DNA from: Terriglobia bacterium
GTDB taxonomy: Bacteria; Acidobacteriota; Terriglobia; 20CM-2-55-15
Assembly (NCBI GenBank): GCA_965198225.1
Contig: CBDAOY010000004.1
Location: 437,102 to 501,101 of the forward strand
Direction: 5' to 3'
Length of the DNA stretch: 64,000 nucleotides
Shown: one piece after another, positions 1 through 64,000 of the stretch
Layout of the letters: each line of letters begins with the position of its first letter
Position numbering within the stretch: the first letter of the stretch is position 1
The notes under the pieces: generated by a model
Database searches by the model: none
Told to the model about the DNA's origin: nothing
What the model saw: the letters and a program-made list of their open reading frames with translations, nothing else
Made by a program: the position numbers and the translations under genes

Positions 1-1099
1 CGAACCGCCCCTCCTCCAGACGGGCGACGAGATCTTCCCTCCGGCAAGAGGTCTTCAAAAGCTCCGCGAAGGAAACAATCACCTGGTCGCTGCCTGAGTG
101 ACCGAACTTTTCATTGAGGTGCTCGAACTCGTCCAGGTCGACGAGGACGAGCGTCAGCGGTTGCTTCCACCGACGCGCGAAGGAGGTGGCCCGGACGAGC
201 TCGTCTTCCAGCGCCTTCCCGTTTGCCAGCCCCGTAAGCGGATCACTGCGCATCAGCTGCTTGAGGGAATGCTCCGCCTCCGAGAGCTGTTCGGTCATCG
301 CATTACGCTCGCTCAAGTCGTGGACGAAGGCATTGAAAAAACGGTTTTCTCCGTGGCGGCAGGGCCAGATGGTCAGTTCCGCCGGGAATTCCTGCCCATT
401 GCGTCGGAGTCCGGTTATGTTGGCGTTCAGGACGACCTGAGTCGCCTGGGTTTCGAGGAGTTGGCCGAATCCCTTGTTGTGTCCCTCTCGCCTGTTTTCC
501 GGGATCAGAGTCTCGGCGAGGTCTTTGCCGATGATCTCGTCCCTGGGCCAGCCGAAGGTGGTCGCGGCCTGGAGGTTCCAATCCCGTATCTTGCCGGTCA
601 TGTCGATCGAAAGGAAAGCGTCTCTGGCCCTTTCGACGACCTGCCTGCTTTGCTCGCGCTGTTCCTTCAGGTCGTTTTGGCGCGCCTTCTGCTCGGTGAT
701 GTCCGTGATGAAACCCTCGAGGACATGGGGGTAGGCCGACTTGTCCGAAATCACACGGCCATCTTCGATGACCCATTTCTCGACCCCGCCGGGCAATGCC
801 AGCCGGTAGACGGACTGGAAGGGTTTCCGGTCTGTGGTCGCTGTCCGGACCGCTTTCGACACCTCGGCGAGGTCGTCGGAGAGGATCAGGTGGCCCCAGG
901 TCACCTTGCGATTGCCGACCAGGTCTTCGGGCGAATGGCCCAGGAGTGCCAACGCACCGCGGCTGACGTAGTCCATCGTCCAGTCGCCATCCCATGTGCA
1001 CCGGTAGGCCATTCCCGGCAGATGGTCCAGGAGGCTGCTGTCGGCAGAATCAGCCAAAATACTGACACCGGAGTCGTCGTCGTGCCTTGGATTCTCCAT
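1..1099 (-). CDS. PAS-PAS-GGDEF protein with degenerate active site (3' end runs off the window)
   Basis: Manual translation from ATG at 1099 (GGAGG RBS upstream): MENPRHDD..LPGMAYRC..WTMDYVS (PAS), a second PAS, then DPLTGLAN..LVLVDLDEF..NEKFGH..RREDLVARLEEGRF. Absent from the ORF track because no stop lies inside the window. Confidence 0.9.
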   Translation of the reverse strand, partial: MENPRHDDDSGVSILADSADSSLLDHLPGMAYRCTWDGDWTMDYVSRGALALLGHSPEDLVGNRKVTWGHLILSDDLAEVSKAVRTATTDRKPFQSVYRLALPGGVEKWVIEDGRVISDKSAYPHVLEGFITDITEQKARQNDLKEQREQSRQVVERARDAFLSIDMTGKIRDWNLQAATTFGWPRDEIIGKDLAETLIPENRREGHNKGFGQLLETQATQVVLNANITGLRRNGQEFPAELTIWPCRHGENRFFNAFVHDLSERNAMTEQLSEAEHSLKQLMRSDPLTGLANGKALEDELVRATSFARRWKQPLTLVLVDLDEFEHLNEKFGHSGSDQVIVSFAELLKTSCRREDLVARLEEGRF

Positions 1100-1244
1100 T
1101 TGGCCCTCCGTAAACCGCTGCTCCTGAATAAGCTTACGTTCAGCGTGCCGTCATTTCACACAGCACTGAAGCAATTGCGATACCAGGCATAGAGTGCCGA
1201 TCGTGACCCAGAGCAGAAAGGTCCCACGAGAGAGCCACGGTGAG

Positions 1245-1270
1245 GGGGACAGGGGCCCGGCCCTGTCCCC
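1245..1270. repeat. REP-like palindrome family B (GGGGACAGGG..CCCTGTCCCC)
   Basis: Hairpin visible; the same motif recurs three times at 20491-20700. Confidence 0.7.
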
Positions 1271-1309
1271 GGAGCGTCCGCTGGTGACCGGTCTCTTCTC
1301 GGGTGAACT

Positions 1310-1461
1310 ATTGCAAATTGGTCAATGGACAAATCCGCATTTCAGGTTGGAGATTGCTCCATTGGTGATCGTTCGGAGGGTCGGTGGAAGAAATTTGAAA
1401 TGAACCAATCTCCAAATGACCAACCTGCAATGTGGATTGTTCAAATACTGCAATTTGCAAT
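1310..1461. repeat. Long imperfect intergenic inverted repeat
   Basis: ATTGCAAATTG..ATCCGCATTTCAGGTTGG (1310-1350) pairs with CCAACCTGCAATGTGGAT..CAATTTGCAAT (1420-1461). Confidence 0.65.
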
Positions 1462-1497
1462 CTGGCGGCCCATTCCGTTTCACGAACATGGTGGCTC

Positions 1498-2334
1498 CTA
1501 AGGTTCTGGAAACCAACTCCCCACGGAGGACAGGGATTCGTGGTCCGTCTGGTCCAACTGCATCGGCGTGACGGCGATGTATCCGTCTTCCATCACATCC
1601 CAGTCGGTACCCGATTCGATGTCGGCAGCCGGCGCGAGGCCGGGCCAGAAGAAGCGCTGACCGCCGGGTGTCCGTCCTTCGTTGAAAGTGAAGCGCAGAG
1701 GCAGCGTTTTGCTGAGCGGCACAACGCGGGCTCCCTTGATCTGGTCGGCGCGGAGGGCGGGGTAGTTGACCGAGATGAAGCTGCCGACCTGCAAGCCGTT
1801 TTCCAGGTACTGGCGAACAAGCGTCGCAGTGAATCGTGCTGCGCCTTCGTAGTCCATCGTCGGGCCGTTCTCGACGGACATCGCGATCGCGGGGATCCCG
1901 TAGAACGTCGCCTCCCGGGCCGCGCCCAGCGTCCCGGAAATGTGGGTGATCGGTCCGAGGTTCTGGCCGGAGTTGCTGCCCGACACCACGATGTCGGGCG
2001 CCTCGTCCAGGAGCTCTTGCAGCGCGAGCCGGACCGAATCGGAGGGCTTCCCGCCGACCGCGTGCCAGTCCGAGCCGTGCTCGTCGGTTCTCGAGTTGAC
2101 GTAGATCGGGTTGTTGCCGAGCGTTACGGCGTGGCCGATTCCGCTCTGATTCACTGCCGGCGCACTGACGGTGACGCGGCCTATTTCCCGGAGCGCTTCG
2201 TACATGGCCCGGATTCCGTCCGTATCGATGCCGTCGTCGTTGGTCAGGAGAATGTGGGGCCGCTCCCGCTCCTGGCCGCGTCCGATGGCCGGAAACAGAA
2301 GCACCAGTGCCAGTACCAGAGAGATCTTCCTCAT
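1498..2334 (-). CDS. surE: 5'/3'-nucleotidase SurE, with signal peptide
   Basis: HILLTNDDG, SAPAVNQSG, VVSGSNSGQN and SGTLGAAREA motifs; hydrophobic N-terminal signal. Confidence 0.93.
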   Translation of the reverse strand: MRKISLVLALVLLFPAIGRGQERERPHILLTNDDGIDTDGIRAMYEALREIGRVTVSAPAVNQSGIGHAVTLGNNPIYVNSRTDEHGSDWHAVGGKPSDSVRLALQELLDEAPDIVVSGSNSGQNLGPITHISGTLGAAREATFYGIPAIAMSVENGPTMDYEGAARFTATLVRQYLENGLQVGSFISVNYPALRADQIKGARVVPLSKTLPLRFTFNEGRTPGGQRFFWPGLAPAADIESGTDWDVMEDGYIAVTPMQLDQTDHESLSSVGSWFPEP

Positions 2335-2557
2335 CGATTCGCCTCGCTTGAGAACGCGGTTTGATCCGCCGTCCTGGATTGAACGATTCTACCAGTCGGT
2401 AGGAGTCGGCGTAACCAGAGGGCCTCCGGTGCTGCTACAACTTCCGAGAACATACCAGTCCGAGTTCGCTGAGCGGTTCGGAGGCGCTCGTAGACGGTGT
2501 CGAAGTCTGGCGAACGGTTTTCCTGCGCCGATTTGCCCTTTAATCCCCTAATCAGAC

Positions 2558-2586
2558 TTGACAATATACAGACCGATCGGTATAGT
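2558..2586 (+). promoter_or_regulatory. Sigma70 promoter overlapped by a palindromic TetR-type operator
   Basis: TTGACA-17 nt-TATAGT; the ACCGATCGGT palindrome overlaps the spacer and -10. Confidence 0.8.
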
Positions 2587-2619
2587 CAGCATGTCGCATG
2601 GGCGACGGAAGGGGATTGG

Positions 2620-3219
2620 ATGATGAGCGAAACACCCGGCAGCAAGCAACGAATGGTCGCCAAGGCCGCCGAGCTTTTCAGAAAGCAGGGTTACAGCGGA
2701 ACCGGCCTGAAACAGATCGTGGAAGAGAGCGGTACGCCCAAAGGCTCGTTGTATTTTCATTTTCCTGGAGGGAAAGAGGAACTTGCGATTGCAGCCGTGA
2801 AATACGCCTGTGCAGTCCGGATGGGAGCAATGCAGGAGGCGTTCGACGAGGCCTCGAGTGCCATCGATGCAGTGGCTTCCCTGGTCCGGTCGTCTCGAGA
2901 CGGCCTGGTCGCTTCGAGGTTCGAGGACGGTTGCCCTATCGCGACGGTCGTGCTCGAAACGGCCGCCACGTCGGATCCGCTGCAGGAAACGTGTTCGAAA
3001 TCATGGCGGACCTGGGAGGCACTGTTCCAGGAGCGGCTGAGGGAGGAGGGACACGACCAGAGGCGCGCGAAACGCCTGGCAACAGTCGCTCTGGCATTGA
3101 TGGAAGGCGGCATGCTTCTCAGCCGGGCTTACCGGAGTACCGAGCCGCTGGATGTGGTTCAGGAGGAGGTTGAGAACATTCTGGAAGTCGAACAACCACG
3201 TGAAAGGAGAAAACGATGA
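2620..3219 (+). CDS. TetR/AcrR regulator (LmrA/YxaF-like)
   Basis: AAELFRKQGYSGTGLKQIVEESGTPKGSLYFHFPGGKEEL HTH; GCPIATVVLE motif. Confidence 0.92.
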   Translation: MMSETPGSKQRMVAKAAELFRKQGYSGTGLKQIVEESGTPKGSLYFHFPGGKEELAIAAVKYACAVRMGAMQEAFDEASSAIDAVASLVRSSRDGLVASRFEDGCPIATVVLETAATSDPLQETCSKSWRTWEALFQERLREEGHDQRRAKRLATVALALMEGGMLLSRAYRSTEPLDVVQEEVENILEVEQPRERRKR

Positions 3220-3545
3220 GTGATCAACTGAGGGAATTGACCGACAACAACCTGGAGGACCAGCTTCTCCAGAACGACAAACCAGTGCTCGTCGATTTCT
3301 GGGCCCCTTGGTGCGGCCCCTGTAGGGCCATCGCGCCTACGTTGGAGGAACTCGGAGCGAGCTACTCCGAGCGCGCGACGATCGGAAAGCTCAATGTCGA
3401 CGAGAACCCGACGACGGCATCCCGCTTCGCGGTCCAGGCCATTCCTACGCTGATACTGTTCAAGGGTGGCGAGGAGAAGGAGCGCCTGGTGGGTGCACAA
3501 TCCAAAGCGGTGATTTCGGAGCTACTGGATCGCTACGCCGCGTGA
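3216..3545 (+). CDS. trxA: Thioredoxin
   Basis: VDFWAPWCGPC active site; ATGA overlap with tetR. Confidence 0.95.
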   Translation: MSDQLRELTDNNLEDQLLQNDKPVLVDFWAPWCGPCRAIAPTLEELGASYSERATIGKLNVDENPTTASRFAVQAIPTLILFKGGEEKERLVGAQSKAVISELLDRYAA

Positions 3546-3618
3546 ATCAGTCCGGTCGCTATAACGACCGGTCTAACTAGGTTAGGTGCGCTATATGAGT
3601 GCACAAATATCCGCCTAG

Positions 3619-5155
3619 GAGTCTGCGCGGCAGAAGGACCGGAATTGGGCGGATAAAGATCGAAGATATGTCATGGCACGAACCTATCGGACTTATAGCC
3701 CAGAACAAACACTGCTGATGCCACCGTCGTTGAGAGATTGGTTGGCCGAAGATCACCTGTCGTACTTCATATCGGACGCGGTGGACGCGATGGATTTGAG
3801 CGCGTTCGAACAGCGGTATGGAACCGAGGGTCCGGGCAATCAGGCGTTTGATCCGCGGATGATGGTGAAGGTGCTGATTTATGGGTACGCGACCGGAGTG
3901 TTCTCGTCCAGGAAGATCGCGGCGAAGTTGACCGACGACGTAGCGTTCCGGATGTTGGGAGCGGAGAACTTTCCGGCGCACCGAACGATCTCGGATTTTC
4001 GCAAACTGCATCTTGAGGAGTTCGGAAACCTGTTTGTGCAAGTGGTGATGATGGCGCGGGAAGCGGGACTGGTGAAGATGGGAACCGTGGCGGTGGACGG
4101 GACCAAGATGCGGGCGAATGCAAGCAAACGCAAAGCGATGAGCTACGAACGCATGAAAAAGCAGGAGACCGAATTGGGTGAACAGATTCGGGATCTGTTG
4201 AACCGGGCCGAGGCGACCGATGAGGACGAAGACGAGCGATACGGCAAGGACCGGCGCGGAGACGAACTGCCCGACGGGTTGGCCACGCGCAAGAAGCGCC
4301 TGGCCACGATACAGGCGGCCATGAAGCGGCTCGAAGAACGTCAGATGGCCGCGGACAAGGAAGCGGGACGGAACACCAAAGATCACAAACCCGGATGCGG
4401 AAAGAAGCCATTCAAACGTCCCATGGGGGAACCTAAACCCACGGCCCAGGACAACTTCACCGACCCGGAAAGCCGGATGATGAAGACCTCCACCGAAGGG
4501 TTCCAGCAATGCTACAACGCGCAAGCGGTGGTGGATTCCCAGGCCCGGATCATCGTGGCAACAACGGTGACTGACAATGCATCGGATGTGGGGCAGTTGG
4601 AACCCACGCTGGATGCGTTGAGCGACAATCTGGGGGAGCGTCCCGACCGCGTGCTGGCCGATGCGGGATATCGATCCGAGTCAAATCTGGGGATGTTGGA
4701 ACAACGTCAGATTGACGGGTATGTTGCGATGGGTCGCGAGAAGGATCTCGCCCGTGCCCCACTCCCACCCAAAGACACCGCTGTTGGTCGGATGATGAGA
4801 AAGATGAAAACCAAGCGTGGGCGTGACCGCTACCGGGCCCGAAAGCACATTGGTGAGCCGCCCTTCGGGTGGATCAAGTCGGTGCTCGGATTCCGACAGT
4901 TCAGTCTACGCGGTTTGGACAAAGTGACCGGGGAGTGGAATCTGGTCACTCTGGCGGTGAACTTACGACGGATGAACGGGAAGATCGAATGGGCATAATC
5001 CGGAAAACCGCAACCCGGCAGACCCGATACACGGCCAATTACGGGTGTCCGTACAACTCTGAACTCGTCGTATCGGAAGAATCGGTCGATTCTCCTCCGA
5101 AGACCCTCTCAAATCCCAATCAGTCCGAGTTCTTTGCGCTCTGCCGCGCAGACTC
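3619..5155 (+). mobile_element. IS1182-family insertion sequence
   Basis: Perfect 16-bp terminal IR GAGTCTGCGCGGCAGA (3619-3634) / TCTGCCGCGCAGACTC (5140-5155); flanks CTAG and TTAG. Confidence 0.88.
3673..4998 (+). CDS. IS1182-family DDE transposase
   Basis: DUF772-like N-terminus (FDPRMMVKVLIYGY..SSRKI), VAVDGTKM, LADAGY, EPPFGWIK..GFRQFSLRG. Confidence 0.92.
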   Translation: MARTYRTYSPEQTLLMPPSLRDWLAEDHLSYFISDAVDAMDLSAFEQRYGTEGPGNQAFDPRMMVKVLIYGYATGVFSSRKIAAKLTDDVAFRMLGAENFPAHRTISDFRKLHLEEFGNLFVQVVMMAREAGLVKMGTVAVDGTKMRANASKRKAMSYERMKKQETELGEQIRDLLNRAEATDEDEDERYGKDRRGDELPDGLATRKKRLATIQAAMKRLEERQMAADKEAGRNTKDHKPGCGKKPFKRPMGEPKPTAQDNFTDPESRMMKTSTEGFQQCYNAQAVVDSQARIIVATTVTDNASDVGQLEPTLDALSDNLGERPDRVLADAGYRSESNLGMLEQRQIDGYVAMGREKDLARAPLPPKDTAVGRMMRKMKTKRGRDRYRARKHIGEPPFGWIKSVLGFRQFSLRGLDKVTGEWNLVTLAVNLRRMNGKIEWA

Positions 5156-5168
5156 TTAGCCCCGAAGT

Positions 5169-5193
5169 TGTGCGGTCATAGACCGCACCTACA
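5169..5193. repeat. REP family A arm (partner arm at 3583-3605, separated by the IS)
   Basis: TGTGCGGTCATAGACCGCACCTACA. Confidence 0.8.
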
Positions 5194-5211
5194 GGCAGTT
5201 CAGTCTCCGTT

Positions 5212-7924
5212 TCAAAAACTGAAACGGAGACTGAACTGCACATTCCGCCCGTCATTCTGCGTGTTCGTGATCTGTCCGAAGGATTCTGCCGCCATTCGCT
5301 CGCTGGGGGGTGAAAACTGCGGATGGTTGAAGGCGTTGATGAATTCGGTTCGGAATAACAGCGTCTGGTCCCCGGACAGAGCGAACGTCCGGCTGATTGC
5401 GAGATTGAAGTTCATCGTGCCGTCTTTCCGGAACGAGTTACGCGCGAGGTTGCCGTAGCCGTCCCTGAAGGGGGCTTCCATGTCGAATGCGTCCCGCCGG
5501 AGTATCGCCAGCGCCGTGTCCGGATTGTCGACGCTGGCGCCCAGGATGCTGGTATCCAGGATCGATGGCCTGTCGCCGCGCTCGCCGTCGCCGTTCCCGA
5601 ACGGCGGAGCGTCGGTTCCCGTCTGGATGGTGAACGGCGTTCCGTCCTTGAGGATCGTCATCCCGGAAACTGCCCATCCCCGCAGGAAACCGCCGGGCAG
5701 CTGAAAGGTGTATCCCAACTGCAGGCTGTGCGGTGCGTCGAAGCTGCTTCGGGCCTTCAGGTCCTGGAAAGCCATCGATTCGACCTGGGCATAGCGCTCC
5801 TGTCGGTTTGTTCCGGGGTTGGAAAAATTAGAGCCCGTGTCCAGAGCCTTGCTCCACGTGTAGGTTGCGCGTATCGCGAGGCCTCGGCTGAAGACCTTGT
5901 CGACGGAGAGCTGTGCGGCGTCGAAATAGCCCCGAGCCTGGTTGGTCATGCGCGCGATCGAGAAGAAGCGGTCGTCGGCCCTCCGGAGATTGGTTGTCTT
6001 CGTCACGAGGGGAATGCCCTCGACGCGCTCCGCGCGATTCTCGCGCACGATTCGGAACAGCTTCCATGTCCGGTTCCCGATGTAAGTGGCCTTCACCCTG
6101 AGATCGGCGAACAGCTCCCTTTCGAATTCGAGGGTGAACTGGTGGGAATAGGGGGTCACCAGTTCCGGGTCCATCACGTTCAATCCTGATCGGGGTGTTT
6201 CTCCTGGCTCCTGGACGAAATCCTTCAGCGGGTCCAGTAAATCGGGCGACTGCTGCACCACCCGGAAGATCTGGGGTGGATTCAGCCGGGCCGGCCGAAA
6301 CGTAGCGGCAAACACCGATCCATAGGAGATGCCATACCCGGCCCGGATCACCGTGGCGCCGCGATTCCAGGCCAGCCCGACGCGCGGGGCGAAGTTATTT
6401 GTGTCGGAGCCCTGTGGGAAATCGGTGAGCTGGTTCACCTCTGACGGCTTGCCTGCGAATTCGTAACGGAGACCCACGGTGAGGTGCAGGTCGGGCCGGA
6501 CACGGATGCGGTCGTTCACGAAGACGCTGAAATCGGTTTGCCGGAATCCGCGGTAGAGTTCGCCCAGTATGACCGTGTAACGCGTCGATCGCCCGGCTAG
6601 AAAGTTGTCGATTGCGGATCGGCCGAAATTTGCGTCGAACCCGAATGTGCCCCTGGCGCCGTCGGCCTGAAACTCGTTGAGTTGTGTCCGTTGAACCTCG
6701 CCCCCCCCAATCCAGCACATGGCGATCAAAGGTCGTAGTCCCCTGAACGAGATACTCGAAATCATTGCTCACGCGCAGGATCGGCAACTGGAAAGAAGGT
6801 CCCAGGAATGCGAGTCCGGAGATGTATATGAACGGCCCGACTGCCGCAGGCGGGATCACGACGTGTACCTTCCGTCGCAGGAAATTGAAGCCGGCCCGCA
6901 GATGGCTGCGGTCGCCGAGCTGTTGATCCAGAGCCAGGTTGAGCGTTTGGGGACGCAGGCGCTGGTCTGGATTCTGACCACCCACGAGTTCGAAACCGTC
7001 GATGAAATTGTCTCCGAACGAGTAACGCGTCGAAAAGAGCTGCCGGGACGTACGTGCCCAGTCCAGCCGAAAGCTCCCCCCACTGTTCCGGACGATCTGG
7101 ATCGCGTTCGTGTTCAGCAGCCGCTGGTCGATTTCCGTCCTGTTGGGAACTTGGTCCGGGAAAGCGGCCAGCCACTTCTGGACCAGAGCCCGGACTTCGG
7201 GATCTCTCGCCGTTGAAACACGTTCGTTCGGCAGCGGGACGAGCACGTTGTCGTTCACGAATCCCGATTCCCGGGTTTCCTCTCCCGTGACGAGGAACGA
7301 AAGATTGTTCGCCCCCAGCGGTCCGCCGAACCGGAATCCATACTGATTCCGTCGCGACGGCAGAACGCTGCCGACTTGAAAGAACGTGCGAGCGTTCAGC
7401 CGGCTGTTGTTGTGGGTTCCGTACAGTTCCCCGTGGTAGCTGTCCTGCCGGTCGCTGCGGACGATCCGCGGGCCGGGTCCCACGCCGCCGAATTCGGCGG
7501 CATAGTTCTGGCGTGTCGCGGAAAATTCGGTCACGGGGCTGACCTGAGCGCCCTGGCGGTCGAGTGACTCTATCAGGGCCTGCGTGTCGACAAGGTTGAT
7601 CTGGATATTCTGGTTGCGGCGTGCACCTTCTGCCTGCTGTTCCTGGGATGCTTCAACCGATTCCGGGCTGACATCAATTTCGACCGACTCCGTCAGCGGG
7701 ACCACGACGTCTGCAATGGATGCGACCACGGTCTCGCGGACCAGCGCGCGGACGGTGTAGGTGCCGTCGGGCAAGTCTTCAAACGCATACTCACCCGGCT
7801 CGGATGCGGCCATCTGGACGACGACCTCACCCGCACTGTCCTGGATAACGAGGCGAAGATCGTCCACGCTCTCGCCGACGTGGACGGTCAGGCTGACCGC
7901 GAATGCAAGGAATAAACCAATCAT
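5212..7924 (-). pseudogene. Oar-like/carboxypeptidase-regulatory-domain TonB-dependent receptor, paralog 1, frameshifted in a G8 tract
   Basis: ORFs 6395-7924 and 5212-6765 match the N- and C-halves of the two intact paralogs. The junction is the C8 run at 6701-6708; G7 would restore LDWGGEVQR. Ends in FSF. Confidence 0.85.
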
Positions 7925-7981
7925 CGACGTAATGATATTCCAGGAAGGGGTTTCCAGAGAAGCGCTGAAATACCGGGGACG

Positions 7982-8091
7982 TGTAGGTGCGGTCTATGAC
8001 CGCACAGTCTTCGAACCGCAGCAATGTGCGCTCTATGAGCGCACAAATGCTTCCAGAACCAGGAGTTGTGCGGTCATAGACCGCACCTACA
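7982..8091. repeat. REPIN (family A, three palindromic units)
   Basis: TGTAGGTGCGGTCTATGACCGCACA ... TGTGCGCTCTATGAGCGCACA ... TGTGCGGTCATAGACCGCACCTACA. Confidence 0.85.
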
Positions 8092-8093
8092 CT

Positions 8094-10799
8094 TCAGAAA
8101 CTGAACCGCACAGTCACCTGCACAATCCGACCCGCGTTCTGTGTGTTGGTGATCTGACCGAAGTTCGGGTCGGTCAGGTTGGGCGACGGCGGCGCGAACT
8201 GGGGGTGGTTGAAGGCGTTGATGAACTCCGCGCGCAGCAGGACCTCCCGCGTCTGATCCGAGGAAATGGGAATAGACCGTGACACGGCAACGTTGAAGTT
8301 CGTCGTGCCGTCCTTGCGGAAGGCGGCGCGGGAGAGGTTGCCGCGGAGTTCCCGGAACGGAGCCGACATATCGAAGGCGTTGCGACGCAACACTTTCCGA
8401 GCCGTGTCCGGATGATCGACGCTCGAGCCGAGCAGGCTGGGATCGAGGATGGACGGCCGATCGTTTCGCTCACCGTCCACGTTGCCGAACGGCGGCGAAT
8501 CTGTCCCGACCTCCACGCTGAATGGCGTGCCGTCTCGAAGTATCGCTGCCCCCGACACCGTAAGACCGCCCAGCCTGCGGGGTAGCACGTAGGAGTAACC
8601 GACCAGAAAGCTGTGGGGGGCGTCGAATCGGCTCCGGGCTTTCAGGTCGACGAGACCGAGTTCCTCGGTTTGGGAGATGTTGGTTCGAATCCCCGTGTTC
8701 GAAAAATCGGTCGCCGTGTCCAGGGCTTTGCTGAACGTGTAGGTGGCTCTCAGGGCCAGACCCTGGCTGAAGACTTTGTCCACCGACAATTGTGCTGCGT
8801 CGAAATAGGCTCGTCCCTGATTCGTGACGTTCCGGACCGTGAAGAATCTCTGGTCCGGCCGCCGTTCGGGGATCGTGCGGGTCGTCAAAGCGATGCCGGC
8901 GACCCGTTCCGCCCGGTTGGCATAAGTATTCTGAAAGAGCCTCCAGTTCCTGCTCCCGATGTAGGTCGCGCGGAGTCTCAGGTTCGAGGAGAGCTGCCCT
9001 TCGACCTGCAGCGTGTAGTGCTGTATGTAGGGAGCCACCAACTCCGGGTCCAGCAGATTCCGAATGTGGCGCGGGATCTCGCCGGGAGTTTGGACGAAAT
9101 CCTTCAACGGATCCAGAAGGTCGGGGATCTGGATGTCGGCTCGAACGGCCTCCGGTGGGTTCAGACGGCCCTGCCGGAACGTAGCCGGGAAGATATCGCC
9201 GTAGGAGATTCCGTAGCCGGCACGTACGACGATACCGCCTCTCGAGTAAGCCAGACCGAGTCTGGGGCCGAAGTTGTTCGCGTCTGCGGTGAAAGGCAGT
9301 ACGGTGAGCCCGTTGGCGTCCTTCGGCAGTCCGGCAAACTCATATCTCAAGCCGATCGTGAGATCCAGGCCCGGTGCCAACCGCACACGGTCGCTCACGA
9401 ACAGGTTGATGTCGGTGCGCCTCCAGGCCCGGTAGAGGTTGCCTGACACGAAGCTGTACCGTGTCGCCGTTCCGTAGCGGAAGTTCTCCAGGCCGGTTCG
9501 GCCGAAGTTGTTGCTGAACGGTACGACGCCCCGTAACCCGTCACTGTGCAGTTCGTTGAGCTGCGATCGGACGACCTGAGCCCCCCAGTCCAGCTGATGT
9601 CGACCGACACTGGTGGCCCCCTGTGCCAGGTACTGGAAGTCGTTGCCGACCTGGAATATCGGCATGTTGAACGGAGGTCCCAGACTTTCGATCTCACGGC
9701 CAACGCTCACGCTTGGTCCGACCGAACCCGGCGGCACCAGCAGATGCACCTTTCGCCTCACGAAGTTGGTACCCAGCCGCAGTGTTGTGGCCGGGGAAAG
9801 CTGTTGTTGCCAGGCCAGATTCAACGTCTGGGGGCGCAAGCGCTGGTTCGGGTTCTGGCCGATCACGAGTTCGAAAGAATCGATGAAGTTGTCGTTGATG
9901 GAGTACCGGGCGGACAACTGCTTCCCGTCGTCGGGTTCCCAATCGAGACGAAGGGCGCCGCCGGTGTTGCGGATCTTCTGCACCGCGTTGGTGTTCAGCA
10001 TGCGCGGATCGATTTCGGTCCGGTTCGGCGCTTCCTTCGGGTAGGCGTCCAGCCAACTCTGTATCAGTGCGTTCAGCTCCGGGTCCTCGGCCAGAGCCGT
10101 CCGTTCGGAAGGCAGGGGGACGCGGACGTTCCCGTTGACAAAACCGGATTCGCGGGTCTCCTCCGCTGTCCAGACGAATGACAAGCTGTCCGATCCCAGC
10201 GGACCGCCCATCCGGAAGCCATATTGATTACGGCGCGAAGGGAGGACGTCGCCCACCTGAAAGAACGTTCGGGCGTTCAGCACATTGTTGTTGTGCGTCC
10301 CGTAGATCTCACCGTGGTAGGCGCTTCGGCGGTCTCCCCGGATCACCTGCGGGTCCCGCCCGATCCCTCCCAGCTCGACCGCGTAGTTACCACGAGCGGC
10401 CGAGAATTCGACGATTGGCCTGACCTGTGCCCCCTGACGTTCGAGGGCCTCGTCGAGGGCCTCGTTGTCGACGAGGTTTACCTGAATGTTCTGGTTGCGC
10501 CGGGCTTCGGCTTCCTGCTGTGCAGACTGCTCAACGGATTCCCGCGTGACGGCGATTTCGATCGATTCCGTCAGCGGGACGTCGATGTCCGCCACCGACG
10601 CCACGACCGTATCGAGCACCACCGCCCGAACCGTGTACCGGCCGTCGGGAAGCTCCTCGAAAATGTATTCTCCGGCCGTCGGCGCCGGAACCTGCCCGAC
10701 CACTTCCCCCGCACTGTTGCTCACGACCAGTTCGAGGTTCTGGACCGTATTCTGAAGATGGACCGTGAGGCCGAGGAATAAAACCAGCAGTTCAAACAT
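8094..10799 (-). CDS. Oar-like TonB-dependent receptor, paralog 2
   Basis: 901 aa; N-terminal LPDGRYTVRA domain, NQYGFRMGGP, DANNFGPRLGLAY, EFINAFNHPQF, C-terminal RFSF. Confidence 0.88.
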   Translation of the reverse strand: MFELLVLFLGLTVHLQNTVQNLELVVSNSAGEVVGQVPAPTAGEYIFEELPDGRYTVRAVVLDTVVASVADIDVPLTESIEIAVTRESVEQSAQQEAEARRNQNIQVNLVDNEALDEALERQGAQVRPIVEFSAARGNYAVELGGIGRDPQVIRGDRRSAYHGEIYGTHNNNVLNARTFFQVGDVLPSRRNQYGFRMGGPLGSDSLSFVWTAEETRESGFVNGNVRVPLPSERTALAEDPELNALIQSWLDAYPKEAPNRTEIDPRMLNTNAVQKIRNTGGALRLDWEPDDGKQLSARYSINDNFIDSFELVIGQNPNQRLRPQTLNLAWQQQLSPATTLRLGTNFVRRKVHLLVPPGSVGPSVSVGREIESLGPPFNMPIFQVGNDFQYLAQGATSVGRHQLDWGAQVVRSQLNELHSDGLRGVVPFSNNFGRTGLENFRYGTATRYSFVSGNLYRAWRRTDINLFVSDRVRLAPGLDLTIGLRYEFAGLPKDANGLTVLPFTADANNFGPRLGLAYSRGGIVVRAGYGISYGDIFPATFRQGRLNPPEAVRADIQIPDLLDPLKDFVQTPGEIPRHIRNLLDPELVAPYIQHYTLQVEGQLSSNLRLRATYIGSRNWRLFQNTYANRAERVAGIALTTRTIPERRPDQRFFTVRNVTNQGRAYFDAAQLSVDKVFSQGLALRATYTFSKALDTATDFSNTGIRTNISQTEELGLVDLKARSRFDAPHSFLVGYSYVLPRRLGGLTVSGAAILRDGTPFSVEVGTDSPPFGNVDGERNDRPSILDPSLLGSSVDHPDTARKVLRRNAFDMSAPFRELRGNLSRAAFRKDGTTNFNVAVSRSIPISSDQTREVLLRAEFINAFNHPQFAPPSPNLTDPNFGQITNTQNAGRIVQVTVRFSF

Positions 10800-10867
10800 C
10801 GCGAATCATCATAATCGAAGCCGTCGCCGCGTGCGTGGTCTAAAACATTACTGTCAGCCGGGGAAGG

Positions 10868-11067
10868 TGTAGGCGCGGTCTATGACCGCACAACTTGTGG
10901 TCCCGCGGACATTTGTGCGCTCATAGAGCGCACCGACACTTGAGGATCGCAGGTTCTTCGTGAAAAGCCCCGCCACCCGATTCTCCAACAAATGACGTTT
11001 GTTCACAGCTTGTATGACCGCACATCACTCAATACAGGACAATGTGCGGTCATAGACCGCACCTACA
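10868..11067. repeat. REPIN cluster (family A)
   Basis: Four related units, GTAG-capped at both ends. Confidence 0.8.
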
Positions 11068-11070
11068 AGT

Positions 11071-13809
11071 TCAGAAACTGAACCGAAGCGTGAACTGAAT
11101 TATCCGTCCCGCATTCACCGTGTTCGTCACCTGACCGAACGAGGAGGAGGACAGGTTCGTGTTTGGCCGGTCGAACTGGGGATGGTTGAAGGCGTTGATG
11201 AACTCCGTCCGGAACGTCAGCGCTCGAGTCTGGTCGGCGGAGATCGGGAAGTCGCGCGAGAGCGCGACGTTGAAGTTGGTCGTGCCGTCCTTGCGGAAAC
11301 TGCCGCGGCGAAGGTTCCCGCGGCCTTCGCGGAAAGCTGCCTCGGCGTCGAAGGCTTCGCGGCGCAGGATCGACCGTGCGGTGTCGGGATCGTCGACACT
11401 GGCTCCCAGAATGCTCAGGTCCAGAATCGACGGGCGGTCGCTGCGCTCACCGTCGACGTTGCCGAACGGTGGGGCGTCCGTCCCGGTTTCTACCGACAGC
11501 GGCGTGCCGTCTTTGAGGATTGTCGTCCCGGAGAGCGTGAAGGCTCCAAGCCAGTGGGGAAGGCGGTAGGAGTATCCCAGGATGAAGGCGTGAGGAGCGT
11601 CGAAACGCGAGAACCCCTTCAGATCCTCGAAGAACAGTTCCTCGATCTGAGCTCTGCGTTCATCGCGGTCCGTCGCCGTGTTAGAGAAGTCCGTCGCCAG
11701 GCCCAGCGCCTTGCTGAAAGTATAGGTTCCGCGCAGGGCCAGCCCGTCGCTGAACACCTTCTCGATAGTCAGTTGCCCGGCGTCGAAATACGCGCGGCCG
11801 CCATTGGTCATCCGGCCGATTCCGAAGATGCTCTGATCGGGCCTTCGATCGTTGATCGTGCTCGTCGTCAACGGGACGCCCTCCACCCGCTCGGCGCGAT
11901 TTTCGCGGGCCACGTGGAAGAGTTTGACGCTTCGAGTGCCGACGTAGGATGCTCGGATGCGGACATTGGCCGGGAGGTCTCGCTCGATCTGGAGCGTGTA
12001 CTGGTGCATGTAGGGCGTCACCAGGTCCGGGTCGAGCAGGTTGAGGCTCGATCGCGGCACCTCTCCCGGAACCTGGACGAAATCCTTCAGGGGATCCAGA
12101 ACATCCGGGTTGCGGACGTCCACCCTGATGACGTCGGGCGGGTTGAGTCGCCCGATCCTGAACGTTGCGGGGAAGACATCGCCGTAAGAGATTCCGTAGC
12201 CGGCGCGGAGGACCCACGGGCCGGTGGAGTAGGCCAACCCGATTCGCGGTGCCAGATTGTTCGTGTCTGAGGAATAGGGGAATCTCGTCAGGTCGTTGAC
12301 TTCCGTCGGGGCTCCCGCGAACTCGTAACGCAGTCCCAGGGTCAGGTTCAGGTTTGGTGCGAGTCCGATCCGGTCGTTCAGGTAGCCGTTGACATCCCAT
12401 CGGCGGAATCCCCGGTACAGCTCGCCCAGGACGATGGCGTATCGCGAGGGCGTACCGAGGCGGAAGTTCTCGATCGAACTCCGACCGAAGTTGTTGCCGA
12501 AGTTCAGGGTGCCGCGCGCTCCGTCGGATTGGAATTCGTTGAGCTGGGAACGAACCAACTGGATCCCCCAGTCGAAGTCATGCGCGCCGGCCCCAGTGTT
12601 TCCCTGAACCAGGTACTGGAAATCGTTGCCCGATCGGTTGACGGGGAAGGTTCGCCTCGGCCCCAGAGCTTCGAAGTCCCTCCCGAAATGAACGTAAGGC
12701 CCCACCGCTCCCGGCGGAACCAGCACGTCCACCCTCCGGCGGAGGTAGTTGACCCCGAAGCGCACGTTCGTCCGGGACGACAACTGCTCGGTCCATGCCA
12801 GGTTCAGATTCTGAGGCCTCAGGCTCTGGTTCGGGTTCTGCCCGACGACCAATTCGAACGAGTCGATGAAGTTGTCGTTAAAGGTATACCGGAACGACAG
12901 GTTCCGCCTTTCACTCGGTTCCCAGTCCAGACGGAAGGTGCCACCCGTATTTCGCAGGGTCTGAATCGCGTTTGTGTTCAGCAGGTTCGCCGCGATTTCA
13001 GGCCGGTTGGGTTCTTCGTCCGGATATGCGTCGAGCCAGCTTTGGATCAGGGCATTGACTTCGGGATCTTCGGCGAGAGCGGTTCGCTCATCGGAGAGCG
13101 GCACGAGCACGTTGCCGTTAACGAAACCCGACTCGCGCATCTCTTCACCGGTCAGGACGAACGACAACGTGTCCGACGCCAGGGGGCCCCCGAAGCGGAA
13201 GCCATACCGGTTGCTGCGTGAAGGAAGCACCTTGCCGACCTGGAAGAACGTGCGAGCATTCAGTTTGTTGTTGTTGTGTGTTTCGTAGATCTCGCCGTGG
13301 TATGCATTCTGCCGGTCGGTGCGGATAATGGAGGGGTCCCGCCCGATGCCCCCCAGCTCGGCAGCATAGTTTCCGCGTGCCGCGGAAAACTCGGTGACCG
13401 GGCTGACCTGTACTCCCTGTCGGCCGAGGGCTTCGGTCAAGGCCTGGTTGTCGACCAGGTTGACCTGAATGTTCTGGTTGCGTCGGGCGCCCTGATCGGC
13501 GGGAGCTTCCCGGGCTTCTTCAGAACCGGCGACCGATTCCGGATCGACGCTGATCTCGACACTCTCGGTCAAAGGGATGTTGATGTCCGCGATCGAGGCG
13601 ACCACAGTGTTCTCGACGATGGCCCGAACCGTGTAGGACCCGTCGGCGAGGTCATCGAAAACGTACTCCCCCCGCCTCGGCGCCGCCTGCCGTTCGACGA
13701 TGGTGCCGTTGCGGTCGACGATGACGAGGGTCATGTCCTCGACAGTCTGTTCGACGTGGACCGTGAGCGTCAGCGCGGCGGATAGGAGCAGTGCAAACAT
13801 GAACCCCAC
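11071..13809 (-). CDS. Oar-like TonB-dependent receptor, paralog 3
   Basis: 912 aa; same motifs as paralog 2; ends LRFSF. Confidence 0.88.
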   Translation of the reverse strand: MGFMFALLLSAALTLTVHVEQTVEDMTLVIVDRNGTIVERQAAPRRGEYVFDDLADGSYTVRAIVENTVVASIADINIPLTESVEISVDPESVAGSEEAREAPADQGARRNQNIQVNLVDNQALTEALGRQGVQVSPVTEFSAARGNYAAELGGIGRDPSIIRTDRQNAYHGEIYETHNNNKLNARTFFQVGKVLPSRSNRYGFRFGGPLASDTLSFVLTGEEMRESGFVNGNVLVPLSDERTALAEDPEVNALIQSWLDAYPDEEPNRPEIAANLLNTNAIQTLRNTGGTFRLDWEPSERRNLSFRYTFNDNFIDSFELVVGQNPNQSLRPQNLNLAWTEQLSSRTNVRFGVNYLRRRVDVLVPPGAVGPYVHFGRDFEALGPRRTFPVNRSGNDFQYLVQGNTGAGAHDFDWGIQLVRSQLNEFQSDGARGTLNFGNNFGRSSIENFRLGTPSRYAIVLGELYRGFRRWDVNGYLNDRIGLAPNLNLTLGLRYEFAGAPTEVNDLTRFPYSSDTNNLAPRIGLAYSTGPWVLRAGYGISYGDVFPATFRIGRLNPPDVIRVDVRNPDVLDPLKDFVQVPGEVPRSSLNLLDPDLVTPYMHQYTLQIERDLPANVRIRASYVGTRSVKLFHVARENRAERVEGVPLTTSTINDRRPDQSIFGIGRMTNGGRAYFDAGQLTIEKVFSDGLALRGTYTFSKALGLATDFSNTATDRDERRAQIEELFFEDLKGFSRFDAPHAFILGYSYRLPHWLGAFTLSGTTILKDGTPLSVETGTDAPPFGNVDGERSDRPSILDLSILGASVDDPDTARSILRREAFDAEAAFREGRGNLRRGSFRKDGTTNFNVALSRDFPISADQTRALTFRTEFINAFNHPQFDRPNTNLSSSSFGQVTNTVNAGRIIQFTLRFSF

Positions 13810-13875
13810 ATCATATGTCAGGAGCCGGCGAAATGTCTCCGGCCGGTTTCATTTCGGTATACGCTTCACAAGATT

Positions 13876-15393
13876 ATGAGGTCACGAGTGTTTGCGCTTA
13901 CGGGCATGGTCTTTGCCCAGTTCGTTGCCGGAGGGTGTGCTCCCGCCGGCGAACAACGACCGGGCACGGACTTGCCCGACCGAGTGGGCCTGGAGCTGAT
14001 CCAGCCGGACCTGTTTGCCGCCGGTGGCGCGTACACGAACGCCTGGGCCGACTTCGACAACGACGGGGACCTGGATCTGTTCGTCGGGTTCGGCGCCGGC
14101 ATCCCGAACCGGCTGTACCGCAATGACGGCGGCACTTTCGTCGATGTGGCCGGCGTCGTCGGTGTGGCCGATACGGAACGGACGCGTGGCGCTTCGTGGG
14201 GAGATTTCAACGGCGACGGCCGTATGGACCTCTATGTTGGTTTCGCCTTCGACGCACCGACGGGCAATCGTCTTTATCGGAACGACGGCGAGAGCGGCTT
14301 CACTGACACAGCGCCGTCTCTTGGCGTCGACTTCTCGGGTCAGACGCGTCAGATCAGTTGGATCGACTACGACGTCGACGGTGACGTCGATCTGTTCATA
14401 GCATTCCGGGATCAGGCGAACCGGATGTTCCGCAACGACGGGTCGACATTCACTGACGTTTCCATGGAAACCGGTCTGGCCGACTCCCGAAAGGCCGTCG
14501 GCGCGGTCTGGTTCGACTTCGACCGAGACGGCGACCTGGATGTGTTTATCGCCAATCAGGAAGATGATCCCAATGCCCTCTACCGCAACGATGGCTCAGT
14601 CTTCGTCGACATCGCTGAGACCCTTGGCCTCAACGGGGCCGGGCGTCGCCCCGGGGACGGCAGTGTCGGGCCGTGCCTCACCGACTTCGATGCCGACGGC
14701 CGCCTGGATCTGTTCGTGGCCAACTACGGCCCGAGCGTGCTCTACGCGGAGGATGAATCCGGAAACTGGGTCGACCGGGCCCCCGAGTTGGGCGTCGACA
14801 TCGACACGCACGCGGTGTCATGCGCGTGGGGAGATTACGACCTCGACGGCCGTCCAGACGTCTACATCAGCGGATATCTGAACGGGGTACTCCACTACCC
14901 CGACCACTTCTTCCGCAACGGAGTATCTGGATTCACCGATGTCATGACGGGGTTGATCCAACAACACGATGCCGACCATGGTGTTCAATGGGCCGACTTC
15001 GATCAGGACGGTGATCTCGATCTGTCACTGGCCGACTTCCAAGCGCAAGGCGGACACCACGTGTTCCGGAACACGCTCACTGGAGCAGTGAGTCGTAGTA
15101 GGTCGGTCCAGGTGCTGGTTCTCGACGAGAACGGACACTACACGAGAGCAGGGAGCGAGGTCCGGGTCTATCGAGCGGACACACAGGACCTCCTGGGCTC
15201 CGGCATCGTCGACACGGGGTCGGGCTACTGTTCCCAGAACGCCGCCCCTGTGCACGTCGGCCTCGCTTCAGCCGAGCTAGTCGATGTCGAAGTCACAATC
15301 ATGACGTCGTCCGGCCGGGAAATCACACAGATTAAAGGAATCGACCCATCGTCGGCCCCCATCCCCATCGAAGTTCGAGTCAATCGCAACTGA
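13876..15393 (+). CDS. CRTAC1-like FG-GAP repeat / ASPIC-UnbV protein, probable lipoprotein
   Basis: Repeated DFDNDGDLDLFV and NRLYRNDG motifs; C-terminal GSGYCSQN..VHVGL; AGGC possible lipobox. Confidence 0.9.
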   Translation: MRSRVFALTGMVFAQFVAGGCAPAGEQRPGTDLPDRVGLELIQPDLFAAGGAYTNAWADFDNDGDLDLFVGFGAGIPNRLYRNDGGTFVDVAGVVGVADTERTRGASWGDFNGDGRMDLYVGFAFDAPTGNRLYRNDGESGFTDTAPSLGVDFSGQTRQISWIDYDVDGDVDLFIAFRDQANRMFRNDGSTFTDVSMETGLADSRKAVGAVWFDFDRDGDLDVFIANQEDDPNALYRNDGSVFVDIAETLGLNGAGRRPGDGSVGPCLTDFDADGRLDLFVANYGPSVLYAEDESGNWVDRAPELGVDIDTHAVSCAWGDYDLDGRPDVYISGYLNGVLHYPDHFFRNGVSGFTDVMTGLIQQHDADHGVQWADFDQDGDLDLSLADFQAQGGHHVFRNTLTGAVSRSRSVQVLVLDENGHYTRAGSEVRVYRADTQDLLGSGIVDTGSGYCSQNAAPVHVGLASAELVDVEVTIMTSSGREITQIKGIDPSSAPIPIEVRVNRN

Positions 15394-15409
15394 GCAAAGA
15401 AAGAAACGC

Positions 15410-16053
15410 CTAAGAGGTGCGATGCCGGTCGACCCAATACGCCCAGGCGACAACCAACCATAGTGCATTGGCGGCGACCGCAACGACCGTGTCGCTCGGA
15501 GGCGGCCGCCGAAGATGTTTCCGACCCAGACCAGAACGAGAAAAGCCAGCAGTCCGCCGAGGCCGTAAGTGCCGATGCGGTCGGAGCTGTCGGTCGATTT
15601 GATGTAAACGAAGGCCGCTGCCGCGAAGATCGTGCCTTCCACGAGCATCGTTCCGGCGAGCGAGTTCCACAAGCCGAGTCCCACATACGGGCCATTCGGC
15701 AAAACGGGCAGGTCGGGCCTGTGCATCAGCAGGTCGAGGAACCAGTGACTGGCCACACCCATGGCAAGGATACCCGCGCCCAGCCAGTTTTTCCGGCCCC
15801 AGAAATAGAGGATAGCGAACATCGCCGCCCAGACCAGGGTGCCGAGGAGGCTGTGAGAGATCGGGTAGTCGTAGAAGTCGAGCGGTGTGACGACGGTTGC
15901 CTCCGGGTCGATGCGGACGTGTTCCACACCGGCGAGGACAAGGGCCGGCCAGATGAGATCGAGCAGTTGGACCGAGATGAAGAGGGTTCCCAGGGAGACT
16001 TTCGGAGCCGCTTTCTTGGCGGCCAGGGCGACAGCAAAGTGGCCGATAAACAT
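15410..16053 (-). pseudogene. Membrane metal-dependent hydrolase family protein, frameshift near 15505
   Basis: MFIGHF, YPISHSL, SHWFLDLLMH motifs. The family-like tail PPPSDT..WAYWVDRHR lies in another frame (ORF 15410-15670). Confidence 0.75.
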
Positions 16054-16134
16054 AGGGATCTTACGGGAATTCCTCGAACCACTACCGGAACCACGTCTCT
16101 TCCGTATAGCAGCGGAACCCTGTCGGTCCTTCCG

Positions 16135-16205
16135 TGTAGGTGCGGTCTATGACCGCACATTTTCCGGTTGGATGGCGATTTGTGCGCTCATAGAGCGCAC
16201 CTACA
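16135..16205. repeat. REPIN (family A doublet)
   Basis: Inverted pair of GTAG REP units. Confidence 0.85.
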
Positions 16206-16229
16206 CTGGGACTTAAGCGTTCCCTGAGG

Positions 16230-16261
16230 AAAAAAAGAGGCGCCCAGCGAGCGCCCCTCTT
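16230..16261 (-). terminator. Rho-independent terminator of the rhodanese gene
   Basis: GC-rich hairpin (GGCGCTC/GGGCGCC) followed by T7 on the minus strand, about 22 nt after the TAG at 16284. Confidence 0.75.
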
Positions 16262-16283
16262 CCTCTCAAGAAACGAAGATCGT

Positions 16284-16730
16284 CTACGGATTCGGCTTCG
16301 GTGTGATCTTGCCCGGAGCCGGTCGGTCGACCTTGGGGACTACTTCGAGCCCTTCACTCTTCCAGTCGCGGATACCGCAGAACTGGCCGGCGTTGTAGCC
16401 GGCATCGGCAAACTTTTTAGCAGCGCGCGACGCGCGCCCACCGCCAGCTCAGTAGAAAACCAGTTCGATATCCTTCGGGAGATCCGCCATACGGGCGTCC
16501 AGATCGCCCATGGGAATGTGGATGGCGCCTTTGATCGCACCGTGCTCCTCGAGTTCGTTGTCTTCGCGGACATCGATCAACAGGAACGTCTCGCCGCTGT
16601 CGAGTTTCTTCTTCAGCTCGGAAATGACGATGCGTTCCGTGTCCGATTGCTGGGCCGTCGCAGCGGCACCAAGGCCGACCACGAGTAAGCCCGCCGCGAC
16701 GACGAACGCTAACAGTCGCTTGTGGGACAT
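16284..16730 (-). CDS. Exported rhodanese-domain protein, predicted selenoprotein (UGA at 16449-16451)
   Basis: AGGAGG RBS, signal peptide, LIDVRE..GAIKGAIHIP..ELVFY-[TGA]-AGGGRASRAA..GIRDWKSEG to TAG; hairpin follows the UGA. Confidence 0.85.
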
Positions 16731-16838
16731 CCTTCCTCCTGTTGGGGTCATGGAACCGGGGATGGCCGGTCCAGTTGGGATACTACCCCCGGGATCGGGC
16801 GGGTTCAACACTTTGTTGCTACTTCCCTGCGCACGGGC

Positions 16839-17678
16839 TCAATCTGCGTCCGGAGCCGGCGTCACGAAGAAATTCTGGCGGTGGCAGCCGCGGCAACGGT
16901 AGATCGGCAGGCCGAAGCGGCGGGAGATCAGGCCGTCCGTTGCCAGCTCGGAGGCGGCGTTTCCCGAACCGCAGTTCCAACAGACGTTGAAACAGGACTT
17001 GATCGGTCGCATGTCGACCGGGCCGCGGGAAAAGACCAGACCCCAGCCGTAGAGACTTGCGTTCGAGCCGAGTATCTTGTCGACGAAGCGTGTGACCAGG
17101 TTCACGCCCGTTATCCAGAACGTGCTCAACCGTTCGGGGACGTCGGCGAGGTATTCGGCAGTCTCCGGGAAATGGATGAGTTGTTCCGATGTCGGGATCT
17201 TCAGGTAGACGAACCCGCTGTAGAGCCGGATGGCCTGGACAAGTTCAGCCCCGGTCCGATCGACAACCTCGGAGACCAGCCGGTCTCGGCGGAACTGATT
17301 GACGTGCCCCCCGCCCGAGAAGATGTGGCGGAAAAGCGTGTCGTCGAAGCTGTAACCGTCGGGAACAGCGATCCAGAGCACGCCCTCCGGGCTCAGGACC
17401 CTTCCGATCTCGGCGAGCGTGCTCTCGTAGCCGGGGAAATGTTCGAGAGTGTGGTGGCAGAAGACCAGGTCGACCGACCCGTCTGCGAGCGGGATCTCTT
17501 CTGCCAGCGAGCGAACGTAGTGAACTCGACCGGCCTCTTTGTACAGCTCTTTCGGGTCCAGATGGAGATCCATGCCCACGATCCGAAAGGCATACCGCGA
17601 GTAGTCGAAACTACCCGGACCACATCCCAGGTCCAGGGCGGTGTCACACGGTCGGAGTGTTTCGAGGATCTCGTCCAT
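16839..17678 (-). CDS. Class I SAM methyltransferase with C-terminal Zn-ribbon
   Basis: LDLGCGPG, IPLADGSVDLV, HTLEH, RVLSPEG; CWNC..CRGC at the C-terminus. Start uncertain (ORF opens at 17735). Confidence 0.82.
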   Translation of the reverse strand: MDEILETLRPCDTALDLGCGPGSFDYSRYAFRIVGMDLHLDPKELYKEAGRVHYVRSLAEEIPLADGSVDLVFCHHTLEHFPGYESTLAEIGRVLSPEGVLWIAVPDGYSFDDTLFRHIFSGGGHVNQFRRDRLVSEVVDRTGAELVQAIRLYSGFVYLKIPTSEQLIHFPETAEYLADVPERLSTFWITGVNLVTRFVDKILGSNASLYGWGLVFSRGPVDMRPIKSCFNVCWNCGSGNAASELATDGLISRRFGLPIYRCRGCHRQNFFVTPAPDAD

Positions 17679-17772
17679 CAGCTTCGGTGGAACTCGACAT
17701 GTTAGGACGAAAACCGGAAGGCACCTAGACCGCATTTCTCACCGAAATACGCCACAATCATCGAAGCGTCTG

Positions 17773-17935
17773 AATTCGGGGACGGAGACCGAATTGGAGT
17801 GAGGATTGAGATCAGGGACGGAGACCGAATTCTTGGGAACCGAAAAACAATGGTTTGATAGTCCGGGTAATTCGGTCTCCGTCCCCGATCTCCTCCGATC
17901 TCCTCGGTTTTTCGAATTCGGTCTCCGTCCCCGAA
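17773..17935. repeat. REP-like family C: two direct and two inverted copies of GGGACGGAGACCGAATT
   Basis: Directly visible in the sequence. Confidence 0.8.
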
Positions 17936-18083
17936 CATTCGTGAGCAATGCGGGATAGACGGGTCCTGAAACCGGAATAACTGTCATTAACCTAAATATT
18001 GCAAGAAACGCTAAATTTGCGCTATGCTGTCGCTCTCTCTTCGGAACATTGGATTGCTCGAAACGAAGCTAAGGAACCCCTTG

Positions 18084-18536
18084 ATGAGCGAGCGGCCTCG
18101 ACAACTGGCCATCCTCCTGGTAGACGATGACCCTGACGTCCTGGAGATCACGGGCCAGATGCTGGCTCAATTGGGCTACGCCACGATCACGACCAGCGAC
18201 CCGGGCGACGCAGCCGAGATTCTGCGCGATACCTGGACTCAAATCGACGCGTTGGTCACCGATTTCTGCATGGAACGGACCAATGGTGCCGACCTGGCAC
18301 GGCGGGCTTTTCGTTCGCGTCCGGATCTCCGGACACTATTCGTTTCGGGCGATCCCTGCTCTGTGACCCGTTTCCGCAGCGGTGATCCCTTCCTGCAGAA
18401 ACCCTTCACCATGGCCGAACTCCGGCAGTCGCTCGACGACCTGTTCGGTTCCTCGGAGCCGATTTTCCGCCCGCAACTGGTCGAATCGCGACCCTGGCTT
18501 GCGGGGGAGCGGCGAGTCCACTCCGTACCGACCTAA
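18084..18536 (+). CDS. Single-domain response regulator (receiver)
   Basis: ILLVDDD, LVTDFCM (phospho-Asp), FVSG, FLQKPF. Confidence 0.88.
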   Translation: MSERPRQLAILLVDDDPDVLEITGQMLAQLGYATITTSDPGDAAEILRDTWTQIDALVTDFCMERTNGADLARRAFRSRPDLRTLFVSGDPCSVTRFRSGDPFLQKPFTMAELRQSLDDLFGSSEPIFRPQLVESRPWLAGERRVHSVPT

Positions 18537-18544
18537 GAAAACTG

Positions 18545-18745
18545 GAAATTCGAGATCGGAGATTGGAGATCTCAGATTGGTTGGTGCGCTTGCTTCCAAG
18601 GCGGATTCTCTAAAAGAAGAATCTGCATAAGAGGTGAGTCGGGTTGGAAGGAGGTCATCTCAGATTGTGCCTGACGTGACCTCGAAGCTTTGAGGATGGC
18701 GCGAGGCCTTCAATTTCCGAGTCTCCAATCTCCGATCTCGAATCT
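18545..18745. repeat. Heptameric repeats in inverted arrangement (GAGATTG/CAATCTC)
   Basis: GAGATCGGAGATTGGAGA pairs with TCTCCAATCTCCGATCTC between convergent genes. Confidence 0.65.
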
Positions 18746-18751
18746 GCGCCT

Positions 18752-19273
18752 CTATTGCCCCGCCTTCTTGAACGGCTGGCTGAACAACTGAACGGCTTCG
18801 AGGTCTCCAACGACTTCCCGGAATGCGGCCAGGTCCAGGACGGTTCGATCCATCGCGACCCGGGTCACCTTCAGTCGCGCCCGCGACAACATATTGACCA
18901 GTTGCCGAATGGAGGCCACGGTGATGTCCGATGGAGGGGCAACGGGGGGATCCGGCTGCGGATTTGCCTCCACACCGAGGTAGTCGATGATGCGGTCGAT
19001 GCGCTTATCGATCTCTCGACCTCCTTCCCGGACGGTTCTGAACTCCCCCGAGTCCAGGGGCTCGTTCAGATCTGCCAGTTCATCGGCGATTTCGGACAGG
19101 GTCTTCAGGTCCTCTTCGAACTTCCTACGCTGCGCGGCCTCGTATGCCCTCCGATTCCTCTCCGCTTCCCGGATGATTGCCCCCGGCCGCCTGGTTTGCG
19201 CCGTCAGAGACGGCGTCGAGGCGACGGAGCCTGCTAGCACGACCGTGAGCGCGATGGAAATCCTCTGAACCAT
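18752..19273 (-). CDS. Hypothetical exported helical protein
   Basis: Signal peptide (..SLTA-Q); charged helical body. Confidence 0.6.
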   Translation of the reverse strand: MVQRISIALTVVLAGSVASTPSLTAQTRRPGAIIREAERNRRAYEAAQRRKFEEDLKTLSEIADELADLNEPLDSGEFRTVREGGREIDKRIDRIIDYLGVEANPQPDPPVAPPSDITVASIRQLVNMLSRARLKVTRVAMDRTVLDLAAFREVVGDLEAVQLFSQPFKKAGQ

Positions 19274-19413
19274 TGACTGCCTGTGGGACGGGTAGCTCGT
19301 TCTATGGATAGTTTAGATCGACAACGCCCCAAAAAGTTACAGTTCTTGGCCCTGATCGGGATTTCCGCAAGGCGGATCTGTTGAACGCCGCGCTACGGAG
19401 GCAGCGGAAAGCG

Positions 19414-19500
19414 ATGGGAGACTTTCTTCAGGACATTCGATACGGGTTGCGGGTTCTCGCGAAGCACTCTGGATTTACCACCGCTGCGGTCCCGACCTTG
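19414..19500 (+). pseudogene. N-terminal remnant of an ADOP-type ABC permease
   Basis: MGDFLQDIRYGLRVLAKHSGFTTAAVPTL resembles the start of 25846 and 54366, then similarity ends. Confidence 0.65.
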
Positions 19501-19597
19501 GAAGCTTTGCCGCCTGTGCCCTCCTGCTGGCGGCGGTCGGCGTTGTCTATGACCTCACATTGTTCGAACCCAGACAACGTTCACTCATAGAGCGTAC

Positions 19598-20443
19598 CTA
19601 CAGTTTTTCTTCGTGTTCGGTCAGCCCCACGAAAAAGCCGCGATGGAGCGGCCCCGTCTTGCCGTCTTCCAGGTCCGCTTCCCGGGCGATTCGAATTCGG
19701 GCGTCGAGCAGATTGTCCGGCGTGAGCTCCAGACCCGGCGCCAGCGTGATTGCCGTGAGGTCTTCTCCCTGGTTCTGTCGCGGAGCGTGCTCCCTCAGTC
19801 CCTTGCACTGGTAGCAGACCCCGGTTTTGTTGATCAGTTGACAGAGGCCTTCGTAGGCGGCACACATCCGGGAGCGGGCGTAGCTCAAACGGTGCCGGAA
19901 AACCGACTCCGTCACATCCAGGATCTCCGCAGCTTCACGCGAGGTGAAACCCAGGACCTCCCGTAGCATCAGCGCGGCCTGTTCCTCCGGTTCGAGGGTC
20001 CGACCGACACAGGACAGACAGAACGCGACATGCTCGCGGATCTCGAACACGAAATCGGGTCGTGACATCAAACCACCGAGTTGTTCAAGGGTATCCGGGT
20101 CGGCGTCCGCACGTTTCTCACCTTCCAGTTGGGCTTCTACTCGCCACCGTTTTTTCCGTCGAAGGTGGTCCAGGCAAACGTGCGTCGCAATCCCGAAGAG
20201 CCAGGTCTTGAACCGGCTATTCCCCTGGAATCCTGACAGGGACCGGAAGGCCCGGGTGACGGCCTCCTGTGTGAGGTCTTCGGCGTCCTGCGGATGCGTC
20301 ACCATCCGATAGACGTAGCCGAACAGCGCGCCCCTCCAGGGCTCGACGAGTTCTCCAAACGCCGCGTTATCGCCCTCTTGTGCTGCGCCGACGAGACGGC
20401 GCTCCTGCCCTTCTTCGATCTGCGGAAGCGGATGAACCGCCAT
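19598..20443 (-). CDS. ECF sigma factor with Cys-rich C-terminal extension
   Basis: DAEDLTQE, FKTWLFGIATHVCLD, sigma4 (LREVLGFTSREAAEIL), then LCQLINKTGVCYQC. Confidence 0.9.
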   Translation of the reverse strand: MAVHPLPQIEEGQERRLVGAAQEGDNAAFGELVEPWRGALFGYVYRMVTHPQDAEDLTQEAVTRAFRSLSGFQGNSRFKTWLFGIATHVCLDHLRRKKRWRVEAQLEGEKRADADPDTLEQLGGLMSRPDFVFEIREHVAFCLSCVGRTLEPEEQAALMLREVLGFTSREAAEILDVTESVFRHRLSYARSRMCAAYEGLCQLINKTGVCYQCKGLREHAPRQNQGEDLTAITLAPGLELTPDNLLDARIRIAREADLEDGKTGPLHRGFFVGLTEHEEKL

Positions 20444-20490
20444 TTGTGACCTCCACGTCTAGCGAAACGTCCGCGAGAGAACAAACGTGA

Positions 20491-20700
20491 GGGGGACAGG
20501 GCTTGCCCTGTCCCCGGGGGTTCGCTTCCGCAGAAACGTCGGTGATCGAACGACAGGGGCCTAGCCCTGTCCCCGCCTGTTCGCTTCAACCGAAACGTAG
20601 ATTAACGAAACAACCTATCCCTTGGTTCCGACTCGTCAATCCCCTGGCAGTCGGCTTCCGCAGACAAGTGGCTGATCGAACGACAGGGCCTGGCCCTGTC
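20491..20700. repeat. REP-like family B, three copies
   Basis: GACAGGG-N4-6-CCCTGTC hairpins. Confidence 0.7.
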
Positions 20701-20703
20701 AAC

Positions 20704-21054
20704 CTACTTCATCATCTCCTGCACCAGCTGCAACGGGTTGCCGAACGGGTCCCGGAAGGATGCGATCCGCACGACGCCAGGGATTTCTTCGGTATCGCCT
20801 TCAAAAGGGACACCCTTTTCCTCGAGCCCCGCGCGAGTTTCGTCCACGTTGCCCACCCGCAGGACTACTGTCGCTCCCTTCTGGTCCCGGTGGATCGGGT
20901 TGGCCGAGACGGCGATCGATACGGCGTCCGGCGCGTGCGAGAATTCGGACCATCCTTCCATCTCAAAGACCTGTTTCAATCCCAGAACGTTTGCGTAAAA
21001 CTCCTTCGCCTTTTCCATGTCTGCTGCCGGATACCAAGCCAGTCGAATCTGCAT
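20704..21054 (-). CDS. VOC/glyoxalase family protein
   Basis: DMEKAKEFYANVLGL, FRDPFGNPLQL; GAGGAGG RBS. Confidence 0.9.
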   Translation of the reverse strand: MQIRLAWYPAADMEKAKEFYANVLGLKQVFEMEGWSEFSHAPDAVSIAVSANPIHRDQKGATVVLRVGNVDETRAGLEEKGVPFEGDTEEIPGVVRIASFRDPFGNPLQLVQEMMK

Positions 21055-21206
21055 GATGTTCCTCCTTTGAGTGTTCAAGTTTCAAAGGCGTAGTCGAGCA
21101 AGGTCGGTCAATCCGCCAAAGAGCATGGATTGAACGGGTTGAAGGTTCTGGCGGCTCGAGCCGGCATTGGATAAGATACCGGAACTCGAATTCCGGAGGT
21201 GCTGGT

Positions 21207-23069
21207 ATGCCCGTTCTGAGACCTGGTTTGATCGTCATTGTGGTTCTTGCCTGGAACATCGTCACGACCGCCCAGGAACCTTTCGAGGTATGGGAAGCGA
21301 CGATCCCCGAGTTGCAGGAGGCGATGGCGAGCGGTCGCGTGACGAGCGCTGAGCTCGTCGATGCCTACGTCGCACGGATCCAGGCCTATGATCATCAGGG
21401 CCCGCGGCTGAACGCCATCATCCGGATCAACCCGCTCGCCCGCGCGGCGGCCGAGGCACTGGATCGGGAGCGTGCCGAGAACGGCCAGCGGGGTCCGTTG
21501 CACGGCATCCCGATCATCCTCAAGGACAACTACGACACCGGCGACATGCCGACGACGGCGGGATCGATTGCGCTTGCGGGATCCGTGCCGCCCGACGACG
21601 GGTTCCAGGTTCGCAAGCTACGCGAGGCCGGAGCCGTCATCATTGCCAAAGCCAATATGCACGAGCTGGCTCGTGGGATTACAACGATCAGTTCGCTGGG
21701 AGGACAGACACGAAACCCCTACGATCCCTCGCGGAATCCGGGAGGATCCAGTGGCGGTACCGGGGCGGCGATCGCCGCCAGCTTCGCCGCCATCGGTATG
21801 GGAAGCGATACCTGCGGGTCGATCCGAATTCCCTCCGCACACCACAGTCTGGTCGGTCTCCGTCCGACGAAAGGACTCTCGAGCATCGATGGAATCATTC
21901 CGCTCTCCCACACCCAGGATACGGGCGGTCCGCTGGCGCGGACGGTTATCGACCTCGCTATCGTCCTCGATGCGACCGTGGGCGTGGACTCCGCGGATGA
22001 GGCGACGCGGATCCTGGAGGGACGGGTTCTGGAGCGGTTTACCGATTCGCTGGACACGAGCGCGCTGCTCGGGGCGCGCATCGGCATCCTGACGGACCTG
22101 GTCGGCAGCTCGACCGAGGATCAGGAGGTTGCCCGGATCGTTCGGGCGGCGATCGAGGAGATGGAGGAATTGGGCGCGACGGCTGTGGAGATCACGATTC
22201 CGGACTTTACCGAGTTGATCCAGGGGGTGGGAGTCATCAACCTCGAGTTTGGCAGGGACCTTTTCGACTATCTCGCCGCAACACCCTCCACGAGGGTGAA
22301 CTCGGTGGCCGACATTGTCGAAACGGGTCTCCATCACAGAGCGCTCGAGAATTCGCTCCGCAACAACTCCCCCATGGAAATCGACACCGAAGACTACGAA
22401 GCCCGCCTGGAGCGACGTACGACCGTGCGGAACACGGTCGTCGGCATTCTCGACGACCATCTGCTCGACGCCCTCGCTTACCCCACCCTCCGCCGCAAAC
22501 CGGCGCGCATCGGCGAGCCCCAACGGGGATCGACGTGCCAGTTGAGCGCCGTTTCCGGCCTGCCTGCATTGACTGTTCCCGCCGGGTTCACTGACGACGG
22601 CCTGCCGGTGGGTGTGGAACTGCTGGGGCGCACGCTCGATGACGCCAGGCTCGTTTCGCTCGGGTACGCGTTCGAACAGGGGACTCACCATCGGCGCCCG
22701 CCGGTGCTGACACCGCCGCTTTCGGCCGAAGCCGACCCCCCTACGGTCCGCTTCGGCGTTCGAGGGGACAACTTCGAGGCTGAATTCACGTTGGATCTGG
22801 TCCGGAACCTCATGGAGTATGACCTGTCGGTCGGGGTTGCCGTCCCCGAAGATCTATATGCCGTCGCCCTGCATCGCCGAGGTGAGTCGGGCGACGGGCC
22901 GGTCATCCAGCAGCTTACCGGGCCTGGCCGCTTGCAGGCGGCGGGCACGTTCACGCTGTCGCGGGCCGATCGGGAGGCACTCGAAGAAGGGCGGTTGTAC
23001 CTGCGTGCCTACACGAAGAACGAGACGATGGGCGGCCGGGCATTGCCGCTGGCGCTGCCGGCTCGCTGA
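21207..23069 (+). CDS. Exported amidase-signature enzyme with C-terminal CHRD-like domain
   Basis: GIPIILKDN, PGGSSGGTG, GSDTCGSIRIPS; tail ALHR..GPVIQQL..LEEGRLYL. Confidence 0.9.
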   Translation: MPVLRPGLIVIVVLAWNIVTTAQEPFEVWEATIPELQEAMASGRVTSAELVDAYVARIQAYDHQGPRLNAIIRINPLARAAAEALDRERAENGQRGPLHGIPIILKDNYDTGDMPTTAGSIALAGSVPPDDGFQVRKLREAGAVIIAKANMHELARGITTISSLGGQTRNPYDPSRNPGGSSGGTGAAIAASFAAIGMGSDTCGSIRIPSAHHSLVGLRPTKGLSSIDGIIPLSHTQDTGGPLARTVIDLAIVLDATVGVDSADEATRILEGRVLERFTDSLDTSALLGARIGILTDLVGSSTEDQEVARIVRAAIEEMEELGATAVEITIPDFTELIQGVGVINLEFGRDLFDYLAATPSTRVNSVADIVETGLHHRALENSLRNNSPMEIDTEDYEARLERRTTVRNTVVGILDDHLLDALAYPTLRRKPARIGEPQRGSTCQLSAVSGLPALTVPAGFTDDGLPVGVELLGRTLDDARLVSLGYAFEQGTHHRRPPVLTPPLSAEADPPTVRFGVRGDNFEAEFTLDLVRNLMEYDLSVGVAVPEDLYAVALHRRGESGDGPVIQQLTGPGRLQAAGTFTLSRADREALEEGRLYLRAYTKNETMGGRALPLALPAR

Positions 23070-23114
23070 GAGTTCCTTACGCAGAGGCGCCGTCCTTTCA
23101 CTGGAGCAACGATC

Positions 23115-23789
23115 TTGAAAATCGCCCATGTCGACGCTCGCGACGGATACGACCTTTGGGCGGGTACCTACGATCAGACCGACAACCCCCTGGTTGCCCT
23201 CGATCGCCGACATACGCTCGACCTGCTCAACCCCCGGCCGGGGCAGCGCATTCTCGATGCCGGTTGCGGTACGGGCTATTACCTGAGTCGGATCGATAGT
23301 GCCGGAGCCTGGGCCCTGGGTTTGGATTTTTCACCGGGAATGCTGAAGGTTGCCCGGAGTCGCTTGCCCCGGATTCCGCTCGTTCAGACGGATCTCGACG
23401 GCGGGCTGCCCGTCGGGCCGCGCCGATTCGACGCCGTCCTTTGCGCCCTCGTCAGCGAACACCTCACCAACCTTCCTTTGACTTTCGCCGAGTTTTCGAG
23501 AGTACTTCGACCGGGAGGCCGACTCGTCTTCTCGGCCTTCCACCCCGATATGGCAGCCGCCGGAATCGAGGCGAACTTCGAAATTGAAGGTGTCGAGCAC
23601 CGGCTCGGAGCGGAGCGGCACACAGTGGAGGACTACCTCGACCGTCTTTCCGAAAGCGGCTTCCGTATTCGGAGCCGGCAGGTGTTTCGCGGAGACCTGG
23701 AACTGGCGCGCGAGATCGGTTGGGCGGAGAAGTATCGAGGCAGGCCGCTGCTCTTGTTGATCGAAGCTACTTCCGACTCCGGGCACTGA
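23115..23789 (+). CDS. Class I SAM methyltransferase
   Basis: GYDLWAGTYD, LDAGCGTG, RVLRPGGRL; TTG start after GGAG. Confidence 0.88.
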   Translation: MKIAHVDARDGYDLWAGTYDQTDNPLVALDRRHTLDLLNPRPGQRILDAGCGTGYYLSRIDSAGAWALGLDFSPGMLKVARSRLPRIPLVQTDLDGGLPVGPRRFDAVLCALVSEHLTNLPLTFAEFSRVLRPGGRLVFSAFHPDMAAAGIEANFEIEGVEHRLGAERHTVEDYLDRLSESGFRIRSRQVFRGDLELAREIGWAEKYRGRPLLLLIEATSDSGH

Positions 23790-23883
23790 CCGCGACCTAA
23801 GGCAGGCAGCAGAAAGGGCATCACTTGGCGATGAGGATCGCGCCCTTCGGGCACTCTTACAGGCCACTACTGGCCGGAACCCT

Positions 23884-25272
23884 CTACCTCCAGTCCGTGC
23901 CCGCTTTCGCAGCTTTGCTCTTGGCCCCAGTGTAAACGGTGAAGTGTTTCCAGCGCCGGTTGGTCTGGAACTGTTCCTTGAAGAAAAACTGATCCTCGAA
24001 TGCCGGTTTCAGATCGTCGATCCAGACCGCCGCCTCGTCATACTTCGCGAAGAATACACGGTTCGTCCAGTGCGGATCCCGACCCTGGATGAACTTCAGC
24101 ACGAACACCTTCTGCCCGTTGATCTCGGTGATGCCGTCGATCAACACCTTTCCCGGCGTGCAGGACATCGATGGTCCCCGCACGGTCCGGCCCAGACCGG
24201 AAACCTGGCGGACAGCGCGAGTGAAGATGTCGAACGCGCGGTGGAGTGGCACCCCGAAGTACTGTTTCGGCCCGGTATCCCGCTCGACGAACATGTAGTA
24301 GGGGATGATTCCCAGATCGACCTGCTTCTGCCACATCGCCGCCCAGACGTCGGCGTTGTCGTTGACGTTGCGGATCAGCGGGGCCTGCGCACGGATCGTC
24401 GCGCCGGTGGCCTGGATGCGCCTCACCGCAGCTTCGGAAACCGGCGTCCGCAATTCCCGAGGGAGGCTGTAGTGGGCCATGAAGGCGAGGTGTTTTCCCG
24501 CCGCCAGAACCTCCTCGAAGAGCCGTAGCATGTCGTCGGCGTCGGCGTCGGTCGTGAACCGGTATGGCCACCAGGCCAGGGCCTTCGTCCCGATTCGAAT
24601 GCTCTTGAGGGTCTCGATCTTGAGCAGCGGCTTGATGTAGCGGCGGAGGACGCTGGTTCGCATGATCATCGGATCGCCGCCGGTGAACAGAACATCGCGG
24701 ACTTCGGGGTTCTTGTTCAGGTATCGAACCAGGGAGGCACTTTCGTTGTTGGCGAACTTCAGTTCGTCCATGCCCACGAACTGGGCCCAACGGAAGCAAT
24801 AAGTGCAATAGGCGTGGCAGGTCTGACCCTGACTGGGGAAAAACAGGATGGTCTCGCGGTACTTGTGCTGGACCCCGGCCTGGGGGTGTCCATCCACGAC
24901 CGGCACGTTCAGATCCATCTGGCCGGCCGGATGCGGGTTCATGCCCAGGCGAATATCCTGCACCGCCTTGTCGATTTCCTCTTCGGGGGCGTCCCGTTCC
25001 AGTAACCCGTCGATGCGCTCGAAGTCTTCTTCCGCCAGCATCCCCTCCTGTGGAAAAGTGAGCTGGAACATCGGATCGACCGGAATGTTGTCCCAGTCGA
25101 TGAGTTCTTCGACGACATAGTTGTTGACCCGGAATGGAAGCACTTTCGACACCGCGGTAATGGCTGTGCGCTGCTCGGAGGTCAGAGTCTTGAATTGTGG
25201 AATCTGGTTGATGTTCTTGGTGGTGAACGCGCGGTACTTGTTCGGCTTCGCACTCCGTTCTTTCATAGGCAT
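23884..25272 (-). CDS. KamA-family radical SAM protein (lysine 2,3-aminomutase-like)
   Basis: QHKYRET, CHAYCTYCFR (CxxxCxxC), VLFTGGDP, PYYMFVER. Confidence 0.9.
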   Translation of the reverse strand: MPMKERSAKPNKYRAFTTKNINQIPQFKTLTSEQRTAITAVSKVLPFRVNNYVVEELIDWDNIPVDPMFQLTFPQEGMLAEEDFERIDGLLERDAPEEEIDKAVQDIRLGMNPHPAGQMDLNVPVVDGHPQAGVQHKYRETILFFPSQGQTCHAYCTYCFRWAQFVGMDELKFANNESASLVRYLNKNPEVRDVLFTGGDPMIMRTSVLRRYIKPLLKIETLKSIRIGTKALAWWPYRFTTDADADDMLRLFEEVLAAGKHLAFMAHYSLPRELRTPVSEAAVRRIQATGATIRAQAPLIRNVNDNADVWAAMWQKQVDLGIIPYYMFVERDTGPKQYFGVPLHRAFDIFTRAVRQVSGLGRTVRGPSMSCTPGKVLIDGITEINGQKVFVLKFIQGRDPHWTNRVFFAKYDEAAVWIDDLKPAFEDQFFFKEQFQTNRRWKHFTVYTGAKSKAAKAGTDWR

Positions 25273-25845
25273 CCTTTCGTCGGAGAAACAATTGCGGGGT
25301 CGCCCATCATAGCCGACCGGGCCCCGAAAATGTAGCTACTAGTCGCTTTTTGCTCGGGCGTTCTTTCTTGTGGCCGGTTTGCAGAATGGCCGGGCTCCGA
25401 GCGTGCTTACGGTCTTGATTCGCGAGGGGAGTCCAATCGTGGAGGAGAGCGTCCCTTTCGACCTTCTGGACTCCGCCGGAGGCGGTTGTTCTGTAAGACT
25501 TACCTGCTTACCTTAACACATCCGGCCCGATTCCCCAAAGGGGCGGCCGGCCGAAGAATCCAGGTTCGACGCGGGCCGACGCTTCGAGCCGTTAAAAATC
25601 GCAGCGTAGTGAGTTCAGGGACAAAAAGCCTCATTCTTTCCGAGAAACCTGATGAACTGGCTTTTCGCTCTACCGAGTTCGACTCCTCGACTTACCTGTA
25701 CCGCCGGCGGTTGCAATTCCTGCGCCCCTCGCCGCCGACGATGTCGCCGGTCTGGCTCAGGTATGGGAGTCTTGGATGATCCGGGTAATTTCGACCGAAC
25801 ATCGTCGTCATACCTGTCGTAAGTACTTTTGCAGGAGGCTGGTTC

Positions 25846-28269
25846 ATGAACTCTCTCTGGCAAGACATGAAGTTCGGGTTTCGAGCACTTCGGAAGAACC
25901 CGGGGCTGGCTCTGATCGCCGTACTGACGTTGACCATCGGGATTGGCGTCAACACCGCGGTCTTCAGCATCTCCAGGACGATCCTCTTCTTCCCGTTCCC
26001 GCATGCCGAGTCGGACCGCGTGGCGTTCGTCAGTGCGACGAATCCTTCCCGGAGTATCGACCGGAGCGAGGTGTCGCTGGCCGACTACATCGACTGGCGC
26101 GACCGCTCGACACGCTTTGCGGCGATCGGGGCGGAAGACGCCGAACAGTTCAACATGACAGCGCGGGGCGAACCGGTTCGGGTCTCCGGCAACCTGGCCA
26201 CGCCGAACATGTTCGAAGTCATCGGAGTGCTGCCCGACCGGGGGCGCGGGTTTCGGCCTGACGACGGATCGGCCGGGGCCGAGCCGGTCATCGTCGTCAG
26301 CAACGACTTCTGGGTCGAATACCTGGACGCGGATCCCGGGGCGCTGGGGAGTGCCATCACGCTGAACGGCCAGAGTCAGACGCTGGTCGGCATAATGCCC
26401 GAAGACTTCATCTATAGAACTCCGCTGGACTTCTGGATTCCGATGGACATGACCCGCGTGACCGATCGAGGGGATCGAAATCTCGACGTGACCGCCCGCC
26501 TGGCTGACGGCGTGACGCTCGAAGAGGCCCAGGCCGAACTCGATGTCATCACGACGCAGCTCGGTGAGTCCTATCCCGACACCAACAGCGGTTGGGGGGC
26601 GCGTGCGGTGACCATGGCCGACGACATCCTCCAGGATGCCGGCGTCTTTGCAGTCCTGATGTACGGCGCGGTCCTGTTCCTTCTTCTGATCGCGTGTGTG
26701 AACATCGCGAACCTTTTCCTCGCCAGGATGGCCGGGCGCAAGGATGAAATCGCCGTCCGCGTTGCGTTGGGGGCCGGGCGGGGAAGGATCATGCGCCAGC
26801 TCCTGGCCGAGGCCCTGGTCGTCGCCCTGATGGGCGGAATCGGGGGTTTGGTCCTGGCTTTCTGGGGGGTGAGCTATCTCCGTTCCTACCTCGCGGCTTC
26901 ACCGTCGGTGGCGGTTCTGGCACGGGGCCTCAACGTCGACTGGGGCCTGTTCCTCTTCACCGGCGGGCTCGTGATTGCGACCACCTTGTTCTTCGGCCTG
27001 CTCCCGGCCATCCACGGCTCCAGAGCGGACCTGAGCTCCACCCTCAAGCAGGGGGGGCGAAGCGGTACCGGCGGCATCAACCGTGCCCGTCTGCAGCGCA
27101 TGCTGGTCGGAGCTGAAATCGCCGTGTCCGTCATGCTCCTGGTTGCTTCCGGGCTGCTGGTCCAGTTCTGGGCCGATTCGCACGAGAAAGACCTCGGCAT
27201 CGACACCGAACGGCTGCTGGTCACCGAGATGTTGCTTCCCGACTATGACTACCCGGAAGAACATCAGGTCGAGGCGTTCTACAGGGACCTGCTTGCCGAC
27301 GTTAGTGCCCAACCGGGTGTGGCGGGTGCTGCGGTCGGCAGCGCCGCACCGGTCGTCGGCTTGAGCGAGAGTCCCGACACCCCGATCGCGATCGAAGGCC
27401 GCACAAGTTTCGAGGATGAAGCGGTCCCGACGGCGATCCACCTTGTGGTCAGTCCGGATTATTTTCGGGTGTCTGGGATCCGGATGAACGAGGGCCGTCC
27501 TTTCAACGCTCAGGACGCGGCGGACTCGCTCCCGGTCGCGCTGGTGAGTCGGACGATGGCTCGAACCTTCTGGCGGGAAGGTAGTCCCGTCGGGCAACGG
27601 ATACGGGTTGAGGGTACCGGCCAAGCGTGGCTCACGGTGGTCGGCGTTGTGGGCGATGTCCAGAATCAGTTCGTCGCGTCTCTTCCCCAGCCTGTGGTAT
27701 ACCGCCCGCTTTCTCAGATGCCCGAACCCGGCATGGTGCTCCTGGTCCGCACCCTCGGTGAGCCAAATTCGTTGGCTCCGATCCTCCGGGACTTCATAAG
27801 GGCGGCCGACATGACCCTCCCCATCGGCCCGATCCGTCCGATCGAACAGGACATCCGCCTGAACCAGGCCAGTGGCAACCTCGTTGCCGGCCTGGTTGCC
27901 GGTTCCGGGGCTATGGCGCTACTGCTGGCGGCTCTCGGCATCTATGGAGTGGTCAGTTTTTCGGTAGCACAGCGAACACACGAGATGGGTCTCCGTATGG
28001 CGCTGGGCGCGGATCGCGGATCACTCTACCGGCTCGTCCTGGGGCAGGGAGGCGTCATCGCCATGTTTGGCCTGGCTTTCGGCCTGGCCGGCGGTTACGG
28101 AGTCGGCGTGTTGATGCAGGCCGGCATCGCGGATTTCCGCAACCCGCTGGACCCACCTCTGTTCGTGGCGGTCTCGATGGTCCTCGCCCTGGTTTCCCTG
28201 CTGGCGTCGTTCCTGCCGGCCCACCGTGCCACCACGGTCGACCCGTTGGTCGCCCTGCGCATCGAGTAG
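25846..28269 (+). CDS. ADOP-type duplicated ABC (MacB/FtsX) permease
   Basis: IGVNTAVFS, LLIACVNIANL, QRTHEMGLRMALGA, VDPLVALR. Confidence 0.92.
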   Translation: MNSLWQDMKFGFRALRKNPGLALIAVLTLTIGIGVNTAVFSISRTILFFPFPHAESDRVAFVSATNPSRSIDRSEVSLADYIDWRDRSTRFAAIGAEDAEQFNMTARGEPVRVSGNLATPNMFEVIGVLPDRGRGFRPDDGSAGAEPVIVVSNDFWVEYLDADPGALGSAITLNGQSQTLVGIMPEDFIYRTPLDFWIPMDMTRVTDRGDRNLDVTARLADGVTLEEAQAELDVITTQLGESYPDTNSGWGARAVTMADDILQDAGVFAVLMYGAVLFLLLIACVNIANLFLARMAGRKDEIAVRVALGAGRGRIMRQLLAEALVVALMGGIGGLVLAFWGVSYLRSYLAASPSVAVLARGLNVDWGLFLFTGGLVIATTLFFGLLPAIHGSRADLSSTLKQGGRSGTGGINRARLQRMLVGAEIAVSVMLLVASGLLVQFWADSHEKDLGIDTERLLVTEMLLPDYDYPEEHQVEAFYRDLLADVSAQPGVAGAAVGSAAPVVGLSESPDTPIAIEGRTSFEDEAVPTAIHLVVSPDYFRVSGIRMNEGRPFNAQDAADSLPVALVSRTMARTFWREGSPVGQRIRVEGTGQAWLTVVGVVGDVQNQFVASLPQPVVYRPLSQMPEPGMVLLVRTLGEPNSLAPILRDFIRAADMTLPIGPIRPIEQDIRLNQASGNLVAGLVAGSGAMALLLAALGIYGVVSFSVAQRTHEMGLRMALGADRGSLYRLVLGQGGVIAMFGLAFGLAGGYGVGVLMQAGIADFRNPLDPPLFVAVSMVLALVSLLASFLPAHRATTVDPLVALRIE

Positions 28270-28394
28270 GCGGCCTGCGGCCGAGTTGTCAGTTGTCAGT
28301 AGTCTGAAGAGAAACGTGACGAGTCACGAGGCAGAAGTTGTGGGATCATACCCGAACTGACTGCTGGCGAGCCGCCCTTTCGGGAGAACGTGGA

Positions 28395-29336
28395 ATGCCC
28401 TCCAAGCCAACCGATCCAGAGGAAAACGAACCCGTCGAGGAACCTGGAATCGAACCGGAGTCCGATTTCTGGTCCGACCCTGCGATCGAAGATCCCGATG
28501 CGCCTGAGCGAATCCGCAGGATCCTCGAGAGCCCCGCCTACATCCGTACCGACAACGATTACAAATTCCTGCACCGCGATGAACTACGGCCCGTACGGCT
28601 TCTGCTCGAGTTCCTGAAGCCCGAGTTGATTTTTGAAGAGCACAACATCAAATCGACAATCGTGGTATTCGGGGGGACGCGGATCGTCAAGCCGACCACA
28701 GCCCGTCGAGAGGTGGAGCAGGCGCGGGTCGAGGCGGCAGCGGACCCCTCCGATGCCGCGCTCGAGCGGAAGCTGCGCGTCGCAGAACGAGTACTGGCGA
28801 AGAGCAAATACTACGACGTGGCCAGGGAGTTTGGACGCATCGTCAGCGAGTCGAGCAAGACCGCCGCGCCTTCGGATTTCATCATCACAACCGGCGGCGG
28901 ACCGGGGATCATGGAGGCGGCCAACCGGGGCGCGTTCGACGCCGGCCGGGCCACGATCGGGTTGAACATCACGCTCCCTTTGGAACAGCATCCCAATGCG
29001 TACATCACACCGGAGTTGTGTTTTCAGTTCCGCTACTTCGCCCTGCGCAAGCTGCACTTCTTGAAACGGGCAAAGGCTCTGGTCGCGTTCCCGGGAGGGT
29101 ACGGCACTTTCGATGAGCTGTTCGACGCCCTGACACTCGTCCAAACGAAAAAGATCGATCCGATGCCGATTATCCTGGTCGGAGAAGAGTTCTGGCGGGG
29201 CGCTTTCAAGGCAGACTTCCTGGAGGAAGAGGGAGTCGTCTCCCCGGGGGATGCGGACCTGGTTTCCTATGCCGAAACGGCCGAGGAGATCTGGGGCACG
29301 ATCAGGAACTGGTACGCCCGGGAAGAAAGTGAGTGA
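28395..29336 (+). CDS. LOG family protein (TIGR00730-like)
   Basis: TGGGPGIMEAANRGA, FRYFALRK, FPGGYGTFDELF. Confidence 0.92.
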   Translation: MPSKPTDPEENEPVEEPGIEPESDFWSDPAIEDPDAPERIRRILESPAYIRTDNDYKFLHRDELRPVRLLLEFLKPELIFEEHNIKSTIVVFGGTRIVKPTTARREVEQARVEAAADPSDAALERKLRVAERVLAKSKYYDVAREFGRIVSESSKTAAPSDFIITTGGGPGIMEAANRGAFDAGRATIGLNITLPLEQHPNAYITPELCFQFRYFALRKLHFLKRAKALVAFPGGYGTFDELFDALTLVQTKKIDPMPIILVGEEFWRGAFKADFLEEEGVVSPGDADLVSYAETAEEIWGTIRNWYAREESE

Positions 29337-29454
29337 AGAAGTAGCCAGCTGTCAGTAGTCGGAAGAAGTGACAGGTGACGGTCATTAAGACGTAGGCCGT
29401 CTGGCGCTCCGCGGGGACAGCGGAACGTTCCGTCAACGGCCTACGGCATACGAC

Positions 29455-30462
29455 CTACGGCCGACCCCTCTTCATCACAGGCCGATCATCATCGTCCGGG
29501 GACTCGGTCACGACGGTTTCGTCAGCTTCTGAAACGTCCGGCCGTGGCGTTCTCCGCCGCAGGCTCGGCCGACGCTCGTCGACGACGGGTGTGCGGTTAT
29601 CCAGAGCGGCCATCAGGCCTTGCACGTCGTCGAATTCTGAAGTCGTCAGCGCGTACTTGTCTTTCTGGGGAAGAACCGTTTCGATGTGTTCCTTGGTCTT
29701 GCCGATCCGATCTTCGGTCGCCGGGTGTGAGGCGAACAGGCCTGAAATGCTGCCGGGCTTCGATTTTTCCTTTGCCTGGATCTTCTCGAAGAAACTGATC
29801 ATCGCGCTCGGATCGTAGCCCGTCGCGTGCATGTACTGGATCCCCAGGAAATCGGCTTCTTCCTCGGCCTTACGCGAGAACTTCAGGAACGTCATCGGTA
29901 TCGCAAACTGTGCAACCTGCTGGGCGGCATACCCGCCGACACCGCCGAGGAATATGAGCGGGATCGTCGCGTAATTGATCAACGTGGCTTTCGATTGGTT
30001 TTCGGTGCCGTGTCTGGCGGTCACGTGGGCGATTTCATGTGCGAGAACGCCCGCCAATTCCGCCTCCTCGTCGGCCGCCAGGATCAATCCCGTGTTGACG
30101 TAGAGGTATCCGCCGGGCAGGGCGAACGCGTTGATCTCATCCGAATCGATGACCTTGACGGTGAAGGGAACCTCCGCGTCGGAATTCCGGACCAGGTTCT
30201 GAGTCACGCGGTTGACGTACTCGGTGATGGTCGGATCGTCGACGAGTTTCGCCTCTCGTTCCACGTCGGCCGCGAGCTGTCGGCCGAGTGCCATTTCTTT
30301 CTCGATGGACGAGAAGTTGATGCTTCCTTTGTTGATGTTGCGGTTCCCGATGTTCTCAACGTCGGAGTTCTTTTTCTTCTTGTCATCGGATGCGTCGGCC
30401 GGGACTGCGAGGAAGACAGTCAGAATGACCATCAAAAACGTCCGTGTGATCTTTGAAATCAT
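29455..30462 (-). CDS. M48 family metallopeptidase (exported)
   Basis: INAFALPGG, ELAGVLAHEIAH, FSRKAEEEAD, SHP. Confidence 0.93.
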   Translation of the reverse strand: MISKITRTFLMVILTVFLAVPADASDDKKKKNSDVENIGNRNINKGSINFSSIEKEMALGRQLAADVEREAKLVDDPTITEYVNRVTQNLVRNSDAEVPFTVKVIDSDEINAFALPGGYLYVNTGLILAADEEAELAGVLAHEIAHVTARHGTENQSKATLINYATIPLIFLGGVGGYAAQQVAQFAIPMTFLKFSRKAEEEADFLGIQYMHATGYDPSAMISFFEKIQAKEKSKPGSISGLFASHPATEDRIGKTKEHIETVLPQKDKYALTTSEFDDVQGLMAALDNRTPVVDERRPSLRRRTPRPDVSEADETVVTESPDDDDRPVMKRGRP

Positions 30463-30563
30463 ATTTCGCCCTCCATGCAGTGTTTGGACGTGTCAGGCGA
30501 GTTTTCGGGTGAATCAAAACCTCCAGGTCGCGGGATTTAACATTCCTTAACGGGGGCGAGGGC

Positions 30564-31034
30564 TCAGGAGAGGCGTCGGGAGTAATCTCCCATCAGCTCC
30601 ACGATACGCTCGATCCTCTGGGTTCGAGTTTCGATCCGCTTTGCCCTCGAGAGCCAGACTAGAATCTCCCGCCGACGTCCCGGAGGCTGTTCATCCAGGA
30701 CGCGGAGTGGCAGTTTCGCTCTCCGGATGGCATCGGCCAGATCGGCCGGTATGGGGAGTCTCCCGGGGTCCGGGTTGTGCGACAGCGAGAGGCGAACCAC
30801 GTCGCCCTCCTTGACACCGGCGGCCCTGCGGGTGGCACCGTTGACGAACATGCGGTGCCGTCCCTCGCCTCGCGGGATCAACGTCGCCTCGAGCGCCCGG
30901 CCGTTGAGTGTTCCGCGAACGCGGGCGTAACCTCGCGTTTGGCACTGCGAGGTGAGGGTTGGCGGGACGTCGACGCAGAAGTTCATGCCGACCCGGTAGA
31001 TCTCGGCAGAGAACCCGATAGGTTTGTCTGCCAT
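30564..31034 (-). CDS. DUF1905 + OmdA/YdeI domain protein
   Basis: VRGTLNG, IPADLADA, AKRIETRTQRI. Confidence 0.8.
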   Translation of the reverse strand: MADKPIGFSAEIYRVGMNFCVDVPPTLTSQCQTRGYARVRGTLNGRALEATLIPRGEGRHRMFVNGATRRAAGVKEGDVVRLSLSHNPDPGRLPIPADLADAIRRAKLPLRVLDEQPPGRRREILVWLSRAKRIETRTQRIERIVELMGDYSRRLS

Positions 31035-31053
31035 GGTGGAGTGAGTACCGACC

Positions 31054-33033
31054 TCAGTCTTTGTGGTAGCGTTCCAGCATCGCTTCCAACTCGCCTTTGT
31101 CGATCGGCTTGGACAGGTAGTCGTCCATCCCGGCTGCGATGCATCTCTCGCGATCGCCTTTGATTGCGTTGGCGGTCATGGCGATAATCAGCGGACGATC
31201 GTGGGCGTTCGTGCTCCGCAGGATTTCTCCGGTCGCCTCGAGCCCGTCCATCTCCGGCATCAGGACATCCATCAGGATCAGGTCGTAGGGCATTGTACGG
31301 ACGGCGTCCACGGCCTCCTTGCCGTTGGCGACGCAATCAGCCCGGTATCCCATGGTCCTGAGCATCTTCACGATGAGCTTCTGGTTGACCGTGTTGTCTT
31401 CGGCCACCAGGACGCGCGAGCGAGGGTGAGAAGCGCCCTCTTCGTCTTGCGTTTCTGCCTCGGCAGCGGAGCTTGATTTCGCACGTTCGGCTTTATCGAC
31501 CGGAATCTCGAACCAGAATGTGGAGCCGGCATCGGGTGTGCTTTCCACGCCGATCGTTCCACCCAGCCGTTCCACCCACTGCTTGGAGATTACCAGGCCG
31601 AGCCCGGCGCCTCCGTGCCTCCGCGTCAGTGAGTCGTCGACCTGGGAAAACGGCAGAAACAGCCGACCGATTGCTTCCTCAGGGATACCGATGCCCGTGT
31701 CGCGAACTGCGAACCGGATCCACCGGCGGGAGTCTGCTCCGCTCGTCGGCTCAACCCGGACGACGACTTCACCTTTGTCGGTGAACTTGATCGCATTACT
31801 CACCAGATTCATCAACACTTGACGGAGTCGTCCCGGATCGCTCCTGACGCTTGCGTCCAGAGCGTCATCCACATGGGTGTCAAACCGCAGTCCCTTCTGT
31901 GCCGCCTTGATTGCGAGGAGATCGCCGACCTCCTGGACCAAGGTCGCGAGTTCGAAGTCGATGCTCTCCAAATCGAGTTTGCCGGCCTCGATTTTCGAGA
32001 AATCGAGGATGTCGTTGATCAGCGCTAGCAGCGCGTCGGCCGAGACACGAACGGTCTCGACGTAATCTCTCTGGTCCGCGTCAAGCTCGGTGTCCAGCAG
32101 GAGGTTCGTGAAGCCCAGGATACCGTTCATCGGTGTGCGTATCTCGTGACTGACCGACGCGAGGAAGGTGCTTTTCGAACGGGTGGCCGCTTCGGCCGCA
32201 TCCCGCGCCTCCGCCAGGGCTTCGGCCTGGGCCTCGAGGCGGCGCCGGGAGTCTTCCAGTTCCTCGATATGCCGTTCCCGGTCCTGTTGGGCGGCCTTCT
32301 GCGCCGTGACGTCCCGCATAATTCCCTCTCTGTGATGCGTAGAGCCGTCCGGGTTACGCACGATCCGACCGGTCAGCGACACCCAGACCTTGCTCCGATC
32401 CTTGCGGTAGAGCTCGACCTCGACGTAGCTGACGGTGTCGCCTTCACGCTCAGCCTCCTCGATGCTCTCCCGGCGGCGCGCTGGCGTGACGAACAGCTGG
32501 CCTGGAATGTCGGTGATCGTTTCCATCAGCTCCTGCGGCGAACTGTAGCCGAGCAGACGCGCCAGGCCGTCGTTGGCCATGACGAATCGCCCTTCGGGGC
32601 TGGTTTGATAGAGGCCATCGAGCGAGTCTTCGAAGAAGTTCCTGTATGTCTCGGCTTCGTTCCCTGCGATCGTATGCTTGAGTGGGATTACCCTTCCCGC
32701 AAGGAAGATGCGTTGGGCTTCCGGATCCGGCGTGAAGTGGCAGTCGAGCCACCGATAGCGGCCGTCTTTCGATCTGAACCGGAGGTCAAAGGATGCGGGC
32801 TGGCGATCGGTCCCTGGACCTTGAAATACCGGCTGCACGCGTCTCCGGTCCTCGGGATGAACCAGGCCCACGAACTCCTGACCGATCAGATCCGGCGGCG
32901 GCAGCCCAAGCTTCGCCTGCCAGGCCGCGTTTGCCCGGATGAACCGTCCGTCCGGACCCAACAGCGCGAGCGGGTCCGGGCTGATCTGGAAGAAACGGCC
33001 GATTGTTTCGGCCTGTTGGATCCTGTCATTCAC
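31054..33033 (-). CDS. Hybrid PAS-PAS histidine kinase / receiver
   Basis: FLASVSHEIRTPMNG, NLVSNAIKFT, DTGIG, GAGLGL, ILMDVLMPEMDG. Confidence 0.95.
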   Translation of the reverse strand: MNDRIQQAETIGRFFQISPDPLALLGPDGRFIRANAAWQAKLGLPPPDLIGQEFVGLVHPEDRRRVQPVFQGPGTDRQPASFDLRFRSKDGRYRWLDCHFTPDPEAQRIFLAGRVIPLKHTIAGNEAETYRNFFEDSLDGLYQTSPEGRFVMANDGLARLLGYSSPQELMETITDIPGQLFVTPARRRESIEEAEREGDTVSYVEVELYRKDRSKVWVSLTGRIVRNPDGSTHHREGIMRDVTAQKAAQQDRERHIEELEDSRRRLEAQAEALAEARDAAEAATRSKSTFLASVSHEIRTPMNGILGFTNLLLDTELDADQRDYVETVRVSADALLALINDILDFSKIEAGKLDLESIDFELATLVQEVGDLLAIKAAQKGLRFDTHVDDALDASVRSDPGRLRQVLMNLVSNAIKFTDKGEVVVRVEPTSGADSRRWIRFAVRDTGIGIPEEAIGRLFLPFSQVDDSLTRRHGGAGLGLVISKQWVERLGGTIGVESTPDAGSTFWFEIPVDKAERAKSSSAAEAETQDEEGASHPRSRVLVAEDNTVNQKLIVKMLRTMGYRADCVANGKEAVDAVRTMPYDLILMDVLMPEMDGLEATGEILRSTNAHDRPLIIAMTANAIKGDRERCIAAGMDDYLSKPIDKGELEAMLERYHKD

Positions 33034-33059
33034 GTCTTTGACGATCCGGAAGTGACATT

Positions 33060-33842
33060 CTACTGGTTGCCTTTCGAGTCAATCGCGAACGCCGCCCCCT
33101 GTGGGTCCAGGCACTGGGCGATCCTGTCTCCTCCCGGCACGTCCATGGGTCCATTCAGGATCTGACCGCCCGCATCTTTGATCCCGCCCACCAACGCGTC
33201 GACATCCGAGACGTGGATGTAGAGCATCCAATGGGGAGGCGCCGGGATATCCGGAGTCTTGTTGAACATCCCGCCCAGCGTGACGCCCTTGCGGCCGTAC
33301 ATCTGGTAGATTCCTGGTTCACCCATGTCCATTGCCTCGGTTTTCTCCCAGCCGAAAAGAGCGGAGTAGAAAGCGAAGGCGGCCTCGTAGTCGGTCGTCA
33401 TCAGCTCGTGCCACGAGAATTCGCGCTCCTTTGGCGGTGGATCATCGCCCGGCATGTCGCCGACCGGTCTGTAGACGGCGAATATCGCCCCCTGGGGATC
33501 GCCGACGACCGCAAACCGTCCGACCTCTGCGATATCTGTTGGCTCAACGTAGGTGCTGGCTCCCAGTTCCTTGGCGCGGGCAACACTCTGATCGACGTCC
33601 GGCACGGCGACATAGGGCAGCCAGTGAGGACGAGCGCCTTGGGCCACCGTATCGTCGGGCAGTTGCATGACGCCGCCGATCGGAGTTTCGCCCACCATCC
33701 ATGTCGTGTATGGAATGCCGGCACCGTCGAAGGCTTGGGTTCCCCAACCGATGATCCGCTTGTAGAAATCCATGGCAGCCGCCGGATCGCTGGTCAGAAG
33801 TTCGTACCAGACAAAACGACCCCGCGCATCTTCGTTCGACAT
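33060..33842 (-). CDS. Two-domain VOC family protein
   Basis: FVWYEL..DPQGA repeated twice; GGAG RBS. Confidence 0.9.
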   Translation of the reverse strand: MSNEDARGRFVWYELLTSDPAAAMDFYKRIIGWGTQAFDGAGIPYTTWMVGETPIGGVMQLPDDTVAQGARPHWLPYVAVPDVDQSVARAKELGASTYVEPTDIAEVGRFAVVGDPQGAIFAVYRPVGDMPGDDPPPKEREFSWHELMTTDYEAAFAFYSALFGWEKTEAMDMGEPGIYQMYGRKGVTLGGMFNKTPDIPAPPHWMLYIHVSDVDALVGGIKDAGGQILNGPMDVPGGDRIAQCLDPQGAAFAIDSKGNQ

Positions 33843-34016
33843 GACTCCCTCCTCTCCCGTGCTTGGGCTGCGACTGTGGGGAACGACCGAATATGTTAGC
33901 AGAATGGGGTGTTTGCGCGCGGTCCGTAGGCGTCCGGCACGGGGATCTTCTACCACGGCCTCCGTCGGTACGAATCAGGGAACCTCCTCGCAATCCGGGA
34001 GTAAGTCTCAGCAGTC

Positions 34017-34284
34017 CTAGTGGCCTGTAACAGAGATAGTGACAGCGTCGCCGATGGGCCTTGCGGGTCCTCTCACGAGTAGTTGCAGAACGAAAAACGC
34101 CGGTTTCCTAGCTCTTCTTTGTGGCTGGCAAGACCCATCGTCCCTTCGGGTTGCGGCGGAACAGCACCGTCTTCGTTGTCGCGCCTTCTCGCAATGAAGC
34201 GGCATTACCTCGGGCGGCCCTCCTAGAATCCGGTACCGTTGCGCTCGCAACGCCACTATCACTCTCTCTGTTACAGGCCACGAG
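34017..34284. mobile_element. MITE-like element with 29-bp terminal inverted repeats
   Basis: CTAGTGGCCTGTAACAGAGATAGTGACAG vs CTATCACTCTCTCTGTTACAGGCCACGAG (3 mismatches); no transposase inside. Confidence 0.7.
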
Positions 34285-34372
34285 GCGAGGGCGGCGGGTA
34301 GAGGGCAAGCAGCAAAGGACCGAGAGGCCTCCAACGGATAACGGCCTACGGCCTCACGGCCAACGATTCACT

Positions 34373-35155
34373 TCAAGAACACTTGATCGCTACGGCCTGC
34401 ATCGAGGTCAGGTCGATCCGGGCCCGGTCGGGTTGGCGGATCAGGTAGCCCTTCGCCTGCATCTTGCGGCCGACGTGCTCGGTCGGGTCGAAATCTTTCA
34501 GGAAGTCCAGGCTCTGCAGGCGGAATGTCAGCTCACCCAGGGACTGGTGGATCGCGGCCTCCATCTCTTCCGCCGTGGAACTGTAGGAGCTGTCGGTCCG
34601 CGCCGGCTCGCCGCTGTCGCTCAACGTCCAGCCCCCGAGTATGTCCTCGGTGAGGCAGCCGACGACCTGGACCAGTGCGCCGCTGGGCACCGGCCGTGGC
34701 CCGTCCGACCTTTCGATTTGAACGCCGTCGAGCGTGCCCATCTCGAGTTCTTCGTGGCCCAGGGGAAATTCGTTCAAGTAAAGGAGATAGGCCACTATGT
34801 CGACGTAGGTCTCGTCGCTCAGGCTCTCGGGATTGCGGCGCGGCATGGAGGCTTTGATAAACCCGAAGAAACTCTCCAGGTCGTATTCCCGCCACCGCTC
34901 CATGAAAGCGTCGCCGATCAGCCGCGCGTCTCGATTCCCGCTGTCGACGTCGCCCCTGTGACATCTGCCGCAGTGGGTTCGGTACTCCGCCTGGCCGCGG
35001 GCCGCCTGGTTGACGGTGTAGACGCCCCGCCAGACGGTGGGATGGTCATCCGCAGTTTGCTCGGCAGGCTCCTGAATCTCCAGGGCAACACCGCGTGCGC
35101 GAGATCCGGCAAGCGAAAGAAGGAGGATCAGGAAGATCGTCAGTTTCGAGTACAT
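34373..35155 (-). CDS. Monoheme cytochrome c with C-terminal beta domain
   Basis: Signal peptide, CGRCH, MP axial-ligand motif, VQVVGCL domain. Confidence 0.87.
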   Translation of the reverse strand: MYSKLTIFLILLLSLAGSRARGVALEIQEPAEQTADDHPTVWRGVYTVNQAARGQAEYRTHCGRCHRGDVDSGNRDARLIGDAFMERWREYDLESFFGFIKASMPRRNPESLSDETYVDIVAYLLYLNEFPLGHEELEMGTLDGVQIERSDGPRPVPSGALVQVVGCLTEDILGGWTLSDSGEPARTDSSYSSTAEEMEAAIHQSLGELTFRLQSLDFLKDFDPTEHVGRKMQAKGYLIRQPDRARIDLTSMQAVAIKCS

Positions 35156-35226
35156 GTGGCTCCGGCTGGTTGTTTCCAGTCGAAGCAGATTTACCACATG
35201 TTCGGTTTGGAGTCCAATGAGGGCGA

Positions 35227-37857
35227 TCACTCCCCGCGCAGGACCCGCACCGGATCGATTCGCGACGCGCGCCGGGCAGGGTAGGCCGCCGCCAGAAATG
35301 CGACCGCCACCAGACCAAGCGCTCCTCCGACGAGCGTGGCGGGATCGGTTGCGCTGACCTCATACACAAGGGACGAGAGATAACCGCCCAGCCAGAACGC
35401 TCCGACGAGCCCGAGGGCGACGCCACCCAGAACCGGGCGGAATCCCTGCATCATGACCAGGCGCCAAACCCGCGCTTCTGGCGCTCCGAGGGCCTTCCGG
35501 ATGCCGATCTCGTGGAGTCGCTGGCTGACGGTATAGGCCAGGACTCCGTAGATCCCCGTCGCTGCCAGGAAGAGAGCGATCACCGAGAAAGTACCCATCA
35601 GGACCATGGCAAAGCGCCGGCTCGCAATACCCAGTGCGGCGACGTCTTCCATCGTGCGGACGCTGTGCACGACAAGAGTAGGATCGATCGCCGCCAGTTC
35701 CCGCCGCAGGCCGGAAAGCACGCCGCCGGCAGGAAGCTCCGTCCGCACCACCTGGTTCATCGTCCAGTTGCGGTTGTCGGCGAACTGGCTGTGTGAAACG
35801 TAGACCGTTCGCGCCGCCGGCTCCATGTAGTTCTGCCGCGTGTCCCCGACGATTCCCACGACCCTCCGCGGCGGCTGCATGCCGCCGAGCATGACAGCTT
35901 GTCCCAGTGCATCCCCGGCCGGGAAGTAAGTTTCGCTGAAGGCCCGGCTGACAACGACGACGGGTTCTGAACCCTCACGGTCCCCCTCGTCGAGCAGGCG
36001 CCCTTCCAGCAGCGCCACATCGAGGGCTTTGAAGTAGTTTCCGTCGACACACCGAATGTTGGCGTTGCCCCATCCATCTTCGTCCTCGGTCACTTCGAGT
36101 CCCAGCAGTCGAACGCCCCAGATGTAGGCCTCGCCGGTCGCGGGAAGCACCGAAATCCCGCCCGCTGCCTCCACCCCGGGAAGGGACTCCACGCGTTCGT
36201 ACAACTCGTTGTATAAAGCCGCTCGCCGATCCGGCTCCCCATAGCGTCCGTCAGGCAGGTTGACGACGTAGGTCAGGACGTCGTCTGTTCGGAAACCGAG
36301 CGGCACGTTTGCAAGCTGGGAGAAGCTTCGGATCAGGAGGCCGGCCCCAATCACTAGGATCATGGCCATCGACACCTGCGAAAGGACGAACAGCGACCGG
36401 AACCGCTGCTGTCGGATGCCACCGGTGGATCGGGGACTGCCGTCGGCCAGAAAACCGTTCAGGTTCGGGCGGGACACGTTGATGGCCGGGATGAGGCCGA
36501 AGACCAGCGCGGTGAGGAGTGACAACCCGCTCGCGAAGGCCAGGATATTCCGATCGAAGACGATGGAGTCGCTGAGCGGCAGGAAGTCGGGCCCCAGGTT
36601 GAGTAGCACCCGAACTGCGCCCAGGGCGATTGTGACTCCTCCGACGCCGGAGGCCGCCGCAAGAAGAAGGTTTTCGGTCAGCAGCTGCCGCACCAGCCGG
36701 CCCCGACCCGAACCGAGTGCCGTCCGTATCGCCAGCTCTCTTTCGCGGTTGGTCCCGCGTGCGAGGAACATGTTGGCAACGTTCGCACAGCCTATCAGGA
36801 GAACGAGGCCGACCGCTCCGAGCAGGATGTAGAGCATCGCTCGAATGCTGCCGACCAGGTCGTCGTGAAGAGCGACGAGCATACCGGTGCGACCCTGGTT
36901 GACCTCGTGCTGTTCGGCCAGTCGGGCCATCAGCCCGTCGAGCTCCCTCTGGCCTCCGATCAGGCTGGTTTCGGGCCGGAGTCGCCCGACCGCGCTGAGA
37001 TAGTGGTTGTCCCGGTGGTTCCGGCCGCCCGGCGTGAGATCCAGGGGTATCCACAAGTCGGGATGGACCCCGGTCGGTCCTCGCACTCCGCGGGGCATCA
37101 CGCCGACGACGGTGAACGGATTCCCGTCCAGTACGAGCTGTCCGCCCAGCAGCCCGGGGTCACCGCCAAAGCGCTGGCTCGAGAGTCCGTAGCTCAATAT
37201 CGCCAGCGGGGCGCCCGTTTCTTCCCTCAACTCGAATGTCCGACCGAGCATCGGCTCGACTCCCAGAACCTCGAAGAAGTTCGAACTGATCGCCAGAGAC
37301 GTGATCCGCTGAGGCAGGCCGTCTCCGCTCAGGTCAAAGCCAGTGGGCTGATAGTCATAGAGTGATGCGAGACCCTCGAAGATTCCCGAGTCCCGGATAT
37401 CGACGAAGTCGGGTGCGGTGAGGTTGCCGCCCCCGTCGATGGTTCCGTTCATCGTGCCGTAGAGGCGAAACAGCTGTTCGGGCGCTTCGAAAGGAAGTGG
37501 TCGGAGTAGAACGCCGTTCACGACACTGAAGATTGCGGTATTGGCGCCGATACCGAGGGCGAGAGTCAGAATGACGACTATCGTGAACACCTTCGCCTGC
37601 CACAGCGTTCGGATCGCGTACCTTGCGTCACGGCCGAGGATGAACACATGCTCCGACAGCGCCGTCGAGAACACGCCTTGGATGGTCCTCGACCACAGCC
37701 GGATCGGAGCGAGGCCGGACTCCTGATCGGCCTCGCTCCGCTGCTCCCGGAACACCTGTTCCATGTCCCGTCCGTAATCGTGGCGAAAATCGAACGGGAA
37801 CAGTTTCAGCAGGAATCGAAATATCCGCTCGGCGCCGCCTCGTTTCGTGTCGGGCAT
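35227..37857 (-). CDS. ADOP-type duplicated ABC permease
   Basis: LALGIGANTAIFS, LLIGCANVAN, HEIGIRKALGA; N-terminal FPFDFRHDYG extension. Confidence 0.92.
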   Translation of the reverse strand: MPDTKRGGAERIFRFLLKLFPFDFRHDYGRDMEQVFREQRSEADQESGLAPIRLWSRTIQGVFSTALSEHVFILGRDARYAIRTLWQAKVFTIVVILTLALGIGANTAIFSVVNGVLLRPLPFEAPEQLFRLYGTMNGTIDGGGNLTAPDFVDIRDSGIFEGLASLYDYQPTGFDLSGDGLPQRITSLAISSNFFEVLGVEPMLGRTFELREETGAPLAILSYGLSSQRFGGDPGLLGGQLVLDGNPFTVVGVMPRGVRGPTGVHPDLWIPLDLTPGGRNHRDNHYLSAVGRLRPETSLIGGQRELDGLMARLAEQHEVNQGRTGMLVALHDDLVGSIRAMLYILLGAVGLVLLIGCANVANMFLARGTNRERELAIRTALGSGRGRLVRQLLTENLLLAAASGVGGVTIALGAVRVLLNLGPDFLPLSDSIVFDRNILAFASGLSLLTALVFGLIPAINVSRPNLNGFLADGSPRSTGGIRQQRFRSLFVLSQVSMAMILVIGAGLLIRSFSQLANVPLGFRTDDVLTYVVNLPDGRYGEPDRRAALYNELYERVESLPGVEAAGGISVLPATGEAYIWGVRLLGLEVTEDEDGWGNANIRCVDGNYFKALDVALLEGRLLDEGDREGSEPVVVVSRAFSETYFPAGDALGQAVMLGGMQPPRRVVGIVGDTRQNYMEPAARTVYVSHSQFADNRNWTMNQVVRTELPAGGVLSGLRRELAAIDPTLVVHSVRTMEDVAALGIASRRFAMVLMGTFSVIALFLAATGIYGVLAYTVSQRLHEIGIRKALGAPEARVWRLVMMQGFRPVLGGVALGLVGAFWLGGYLSSLVYEVSATDPATLVGGALGLVAVAFLAAAYPARRASRIDPVRVLRGE

Positions 37858-37889
37858 CGGAGTCTCCTCGTCTTCTATACATCGGTCCG

Positions 37890-38282
37890 CTACGCCGGTT
37901 TCGTTCCCGGCAGCAGATTCTTCGCGCGAACCATCCGAAGGACCCCTTCCATGCGTTCGGCTTCGGCCGCGACGGCCCGGCGGCCAAGGTCGGTCAAACG
38001 GTAGTAGCGACGCCGCTCGTCGTCCAGTTCGGGATCGGGCCTTTCATCGGATTCCTGGATCATTCCGTCCGCGTAGAGTCGCCGGATGACTCCGTACAAG
38101 GTCCCAGCGCTCATTTCGACGCGCCCGTCGGTGCGTCTCTTGATTTCCTTCAGGATCGCGTAACCGTGACGCTCCCGGTCTGCCAGCGCGATCAGGACGT
38201 GGAGCATGGCCGGGGAAAGAGGCAAACGCAGTGCCGGTCCGGCTGAATTCTTTCGACGTGCCAAGTGCACCTCCAGAGACAT
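37890..38282 (-). CDS. PadR family transcriptional regulator
   Basis: HGYAILKEI, GTLYGVIRRL, RRRYYRLTDLG. Confidence 0.92.
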   Translation of the reverse strand: MSLEVHLARRKNSAGPALRLPLSPAMLHVLIALADRERHGYAILKEIKRRTDGRVEMSAGTLYGVIRRLYADGMIQESDERPDPELDDERRRYYRLTDLGRRAVAAEAERMEGVLRMVRAKNLLPGTKPA

Positions 38283-38320
38283 TCACTGTTACAGGTCACT
38301 AGTACTATTACAAGACGTAT

Positions 38321-38349
38321 ACTATATCGTTATACATAATAGTTGTCAA
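38321..38349 (-). promoter_or_regulatory. Sigma70 promoter of padR-permease operon
   Basis: Minus strand TTGACA-ACTATTATGTATAACGA(17)-TATAGT in an AT-rich patch. Confidence 0.78.
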
Positions 38350-38433
38350 CTTGACGTATGAGTGCCCGTCGTACCTGCTCGATCGATCCATCTTTTTATG
38401 ATCCCAGACTGCAACTGGCGTTATTGTCCTTCC

Positions 38434-38892
38434 ATGGGCGTCAACGTCTTCATAGAAACGATGATCGCGTGTGACCGCCAACGGGTCGCCGCGTTCGCAA
38501 CCGACCCGGCGAACGACCGGGACTGGATCGGTGGGGTCGTCGAGGCAAGGAAGCTGACCGAGGGTCCCGTCGCTATCGGGACCAGGGTTGCCCGGGTTGC
38601 CAACTTCCTCGGCCGCCGTTTCAGCTACACCCTCGAGGTGATCGACATGGAACCGGATCAGAAAGTCGTGATGACGACCAGCACGCCGTTTCCGATGATG
38701 GTTGTCTATGAGTTCGAGGGCGCGGGTCGGAACACCCTGATGCGGATCCGTGTCAGTGGCGACCCCACGGGTTTCTTCAGACTGGGCGGTCCTTTCTTAC
38801 CTCGGATGGTGCGCGGGAATGTGATGAAAGACCTTGGGCGCCTGAAGCAACGCCTGGAGAGAGGTCAGGTCAGTTCCCTGGACGCCAGCTGA
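38434..38892 (+). CDS. SRPBCC family protein
   Basis: FATDPANDRDW, GPVAIGTRV, DLGRLKQRLE. Confidence 0.85.
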   Translation: MGVNVFIETMIACDRQRVAAFATDPANDRDWIGGVVEARKLTEGPVAIGTRVARVANFLGRRFSYTLEVIDMEPDQKVVMTTSTPFPMMVVYEFEGAGRNTLMRIRVSGDPTGFFRLGGPFLPRMVRGNVMKDLGRLKQRLERGQVSSLDAS

Positions 38893-39637
38893 CGGCCAGG
38901 CCGACTGTCCGTGTGCCTGGCGAGACGAGAGGCATCCAGGCGAGCCTGCGCGATCGTCGCTCCTGCCCCCGCGTGACTGTCCGTCCGACGATATAGCCGA
39001 TTGTCGCGCCGGCGACGACGTCGCTCAGGTGGTGTTTGCTCGCATCCATTCGCGTTGCGGCGACGAAACCTGCCGCGGCGTAACCTACCATGGCCCCGGC
39101 GGGCCCGTAGTGATGACCGAATACAGTGGCCGCCGTGAATGCCGTCGAAGTGTGGCCGGATGGAAAGGACAGATCGTTCTCGCCGTTGGGGCGGGTCCGC
39201 CCGATCGCATGTTTCAGGCCGAAAGTCATCAGGCCGTTCAACGCCTGCGCCTGAGCGAGGTCGTAGCTGAACCTGGCGAATCGGGCGTCGCCACTGAATT
39301 GGCTGATCGCCAGAAGGCCACCCACGGCGGTGAACACGATCGGCTGATGGCCCGCATGCTCCCCCACCTGCTCGAAACGTCCCAGCCGTTCCCCGCCGGC
39401 AAAAAAATTATCCACTGAATCGTCGGCCGTGTACGCCGCAGCCGTGAGGCTTGTGCCGATTAACAGCGGGTACAGGTTGTCGCGCGAGAAAAGGCCGATC
39501 GAGTTTTGGGCCAGATCTTTCGGAAAGTCCCGGAGTTGGGGACGGGCGGAAACGAATGCCTGCCCGGTCAGATCCGTGGTTCCGGTGAGGATCAGCAGGA
39601 ACGAGAGCAGCAAAGCTGGCAGAAAACCCTGGCGCAT
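38870..39637 (-). CDS. PAP2 family phosphatase
   Basis: KHAIGRTRP, SFPSGH, TRMDASKHHLSDV. Confidence 0.9.
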   Translation of the reverse strand: MRQGFLPALLLSFLLILTGTTDLTGQAFVSARPQLRDFPKDLAQNSIGLFSRDNLYPLLIGTSLTAAAYTADDSVDNFFAGGERLGRFEQVGEHAGHQPIVFTAVGGLLAISQFSGDARFARFSYDLAQAQALNGLMTFGLKHAIGRTRPNGENDLSFPSGHTSTAFTAATVFGHHYGPAGAMVGYAAAGFVAATRMDASKHHLSDVVAGATIGYIVGRTVTRGQERRSRRLAWMPLVSPGTRTVGLAVSWRPGN

Positions 39638-39723
39638 CGCGTTTGGTTGGGAGACCTCTCAGGCGCCACCGTATCACCGCGACCGCGGGATTCACACAAA
39701 AACCAGCAATCCATCCGCCTGTT

Positions 39724-41016
39724 TCAACGAACCTCGAGTTCGCCGGATCCGCGGCCGATTCCCTTCTTGAGGAAGAGGTAGAGTGCGAACGACACGAGGA
39801 TCGCGTCGCAGGAAGGGATGGCGGTCATCGTGAAGGCTTCGTTGGCAGTTGCCTGGGCGACGGCCGAAGCGCCAAGCCACGCGATGAACGCCGGGTACGC
39901 GATTGGCGGTTCGCGTTGGAGAGTCGCGGTGTCGTATTTCTGCGCGCGCACGAAGAAGAAGTCGGCGACATAGATGCCGGCGATCGGCGGGATTGCGATT
40001 CCCAGAAAGAGCAGGAACGAGACAAAGTGTTCCAGAATCCCGATTCCCGCGAATACGGTCCCGATCACACCGGCGCCGATGGTCAGTTTCCATCGATCGA
40101 TTCTCGTGAAGACGGTCGCCAAAAGGAGGGACGTGGAGTAGAGGTTCGTGATGTTCGTCGTCCACGTTGCGAAAATGAGGACGAGCATGGCCGACACGCC
40201 CATCCCGAGGCCCATCATGATCAGCATGAAATCGCTCTCACCCGTCGCCAGGGCTGGAATAGCTGAAGTGATCAGAACCAGCGGATATCCGACGGCGAAG
40301 CTGAGTAAGGCCGCGACGATCCCGTGCCGGCTGTCGCGGGCGTAGCGGCACAGGTCGGGCAAGAGCGTGAGGCCGACCATGAACGCGCCTACGACGGCCG
40401 AGATTGCGATGCCCATCGTCATCCCGGTGCCCTCAATGGAGAGGAAATCGTCCAGGTCCGTGCCGCGTGCCGCGTAGAAGACGATCGCTATCAGAGCAAC
40501 CAGCAGAACCGGAACCGAAACCACGGCCAACCGGTCCAGGGCTTTGAAGCCGTAGACCGTCGTTGCGATCACCAGGACGCTGCCGAATGCGACAGGAACC
40601 TGTAGTCCGTGGTCGATGGTGAACAGGTCGCGCACCGAGCTCTGCACGGCCTGTCCGAAAAGGAAACCGTTCACGCCAAACCACCCCAACAGTGTGATGC
40701 CGATGACCAGGCTGACCGCCTTGGCGCCCGTCCGTCCGAATGGGAACTGGATGATGACGTAGGTTGAGAGACGGGAGCGCGCGCCGACTACCGCGATCAA
40801 GGACCCGAAGCCGGCCAGGATCAACCCTCCGGCTCCGATTGCGACGGCTCCGCGGACGAGTCCCATGGCCTGGCTGATCTGTGCGCTGGTCAGGAACGCC
40901 GGCAGGGTGATCATGATGCCGACGACGATCAGCGCGATCCGCAAACCCGTGACGGTTCTCTCCTCGGGAACCTGTTGTCTTGAGAAGTCTTCCAGGGAGT
41001 TGTCAGCCATTCTCAT
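39724..41016 (-). CDS. Cytosine/purine (NCS1, CodB-like) permease
   Basis: About 12 TM segments; GWFGVN, PDLCRYAR, WTTNITNLY, PPIAGIYVADFF. Confidence 0.87.
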   Translation of the reverse strand: MRMADNSLEDFSRQQVPEERTVTGLRIALIVVGIMITLPAFLTSAQISQAMGLVRGAVAIGAGGLILAGFGSLIAVVGARSRLSTYVIIQFPFGRTGAKAVSLVIGITLLGWFGVNGFLFGQAVQSSVRDLFTIDHGLQVPVAFGSVLVIATTVYGFKALDRLAVVSVPVLLVALIAIVFYAARGTDLDDFLSIEGTGMTMGIAISAVVGAFMVGLTLLPDLCRYARDSRHGIVAALLSFAVGYPLVLITSAIPALATGESDFMLIMMGLGMGVSAMLVLIFATWTTNITNLYSTSLLLATVFTRIDRWKLTIGAGVIGTVFAGIGILEHFVSFLLFLGIAIPPIAGIYVADFFFVRAQKYDTATLQREPPIAYPAFIAWLGASAVAQATANEAFTMTAIPSCDAILVSFALYLFLKKGIGRGSGELEVR

Positions 41017-41120
41017 GTAATAACCGAAATCGAAGATCAGGGACAGAGGAGTCTGCCCGAATCGTGCAGTATAATCGGCGCTCTCCGGCGGGAACGATTC
41101 TTATACCTGGAAGGCAAAAG

Positions 41121-42239
41121 GTGGCATCGAGGGTTCGAGTAGCGGTACTGGGGGCGGGGAATTGGGCCAGGTTCGCCCACCTTCCGGGCTACAAGCGCGA
41201 CTCCAGATGCGAAGTCGTTGCCATATGTGATCCCCAGTTGGATCTCGCCCGGGATCTCGCCCAACGATTCGAGATTCCAGACGTCACCCCCGACTACCAC
41301 GAACTCCTCGGCCGCGACGACGTCGATCTCGTCGACGTCTGTACGCCGAGCGAGACCCACTTCGAGCTGTCCTGGGCGGCGCTCGGGGCCGGGAAGCACG
41401 TCCTGTGCGAGAAGCCGGTCGCCTTTGACTTCAGAGACACGCTGCGCGCGCGTGATCTCGCCCGATCCTCGGGTCTCCAGACCAAGCTGGGGTTTACTTT
41501 CCGATACAGTCCCGCCATGCAGTATATGAAGGAACTGATCGACCAGGGATGGGTCGGTGAACCCTATATCTTCAACGGCTACGAGCAGAACTCGCAGTGG
41601 ATCAACCCGGAAACGCCCCTGCGTCAGATACCCGATCCGGATGGCGATCAGTCCGTTTTGCAGGTCTCCTCACTCGAAGGTTACGGCGCCCCGATCATCG
41701 ACCTGGGTCACTGGTTCATGGATTCCGACTTGAAGAGCGTCGTCGGTACGATGCGCAACTTTGTCCCCGAACGGATCGTTCGCGGCCGCGAAGGGTTGAT
41801 GCGCATCAACATCGATGACGGCGACGTGTTCATCGGTGAGTTCGCAAACGGGGCGATCGGGTCGGTCCAGTCCAGCTACGTGACCGTCGGGAACTATCCG
41901 GGCCTGGAAGCGCGGGTTTACGGAAGCCAAGGGGCCTTGATCTGCCGGCTCGTCGAAGAATTCGGTGTCTGCGAGACGCTGAAGGGGGCGAAACCGGACG
42001 CGGTCGAGTTCACCGACGTCGAAGTTCCCCAACGCCTCTACCCTCCCGGCGGAAGTTCGGGCGAATCGTGGCGGACGCTGTTCTACGCCAACCTGATTTC
42101 GAACTTCATCTCCGAGATCCTAGATGACATCCCGACCCAGGGCGACTTCAACGACGGCGCGTGGGTCCAGGAAGTTATCAACGCAGTCGAACTATCGTTC
42201 CGGGAGCGTCGCTGGGTCGACTTGCCCCTGGATCGCTGA
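41121..42239 (+). CDS. Gfo/Idh/MocA oxidoreductase
   Basis: VAVLGAG, HVLCEKP, GFTFRY; GTG start inferred. Confidence 0.9.
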   Translation: MASRVRVAVLGAGNWARFAHLPGYKRDSRCEVVAICDPQLDLARDLAQRFEIPDVTPDYHELLGRDDVDLVDVCTPSETHFELSWAALGAGKHVLCEKPVAFDFRDTLRARDLARSSGLQTKLGFTFRYSPAMQYMKELIDQGWVGEPYIFNGYEQNSQWINPETPLRQIPDPDGDQSVLQVSSLEGYGAPIIDLGHWFMDSDLKSVVGTMRNFVPERIVRGREGLMRINIDDGDVFIGEFANGAIGSVQSSYVTVGNYPGLEARVYGSQGALICRLVEEFGVCETLKGAKPDAVEFTDVEVPQRLYPPGGSSGESWRTLFYANLISNFISEILDDIPTQGDFNDGAWVQEVINAVELSFRERRWVDLPLDR

Positions 42240-42247
42240 CGCCCGCC

Positions 42248-43689
42248 ATGACGCAGCCCCTCGACGATTTTTTCGATGCCTACTATCGCCGTTGGCCCGT
42301 CAACGCCTCGTTCATCGGTATCCATGACTACGATGATCGCCTGCCGGACTACAGTGACGCCGGAACCGCGGACGCGCTCGGAGAGCTGGAGTCGTTACGC
42401 GGCCGGATGTCTGGGGCGTCCATTGACGAGGCACTCGCTCGAAACTTCCTGGAAATCCAGATTGCCGAGTACCGGGGCGATCACTTCCATCGTGGCAACC
42501 CCGCGTTCTACTCGGGGGAGGCCATCTTCGGCGTCCTGAAGTCGAAAGCGCGAATTGCCGCGGTCCGCGGTTTTCTCGACACGGGCAGACGGAATGTGCG
42601 CGAAGCGCCGGTGGCTTGGACGCTGCGGGCGATTCGGGAGTGCGATGGAGCCATTTCGATTCTCGAGAAGATGCCCGCTGCCGGCGACGCCGTGAGTGCC
42701 TTCGGCGACTACCGGGAGCATCTCGAGACGGAGTTGCTGCACCGACCAGTGGAGGGATACGCCTGTGGCCGGGAGTTCTTCGACCTCCTGCTTGCGAAGG
42801 GCCACATGTTCGATCAGACCGGCGACGAGATCCTGAGATTCTCCCAGGAGGAAGTCCAACGACATGCTTCAGCCAAACCGGTGCCCGACGGCGCCGCGAT
42901 CGACCTCGACGCCTATGCTTCGTGCTGGGAAGAATGCCGTGACACAGTGGCCCGGGAACAACTCCTTACCTGGCCGGATCACCCGATCGTGTTCGTCCCG
43001 TTTCCGGAATTGGTTCAGGATGCGGTCCCCAACCTCTATTACCTGAACTATCGCTCACCGGCGCCCTTTGAACCGGATCCCATACACCGGTGCGAGGTCG
43101 ACCCCGGGGGGCCGATGACGATGAAACTGAATCACGTCGTCCATCACGGCGGTCCGGGCCACCACGTCCAGAATTACTACGCGCGGAAGGCGGACTCACG
43201 GATAGGCCAGGTGGCCGCGACCGACTGTGCCATGCGGATCGCCTTGTTTTCAGGTGGGACGATGGCCGAGGGCTGGGCCTGTTACGCCACCGACCTGATG
43301 GAAGAGTTCGGCTTCCTGAGTGCGGAAGAACGAATGGTCGAACAGCACACGAGACCGCGATTGGCGGCGCGAGCCGTCGTCGACATCCAGCTGCATTACG
43401 GGATGATGTCGTTCCCTGAGGCCGTCGAGTTCTACCGCACGTGTGTCGGAATGGCCGAAGCCGGCGCTACGCGCGAGGCCACTCGGAACTCGATGTTTCC
43501 CGGCACGGCGGTCATGTACCTGATGGGCACGTCGATGATCCACGACTTGACCTGTCGGGCACGTCGATGATCCACGACTTGAGGCGCAAGTCGGAGCATC
43601 GCATGTCGCTGATGGAATTCCACGACACCTTCCTCAGCTATGGTTCGATCCCCGTGGGGTTGATCTCGAAGCTCATGCTTGGTGGGTAG
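42248..43689 (+). pseudogene. DUF885 family protein, frameshifted by a 32-bp tandem duplication
   Basis: GIHDYDDRLPD, HHGGPGHHVQ, AEGWACY, YLMG. The duplication at 43518-43581 moves the FHDTFLSYGSIP tail out of frame. Confidence 0.8.
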
Positions 43690-43734
43690 CTTACCTAACA
43701 GCCAAGACCAACAGCCGCCCACGGACAGAATCCA

Positions 43735-43828
43735 GCCACGGATTGCACGGATTTAGCGGATTAGGAGTGGTCTTGCTGAGGGCAGACCACAGGCTTCTCC
43801 TCTCCGTGTAATCCGTGAAATCCGTGGC
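43735..43828. repeat. Inverted CACGGATT/AATCCGTG repeats between convergent genes
   Basis: GCCACGGATTGCACGGATT ... AATCCGTGAAATCCGTGGC. Confidence 0.7.
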
Positions 43829-43893
43829 CTTCTTCTCTACCGGTTAGCGCTACTTCTGACCCAGGAGACAGGCAGCCGACATGATCCCCGTCG

Positions 43894-44709
43894 TCATATT
43901 TGTCCGGTTTCCGTCCGTCCGAAGACTTCGGCCAGGCCGTCACCGGTGAAATTCACCGACAACACCGTGATCAGGATCAACGTCCCTGGCGCGATTGCCA
44001 GCCACGGTTGGGTCGTCATCGCGGACTGTGCGCCGTAGAGCATGTTGCCCCAGCTGGCGTCGGGCGGCTGGACGCCTACGCCGAAGAAACTCATTGCGGA
44101 TTCGATGATGATGGCGCGACCGACGCCGAGAGTCGCTACGACCGATATCTGGCTGAGTGCGTTCGGCAGCAGGTGTCGGACGATGATTCGTGCCGGCCCG
44201 GCGCCGGCGGCCCGTGCCGCCTCGACGAAGTTGGATTCCCGGAGCGACAGAAAGCGCGAGCGGACGACCCGGGTGGTTTCCATCCAACCCAGCAAGCCGA
44301 TGATCGCGATGACGGAAAGAATCGTTGGCTGAAAGATCACGCCCAGGGCCAGGACCAGCGGCAGGACGGGAATCATCAGGAAAACGTCCGTGATCCGCAT
44401 GAGGGCGGTATCGACCCAACCGCCGGCGTACCCGGCCGTGCCGCCGACGGTGATCCCGACGACCGACGCGACGAGAGCGCTCAGGATTCCGATCGTCAGG
44501 GAAACGCGGGCGCCCGCGAGCAAACGCGTCAGCAGGTCACGGCCGAGGTCGTCGGTGCCGAGCCAGTGGTCCGCCGACGGCACCTGGCGTATGGTCGTCA
44601 GGTCGATTACGTCCGCCGCGTAGGGACTCAGCCACGGACCGAGGATCGCCAGGGCGACGAGGACGACGACGGCGATCCCGCCTATCCGGACACGTACCGG
44701 CAGCTTCAT
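43894..44709 (-). CDS. Peptide/nickel ABC permease (DppC/OppC-like)
   Basis: HWLGTDDLGRD, EAARAAGA, HLLPN. Confidence 0.92.
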   Translation of the reverse strand: MKLPVRVRIGGIAVVVLVALAILGPWLSPYAADVIDLTTIRQVPSADHWLGTDDLGRDLLTRLLAGARVSLTIGILSALVASVVGITVGGTAGYAGGWVDTALMRITDVFLMIPVLPLVLALGVIFQPTILSVIAIIGLLGWMETTRVVRSRFLSLRESNFVEAARAAGAGPARIIVRHLLPNALSQISVVATLGVGRAIIIESAMSFFGVGVQPPDASWGNMLYGAQSAMTTQPWLAIAPGTLILITVLSVNFTGDGLAEVFGRTETGQI

Positions 44710-45665
44710 TCGGCCGCTCCGAAATGCACGCGGGGGTCGATCCAGGCGTAGAGGACATCGGCCAGGAGGTTGAATAGGATCACGGCTGAAGCGCCGATCA
44801 TCAGGACTCCCATGATCACGGTGTAATCGCGGCGCGAGACCGAGTCGACGAAGAGGCTGCCGACGCCCGGCCATGCAAAAATGCTCTCGGTGATGACGGC
44901 GCCCGATACGAGGAACGCCATGTCGAGGGCGACGACGGTTACTACCGGGAGCAGCGCGTTGCGGAGTGCGTGCTTGATGATGATGTCCCGAGGCCGAACC
45001 CCCTTTGCGCGGGCCGTCCGCATGTAGGGTTGGCTGAGAGAATCCATCATCGAAGAGCGCAGGTACCGGGACCAGACGGCGATGTGGACGAACGCGATGA
45101 CCGTCGCCGGCAGGATCAGGTGCAGGAGGTGGTCGGTGACTCCTCCTCCCGCCGCGCTCAGCCTTCCGGAGATCGGGAGCCAGCCGAGCTTCAAACCGAA
45201 ACCGAGCTGCAGCATCAGACCCATCCAATAGATCGGCATTGATATCCCGACAAAGGCGAGCAGGGTCGCCGCATGGTCGATCCATTTGCGCTTGCTCACT
45301 GCCGTGCCGACACCCAGCGGAAGAGCGACGAGAGCTGAGATCAGGAACCCGGCGCCCATCAGCTCGATCGTGGCGGGCATGCGCTCCAGAATTCGGGTGA
45401 GGACCGGCCGGCCGTCCGCATAGCTGAAGCCCCAGTCTCCGGAAAGGAAGTTCCCGAGCCACAGGATGTATTGTTCATAGACCGGTCTGTCGAGTCCGAG
45501 CGCCCGTTCAAGGCGCGCGATGTCTTCGGGACGAACCTGGGGGTTGGACAGGTAGACGGTCAGCGGACCGCCGGGAACGGCGTGTATCAGGATGAAAACG
45601 CCGACCGATACGAGGAGGAGGAGAGGGATCGCCTGGAGGAGGCGACGAAGGATCAGTTTCGGCAC
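44706..45665 (-). CDS. Peptide/nickel ABC permease (DppB/OppB-like)
   Basis: LGLDRP, TARAKG, HALRNALLP, ESIFAWPGVG, DPRV. Confidence 0.93.
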   Translation of the reverse strand: MPKLILRRLLQAIPLLLLVSVGVFILIHAVPGGPLTVYLSNPQVRPEDIARLERALGLDRPVYEQYILWLGNFLSGDWGFSYADGRPVLTRILERMPATIELMGAGFLISALVALPLGVGTAVSKRKWIDHAATLLAFVGISMPIYWMGLMLQLGFGLKLGWLPISGRLSAAGGGVTDHLLHLILPATVIAFVHIAVWSRYLRSSMMDSLSQPYMRTARAKGVRPRDIIIKHALRNALLPVVTVVALDMAFLVSGAVITESIFAWPGVGSLFVDSVSRRDYTVIMGVLMIGASAVILFNLLADVLYAWIDPRVHFGAAE

Positions 45666-45738
45666 TTAGAGTCGCAGGTGTCGGCGCGCCCGATGAGGGC
45701 GCCGGGTTTCGGCCATACGGGTGGTTGCGCGCTCCGAC

Positions 45739-45868
45739 CTAGCAGCCTGTCGGACTAACACCAAATCGAAAACCTAAGTCATTCATATGACGGTGTTTAC
45801 AGTTTCGAGCTGAAAAGGGCCGTCGTTGAAAACAAAGGACTTACGCCGAAAGTCCGACAGGCTGCTAG
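45739..45868. mobile_element. 130-bp MITE with CTAG ends inside the ABC operon
   Basis: Perfect 18-bp IR CTAGCAGCCTGTCGGACT / AGTCCGACAGGCTGCTAG. Confidence 0.8.
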
Positions 45869-47439
45869 GGCTGCGAATCCAGGGTCCATTCATGCACGTT
45901 CCAATAGATTCCGGCGTTGGTGGGATTTCCCCGGAAGTTCCGGAGGTTGGCCGGGACCGCGTTCACGAACGTCCGGTTGTACAGGAAGACTTCGGGAAGA
46001 TCCTCGGCCAGGATCTCCTGAGCCTGGAACAGGAGATCCCGCCGTCTCTCACGGTCGATCGTCTTGTCGGATTCATAGAGGATGGGATCGAGCTCGGGGT
46101 TGGTGTAGAAGTTCACGTTGCGCCCGCGCGGCGGCGACCGATCGCTGGCGAAGAAGAGGGTGATCTCCGGATCGGGCGGCATCGTCCAGCTAGACAGGAA
46201 CGTGTCGAACTCGCCTCCGAACCAGAGCGAGCCGATCGTGGCGGAATCAAACAACTGAATGCCGACGTCGATGCCGACTTCCCGCATCTGCGCCTGAATA
46301 GCCTGGGCCACCCGTTCGCGAACGACGTTACCCGACAGCGTCATGAGGTTGAAAGACAGCTTGTTCTCGTAACCCGCCTCGAGCAGCAACTCCCGGGCGC
46401 GTTCCGGGTCGTAGTCCGGTCCTTTCGCGTCGGGATTGTGGGCCCATGACACAGGCTGGATAGCGGAATCGACGACGGGCGTGAGGCCGTGGAGAATCGT
46501 CGCGACGATCGTTTCGCGGTCGATGGCGTGGCCGAGCGCCCGGCGCACCCGCACGTCCTTGAAGGCCTCGACTTTGCTTTCGTTCAGCATGAGGTGCTCG
46601 TAGGAGTTTGCCGGCGTCCGAGCCAGCCGGATTCCCGCGATCGCTTCCACCTCGGGGACCTTGTCCCATGGCAGCGGCCCAACGAGGTTGACTTCGCCGG
46701 CTGCCAACGACTGAATCCGGGTGTTTTCGTTTGCCAGGAACCGGAACATGATTTGTTTGATACGGGGGTATTCCGCGCCTCTCCAGTAGTCGGCGACGCT
46801 TTCCAGCAGGATGTACTCCCCGGTGCGCCACTCCTTGATCCGATACGGTCCCGTTCCGAGCGGATCCCGGTTGTAGTCGACGGCCGTCTCGATGTCGCGG
46901 TCTTCGAGGAGATGCTGGGGAAGCAGCCCCCGGAAGAACTGGTTCTCGTACGCCGCGTAGATCTCCTTGTAGTGGATGACGGCCGTGAGCTCGTCGACGA
47001 TCTCGACCGAATCGATCCGGTCGAACCCGTCCGTGCTCTCCGGGTTCCAGTCGGGTGAGAGGATCGCATCCACGGTGAACTTGATGTCGGCGGAGGTGAG
47101 AGCCGCTCCGTCGTGCCAGGTGATGTCGGGACGCAGCTTCCACGTGACGTCCATGCCGTCGTCGCGAAGCTGGACCATACCGTTCTCGAGCGTGGGAACG
47201 ACCTCCGCCAGCAGCGGCACGGTTTCCATGTTTTCGTCCGGAACCGTCAGGCCTTCGATGATGCAGGAATGGATGTCTTCCAGGATGTGCGTGCTGAACC
47301 GGTTCATCGTGTCCGGTTCGCGGTCGTACCCGATGATCAGCAGATCGTTCGTCGGCCCTGCCGGCGCGTCCCGATCCGCCGTCGGCGCGCAGGAAACCGC
47401 AAAGACAACCAGAAAAAGCGAAAAGGGGAGTCTCCTCAT
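45865..47439 (-). CDS. Family 5 ABC substrate-binding lipoprotein (DppA/AppA-like)
   Basis: Lipobox AVSC, WHDGAALTSADIKFT, GTGPY, VRRALGHAIDR. Confidence 0.93.
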   Translation of the reverse strand: MRRLPFSLFLVVFAVSCAPTADRDAPAGPTNDLLIIGYDREPDTMNRFSTHILEDIHSCIIEGLTVPDENMETVPLLAEVVPTLENGMVQLRDDGMDVTWKLRPDITWHDGAALTSADIKFTVDAILSPDWNPESTDGFDRIDSVEIVDELTAVIHYKEIYAAYENQFFRGLLPQHLLEDRDIETAVDYNRDPLGTGPYRIKEWRTGEYILLESVADYWRGAEYPRIKQIMFRFLANENTRIQSLAAGEVNLVGPLPWDKVPEVEAIAGIRLARTPANSYEHLMLNESKVEAFKDVRVRRALGHAIDRETIVATILHGLTPVVDSAIQPVSWAHNPDAKGPDYDPERARELLLEAGYENKLSFNLMTLSGNVVRERVAQAIQAQMREVGIDVGIQLFDSATIGSLWFGGEFDTFLSSWTMPPDPEITLFFASDRSPPRGRNVNFYTNPELDPILYESDKTIDRERRRDLLFQAQEILAEDLPEVFLYNRTFVNAVPANLRNFRGNPTNAGIYWNVHEWTLDSQP

Positions 47440-47590
47440 CCGGCAAATTATAAATGGTCGCAGAGCCCCGTGTCCCCCTTTTCATTTTTCAGTTATTCCA
47501 GTTCCAAAGGCCGTGTGGACTTTGCGACTTGAGCGGCACCGGAACTGGAATAACTGTAGGAGGAAATAGGGAAATGGGGGCTCTGCCCCC

Positions 47591-48574
47591 CTATATCAAC
47601 GTTTCGATGGGTTGGAATGGTTCGTCCAGACCGAAACATTGGGGGCCCCAGACTGCCAAAGCTTCCGGGGTGCGCAGTGCCGGGGGGGCGCTCATGCCGA
47701 TCACCTTGACTCGCTGGCCGTACTTGAGGGCCTCGATCGTGATGGGTTCGGCGGTGTCACGGTCGACGATAGAGATCAGATCCGGGACGATCGCACGGAC
47801 CCTGCCGTCCTGCCGCGCGATGAGGTTTTCGTTCTGGAACGTGATGTCCATCCGGGAGCCGGACCCGTCGAGTGCCGCCAGATGGCATCGTCCGACCGAA
47901 AAACCCCTGCGGGCCTCCCGTTCCAGGTCGGTGATCTTGCCGTCGAAAAGCACGGCGCAATGCTTGTAGTATTCGGTACTTCGCAACGAAGCCAGCAGTT
48001 CGTCGATCGGGTTGCCGTTCTGGCGGCCCAGGACGATCGCGCGACCGATCTCCAGCGCCAGGCTCATCGTCCCTCTCACGGCTGTTCGGCGGGCGTCGGC
48101 TCCGCTCATCGGGTAGCACGACAGGTTGACGACCAGACCCATACGTATCGTGATCGCTCTGGCGATATCCTCCGCAGAATTGGCGTCCCGGGCCTCGATG
48201 ATCGTCGACTCCATGTGTTCGTTCGTGATAACGAAGGGGGAGATCGGCACGCCGTAGACGTTGAACGTGACCATCTGAAGCTCCGGAAAAGCGCGGCCCA
48301 TGCCGTCCGCGTCGATGAGTGGGAGGCCCCTTCGCGCGGCGTCCTCTCCGGCAGCCAGTTTCTCGATCATGGCCGTCGGTGCGCCCATCATGCCGATCGT
48401 GTAGACGTTGGCCTGCGGATCGAGTTCCTCCAGGCCGATCAATCGCGGGCTTCCGAACTCCCTCAAGGTCTGTTCGCAGAGAAGCCGCCCGATGTGCGGG
48501 TCCCCACCACCGCCCGTGCCGAGGAAAGCCGCTCCACGACCGATGCTCGGCATGTCCTCGATGTGTATTTCCAT
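47591..48574 (-). CDS. DUF917 family protein, apparently with an internal in-frame deletion
   Basis: LGTGGGGDP, MMGAPT, DADGMGRAFPELQM, FQNENL, VPDLI. The segment normally carrying ExGGxN is absent. Confidence 0.82.
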   Translation of the reverse strand: MEIHIEDMPSIGRGAAFLGTGGGGDPHIGRLLCEQTLREFGSPRLIGLEELDPQANVYTIGMMGAPTAMIEKLAAGEDAARRGLPLIDADGMGRAFPELQMVTFNVYGVPISPFVITNEHMESTIIEARDANSAEDIARAITIRMGLVVNLSCYPMSGADARRTAVRGTMSLALEIGRAIVLGRQNGNPIDELLASLRSTEYYKHCAVLFDGKITDLEREARRGFSVGRCHLAALDGSGSRMDITFQNENLIARQDGRVRAIVPDLISIVDRDTAEPITIEALKYGQRVKVIGMSAPPALRTPEALAVWGPQCFGLDEPFQPIETLI

Positions 48575-48601
48575 GACGGGTTCTCAAGCAGACACGGGCT
48601 G

Positions 48602-50146
48602 CTAGCCGAGCCGGAGGTCACCCACGACGCGAACGCGGAGACGGACGACGCCCCCCGGGATGTACTGCAAATGAATCTCTTCGACTTCGACGACGTGGAC
48701 AGTATCGGCAACGGCTCCGGCCTCCACTGCCTGCGCGCTCGCGTCAGCCGTCGCCTGTGCGATCGAGCTTTCTCTTCCAACCTCATCGTAGGACGCCACC
48801 CGGTCTACTTCTCCGCCGACCTGGGCGATTGCTGCTCCGATCGCGTTCGCGACCCCGGCATTTTCGGGAACGATCATCTCGCTGGTCCCCGCAATCGGCC
48901 GCGAGATCAAGACGGCGCCGCCCCCGACCAGGACCAACGGGACGGGGGCGGCGCTGGTCTTCATGCGATCGACGGCTTCTTCCAGTTTGCCGTGGATCGC
49001 GTCGAGACCGCCCTGAACGTGCTCGCGGTCGAGTTGTTTCACTCGTTCCGGATCGCCCATTCGCGCCGTTCCGGCCGCGACCGCTATATCGCTGGCTGTC
49101 AGGGTGTCTCCTCCGAAGACGAGACCCTCTTCAAGGAGCCTGTAACCGACCGAATCGGGGCCGACCGTTACCGAGGCGCCGCCTCGGACATAACTGCCGC
49201 CACCGAGGCCGACCGACAGGACGTCGGGCATGCGGAAGTTGGTTCGCACTTCGCCGATGTGAGCCGTGGCGGAGGATTCTCGCGGAAAGCCCTGGTGGAG
49301 CATCCCCACGTCGGTCGTGGTTCCGCCGATGTCGGCGACGACGGCATCCTTTAATCCTGAAAGATAGGCGGCCCCCCGCATGCTGTTCGTGGGGCCGGAG
49401 GCGAATGTGAGCACCGGGTGGTCCTCCGCATAGTCGGCGTTCATCAAGGTGCCGTCATTCTGGCTGATGTAGAAGGGCGCCCCGATTCGGAGCGCAGCCA
49501 GCGAGTTCCGGAACGACAGGATGACTTCAGCCGAAAGCTCTCGAAGGGCGGCGTTGATGATCGCGGCGTTTTCGCGTTCGAGCATGCCGATCCGTCCGAT
49601 CCGGCTCGACATAGTGACCTGTGCTTCGGGCAGCTTGTCGCGTATGATCTCGGCCGCTCTTTCCTCCTGAGTCGCGTTGACCTGGCTGAATATGCCGGCG
49701 ATCGCGACTGCCCGCAGGCCCTTGGAACGCATGTCCGCCGCCGCCCCGGCTATTGCCTCCTCGTCGAACGGAGAATTCACCCGCCCGTCGAAGTGGTAGC
49801 CACCGTGAACCTGGTATATGTGGGGGCCGACCGCCTGACGGAGGTCATCCGGCCAATCCACCATCGGTGGAATAGCTCTCCCCGCCGGGAGGCTGATTCG
49901 GAGCGTGCCCACTTCCTGAAGCCGTTTGCCTTCGACGAACGCGTTGGTGAAGTGGGTCGTGCCGGTCATCACGGCGATGATCCGATCCGGGGAAACACTG
50001 TCTTGTTCCAGGACCTCCCGGACCGCTGCGACGATTCCGCCGCCGATGTCTGGTGTGGTCGGGGACTTGGAAAGAGCGAGTACCTTCGCGCCGTCCATCA
50101 GGACGGCGTCCGTATTGGTCCCGCCGACGTCGACGCCGATGCGCAC
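48602..50146 (-). CDS. Hydantoinase/oxoprolinase family protein
   Basis: GVDVGGTNTDA, GTTHFTNA, ERENAAIINA, SGPTNSMRGA, DIGGTTTD. Confidence 0.92.
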   Translation of the reverse strand: MRIGVDVGGTNTDAVLMDGAKVLALSKSPTTPDIGGGIVAAVREVLEQDSVSPDRIIAVMTGTTHFTNAFVEGKRLQEVGTLRISLPAGRAIPPMVDWPDDLRQAVGPHIYQVHGGYHFDGRVNSPFDEEAIAGAAADMRSKGLRAVAIAGIFSQVNATQEERAAEIIRDKLPEAQVTMSSRIGRIGMLERENAAIINAALRELSAEVILSFRNSLAALRIGAPFYISQNDGTLMNADYAEDHPVLTFASGPTNSMRGAAYLSGLKDAVVADIGGTTTDVGMLHQGFPRESSATAHIGEVRTNFRMPDVLSVGLGGGSYVRGGASVTVGPDSVGYRLLEEGLVFGGDTLTASDIAVAAGTARMGDPERVKQLDREHVQGGLDAIHGKLEEAVDRMKTSAAPVPLVLVGGGAVLISRPIAGTSEMIVPENAGVANAIGAAIAQVGGEVDRVASYDEVGRESSIAQATADASAQAVEAGAVADTVHVVEVEEIHLQYIPGGVVRLRVRVVGDLRLG

Positions 50147-50204
50147 GCGACTACGTTACGGCGATGTGTGAGGAGTGACAAGTGGCAAAGTGATGAGGCC
50201 TCGG

Positions 50205-50229
50205 TGTAGGTGCGGTCTATGACCGCACA
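50205..50229. repeat. Single REP family A unit
   Basis: TGTAGGTGCGGTCTATGACCGCACA. Confidence 0.8.
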
Positions 50230-50258
50230 CTCTTCCTTAGTGACGAGTGACAAGTGAC

Positions 50259-51577
50259 CAGTAGTGTCCGACAGATTTAGGACCTCCCGGTCCTAAAGTT
50301 AGAACTGACGCGATGTAGCGCGCTTGTCAAGGTGTTAACGATTTGATTTCTGTGCGGCCTTCGCGGCAGCCTTTCCAGAGGTTTCTGGGAGGCACCGATG
50401 CACGCTGGCAAGCTGGTCTTCGCACAAGTCATGGAGTTCGCGCCGTGGTATACGTTCCGTCGTCTGGTGACCAAGTACCGCGGCAATTTCAACGTCCGCA
50501 CATTCAGTTGCCTGGACCAGTTCCTATGCATGGCCTTCGCTCAGCTGACCTATCGGGAGAGCCTGCGCGACATTCAAGCCTGCTTGCGAGCCCAACCCGC
50601 CAAGCTCTACCACCTGGGGTTGCACGGGAAGGTCAGCCGCAGTGCATTGGCCGATGCCAACGAGTCTCGCGACTGGCGCATCTACGGAGAGTTCGCTCAG
50701 GCGCTGATCCGCATCGCACGCCGCTTGTATGCCCACGAGCCGCTCGGGATCGACCTGGACGAAACCGTCTACGCGCTCGACTCCACGATGATCAGTCTGT
50801 GCTTGTCGCTGTTCCCTTGGGCGCACTTTCGAAAGACCGAAGCCGCGGTGAAGCTTCATACGCTGCTCGACCTGCGTGGCGGTATCCCCAGCTTCATCCA
50901 CATCTCCGAAGGCAGGCTGCACGACGTCAACGTTCTCGACCTGCTCATCGCCGAAGCCGGTGCTTTCTACGTGATGGACCGCGGCTATCTCGACTTCGAT
51001 CGCCTCTACACCTTCAATCAAGCCGGGAGCTTCTTCGTCACCCGTGCTCGATCCGACTTCGCGTTCAAGCGCATCTACTCCCAACCCGTCGACCGACACA
51101 CGGGCCTCATCTGCGATCAGACTATCGAACTGACCGTATTTCGCTCCCGCCGCGGCTACCCCGAACGGTTGCGTCGCATTCGTTATCGCGATCCCGAGGG
51201 TCGGCGACTGGTTTTCTTGACCAATCACATGACGCTCCCAGCCCGGACCATCTGCGAGTTGTATCGCCTGCGCTGGCAGGTGGAGCTGTTCTTCAAATGG
51301 ATCAAACAGCACCTGCGCATCAAGCGTTTCTTCGGCACTTCCGAGAACGCCGTCAAAACTCAGGTCTGGGTCGCCGTGAGCGTTTACGTGCTGGTGGCTA
51401 TCGTGCGTAAAGAACTGAATTTGCCTTTGTCGTTGCACTCAATGTTACAGATCTTGAGTGTCACACCATTTGAGAATGTGCCTCTTTTTCAGCTGCTTAC
51501 CGAATCCGGGCTCATCTCAAATCGACACTCTAACGCTAACCAATTGAATCTATTCTGAAACGTGTCGGACACTACTG
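50259..51577 (+). mobile_element. IS4-family insertion sequence
   Basis: 15-bp IR CAGTAGTGTCCGACA / TGTCGGACACTACTG; 9-bp target duplication ACAAGTGAC (50250-50258, 51578-51586). Confidence 0.92.
50398..51558 (+). CDS. IS4-family transposase (DUF4372 + DDE)
   Basis: ALDST, VKLHTLLD, MDRGY, YRLRWQVELFFKWIKQHL. Confidence 0.94.
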   Translation: MHAGKLVFAQVMEFAPWYTFRRLVTKYRGNFNVRTFSCLDQFLCMAFAQLTYRESLRDIQACLRAQPAKLYHLGLHGKVSRSALADANESRDWRIYGEFAQALIRIARRLYAHEPLGIDLDETVYALDSTMISLCLSLFPWAHFRKTEAAVKLHTLLDLRGGIPSFIHISEGRLHDVNVLDLLIAEAGAFYVMDRGYLDFDRLYTFNQAGSFFVTRARSDFAFKRIYSQPVDRHTGLICDQTIELTVFRSRRGYPERLRRIRYRDPEGRRLVFLTNHMTLPARTICELYRLRWQVELFFKWIKQHLRIKRFFGTSENAVKTQVWVAVSVYVLVAIVRKELNLPLSLHSMLQILSVTPFENVPLFQLLTESGLISNRHSNANQLNLF

Positions 51578-51906
51578 ACAAGTGACGAGTAAGAACGAGG
51601 AACCGCCGGGTGCCCTCAAGCAGCCGGCACCCGACGCAGACGTCTTCATCTGACCGCCCGCTACCTTCGCCCTCGACAACAGCGGGACGGCCAGTTCGTC
51701 CCCAGGCAGGGGTCTCCGCATCTCGTTTTTGACTCTTTGTCCAGTCCGAGGGTCACCGACCTCTTCGCAAACCTCCGGCACACTGGGAAGTCGCTTTCGC
51801 ATGAGCGGTTTACCGTCGATTCAATCCGAGTCGCTTTGGAATCAAGAGTGCGGCTATCCCTACAGCGAGCCCTACTTTACGGAGTCTGGCAGAAAAGGAG
51901 AGTGCG

Positions 51907-52200
51907 ATGAGAAAAGCACTGGTCATGGTGCCGATCGTCGCCGGGGGTGTCATCCTGGGCCGCAGCCTGATGCCCGCCCCCTGGCGCCAACGCATCGCTC
52001 AGCTACCTGAGAATGTGGTGGGTTGGATGCTGGACCACATGCCCGACAACTGACCGTGAAAGGTCATCATGTCTGGCGTGAACCAGATACAGCTACAGAA
52101 CAAAGAGATGCTCTCGCTCATGATGCCCGAGGGGCGTATGAGGGAACCGGCCCAGGCTCCCACGAAAGAAGGAGGGAAGACCGATGTGGCCGATGCATGA
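51907..52200 (+). CDS. Unannotated small membrane-anchored protein, candidate selenoprotein with U-P-U motif
   Basis: AAGGAG RBS, ATG 51907, hydrophobic N-terminus, TGA at 52051 and 52057, then 46 open codons up to the SHOCT gene; SECIS-like hairpin at 52070-52089. Confidence 0.6.
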
Positions 52201-52402
52201 ATTCTGGGGAGGCGGCTTCTGGCTGTTTCCACTGCTTTTTCTTCTGGTGATGGTCGTCTGCGTCCTTCGGTTTGGTCGGATGCCCGGTCAGGCTGGGATG
52301 CCAAAAAGTGGCGACCCTCCGCTGGAGATTGCCAAGCGTAGATTCGCAGAAGGAGAAATCAGCAAGGACGAATTCGAGACGATCAAGAGGACGCTCGCCT
52401 GA
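52184..52402 (+). CDS. SHOCT domain membrane protein
   Basis: TM helix then PLEIAKRRFAEGEISKDEFETIKRTL; GGAGG RBS. Confidence 0.88.
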   Translation: MWPMHEFWGGGFWLFPLLFLLVMVVCVLRFGRMPGQAGMPKSGDPPLEIAKRRFAEGEISKDEFETIKRTLA

Positions 52403-52424
52403 ACCCGTTCCGGCTTGGTCCTTG

Positions 52425-53993
52425 CTAATTCTTGCTGACGAGAAAGGGCTTCAGCGACGCGTTGTAGTTTGGGTGCCGGAGTTTCCGGAGCGCCCGTGCT
52501 TCGATCTGCCGGATGCGTTCACGGGTCAGGTCGTAGATCTGGCTGATCTCTTCCAGCGTGTGTTCCCGGCCGTCTTCGAGGCCGAAGCGCAAACGGATGA
52601 TCCGTCGCTCGCGCGCATCGAGCCGGCTCAACACGTCCTCGGTCACGCGCCTCATACTTGCTTCGACTACCTTGTCGTCGGGTGACGGAGAGTTGTCGTC
52701 GCAGATGAACTTTCCGATGGGCGAGTCCTGCTCCTGGGAGATCGGAGCTTCGAGCGAGATCGGCGTCTGCGCAGACCGTCGGATGAACTCGACCTTCGAA
52801 ACGGGAATCTCCATTTTCGCCGCGATCTCGTCCTCGGTCGGCTTCCGGCCGAGTTCCTGCAGGAGCGTCCGGGAGGCACGTGTCAGCTTGTTGATGGTCT
52901 CGATCATGTGGACCGGAACCCGTATCGTTCGGGCCTGGTCGGAAATCGCTCGCGTTATCGCCTGGCGGATCCACCATGTGGCGTACGTGGAGAACTTGTA
53001 GCCGCGACGGTAGTCGAACTTCTCGGTCGCGGTCATCAGGCCGATATTTCCCTCCTGAATCAGATCGAGGAAGTGCAGGCCCCGGTTGTGGTACTTCTTC
53101 GCGATGGAAATCACCAGACGCAAGTTTGCCTCGATCAACTGTCGGCGGCCCTGTTCGATCTCAAACTGTGCGGCTTCGATCTTTCGGTGGACCCGGCGGA
53201 TCGTTCTCGCATCGGTCTTTGACTCTCTCGCGATCTCTCGTATGGCCGACCGGGTGGCCCGCACTTCCTTCCGGACGCTCGCACTGTTCTCCCTGGCCTG
53301 GAGGTCTTCCAGGTTTCTTTCCAGGCCGGACAGTTCCTCCCCCGTCGTGCGAACCTGGTCGACGAGGCGGGTACGCTCGATCTTGGACAGGTTCAAGCTG
53401 CGAAACTTCCGCGACAGCAGCACCGACTCCCGCCCCAGTTTCCACTTCAACCTGCGGAGTTCGGCCGCCTTCCCCCTCTTGGGCATCGCATCGACTCTGG
53501 CGCGGAGGCGGGACACCTGACGGTACTGCCGGGCGATCTCGGCGATGGCCTCCAGCCGATCACCGCAGCGCTCTTCGAGTTGGTCCGGCAGCTCCGTTTC
53601 CTGCCATACAAATGCCCGATGCACGATCTGGGGCTCGTCTTTGAGTCTCTTTCCGAACTCGATAATCTGTTCGATCACCATGGGGGCCCGTGACAGAGCG
53701 GTTAGGACATCGCGCCGTCCCCCCTCCATCCGTCGCCCGATCTGTTGCTCGCCGGCGCGGGTCAACAGCGGTACGGTGCCGCTGCGGTTGAGATACATCC
53801 GCACTGGATCGACAGCTCCGCCCGTGGCTTCCGGCGAGACTTCGAGCCGATCGTCCGGCGACTCTTCGTCTTCGAAAGACCCTGGTTCCCAGGGATTGCT
53901 GTCTCGAGGGTCTCGATCGATTCCGATCGGCGACAACTGTTCACTCTCGTCGTCGGGCCGATCGCCCTCGGCGATTTCCAGTAACTGTTCCAT
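52425..53993 (-). CDS. RpoD-like sigma70 factor (no evident region 1.1; probable paralog)
   Basis: [53 protein letters not shown]. Confidence 0.92.
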
Positions 53994-54365
53994 TTTCTTG
54001 ATTAGTTGCCTTTCCAGAGGGAGTTCCGCATCTGAACCAAATGTATGCCTGTCGAGGCAGATTTCAAGCCTAGCTCGAAGAAATTACTCGAGAAAAAGAC
54101 TTTACTGGGCGGGGCCGTGCATCGAGGCAGTCCAGATGCGATGGAACGGGAGGCCGTCGGAGCGGTGGCGACCAGGTAGGCGAGCAGTGTACGGATCTAG
54201 CGCAGGCGGCACGAAGAACGCTGCCGGTTCTAGAGACCTCCACCGACGTGGGGCTGGACGGAGCTGGGCCCTCCGCCCGTTGGGCCAAGGGGTACGGTTC
54301 GAATCACCCTTTCCTCATGGCCGGCCGCCACCCAAACGCTGTAAACTTGCGCGCGAGGAGAACCG

Positions 54366-56783
54366 ATGATCCGAGACTTCAAGGCGGCGCTCCGTTCGCT
54401 CAGGAACCGGCCCGGATACACGGCAGTGATCGTGGCGACTCTGGCGATCGTTGTCGGTTGCAACACGGCGATATTCACCCTGCTCAACACCGTGTTGATC
54501 CGGCCACTCGCTTACAACGATCCGGATCGACTCGTGACGGTGTTCGAGAACAACCGCCCGCAGGGACTCGACCAGATGAGCGTTTCGGCGCCCACCTATC
54601 TAGACTGGCGGGAGCGATCGCGGTCGTTCGACGAGATGGCGGCCTACCGGTATCTCGGTCACACGCTGACGAAAGACGACAGCGATCCCGAACGCATCGT
54701 CACGCTTGAAGTCTCCCCGTCGCTGTTCCGCACGCTTGGCGTGAGCCCGTTTCTCGGCCGCGCTTTCGTCGACGAAGAAGAAACCGTCGGCAGCGCACCG
54801 GTCGCGATCCTGAGCTACGCCGCCTGGTCCAACCGGTTCGGAAGCGATCCCGGTGTGCTCGAATCGACGATTCGCCTCGACAGTCAGCCCTACACCGTCG
54901 TGGGCGTCATGCCCGCCGGTTTTGAGTTCCCCCCGGCCGATGCGGACGCGGAAGTCTGGATGCCGGTTCAGATGCTGCAGGATTTCCAGAGGCCGCGTGT
55001 CCACCGCATGTATGAGGTCATCGGCCATCTGGCGCCGGGTGCGACCCTCGAAGGGGGCCGTCGCGAGCTGAACGCGATCACGGCGGACATCGCTGCCGAA
55101 AACCCGGATTCCCACACAGGCTGGGGAGCGACATTGGTGCCTTCGCACGATCAGCTGGTGGGCGACGTCCGTACGATGCTCTGGATGCTGTTCGGAGCGG
55201 TCACCCTGGTTCTTCTGATCGGCTGCGTGAACGTGGCGAACCTGGTTCTGGCACGCTCTGCAGAGTCGAGTCGCGAATTTGCCATCCGCTCGGCCTTCGG
55301 CGCCCGTGGGTTGGCGTTGCTGCGCCTTTCGCTTGCGGAAGGGCTGCTCCTTGCTGTAGCGGGCGGCGCGGCTGGTCTGGGGGTCGCCTACTGGGGTGTC
55401 AACGGGTTGCGCCAGCTCATCCCGGCGAGTGTCCCCAGAGCAAATGCGATCGAGATCAACGTCGAGGTGCTGATCTTCACCGGATTCGTATCCCTAGTAG
55501 CTGGAATGATCTTTGGAGTCGTGCCGGCATTGCGAACGATGCGTCCGGATCTGATCGAAGTACTACAGGCGTCGGGCAGGGGAACGTCGATCAGCCGGGG
55601 GGTGCGGCGATTGAGCGACTTCATGGTCGCCGCTGAGGTGGCCCTGGCGGTCGTCCTGCTGGTGGGGGCCGGTCTGATGGTGGGCAGCCTCCTTCACCTG
55701 CTCGACACGAATCCGGGATTCCGGAAGAGCAACGTCGTGTCCGCGGTCGTGTCGCTTCCCCGGGCGCGGTATCCGGGACGTGAACAAATGCGACAGTTCT
55801 ACGGCGACCTGGTGGGGCGTCTCGACGCGCTTCCCGACGTCGAATCAGCCGGAGCCGTTTCGGCACTTCCGATGAGCGCGGTCGGAACCGACTTCAATCT
55901 TCCGTTTACCCCGCCGGGCCAGGAGATTGCTTCACCCAGCGAGAGACCGCGCGCCGGAACCCGCATCGTTATCCCGGGTTACTTCCGGGCGATGGGCATC
56001 CCGCTCATCAGAGGCCGCGTTCTCGACGAGTTCGACGGAAGGGAAGACGCGCGCCGTGGCGGGCTGATAAACGAGACCATGGCCCGCCTCTACTTCCGGG
56101 AGGTCGAGCCCCTTGGTCAGGTTCTCGCCGTACCGATGATGGGCGATATCGAGATCGTCGGCATCGTCGGCGACGTCCGCCACGAAGGCCTGCAGGCCGA
56201 AGCCGGTCCCGAAATCTTTGTCCCGTTCAACGTGTTTCCCCAGCCCGAGATGCACGTTGTAGCCCACGCGACCGGCGATGCGAACAGCATGATCTCGACG
56301 ATCCGCTCACAGATTCTACAGATCGACCCTCAGCAGCCGATCACCGAGTCTTCGAGTATCGAACGGTTGCTCTCGACATCGATCGCGCAGCCCCGTTTCA
56401 ACATGGCGCTGCTGATCGGCCTGGCTTTCTGCGCCGTGGTGCTTGCCGCCGTGGGCATCTACGCCGTTGTTTCATACGCCGTGGCGAGACGGACGATGGA
56501 GATCGGGGTCCGGATGGCGCTTGGGTCGAGCCGGGACCAGACGCTCAAGCTCATCGTGGGTGAAGCCCTACGCGTTGTCGCGGTCGGCGCTGCTATCGGT
56601 CTGGCCGGGGCTTTTGGCCTGGTTCGCCTGATCCAGAGCCTGCTCTACGAGGTCCAGCCAACGGACCCACCGACCTATGTCTCGGCGGTCTTCGTGGTTG
56701 TCCTCGTTGGCCTGATGGCCGCGATCGTCCCCGCCGTCCGCGCGACACAGGTGGACCCGGTCGTCGCGCTGCGCGAGGAGTAA
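54366..56783 (+). CDS. ADOP-type duplicated ABC permease
   Basis: CNTAIFT, LLIGCVNVANL, RRTMEIGVRMALG, VDPVVALREE. Confidence 0.92.
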   Translation: MIRDFKAALRSLRNRPGYTAVIVATLAIVVGCNTAIFTLLNTVLIRPLAYNDPDRLVTVFENNRPQGLDQMSVSAPTYLDWRERSRSFDEMAAYRYLGHTLTKDDSDPERIVTLEVSPSLFRTLGVSPFLGRAFVDEEETVGSAPVAILSYAAWSNRFGSDPGVLESTIRLDSQPYTVVGVMPAGFEFPPADADAEVWMPVQMLQDFQRPRVHRMYEVIGHLAPGATLEGGRRELNAITADIAAENPDSHTGWGATLVPSHDQLVGDVRTMLWMLFGAVTLVLLIGCVNVANLVLARSAESSREFAIRSAFGARGLALLRLSLAEGLLLAVAGGAAGLGVAYWGVNGLRQLIPASVPRANAIEINVEVLIFTGFVSLVAGMIFGVVPALRTMRPDLIEVLQASGRGTSISRGVRRLSDFMVAAEVALAVVLLVGAGLMVGSLLHLLDTNPGFRKSNVVSAVVSLPRARYPGREQMRQFYGDLVGRLDALPDVESAGAVSALPMSAVGTDFNLPFTPPGQEIASPSERPRAGTRIVIPGYFRAMGIPLIRGRVLDEFDGREDARRGGLINETMARLYFREVEPLGQVLAVPMMGDIEIVGIVGDVRHEGLQAEAGPEIFVPFNVFPQPEMHVVAHATGDANSMISTIRSQILQIDPQQPITESSSIERLLSTSIAQPRFNMALLIGLAFCAVVLAAVGIYAVVSYAVARRTMEIGVRMALGSSRDQTLKLIVGEALRVVAVGAAIGLAGAFGLVRLIQSLLYEVQPTDPPTYVSAVFVVVLVGLMAAIVPAVRATQVDPVVALREE

Positions 56784-57029
56784 GGAATTCACCGCCCGCT
56801 TGGACGCGGGCTTCTCCAGGACCCCCTCCCCTCGATCTGTTTTGGATAAGGATGGTCCGAAATAGCATCTCGCTACGTGAGGTGGGCTCACACAGCCGGT
56901 GAGTCGCTCTTACCTCTTATGGAAGATTTTCTGTGGAAGCACTGCGAGATTGTGAGGCTCCAGCACGTATATTTATTGAAGGACTTACGGCAAGCGGCCG
57001 AGGACCTGGTTTCGACAAGGAGTTGAGTT

Positions 57030-57230
57030 TTGACAAAACTGTTTCGTTCCCAGACCGACAAGAAGATTGCCGGCATCTGCGGCGGAATCGCGGAGGCCTA
57101 CGTGCTCGACTCGAATCTGGTTCGAGTCGCCCTGGTTTTCCTTGGACTCGCTACCGGAGGGATACCCTTCCTGATTGCTTATCTGGTCGGTTGGATCATC
57201 ATCCCAATCGGTTCTCGACACGTCGAATGA
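57030..57230 (+). CDS. PspC domain protein
   Basis: KLFRSQTDKKIAGICGGIAE..AYLVGWIIIP; TTG start after AAGGAG. Confidence 0.9.
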   Translation: MTKLFRSQTDKKIAGICGGIAEAYVLDSNLVRVALVFLGLATGGIPFLIAYLVGWIIIPIGSRHVE

Positions 57231-58183
57231 CACCCAAGCGACCGCGTCGCGTCCGTATCGGCATCTCGACCTGCCTGCTCGGAGACCGGGTCCGCTATGA
57301 TGGGGGCCACAAGCGCGACACCTTCCTCGTCGACCGTTTTGGGAAATATGTCGAATGGGTGCCTGTCTGTCCCGAGGTAGAGGCGGGGATGTCGATACCC
57401 AGGGACTTCCTCCGACTGGTCGACGTCGGCGGGGAGGTTCGGATGGTCGCGCCGAACACGGGCCGGGACCACACGGCACAGATGCGGCGTTTTGCCCGGG
57501 CGCGCGTGCGGACGCTGTCGCAGGAAAGTCTGTCCGGGTACATCTTCAAGCGCAGTTCGCCGTCCTGCGGCGTCGAGCGGGTCAAGGTCTACAGAGACGG
57601 AATCCCAGGCGGAAGGGGCCGCGGCCTGTTCGCCTCGGCGTTGATCGAGGCGAGCCCCACCCTGCCGGTGGAAGAAGAGGGGCGGTTGAACGACCCCCGG
57701 CTGCGGGAGAACTTCGTGTCCCGCGTCTTCGCGCACCATCGCTGGCACGAGTTGGGTCGAAAAACCCGCAAGGCAATGATGGAATACCACGCCGCACACA
57801 AATTCGTGTTGATGTCGCACAGCCAGCAGGGCATGCGGCGGCTGGGTGCGATGCTGGGCGGGGCAAAGGAGTATCCCGGAACGCGGGAGCTGACGGACGC
57901 CTACTGGGCGGAGTTCTCCGAGATCATGAAGCGAACGCCCTCACGCCGCAATCACACGAACGTGCTGCAGCATATCGCCGGGTTCGTTTCCGACAGGATC
58001 GACGCCGAGGATCGTGCCGAACTGCAGCAGGCGATCGAGCACTACCGACTGGAGCTGACGCCCTTGATCGTCCCCGTGACCCTGTTGCGTCACTACGTGC
58101 GGCGGCTGCGGATCGGGTACCTGCAGGGCCAGGTCTATCTCGATCCGCACCCGGATGAACTGATGTTGTTGAACCAGCTGTGA
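57227..58183 (+). CDS. DUF523-DUF1722 (YbbK/YbgA) fusion, TudS-like desulfidase domain
   Basis: STCLLGDRVRYDGGHK, VCPEVE, SPSCG, EEEGRLNDPRLRENF, HTNVLQHIAG. Confidence 0.9.
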   Translation: MTPKRPRRVRIGISTCLLGDRVRYDGGHKRDTFLVDRFGKYVEWVPVCPEVEAGMSIPRDFLRLVDVGGEVRMVAPNTGRDHTAQMRRFARARVRTLSQESLSGYIFKRSSPSCGVERVKVYRDGIPGGRGRGLFASALIEASPTLPVEEEGRLNDPRLRENFVSRVFAHHRWHELGRKTRKAMMEYHAAHKFVLMSHSQQGMRRLGAMLGGAKEYPGTRELTDAYWAEFSEIMKRTPSRRNHTNVLQHIAGFVSDRIDAEDRAELQQAIEHYRLELTPLIVPVTLLRHYVRRLRIGYLQGQVYLDPHPDELMLLNQL

Positions 58184-58668
58184 GCCTCGTCAGGAAGATA
58201 CTCGCGGGCATTCTTATCTTCACCGTGATCGGCTACGGCGGCGTCCTCGTCGTTGTCGTGTCTTCACCTGAACCGCCATCGGGTTCCCACGACGGGCTGC
58301 TCCCGTGCCCGGAAAGTCCGAACTGCGTGTCGAGTCGCGCCTCAGCCGACGATTCGACCCATTTCATCGAGCCTTTCCGATTCCAGGGACTTACCGAAGA
58401 GGCCTGGACGGCTTTGAAGTCGGGCGTGTCGTCGCTGCCGCGAAGCACGATCGTGGGCGAGTCTTCGGGTTACCTGCACTTCGAGGTAAGAACGTTCATT
58501 TTCCGATTTATCGATGATGTCGAGTTCCTGCTCGTTGCCGACGAACAGACCATCCACATGCGGTCTGCCTCGAGGCTGGGCTATGGTGACCTGGGGGTGA
58601 ACCGAAAGCGTGTGGAAACGATCAGGCAGATGCTGGATCAGACCCGGACGTTCCGACGCCAACCGTGA
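58180..58668 (+). CDS. DUF1499 family protein
   Basis: PCPESPNCVSS, FIDDVEF, RSASRLGYGDLGVNRKR. Confidence 0.9.
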   Translation: MSLVRKILAGILIFTVIGYGGVLVVVVSSPEPPSGSHDGLLPCPESPNCVSSRASADDSTHFIEPFRFQGLTEEAWTALKSGVSSLPRSTIVGESSGYLHFEVRTFIFRFIDDVEFLLVADEQTIHMRSASRLGYGDLGVNRKRVETIRQMLDQTRTFRRQP

Positions 58669-59183
58669 AGACATTCGAATTCCGCAACGAGATCTGGATT
58701 CCACGAACATCGAACGAAATCTTTGGCTTCTTTTCCGACGCCGGCAATCTGGACTATCTGACCCCGGAGTGGCTGCACTTCCGAATCCTGACACCACGCC
58801 CGATCGCCATGGCGGAAGGCACGGAGATCGACTACTACCTGCGGCTTCGCGGGCTGCCTCTCCGCTGGCGGAGCCGGATAACAACGTGGGATCCCCCGAA
58901 TCTCTTCGTCGACGAACAGGTCCGCGGTCCCTATAGAAGTTGGATCCATGAACACCACTTCCGACCGACCGACGGCGGCACCATGGTCGAAGATCACGTC
59001 CGTTACGCCGTCTGGGGAGGCGTCGTCGCAAATCGACTTCTGGTCGCACGCGACTTGGCGCGCATCTTTGCATACCGTAGCCGGCGGCTGGCCGAGCACT
59101 TCCCTCCAAATGACGACGCGGCTTCGACTCGACTTACGGCTGCTCACTCACAAGCCCTTGATTCCAGCAGGCAACGTGACTAG
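58665..59183 (+). CDS. SRPBCC family protein
   Basis: FFSDAGNLDYLTP, FVDEQVRGPYRSWIHEHHF, IFAYR. Confidence 0.88.
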   Translation: MKTFEFRNEIWIPRTSNEIFGFFSDAGNLDYLTPEWLHFRILTPRPIAMAEGTEIDYYLRLRGLPLRWRSRITTWDPPNLFVDEQVRGPYRSWIHEHHFRPTDGGTMVEDHVRYAVWGGVVANRLLVARDLARIFAYRSRRLAEHFPPNDDAASTRLTAAHSQALDSSRQRD

Positions 59184-59219
59184 TATTCACACTTCATTCC
59201 AGAGGTTCGACCGTAGCCC

Positions 59220-59522
59220 ATGCATCTGACGCCAAGAGAAATCGAGAAGCTGATGATCTTTACCGCCGGGGAAGTCGCACGCAAACGCCGCGGCCGCGGG
59301 CTGAAGCTCAACTACCCGGAGGCGGTGGCGCTGATCACGTCGGAAGTCCTGGAAGAGATCCGCAACGGGAAGACCGTTGCGGAGTTGATGGAGTTCGGAA
59401 GGACGATCCTGAAGGCCGATGAAGTGATGGAAGGCGTGCCCGAGATGATCCCCGAGATCCAGATCGAAGGAACGTTTCCGGACGGCACGAAGCTGGTTAC
59501 GATTCACCACCCGATCACTTAG
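59220..59522 (+). CDS. ureA: Urease subunit gamma
   Basis: [33 protein letters not shown]. Confidence 0.97.
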
Positions 59523-59532
59523 AGAATCCCCG

Positions 59533-59901
59533 ATGATTCCAGGCGAATACCAACTCCGGGACGAAGCGATCGAGGCGAATGCGGGCCGGGATACCGTCCG
59601 GTTGGAGGTTTCCAACCTTGGCGACCGACCCGTCCAGGTTGGCTCCCACTGCCATTTCTTCGAGTCCAACCGGTGGCTCGCGTTCGATCGCGAGAGAGCC
59701 TACGGGATGCGCTTGAACATTCCCGCCGGAACTGCGGTTCGCTTCGAGCCGGGCGACACGCGGGAGGTCGATCTTGTTGCGCTGGCCGGCGACCGTGTCG
59801 TGCACGGGATCAACGGGTTGGTGAACGGCAAGCTGGATGATGCCGAGGTGAAGGCCCGTGCTCTTGCCGCTGCTGCTGCCTTCGAGAGGAAACCGGAATG
59901 A
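59533..59901 (+). CDS. ureB: Urease subunit beta
   Basis: [27 protein letters not shown]. Confidence 0.97.
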
Positions 59902-61601
59902 AGATCGACCGGTCCAGTTACGGGGAACATTTCGGACCCACCACGGGCGATCGGGTGCGGCTCGGGGATACCGACCTGTTCATCGAGGTCGAATCGGACC
60001 ACAGCGTCTACGGTGAGGAGGTCAAGTTCGGCGGAGGCAAGGTCATCCGCGACGGCATGGGGCAATCCGCGTCAGCGTCCCGCGAAGCCGGCTCTCCCGA
60101 CCTCGTGATCACCAACGCGCTCGTCATCGATCATACGGGTATCTTCAAAGCCGACATCGCCGTTCGCGACGGCAGGATCTCCGCAATCGGCAAGGCCGGG
60201 AACCCCGACATCATGGATGGCGTTACCGAAGGGATGGCGATCAGCGCATCCACGGAGATTCTCGCGGGCGAGGGACGCATCGTCACGGCCGGCGGTATCG
60301 ACGCCCACATCCATTTCATATCGCCGAATCAGATTCCGGAGGCATTCTATTCCGGCGTCACGACCCTGATCGGCGGTGGCACCGGGCCCGCGACGGGGAC
60401 GAACGCGACGACCTGCACGCCCGGCCCGTGGAACATCCGACGCATGTACGAGGCGTCTGAGGCATTCCCGCTGAATTTTGGCTTTCTCGGGAAGGGGAAC
60501 TCTTCGCTGCCAGGAGCTCTGGAAGAACAGATCCGAGCCGGCGCTCTCGGCCTGAAGCTCCATGAAGACTGGGGAACGACGCCGGCGGCGATTGATCAAT
60601 GTCTGACAGTCGCCGACCGGTTCGACGTCCAGGTCGCGATCCACACCGATACGCTCAACGAAGCCGGGTTTGTAGAGGACACGATCGCTGCGTTCAAGGG
60701 AAGAACGATCCACACCTACCACACCGAGGGCGCCGGGGGCGGCCATGCTCCCGACATCATCCGCCTCTGCGGCGAATCGAACGTCCTGCCCTCCTCGACC
60801 AATCCCACGATGCCCTTCACGCGGAACACGATGGACGAGCACCTGGACATGCTGATGGTGTGCCACCATCTGTCGGCATCCATCCCTGAAGACGTCGCGT
60901 TTGCCGACTCGCGGATTCGAGCCGAAACGATCGCGGCCGAGGACATCCTGCACGACATGGGTGCTTTCAGCATCATGGCCTCCGACTCCCAGGCCATGGG
61001 CCGGATCGGTGAAGTCATCTGCCGGACCTGGCAGACAGCCGACAAGATGAAGAAGCAGCGCGGACGTGTCGACGAAACCGGTGACAATGACAACGTCCGG
61101 GCCAAGCGCTACGTGTCGAAGTACACGATCAACCCGGCGATCGCACACGGCATTGCCGGAACGGTGGGATCGGTCGAGGTCGGGAAGATGGCGGACCTGG
61201 TTCTGTGGAAACCGGCCTTCTTCGGCGTGAAGCCGGAGGTCATCGTGAAGGGTGGGTTCATCGCGGGGGCTGCCATGGGTGATGGGAACGCGTCGATCCC
61301 CACGCCGCAGCCCTACGTCTACCGGCCGATGTTCGGCCATCATGGCCAGGCGCTCGATTCGACTTCCGTGCACTTTGTTTCGCAGGCCGGGGTGGAGACC
61401 AACGGGCTCGACGGACTGCGCCGCAGACTCGACCCCGTCCGCGGCTGCCGTACACTCGGCAAGAAAGATCTCAAGTGGAACGATGCGACACCCAATATCG
61501 AAGTCAACCCGGAGACCTACGAAGTGCGCGCCGACGGTGAGCTGCTGACCTGCGACCCGGCCGAAATACTTCCCCTGGCGCAACGTTACTTCCTTTTCTG
61601 A
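59898..61601 (+). CDS. ureC: Urease subunit alpha
   Basis: [30 protein letters not shown]. Confidence 0.98.
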
Positions 61602-61602
61602 C

Positions 61603-62055
61603 ATGACGGTGGTCGAACACGTGGCACGGGAGTACGCGCTTCAGGGAGAGCCGTCCGGTTATCGGCGGACCACGATGACGCTCCCACTTGAAGAGCGTCA
61701 GAAGACACACGGTCGACGGCGGTCCGACGACGGGATCGAATTCGCGATCTCACTCGAGCCGGGCCTGACACTCGGGGACGGGGACTGTCTGCTTCTCGAA
61801 GACGAGCGGGTCGCTGTCGTCGTCCGGGAGGCCGCCGAAGCGGTGTATGTCGTCCGTCCGCGGTCCGCACGGGAGTGGGCGTATTTCGCGTACCAGATCG
61901 GCAACCGGCATCAGAAACTCATGATCAGCGAGAAGGAACTGGTGTGTTTGCAGGACCCGGCCGTCCGGAGCCTTTTCGAACAGTTGCATGTGGAGTACGT
62001 CGAGGACAGCAGACCCTTCACCCCGGCTACAGTAGCGGGCCATCATAGCCACTGA
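61603..62055 (+). CDS. ureE: Urease accessory protein UreE
   Basis: LGDGDCL, AYQIGNRH, short His tail HHSH. Confidence 0.88.
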   Translation: MTVVEHVAREYALQGEPSGYRRTTMTLPLEERQKTHGRRRSDDGIEFAISLEPGLTLGDGDCLLLEDERVAVVVREAAEAVYVVRPRSAREWAYFAYQIGNRHQKLMISEKELVCLQDPAVRSLFEQLHVEYVEDSRPFTPATVAGHHSH

Positions 62056-62073
62056 ACGGAACGCACCGCGAAG

Positions 62074-62142
62074 TGTAAGTGCGCTCTATGAGCGCACAGA
62101 AGTCTCGAGTTTGAAGATGTGCGGTCATAGACCGCACCTACA
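62074..62142. repeat. REPIN (family A doublet) inside the urease operon
   Basis: Inverted REP pair between ureE and ureF. Confidence 0.82.
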
Positions 62143-62162
62143 CCGTTCTGGAGAAAACGCCG

Positions 62163-62849
62163 TTGGACTCAACTCAATTCCTCCAGATCCTCCAGCTTAG
62201 CGACGGCCTTTTCCCGATAGGGGCGTTCGCGTTTTCCGACGGACTGGAGACAGCTGCCCAGCGTGATGAAGTCGTGGATGCGGACGATGTTCGTGTCTGG
62301 CTCGAACATTATGTCCGTGACGTTTTCGGAAATTCGGAAGGACCCGCGCTCGTACAATCCATGGCCGCTTTTCCGGAGGACTGGAAGCGGCTCGAGCGGC
62401 TGGACCGCGAACTGACCGCGCTGAGACCTTCATCAGAGACGCGTGCGAGCAGCCGATCGCTGGGCCTTCGTCTGTTGAAAACGTGCGTCGAGCTCCATCC
62501 CGGTCGGGGTCTGGAAGACCTGCTGGAGCGAATCGGGTCCGGGCAGTGCCATGGAAACGTGGCTCTCGTGCACGGCGCCGTGTTCCGCGCGTTGGGGTTC
62601 GACGAAAAGGAAGCGCTCCTCGCGTTTGCGTACTCCCGTCTGTCGGGAACTGCGTCGGCGGCATTGAGGCTTGCCCCGGTCGGGCAGCAGGAGATACAGG
62701 GGGTTCTCAGCAACGTTCTTGGGCGCGTCCCGGACGTCGTGGACCAGATCCTGCGAAACCCCTTGAGATGCATGACGTCGTTCGTTCCCGTGATGGACGT
62801 TGCCCAGATGGAACACCGACATCTCTACAGCCGCCTGTTCCGGTCTTGA
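62163..62849 (+). CDS. ureF: Urease accessory protein UreF
   Basis: LQLSDGLFPIGAFAFSDGLE, HLYSRLFRS. Confidence 0.93.
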   Translation: MDSTQFLQILQLSDGLFPIGAFAFSDGLETAAQRDEVVDADDVRVWLEHYVRDVFGNSEGPALVQSMAAFPEDWKRLERLDRELTALRPSSETRASSRSLGLRLLKTCVELHPGRGLEDLLERIGSGQCHGNVALVHGAVFRALGFDEKEALLAFAYSRLSGTASAALRLAPVGQQEIQGVLSNVLGRVPDVVDQILRNPLRCMTSFVPVMDVAQMEHRHLYSRLFRS

Positions 62850-62870
62850 GTTTGGGAGAGACACCCCCGT

Positions 62871-63737
62871 ATGGATATCACCGTCCTCGTCAACCAGATC
62901 TTCTTCCCCTTCTGCATCATCACCATCATGTTCGCTCTCGGAACGACGCTCGAGGGCGCAGACTTCAAGCGGGTGGCGTTCAAGCCGAAGCCCGTGGTCC
63001 TGGGTCTCGTCGGGCAAATGATCCTGATGCCAGCGACGGCGTTCTTGTTTACCGTTTTCGTCCCGATGGACCCGGCGGTCGCGATCGGTCTGATCATTCT
63101 TTCGGCCTGCCCCGGTGGCGTGACGTCCAACGCGATCGTCTTCGTTGCCCGCGCCGACCTTGCCCTGTCGGTGACGCTGACAGCGCTGTCGAGCAGCCTC
63201 ACGACCGTCACCGTTCCGTTGATCGTGTCTGCGGGCCTGCGGCTTCATGCCGGCGGCGGACAGGAATTCTCGATGCCGGTGCTGGACACGATGATCCGGC
63301 TGTTCCTGTTCACGATACTGCCCATGTCGATCGGAATGTCTTTCAAGCGGTGGGCTCCTGCCATCGAAGCCGCATGGCGCAAATCGCTGCGCCTGTTCAC
63401 CCTGCTCGTGATGATCGCGATGGTCTCGGTGGGAACTTTCACGTCGGTGGATTTCCTGGCGAGCAACCTTTTCGGCATGGTTCTCGCGACGCTCGGACTC
63501 GTAGTCATGACGATGTCGTTAGGCTACCTGCTGGCCCGGATCTTCCGTCTGGACAAACAACAGGGAGTCACGATCTCGGTGGAAGTTGGGGTGCAAAACG
63601 TGGCAGTAGCGCTCGTCGTTGCCATGACGATCCTCGATCGCCGCGAACTGGCCGTGACGCCGGGGATCTACGGTGTAATCATGTATGTGGTAGTTACGAT
63701 CTTCCTGGTGTCGATGCGGAGGAGAAAACGCCTATAA
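62871..63737 (+). CDS. Bile acid:sodium symporter (BASS) family transporter
   Basis: MFALGTTL, GQMILMP, CPGGVTSN, SVEVGVQN. Confidence 0.9.
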   Translation: MDITVLVNQIFFPFCIITIMFALGTTLEGADFKRVAFKPKPVVLGLVGQMILMPATAFLFTVFVPMDPAVAIGLIILSACPGGVTSNAIVFVARADLALSVTLTALSSSLTTVTVPLIVSAGLRLHAGGGQEFSMPVLDTMIRLFLFTILPMSIGMSFKRWAPAIEAAWRKSLRLFTLLVMIAMVSVGTFTSVDFLASNLFGMVLATLGLVVMTMSLGYLLARIFRLDKQQGVTISVEVGVQNVAVALVVAMTILDRRELAVTPGIYGVIMYVVVTIFLVSMRRRKRL

Positions 63738-63791
63738 CAGGCCACTACCAGTGTGTAGGGACCGCTCGCCTGCAACCGGAGAAACAATGCA

Positions 63792-64000
63792 ATGAGAAAG
63801 CCCGTGCGTATCGGAATCGGAGGACCTGTTGGTTCGGGAAAAACCGCTCTTGTGGACTGTCTCTGCAAGAACATGCGCGACGACTACCGTCTAGGGGTCG
63901 TGACGAACGACATCTTCACCCGCGAAGACATGGAGTTCCTTGTCCGGAGTGAGGCTCTGCCGCCAGACCGGCTGATGGCGGTCGAGACCGGCGGTTGTCC
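63792..64000 (+). CDS. ureG: Urease accessory GTPase UreG (truncated by window end)
   Basis: Manual translation [32 protein letters not shown]. Confidence 0.95.

Follow-up and report, generated by a model that had tools for sequence, protein, structure and literature searches.

Two in-frame UGA codons, separated by a single proline codon, are probably both decoded as selenocysteine in a small gene of a Terriglobia bacterium. The product would be one 97-residue, membrane-anchored three-helix protein whose gene would carry a single SECIS element, a reading to which we give a probability of about 70%. The gene lies in a stretch of 64,000 nucleotides (the window) of the genome G000, directly upstream of and overlapping a gene for a SHOCT membrane protein. 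Sequence comparison gives good support to the core of the reading, namely that both UGAs stand for selenocysteine and that the protein belongs to no described family. Selenocysteine insertion itself, and the service of both codons by one hairpin, we infer. In the proposed mechanism, SelB and tRNA-Sec would decode the UGAs at residues 49 and 51, placing a U-P-U motif at the N-terminus of helix 3, and the hairpin at 52070-52089 would be the shared SECIS. Its distance from the second UGA (UGA2) is the usual one and that from the first (UGA1) is 6 nt longer, both within the range of the other selenoprotein genes of G000. Failed recoding would release a membrane peptide of 48 or 50 residues.

The features of the locus are collected in Table 1. 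The initial annotation had described a good ribosome-binding site (RBS) and a small ORF interrupted by TGA-CCG-TGA. Both were read directly from the sequence, with the AGGAGA motif 6 nt 5' of the ATG at 51907 and the interruption at 52051-52059. It had also drawn attention to the frame past the UGAs, which does stay open for 46 codons and overlaps the SHOCT start, but this openness alone is within chance, as three of the six frames are stop-free in the 138 nt after UGA2, in G000 and in the related genome G024 alike. In the AlphaFold2 model (mean pLDDT 67), the N-terminal part (N-part) formed a hydrophobic helix (residues 3-20) and an amphipathic helix (residues 24-43), followed by the HMPDN loop. 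Helix 3 covered residues 50-72, and the tail after it (pLDDT <50) is probably disordered. Gene callers split the small gene into separate ORFs of 48 and 43 aa in several genomes. An antisense ORF at 51999-52304 was ruled out by the plus-frame substitution pattern and by the SHOCT gene on the plus strand. Reassignment of TGA in an alternative genetic code was ruled out as well, since 2350 long ORFs of G000 end in TGA.

Table 1 Features of the small gene and the overlapping SHOCT gene (positions in the window).
Feature	Coordinates	Strand	Basis or remark
RBS AGGAGA	51896..51901	+	read directly; kept in G024
N-terminal 48 codons, start ATG 51907, ending ...HMPDN	51907..52050	+	
UGA1, residue 49, proposed selenocysteine	52051..52053	+	kept in G024, X11 and X17
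CCG, Pro50, between the UGAs	52054..52056	+	proline invariant in 105-sequence family alignment
UGA2, residue 51, proposed selenocysteine	52057..52059	+	kept in G024, X11 and X17
Small upstream hairpin TGACC-GTGAAA-GGTCA, holding both UGAs	52051..52066	+	
Post-UGA continuation: helix 3 (KVIMSGVNQIQLQNKEMLSLM), then variable tail	52060..52197	+	C-terminal profile match, AlphaFold2 model
Candidate SECIS hairpin, 7-bp stem with one G-U, loop CGTGAA	52070..52089	+	dG -7.5 kcal/mol
SHOCT RBS AGGAGGG, within small-ORF tail	52170..52176	+	read directly; surrounding block kept in G024
SHOCT membrane protein gene, 72 aa, second cassette gene	52184..52402	+	PF09851
Stop TGA of the read-through ORF	52198..52200	+	14 nt inside SHOCT ORF

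Conservation that ended at the first UGA had been named as a sign against read-through, and homology was found to run on in frame beyond both codons. For this we used a C-terminal profile of 103 stop-free homologues, with the window and G024 left out. It matched the stop-to-stop piece from the first codon after UGA2, with E-values of 1.2e-5 in the window and 2.5e-7 in G024. These two pieces ranked best of 2209 six-frame pieces, the next best having E >1. K52 and S56, which are conserved at 90% or more in the family, lie within the match. The family motif EQN.E.LAL was seen after the UGA column in four lineages, and in the fourth (P0016) the downstream piece is nearer the family consensus (EQNEE.IAL) than that of the window. 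In an exhaustive profile search, 17 of 25 matches were full-length proteins spanning the UGA site.

On sequence comparison, this family of small proteins is large and uncharacterised, and a sizeable subfamily of it, seen as gene calls of 47-59 aa, stops at the UGA column. The N-part alone is called elsewhere as proteins of 47-51 aa. We collected 75 short database homologues, clustered at 90% identity and sharing 33-98% identity with the N-part of the window, and 74 of them end exactly before the UGA1 column, at [M/I]P[D/E]x, as known from their protein ends. Such short forms, found in databases without the downstream piece, favor a different product, a 48-residue membrane peptide closed by the fail-safe tandem stop TGA-CCG-TGA, with the downstream 130 nt being re-initiated or serving as an RNA element. 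The separate 48-aa and 43-aa gene calls agree with such a peptide, which we nevertheless consider unlikely. The profile match begins right after UGA2, 5' of any restart codon, and includes K52 and S56. An untranslated region would not retain EQN.E.LAL across four lineages, and the stop recurs at the exact column of a Cys in one relative. For re-initiation, the restart codon would be the ATG at 52069 in the window and a GTG three codons later in G024; the window ATG is an ATA in G024.

The stop-free full-length homologues, 140 in number, carried at the two UGA columns and the proline between them SPP (119), HPV (6), LPP (5), APP (4), FPP (3), MPP (1), LPQ (1) and CPC (1). The second column was Pro in at least 90%, and otherwise Cys, V or Q. 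The single Cys-Pro-Cys protein, P0006, is full-length, and blastp with its N-part gave only short (stopped) forms among the 24 best matches. In a tree of the N-part (48 columns), mostly unresolved, the short forms interleaved with LPP, APP, LPQ and HPV proteins and formed no clean selenocysteine clade. Selenocysteine normally alternates with Cys in homologues. With 139 of the 140 being non-Cys, the two columns would therefore be inessential to the core function of the family. The initial annotation had taken non-Cys homologues, together with a lack of UGA in relatives, as evidence of a pseudogene. The non-Cys residues are there, but the UGAs are conserved in relatives, so that this objection holds only by half. 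The prevalence of non-Cys residues at both columns also fits the 48-residue peptide.

Sense codons at both columns in most homologues would likewise be expected if the gene were a decaying pseudogene, a former Ser-Pro-Pro member that acquired nonsense mutations and no longer yields the full-length protein. We judge this highly improbable. Dozens of diverged homologues stop at one column, which independent decay would not yield, and DNA-level conservation argues in the same direction. G000 and G024 were compared in full, and two metagenomic contigs, X11 and X17, via difference tables. G024 belongs to the same taxonomic family but to a different genus, and keeps the cassette at 65% protein identity and 77% nucleotide identity. 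Its copy has TGA-CCG-TGA, the hairpin, the RBS and an open frame of equal length. Two genera at this nucleotide identity thus share both nonsense codons, the frame and the exact length, against what decay would leave. X11 covers 51946-52123 with seven differences, none before 52092, and X17 is 88% identical across the cassette with no listed difference in 52033-52091. Both contigs keep the two TGAs and the hairpin.

Conservation around the UGAs exceeds chance. In the block 52033-52091, 5 of 59 positions differed from G024, compared with ~25% over the rest of the cassette (binomial P ~1e-3), and 0 of 59 differed from X17, compared with ~13.5% elsewhere (P ~2e-4). The block is conserved at synonymous sites too. 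The stop region is thus the most conserved part of the cassette, and a pseudogene would have it among the least. Two short contigs of distant relatives (X14) aligned only at 52027-52092, with flanks that translate in-frame to family motifs. Against G024, the N-part had 12 synonymous and 12 non-synonymous codon changes, the best of six frames. By this substitution pattern the N-part is under purifying selection, again at odds with decay. After UGA2 there were 4 synonymous and 21 non-synonymous changes, spread evenly across codon positions. The tail carries no coding signature, a point in favor of the 48-residue peptide, and protein-level constraint after UGA2 can be seen only in codons 52-72.

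Among the 34 genomes of the taxonomic family, the gene was present in two. A sample of the class (n=400) gave only G000 and G024, plus a weak match in G010 (E 1.3e-4, internal TAG), and a sample of the phylum (n=401) gave only G000, plus five weak matches (E 0.0014-0.0099). An insertion sequence (IS) at 50259-51577 adjoins the cassette but does not include it, and the cassette is absent at the corresponding site of a same-genus genome. X17 lacks 1 nt at 51977 (codon 24), with no compensating change, and none of the 75 short database homologues was a 48-aa N-part matching the X17 lineage. The X17 copy may be a pseudogene, or its contig may be wrong. The presence in only two genomes of the family, the position beside an IS, the missing cassette at the matching site and the deletion in the N-part of X17 also speak for decay.

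The hairpin proposed to serve both codons, with the stem TGTCTGG/CCAGATA and the loop CGTGAA at 23 and 17 nt from UGA1 and UGA2, was found as described. Its stem arms are 52070-52076 and 52083-52089. The 6-nt loop has G at position 2, then U. Counted from the U of each codon, its first nucleotide is at +27 for UGA1 and at +21 for UGA2, and 10 of 12 other G000 genes with an in-frame TGA have their loop start at +20 to +29. The bacterial SECIS model in section 5 of PMC13188914 specifies a loop of 3-9 nt, a stem of 4-16 bp, G within the first two nucleotides of the loop, a distance of 16-37 nt from the UGA and an MFE ≤ -7.5 kcal/mol. As had been claimed of the spacing, both UGAs fall within these published constraints, with the hairpin energy of -7.5 kcal/mol exactly at the limit of the model. 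Among 2350 ordinary long-ORF TGA stops, 2.9% have a stem of at least 7 bp in the same position range and 4.4% carry a hairpin with dG ≤ -7. Taken alone, the hairpin is modest evidence. The G-U pair of its stem is A-U in G024, and the hairpin is identical in X11 and X17. An Rfam scan of 51700-52500 gave chance-level matches only and no family.

The small upstream hairpin can be extended to 52041-52077, in which form it is an alternative fold in competition with the SECIS hairpin. G024 has U-A in place of the C52047-G52071 pair of the extended fold, a single compensatory double change between two sequences. If the 48-residue peptide were the product, the two GUGAA-loop hairpins could act as an RNA element controlling SHOCT translation, and the similar loops of both hairpins and the alternative fold with its compensatory change favor this. 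Against it, the genome makes heavy use of selenocysteine, and the hairpin is placed like its other SECIS elements.

The presence of the selenocysteine machinery, which the annotation had asked to be confirmed, could be verified. In G000, selA (537 bits), selB (387 bits), selD (373 bits) and tRNA-Sec (72.9 bits) were all found above curated cut-offs, and selD itself has one in-frame TGA. In G024, selA and selB were above curated cut-offs. At least 12 other genes of G000 contain an in-frame TGA, including nine AhpC/TSA matches over the family cut-off, one deiodinase-like gene and one rhodanese, with a single in-frame TGA each. A rhodanese selenocysteine candidate had been pointed out in the window, and this gene (16392-16622, minus strand) indeed matched PF00581 and has one in-frame TGA. 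Bacterial selenocysteine genes with a SECIS inside the ORF (the model of Zhang and Gladyshev, section 5 of PMC13188914) share with the small gene the in-frame UGA, the G-then-U loop, the spacing of 16-37 nt and the selenocysteine gene set. They differ in that here two UGAs 6 nt apart would share a hairpin, the energy is at the limit, and most homologues have Ser/Pro, not Cys. Recoding efficiency in E. coli is given as 30-40% per event (PMC4513850). Two successive recoding events would be inefficient, which would count against the selenocysteine reading.

The SHOCT protein scored 32.8 bits against PF09851 (cut-off 27) over residues 46-71 of 72, at the C-terminus, and has one transmembrane helix besides the C-terminal SHOCT domain. 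It is 68% identical to the G024 copy, and the genes differ by 15 synonymous and 23 non-synonymous codon changes with a third-position excess. Nucleotide homology between G000 and G024 is restricted to 51893-52411 of the window, and the flanking genes differ. The small gene and the overlapping SHOCT gene are a self-contained two-gene cassette. The SHOCT RBS block, which overlaps there, explains why the small protein ends in a conserved KEGG.TDVA. The likeness to known SHOCT-domain proteins is that the downstream gene is a PF09851 member. In the paper on this domain, oligomerisation was unsupported by the authors' own test (Eberhardt et al. 2013, PMC3581485). A full-text literature search gave no paper containing both ‘SHOCT’ and ‘selenocysteine’.

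The annotation had recognized no described selenoprotein family, and our searches agree, as no family model matched and the family did not appear in the catalogue texts searched. Pfam, NCBIfam, PADLOC, PHROGs and PDB sequences gave no family for the small protein. An NCBIfam scan of P0001, P0002 and P0006 gave nothing at E ≤1, including NF041115 and TIGR02605, and neither did Pfam on P0001 and P0006, including the rhodanese family PF00581. The ESM Atlas returned unnamed clusters only (best score 0.90). A search of the genome collection with the protein gave 149 pattern matches, none of them confirmed, and a protein-database search with the single protein as query gave nothing. A degenerate DNA pattern spanning the TGAs had no match in genome contigs, a related pattern had none in viral contigs, and tblastn against plasmids with P0001 and P0011 as queries found nothing. 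Two metagenome loci picked up with Cys-codon patterns (L049 and L050) were rejected as relatives, their HMPDNCP match being a chance match in an intergenic stretch.

The UxU motif is not wholly unprecedented, and its precedents are predicted. A UxU form of a rhodanese-related sulfurtransferase was predicted from an Olavius symbiont metagenome (PMC1976440), and its identical U-x-U spacing offers a predicted precedent for two bacterial UGAs 6 nt apart. In that protein the second selenocysteine is added beside a catalytic selenocysteine or Cys, and here both columns are Ser and Pro in most relatives. The fold and family are also different, with no PF00581 match here. The table of a 2026 catalogue (PMC13188914) contains predicted two-selenocysteine UxxU families, namely metal-binding NF041115, FmdB-family TIGR02605 and UxxU Prx-like proteins. 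These resemble the small protein in having two selenocysteines within a few residues, presumably with one SECIS, and one of the families is annotated as metal-binding. They differ from the UxU, membrane-anchored helical microprotein described here and have no sequence relationship to it (NCBIfam).

In P1B-type heavy-metal ATPases, Cys-Pro-Cys and CPx motifs form the metal site within the membrane, and Mia40 has a redox-active CPC. The likeness lies in the X-Pro-X spacing of two chalcogen ligands, with C-P-C in P0006 and the motif at a helix start in the AlphaFold2 model of the small protein. It is a motif resemblance only, with no Pfam, NCBIfam or PDB-sequence match. As to function, our preferred guess is a vicinal diselenol that has Met and His residues beside it (M..HMPDN-U-P-U) and serves as a ligand for a soft metal, for example Cu(I), Ag(I) or Hg(II); by analogy with CxC, the UxU pair might instead be redox-active. 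The small protein may work with the SHOCT protein. Two features, and only these, suggest the metal or redox role and the SHOCT partnership: the motif composition and the conserved overlapping cassette. A bolder and rather doubtful idea is that, within a widespread and uncatalogued family of membrane-anchored microproteins, one subfamily converted a structural Ser-Pro-Pro turn into the vicinal diselenol U-P-U and thereby gained a selenium-gated two-product switch coupling SHOCT translation to selenocysteine decoding. Without recoding, the 48-residue peptide would be made. With recoding, the di-selenocysteine protein would be made, and only then would ribosomes reach the SHOCT start.

The known prokaryotic selenoprotein families already number well over 100. 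The finding has less weight than a new mechanism would, as UxU has been predicted before and the function is a guess. If the selenocysteine reading is true, it would add a new selenoprotein family that current pipelines cut short at 47-51 residues; at least 74 such gene calls (clusters at 90% identity) stand as ‘hypothetical protein’ in public databases. It would also provide a naturally occurring pair of selenocysteines, with one residue between them, that shares one SECIS. A natural U-P-U with a shared SECIS would make directly testable a long-assumed decoding scenario, for which we found no test in the literature. The case would be evolutionarily unusual, because selenocysteine or Cys would replace Ser and Pro and not an ancestral catalytic Cys. 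Lastly, uncharacterised SHOCT membrane proteins would gain a conserved partner gene.

The small ORF (51907–52200) overlaps a gene whose product scored 32.8 bits with the SHOCT domain model PF09851 (cut-off 27). The ribosome-binding site, the TGA-CCG-TGA, the 46-codon open frame and the SHOCT overlap claimed in the initial annotation were all present at 51896–52200, and the 7-bp hairpin with the CGTGAA loop was real. We consider the ORF a genuine di-selenoprotein gene, with a probability of about 0.72. The open frame past UGA2 did not exceed chance, as three of the six frames were stop-free over 138 nt, both in the window and in G024, a relative from another genus of the same taxonomic family. 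Of the genome's 2350 long ORFs that end at an ordinary TGA, 2.9% had a stem of at least 7 bp over the corresponding positions and 4.4% a hairpin with dG <= -7 kcal/mol, so that the hairpin, taken alone, is only modestly unusual. The case for read-through therefore rests on the relatives.

Features of the small ORF, the SHOCT gene and their surroundings (window coordinates, except for locus L056 of the same-genus genome G002)
Feature	Position	Strand	Remarks
Rhodanese-domain match (PF00581, 51.5 bits)	16392–16622	-	One in-frame TGA, context ELVFY-U-AGGGR
Complete insertion sequence (IS)	50259–51577		20-nt terminal inverted repeats, 90% complementary
Ribosome-binding site AGGAGA of small ORF	51896–51901	+	Sequence reading
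Small ORF start ATG	51907	+	48 codons, last residues ...HMPDN
UGA1	52051–52053	+	In-frame TGA after HMPDN
CCG between UGA1 and UGA2		+	Sequence reading
UGA2	52057–52059	+	In-frame TGA
Hairpin	Stem 52070–52076 / 52083–52089	+	7 bp, loop CGTGAA; read in sequence, folded
SHOCT gene	ATG 52184	+	72-residue membrane protein, C-terminal SHOCT domain PF09851
Open frame past UGA2	46 codons; stop TGA 52198–52200	+	Stop inside SHOCT gene
L056 (G002)	761–1285 and 1437–3020		Sigma-70 orthologue, then unrelated 174-aa ORF where the window has cassette and IS

Representative proteins, 1.84 billion in all, were searched exhaustively with a profile, which matched 25 of them. Seventeen were full-length proteins of 77–164 residues reading across the U-P-U site, with S-P-P (9), L-P-P (2), A-P-P (2), F-P-P, H-P-V, L-P-Q and C-P-C (one each, the last in P0006) in these columns. 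Past the site, all full-length members shared the motif K-x-x-M-S-x-L-x-R-x-x-E-Q-N-x-E-I-x-A-L-L. Five matches (47–51 residues) ended exactly before the first U column and two were 43-residue downstream pieces; one was a repeat protein unrelated to the family.

A C-terminal profile of 103 homologues, built leaving out the window and G024, was searched against 2209 six-frame stop-to-stop pieces from the window and 16 kb of G024. The best two matches were the pieces starting at the first codon past UGA2 (E 1.2e-5 in the window, 2.5e-7 in G024), and all others had E above 1. The region past the TGAs is thus homologous coding sequence, continuing in the same frame beyond UGA2. The main rival reading is unlikely. 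In it, the tandem stop terminates a 48-residue protein, and what lies downstream is either translated by re-initiation or acts as a regulatory RNA; against this, the profile match begins upstream of any restart codon, and G024 has ATA where the window has ATG. After UGA2, the window and G024 differed by 4 synonymous and 21 non-synonymous changes, and the tail, variable throughout the family, had no coding signature. Its end is conserved because the ribosome-binding site and start of the SHOCT gene lie there.

A profile of the short forms, which end before the first U column, matched 75 proteins (clusters at 90% identity), 33–98% identical to the 48 codons before UGA1 (N-part). Known as protein calls alone, 74 of the 75 stopped precisely at [M/I]-P-[D/E]-x, x lying directly ahead of the first U, with N-terminal lengths varying between 41 and 85 residues. 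One short form was labelled as originating from a Dehalococcoidia metagenome-assembled genome, and one Ser-Pro-Pro member as Chloroflexi. For the N-terminal part of P0006, the full-length Cys-Pro-Cys homologue, 24 of the 24 best matches were truncated forms, which fits a putative Sec/Cys pair within their subfamily. With 48 usable N-part columns, the tree was too poorly resolved to support any further grouping. Of the 140 stop-free homologues, 139 had no Cys at either U column, which counts against the di-selenoprotein reading.

The gene was present in two of the 34 genomes of the taxonomic family (G000, the genome of the window, and G024), and samples of 400 class and 401 phylum genomes added nothing convincing. 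G024 kept both UGAs, with TGA-CCG-TGA at the same place, equal length and equal overlap with the SHOCT gene; the small proteins were 65% identical and the SHOCT proteins 68%, the complete DNA comparison consisting of these two sequences only. With the N-part under purifying selection and both stops and the frame retained exactly, a pseudogene is very improbable.

Nucleotide homology between the window and G024 was confined to 51893–52411, from the ribosome-binding site to just beyond the SHOCT stop. The flanks were unrelated: an IS4/IS5-type insertion sequence and a sigma-70 gene in the window, and RecQ, a DUF5916 protein and a small membrane protein in G024. The IS encodes a 386-aa transposase (DUF4372 + DDE_Tnp_1), and 316 nt separate its right end from the cassette downstream. 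G002 had the sigma-factor orthologue, and the cassette was absent from the 1.4 kb examined beside it. Lacking cassette and IS, this site indicates that the cassette is accessory there; together with the differing flanks and the homology limited to the cassette, it indicates that the two genes travel as a self-contained cassette.

The stretch with the TGAs and the hairpin (52033–52091) is conserved better than any other part of the cassette. Here G024 differed at 5 of 59 positions, vs ~25% elsewhere in the cassette (P about 1e-3), and X17, a metagenomic contig covering the whole cassette at 88% identity, had no listed difference (0 of 59, vs ~13.5% elsewhere; P about 2e-4). Synonymous sites were conserved here too, which is what an RNA signal embedded in coding sequence should show. 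In another metagenomic contig, X11, spanning 51946–52123 and like X17 from a closer relative than G024, all 7 differences lay from 52092 on. As a further point against the di-selenoprotein reading, X17 carried an uncompensated 1-nt deletion at 51977 (codon 24 of the small ORF), and this copy may be broken; no N-part matching its lineage was found in the databases searched. Its TGA-hairpin block was identical to the window, and its downstream helix was nearer the family consensus than that of the window. One further contig (X14) had deletions in the variable tail (52137–52148) summing to 6 nt, so that the frame was kept.

The published bacterial SECIS model, as given in PMC13188914, has a loop of 3–9 nt, a stem of 4–16 bp, MFE <= -7.5 kcal/mol, a G at loop position 1 or 2, usually then G or U, and a UGA-loop distance of 16–37 nt. 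The hairpin at 52070–52089 has a 6-nt loop (C-G-U-G-A-A), and its dG, -7.5 kcal/mol, coincides with the limit. Its spacings of 23 and 17 nt lay inside the range, as had been claimed for both UGAs. Ten of 12 other in-frame-TGA genes folded from G000 had a clear hairpin with the loop starting at +20 to +29, counted from the U of their UGA. The loop of the di-UGA gene starts at +27 from UGA1 and +21 from UGA2, so one hairpin is acceptably placed for both. Under the di-selenoprotein reading, SelB on this hairpin would deliver Sec-tRNA to UGA1, and two codons later another SelB complex would rely on that hairpin again for UGA2; recoding failure at either UGA would release a 48- or 50-residue membrane peptide. 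The sole change inside the stem in G024 turned a G-U pair into A-U. A second small hairpin (52051–52066) encloses both UGAs, and both loops contain GUGAA. Its extension, an alternative fold at 52041–52077, competes with the candidate SECIS hairpin. In G024 its pair C52047-G52071 is replaced by U-A, an apparently compensatory change between two sequences that we treat as a lead, not a finding.

The Sec machinery that the initial annotation had wanted confirmed was found in G000, with selA (537 bits), selB (387 bits), selD (373 bits) and tRNA-Sec (72.9 bits) each above the curated cut-off. A single in-frame TGA was carried by selD itself, nine AhpC/TSA-family matches over the family cut-off, one deiodinase-like gene and one rhodanese gene. 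The last, with a G+C-rich hairpin downstream of its TGA, is probably the separate Sec candidate noticed earlier in the window. Sec use thus looks heavy in G000, and the genome selenoprotein-rich. The AhpC/TSA, deiodinase-like and SelD genes lay outside the window, on contigs C3, C5, C7, C8 and C9; two AhpC/TSA genes (C7:30136–30525 and C3:140222–140611) had nearly identical downstream sequences. The tRNA-Sec model matched a second time at C7:993207–993292 (- strand; 47.5 bits, gathering score 47), and this could be a different type of long-arm tRNA. The window also encoded a 2-thiouracil desulfurase (PF04463, formerly DUF523) with DUF1722 in an uninterrupted 416-codon ORF (56933–58183, + strand); PF04463 appears among the selenoprotein families tabulated in the 2026 review (PMC13188914).

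An AlphaFold2 model of moderate confidence (mean pLDDT 67) had a hydrophobic helix (3–20), an amphipathic helix (24–43), a loop HMPDN-U, a helix (50–72) starting from P-U-K and a disordered tail. The two selenocysteines would lie at the N-terminus of the third helix, adjoining Met/His (M41, H44 and M45 in the window; many short relatives read MM..MMEHMPD). No family member tested matched Pfam, NCBIfam, PADLOC, PHROGs or PDB sequences. As most of the family has Ser-Pro-Pro, its sequences imply that the basic role cannot depend on the U-P-U residues. By analogy with CPx and CPC motifs, which we presume comparable, the U-P-U / C-P-C subfamily has probably acquired a site for soft metals or a redox-active pair. 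The conserved, overlapping cassette is what supports a putative functional link with the SHOCT protein, whose domain has no known function (PMC3581485).

Two-Sec UxxU families in the 2026 catalogue (PMC13188914) are predicted precedents for close Sec pairs; no experimental test of such a pair was found in the literature consulted. That the small protein resembles no described selenoprotein family held for the catalogue table (by text search), for NCBIfam release 20 with its many selenoprotein models, and for full-text searches. These returned no paper combining SHOCT with selenocysteine and, for UxU selenoproteins, one relevant match, a rhodanese form predicted in the Olavius symbiont study (PMC1976440), which belongs to another family. 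Measured against these sources, the small protein would represent a new family of selenoproteins in which the Sec residues are unusually arranged.
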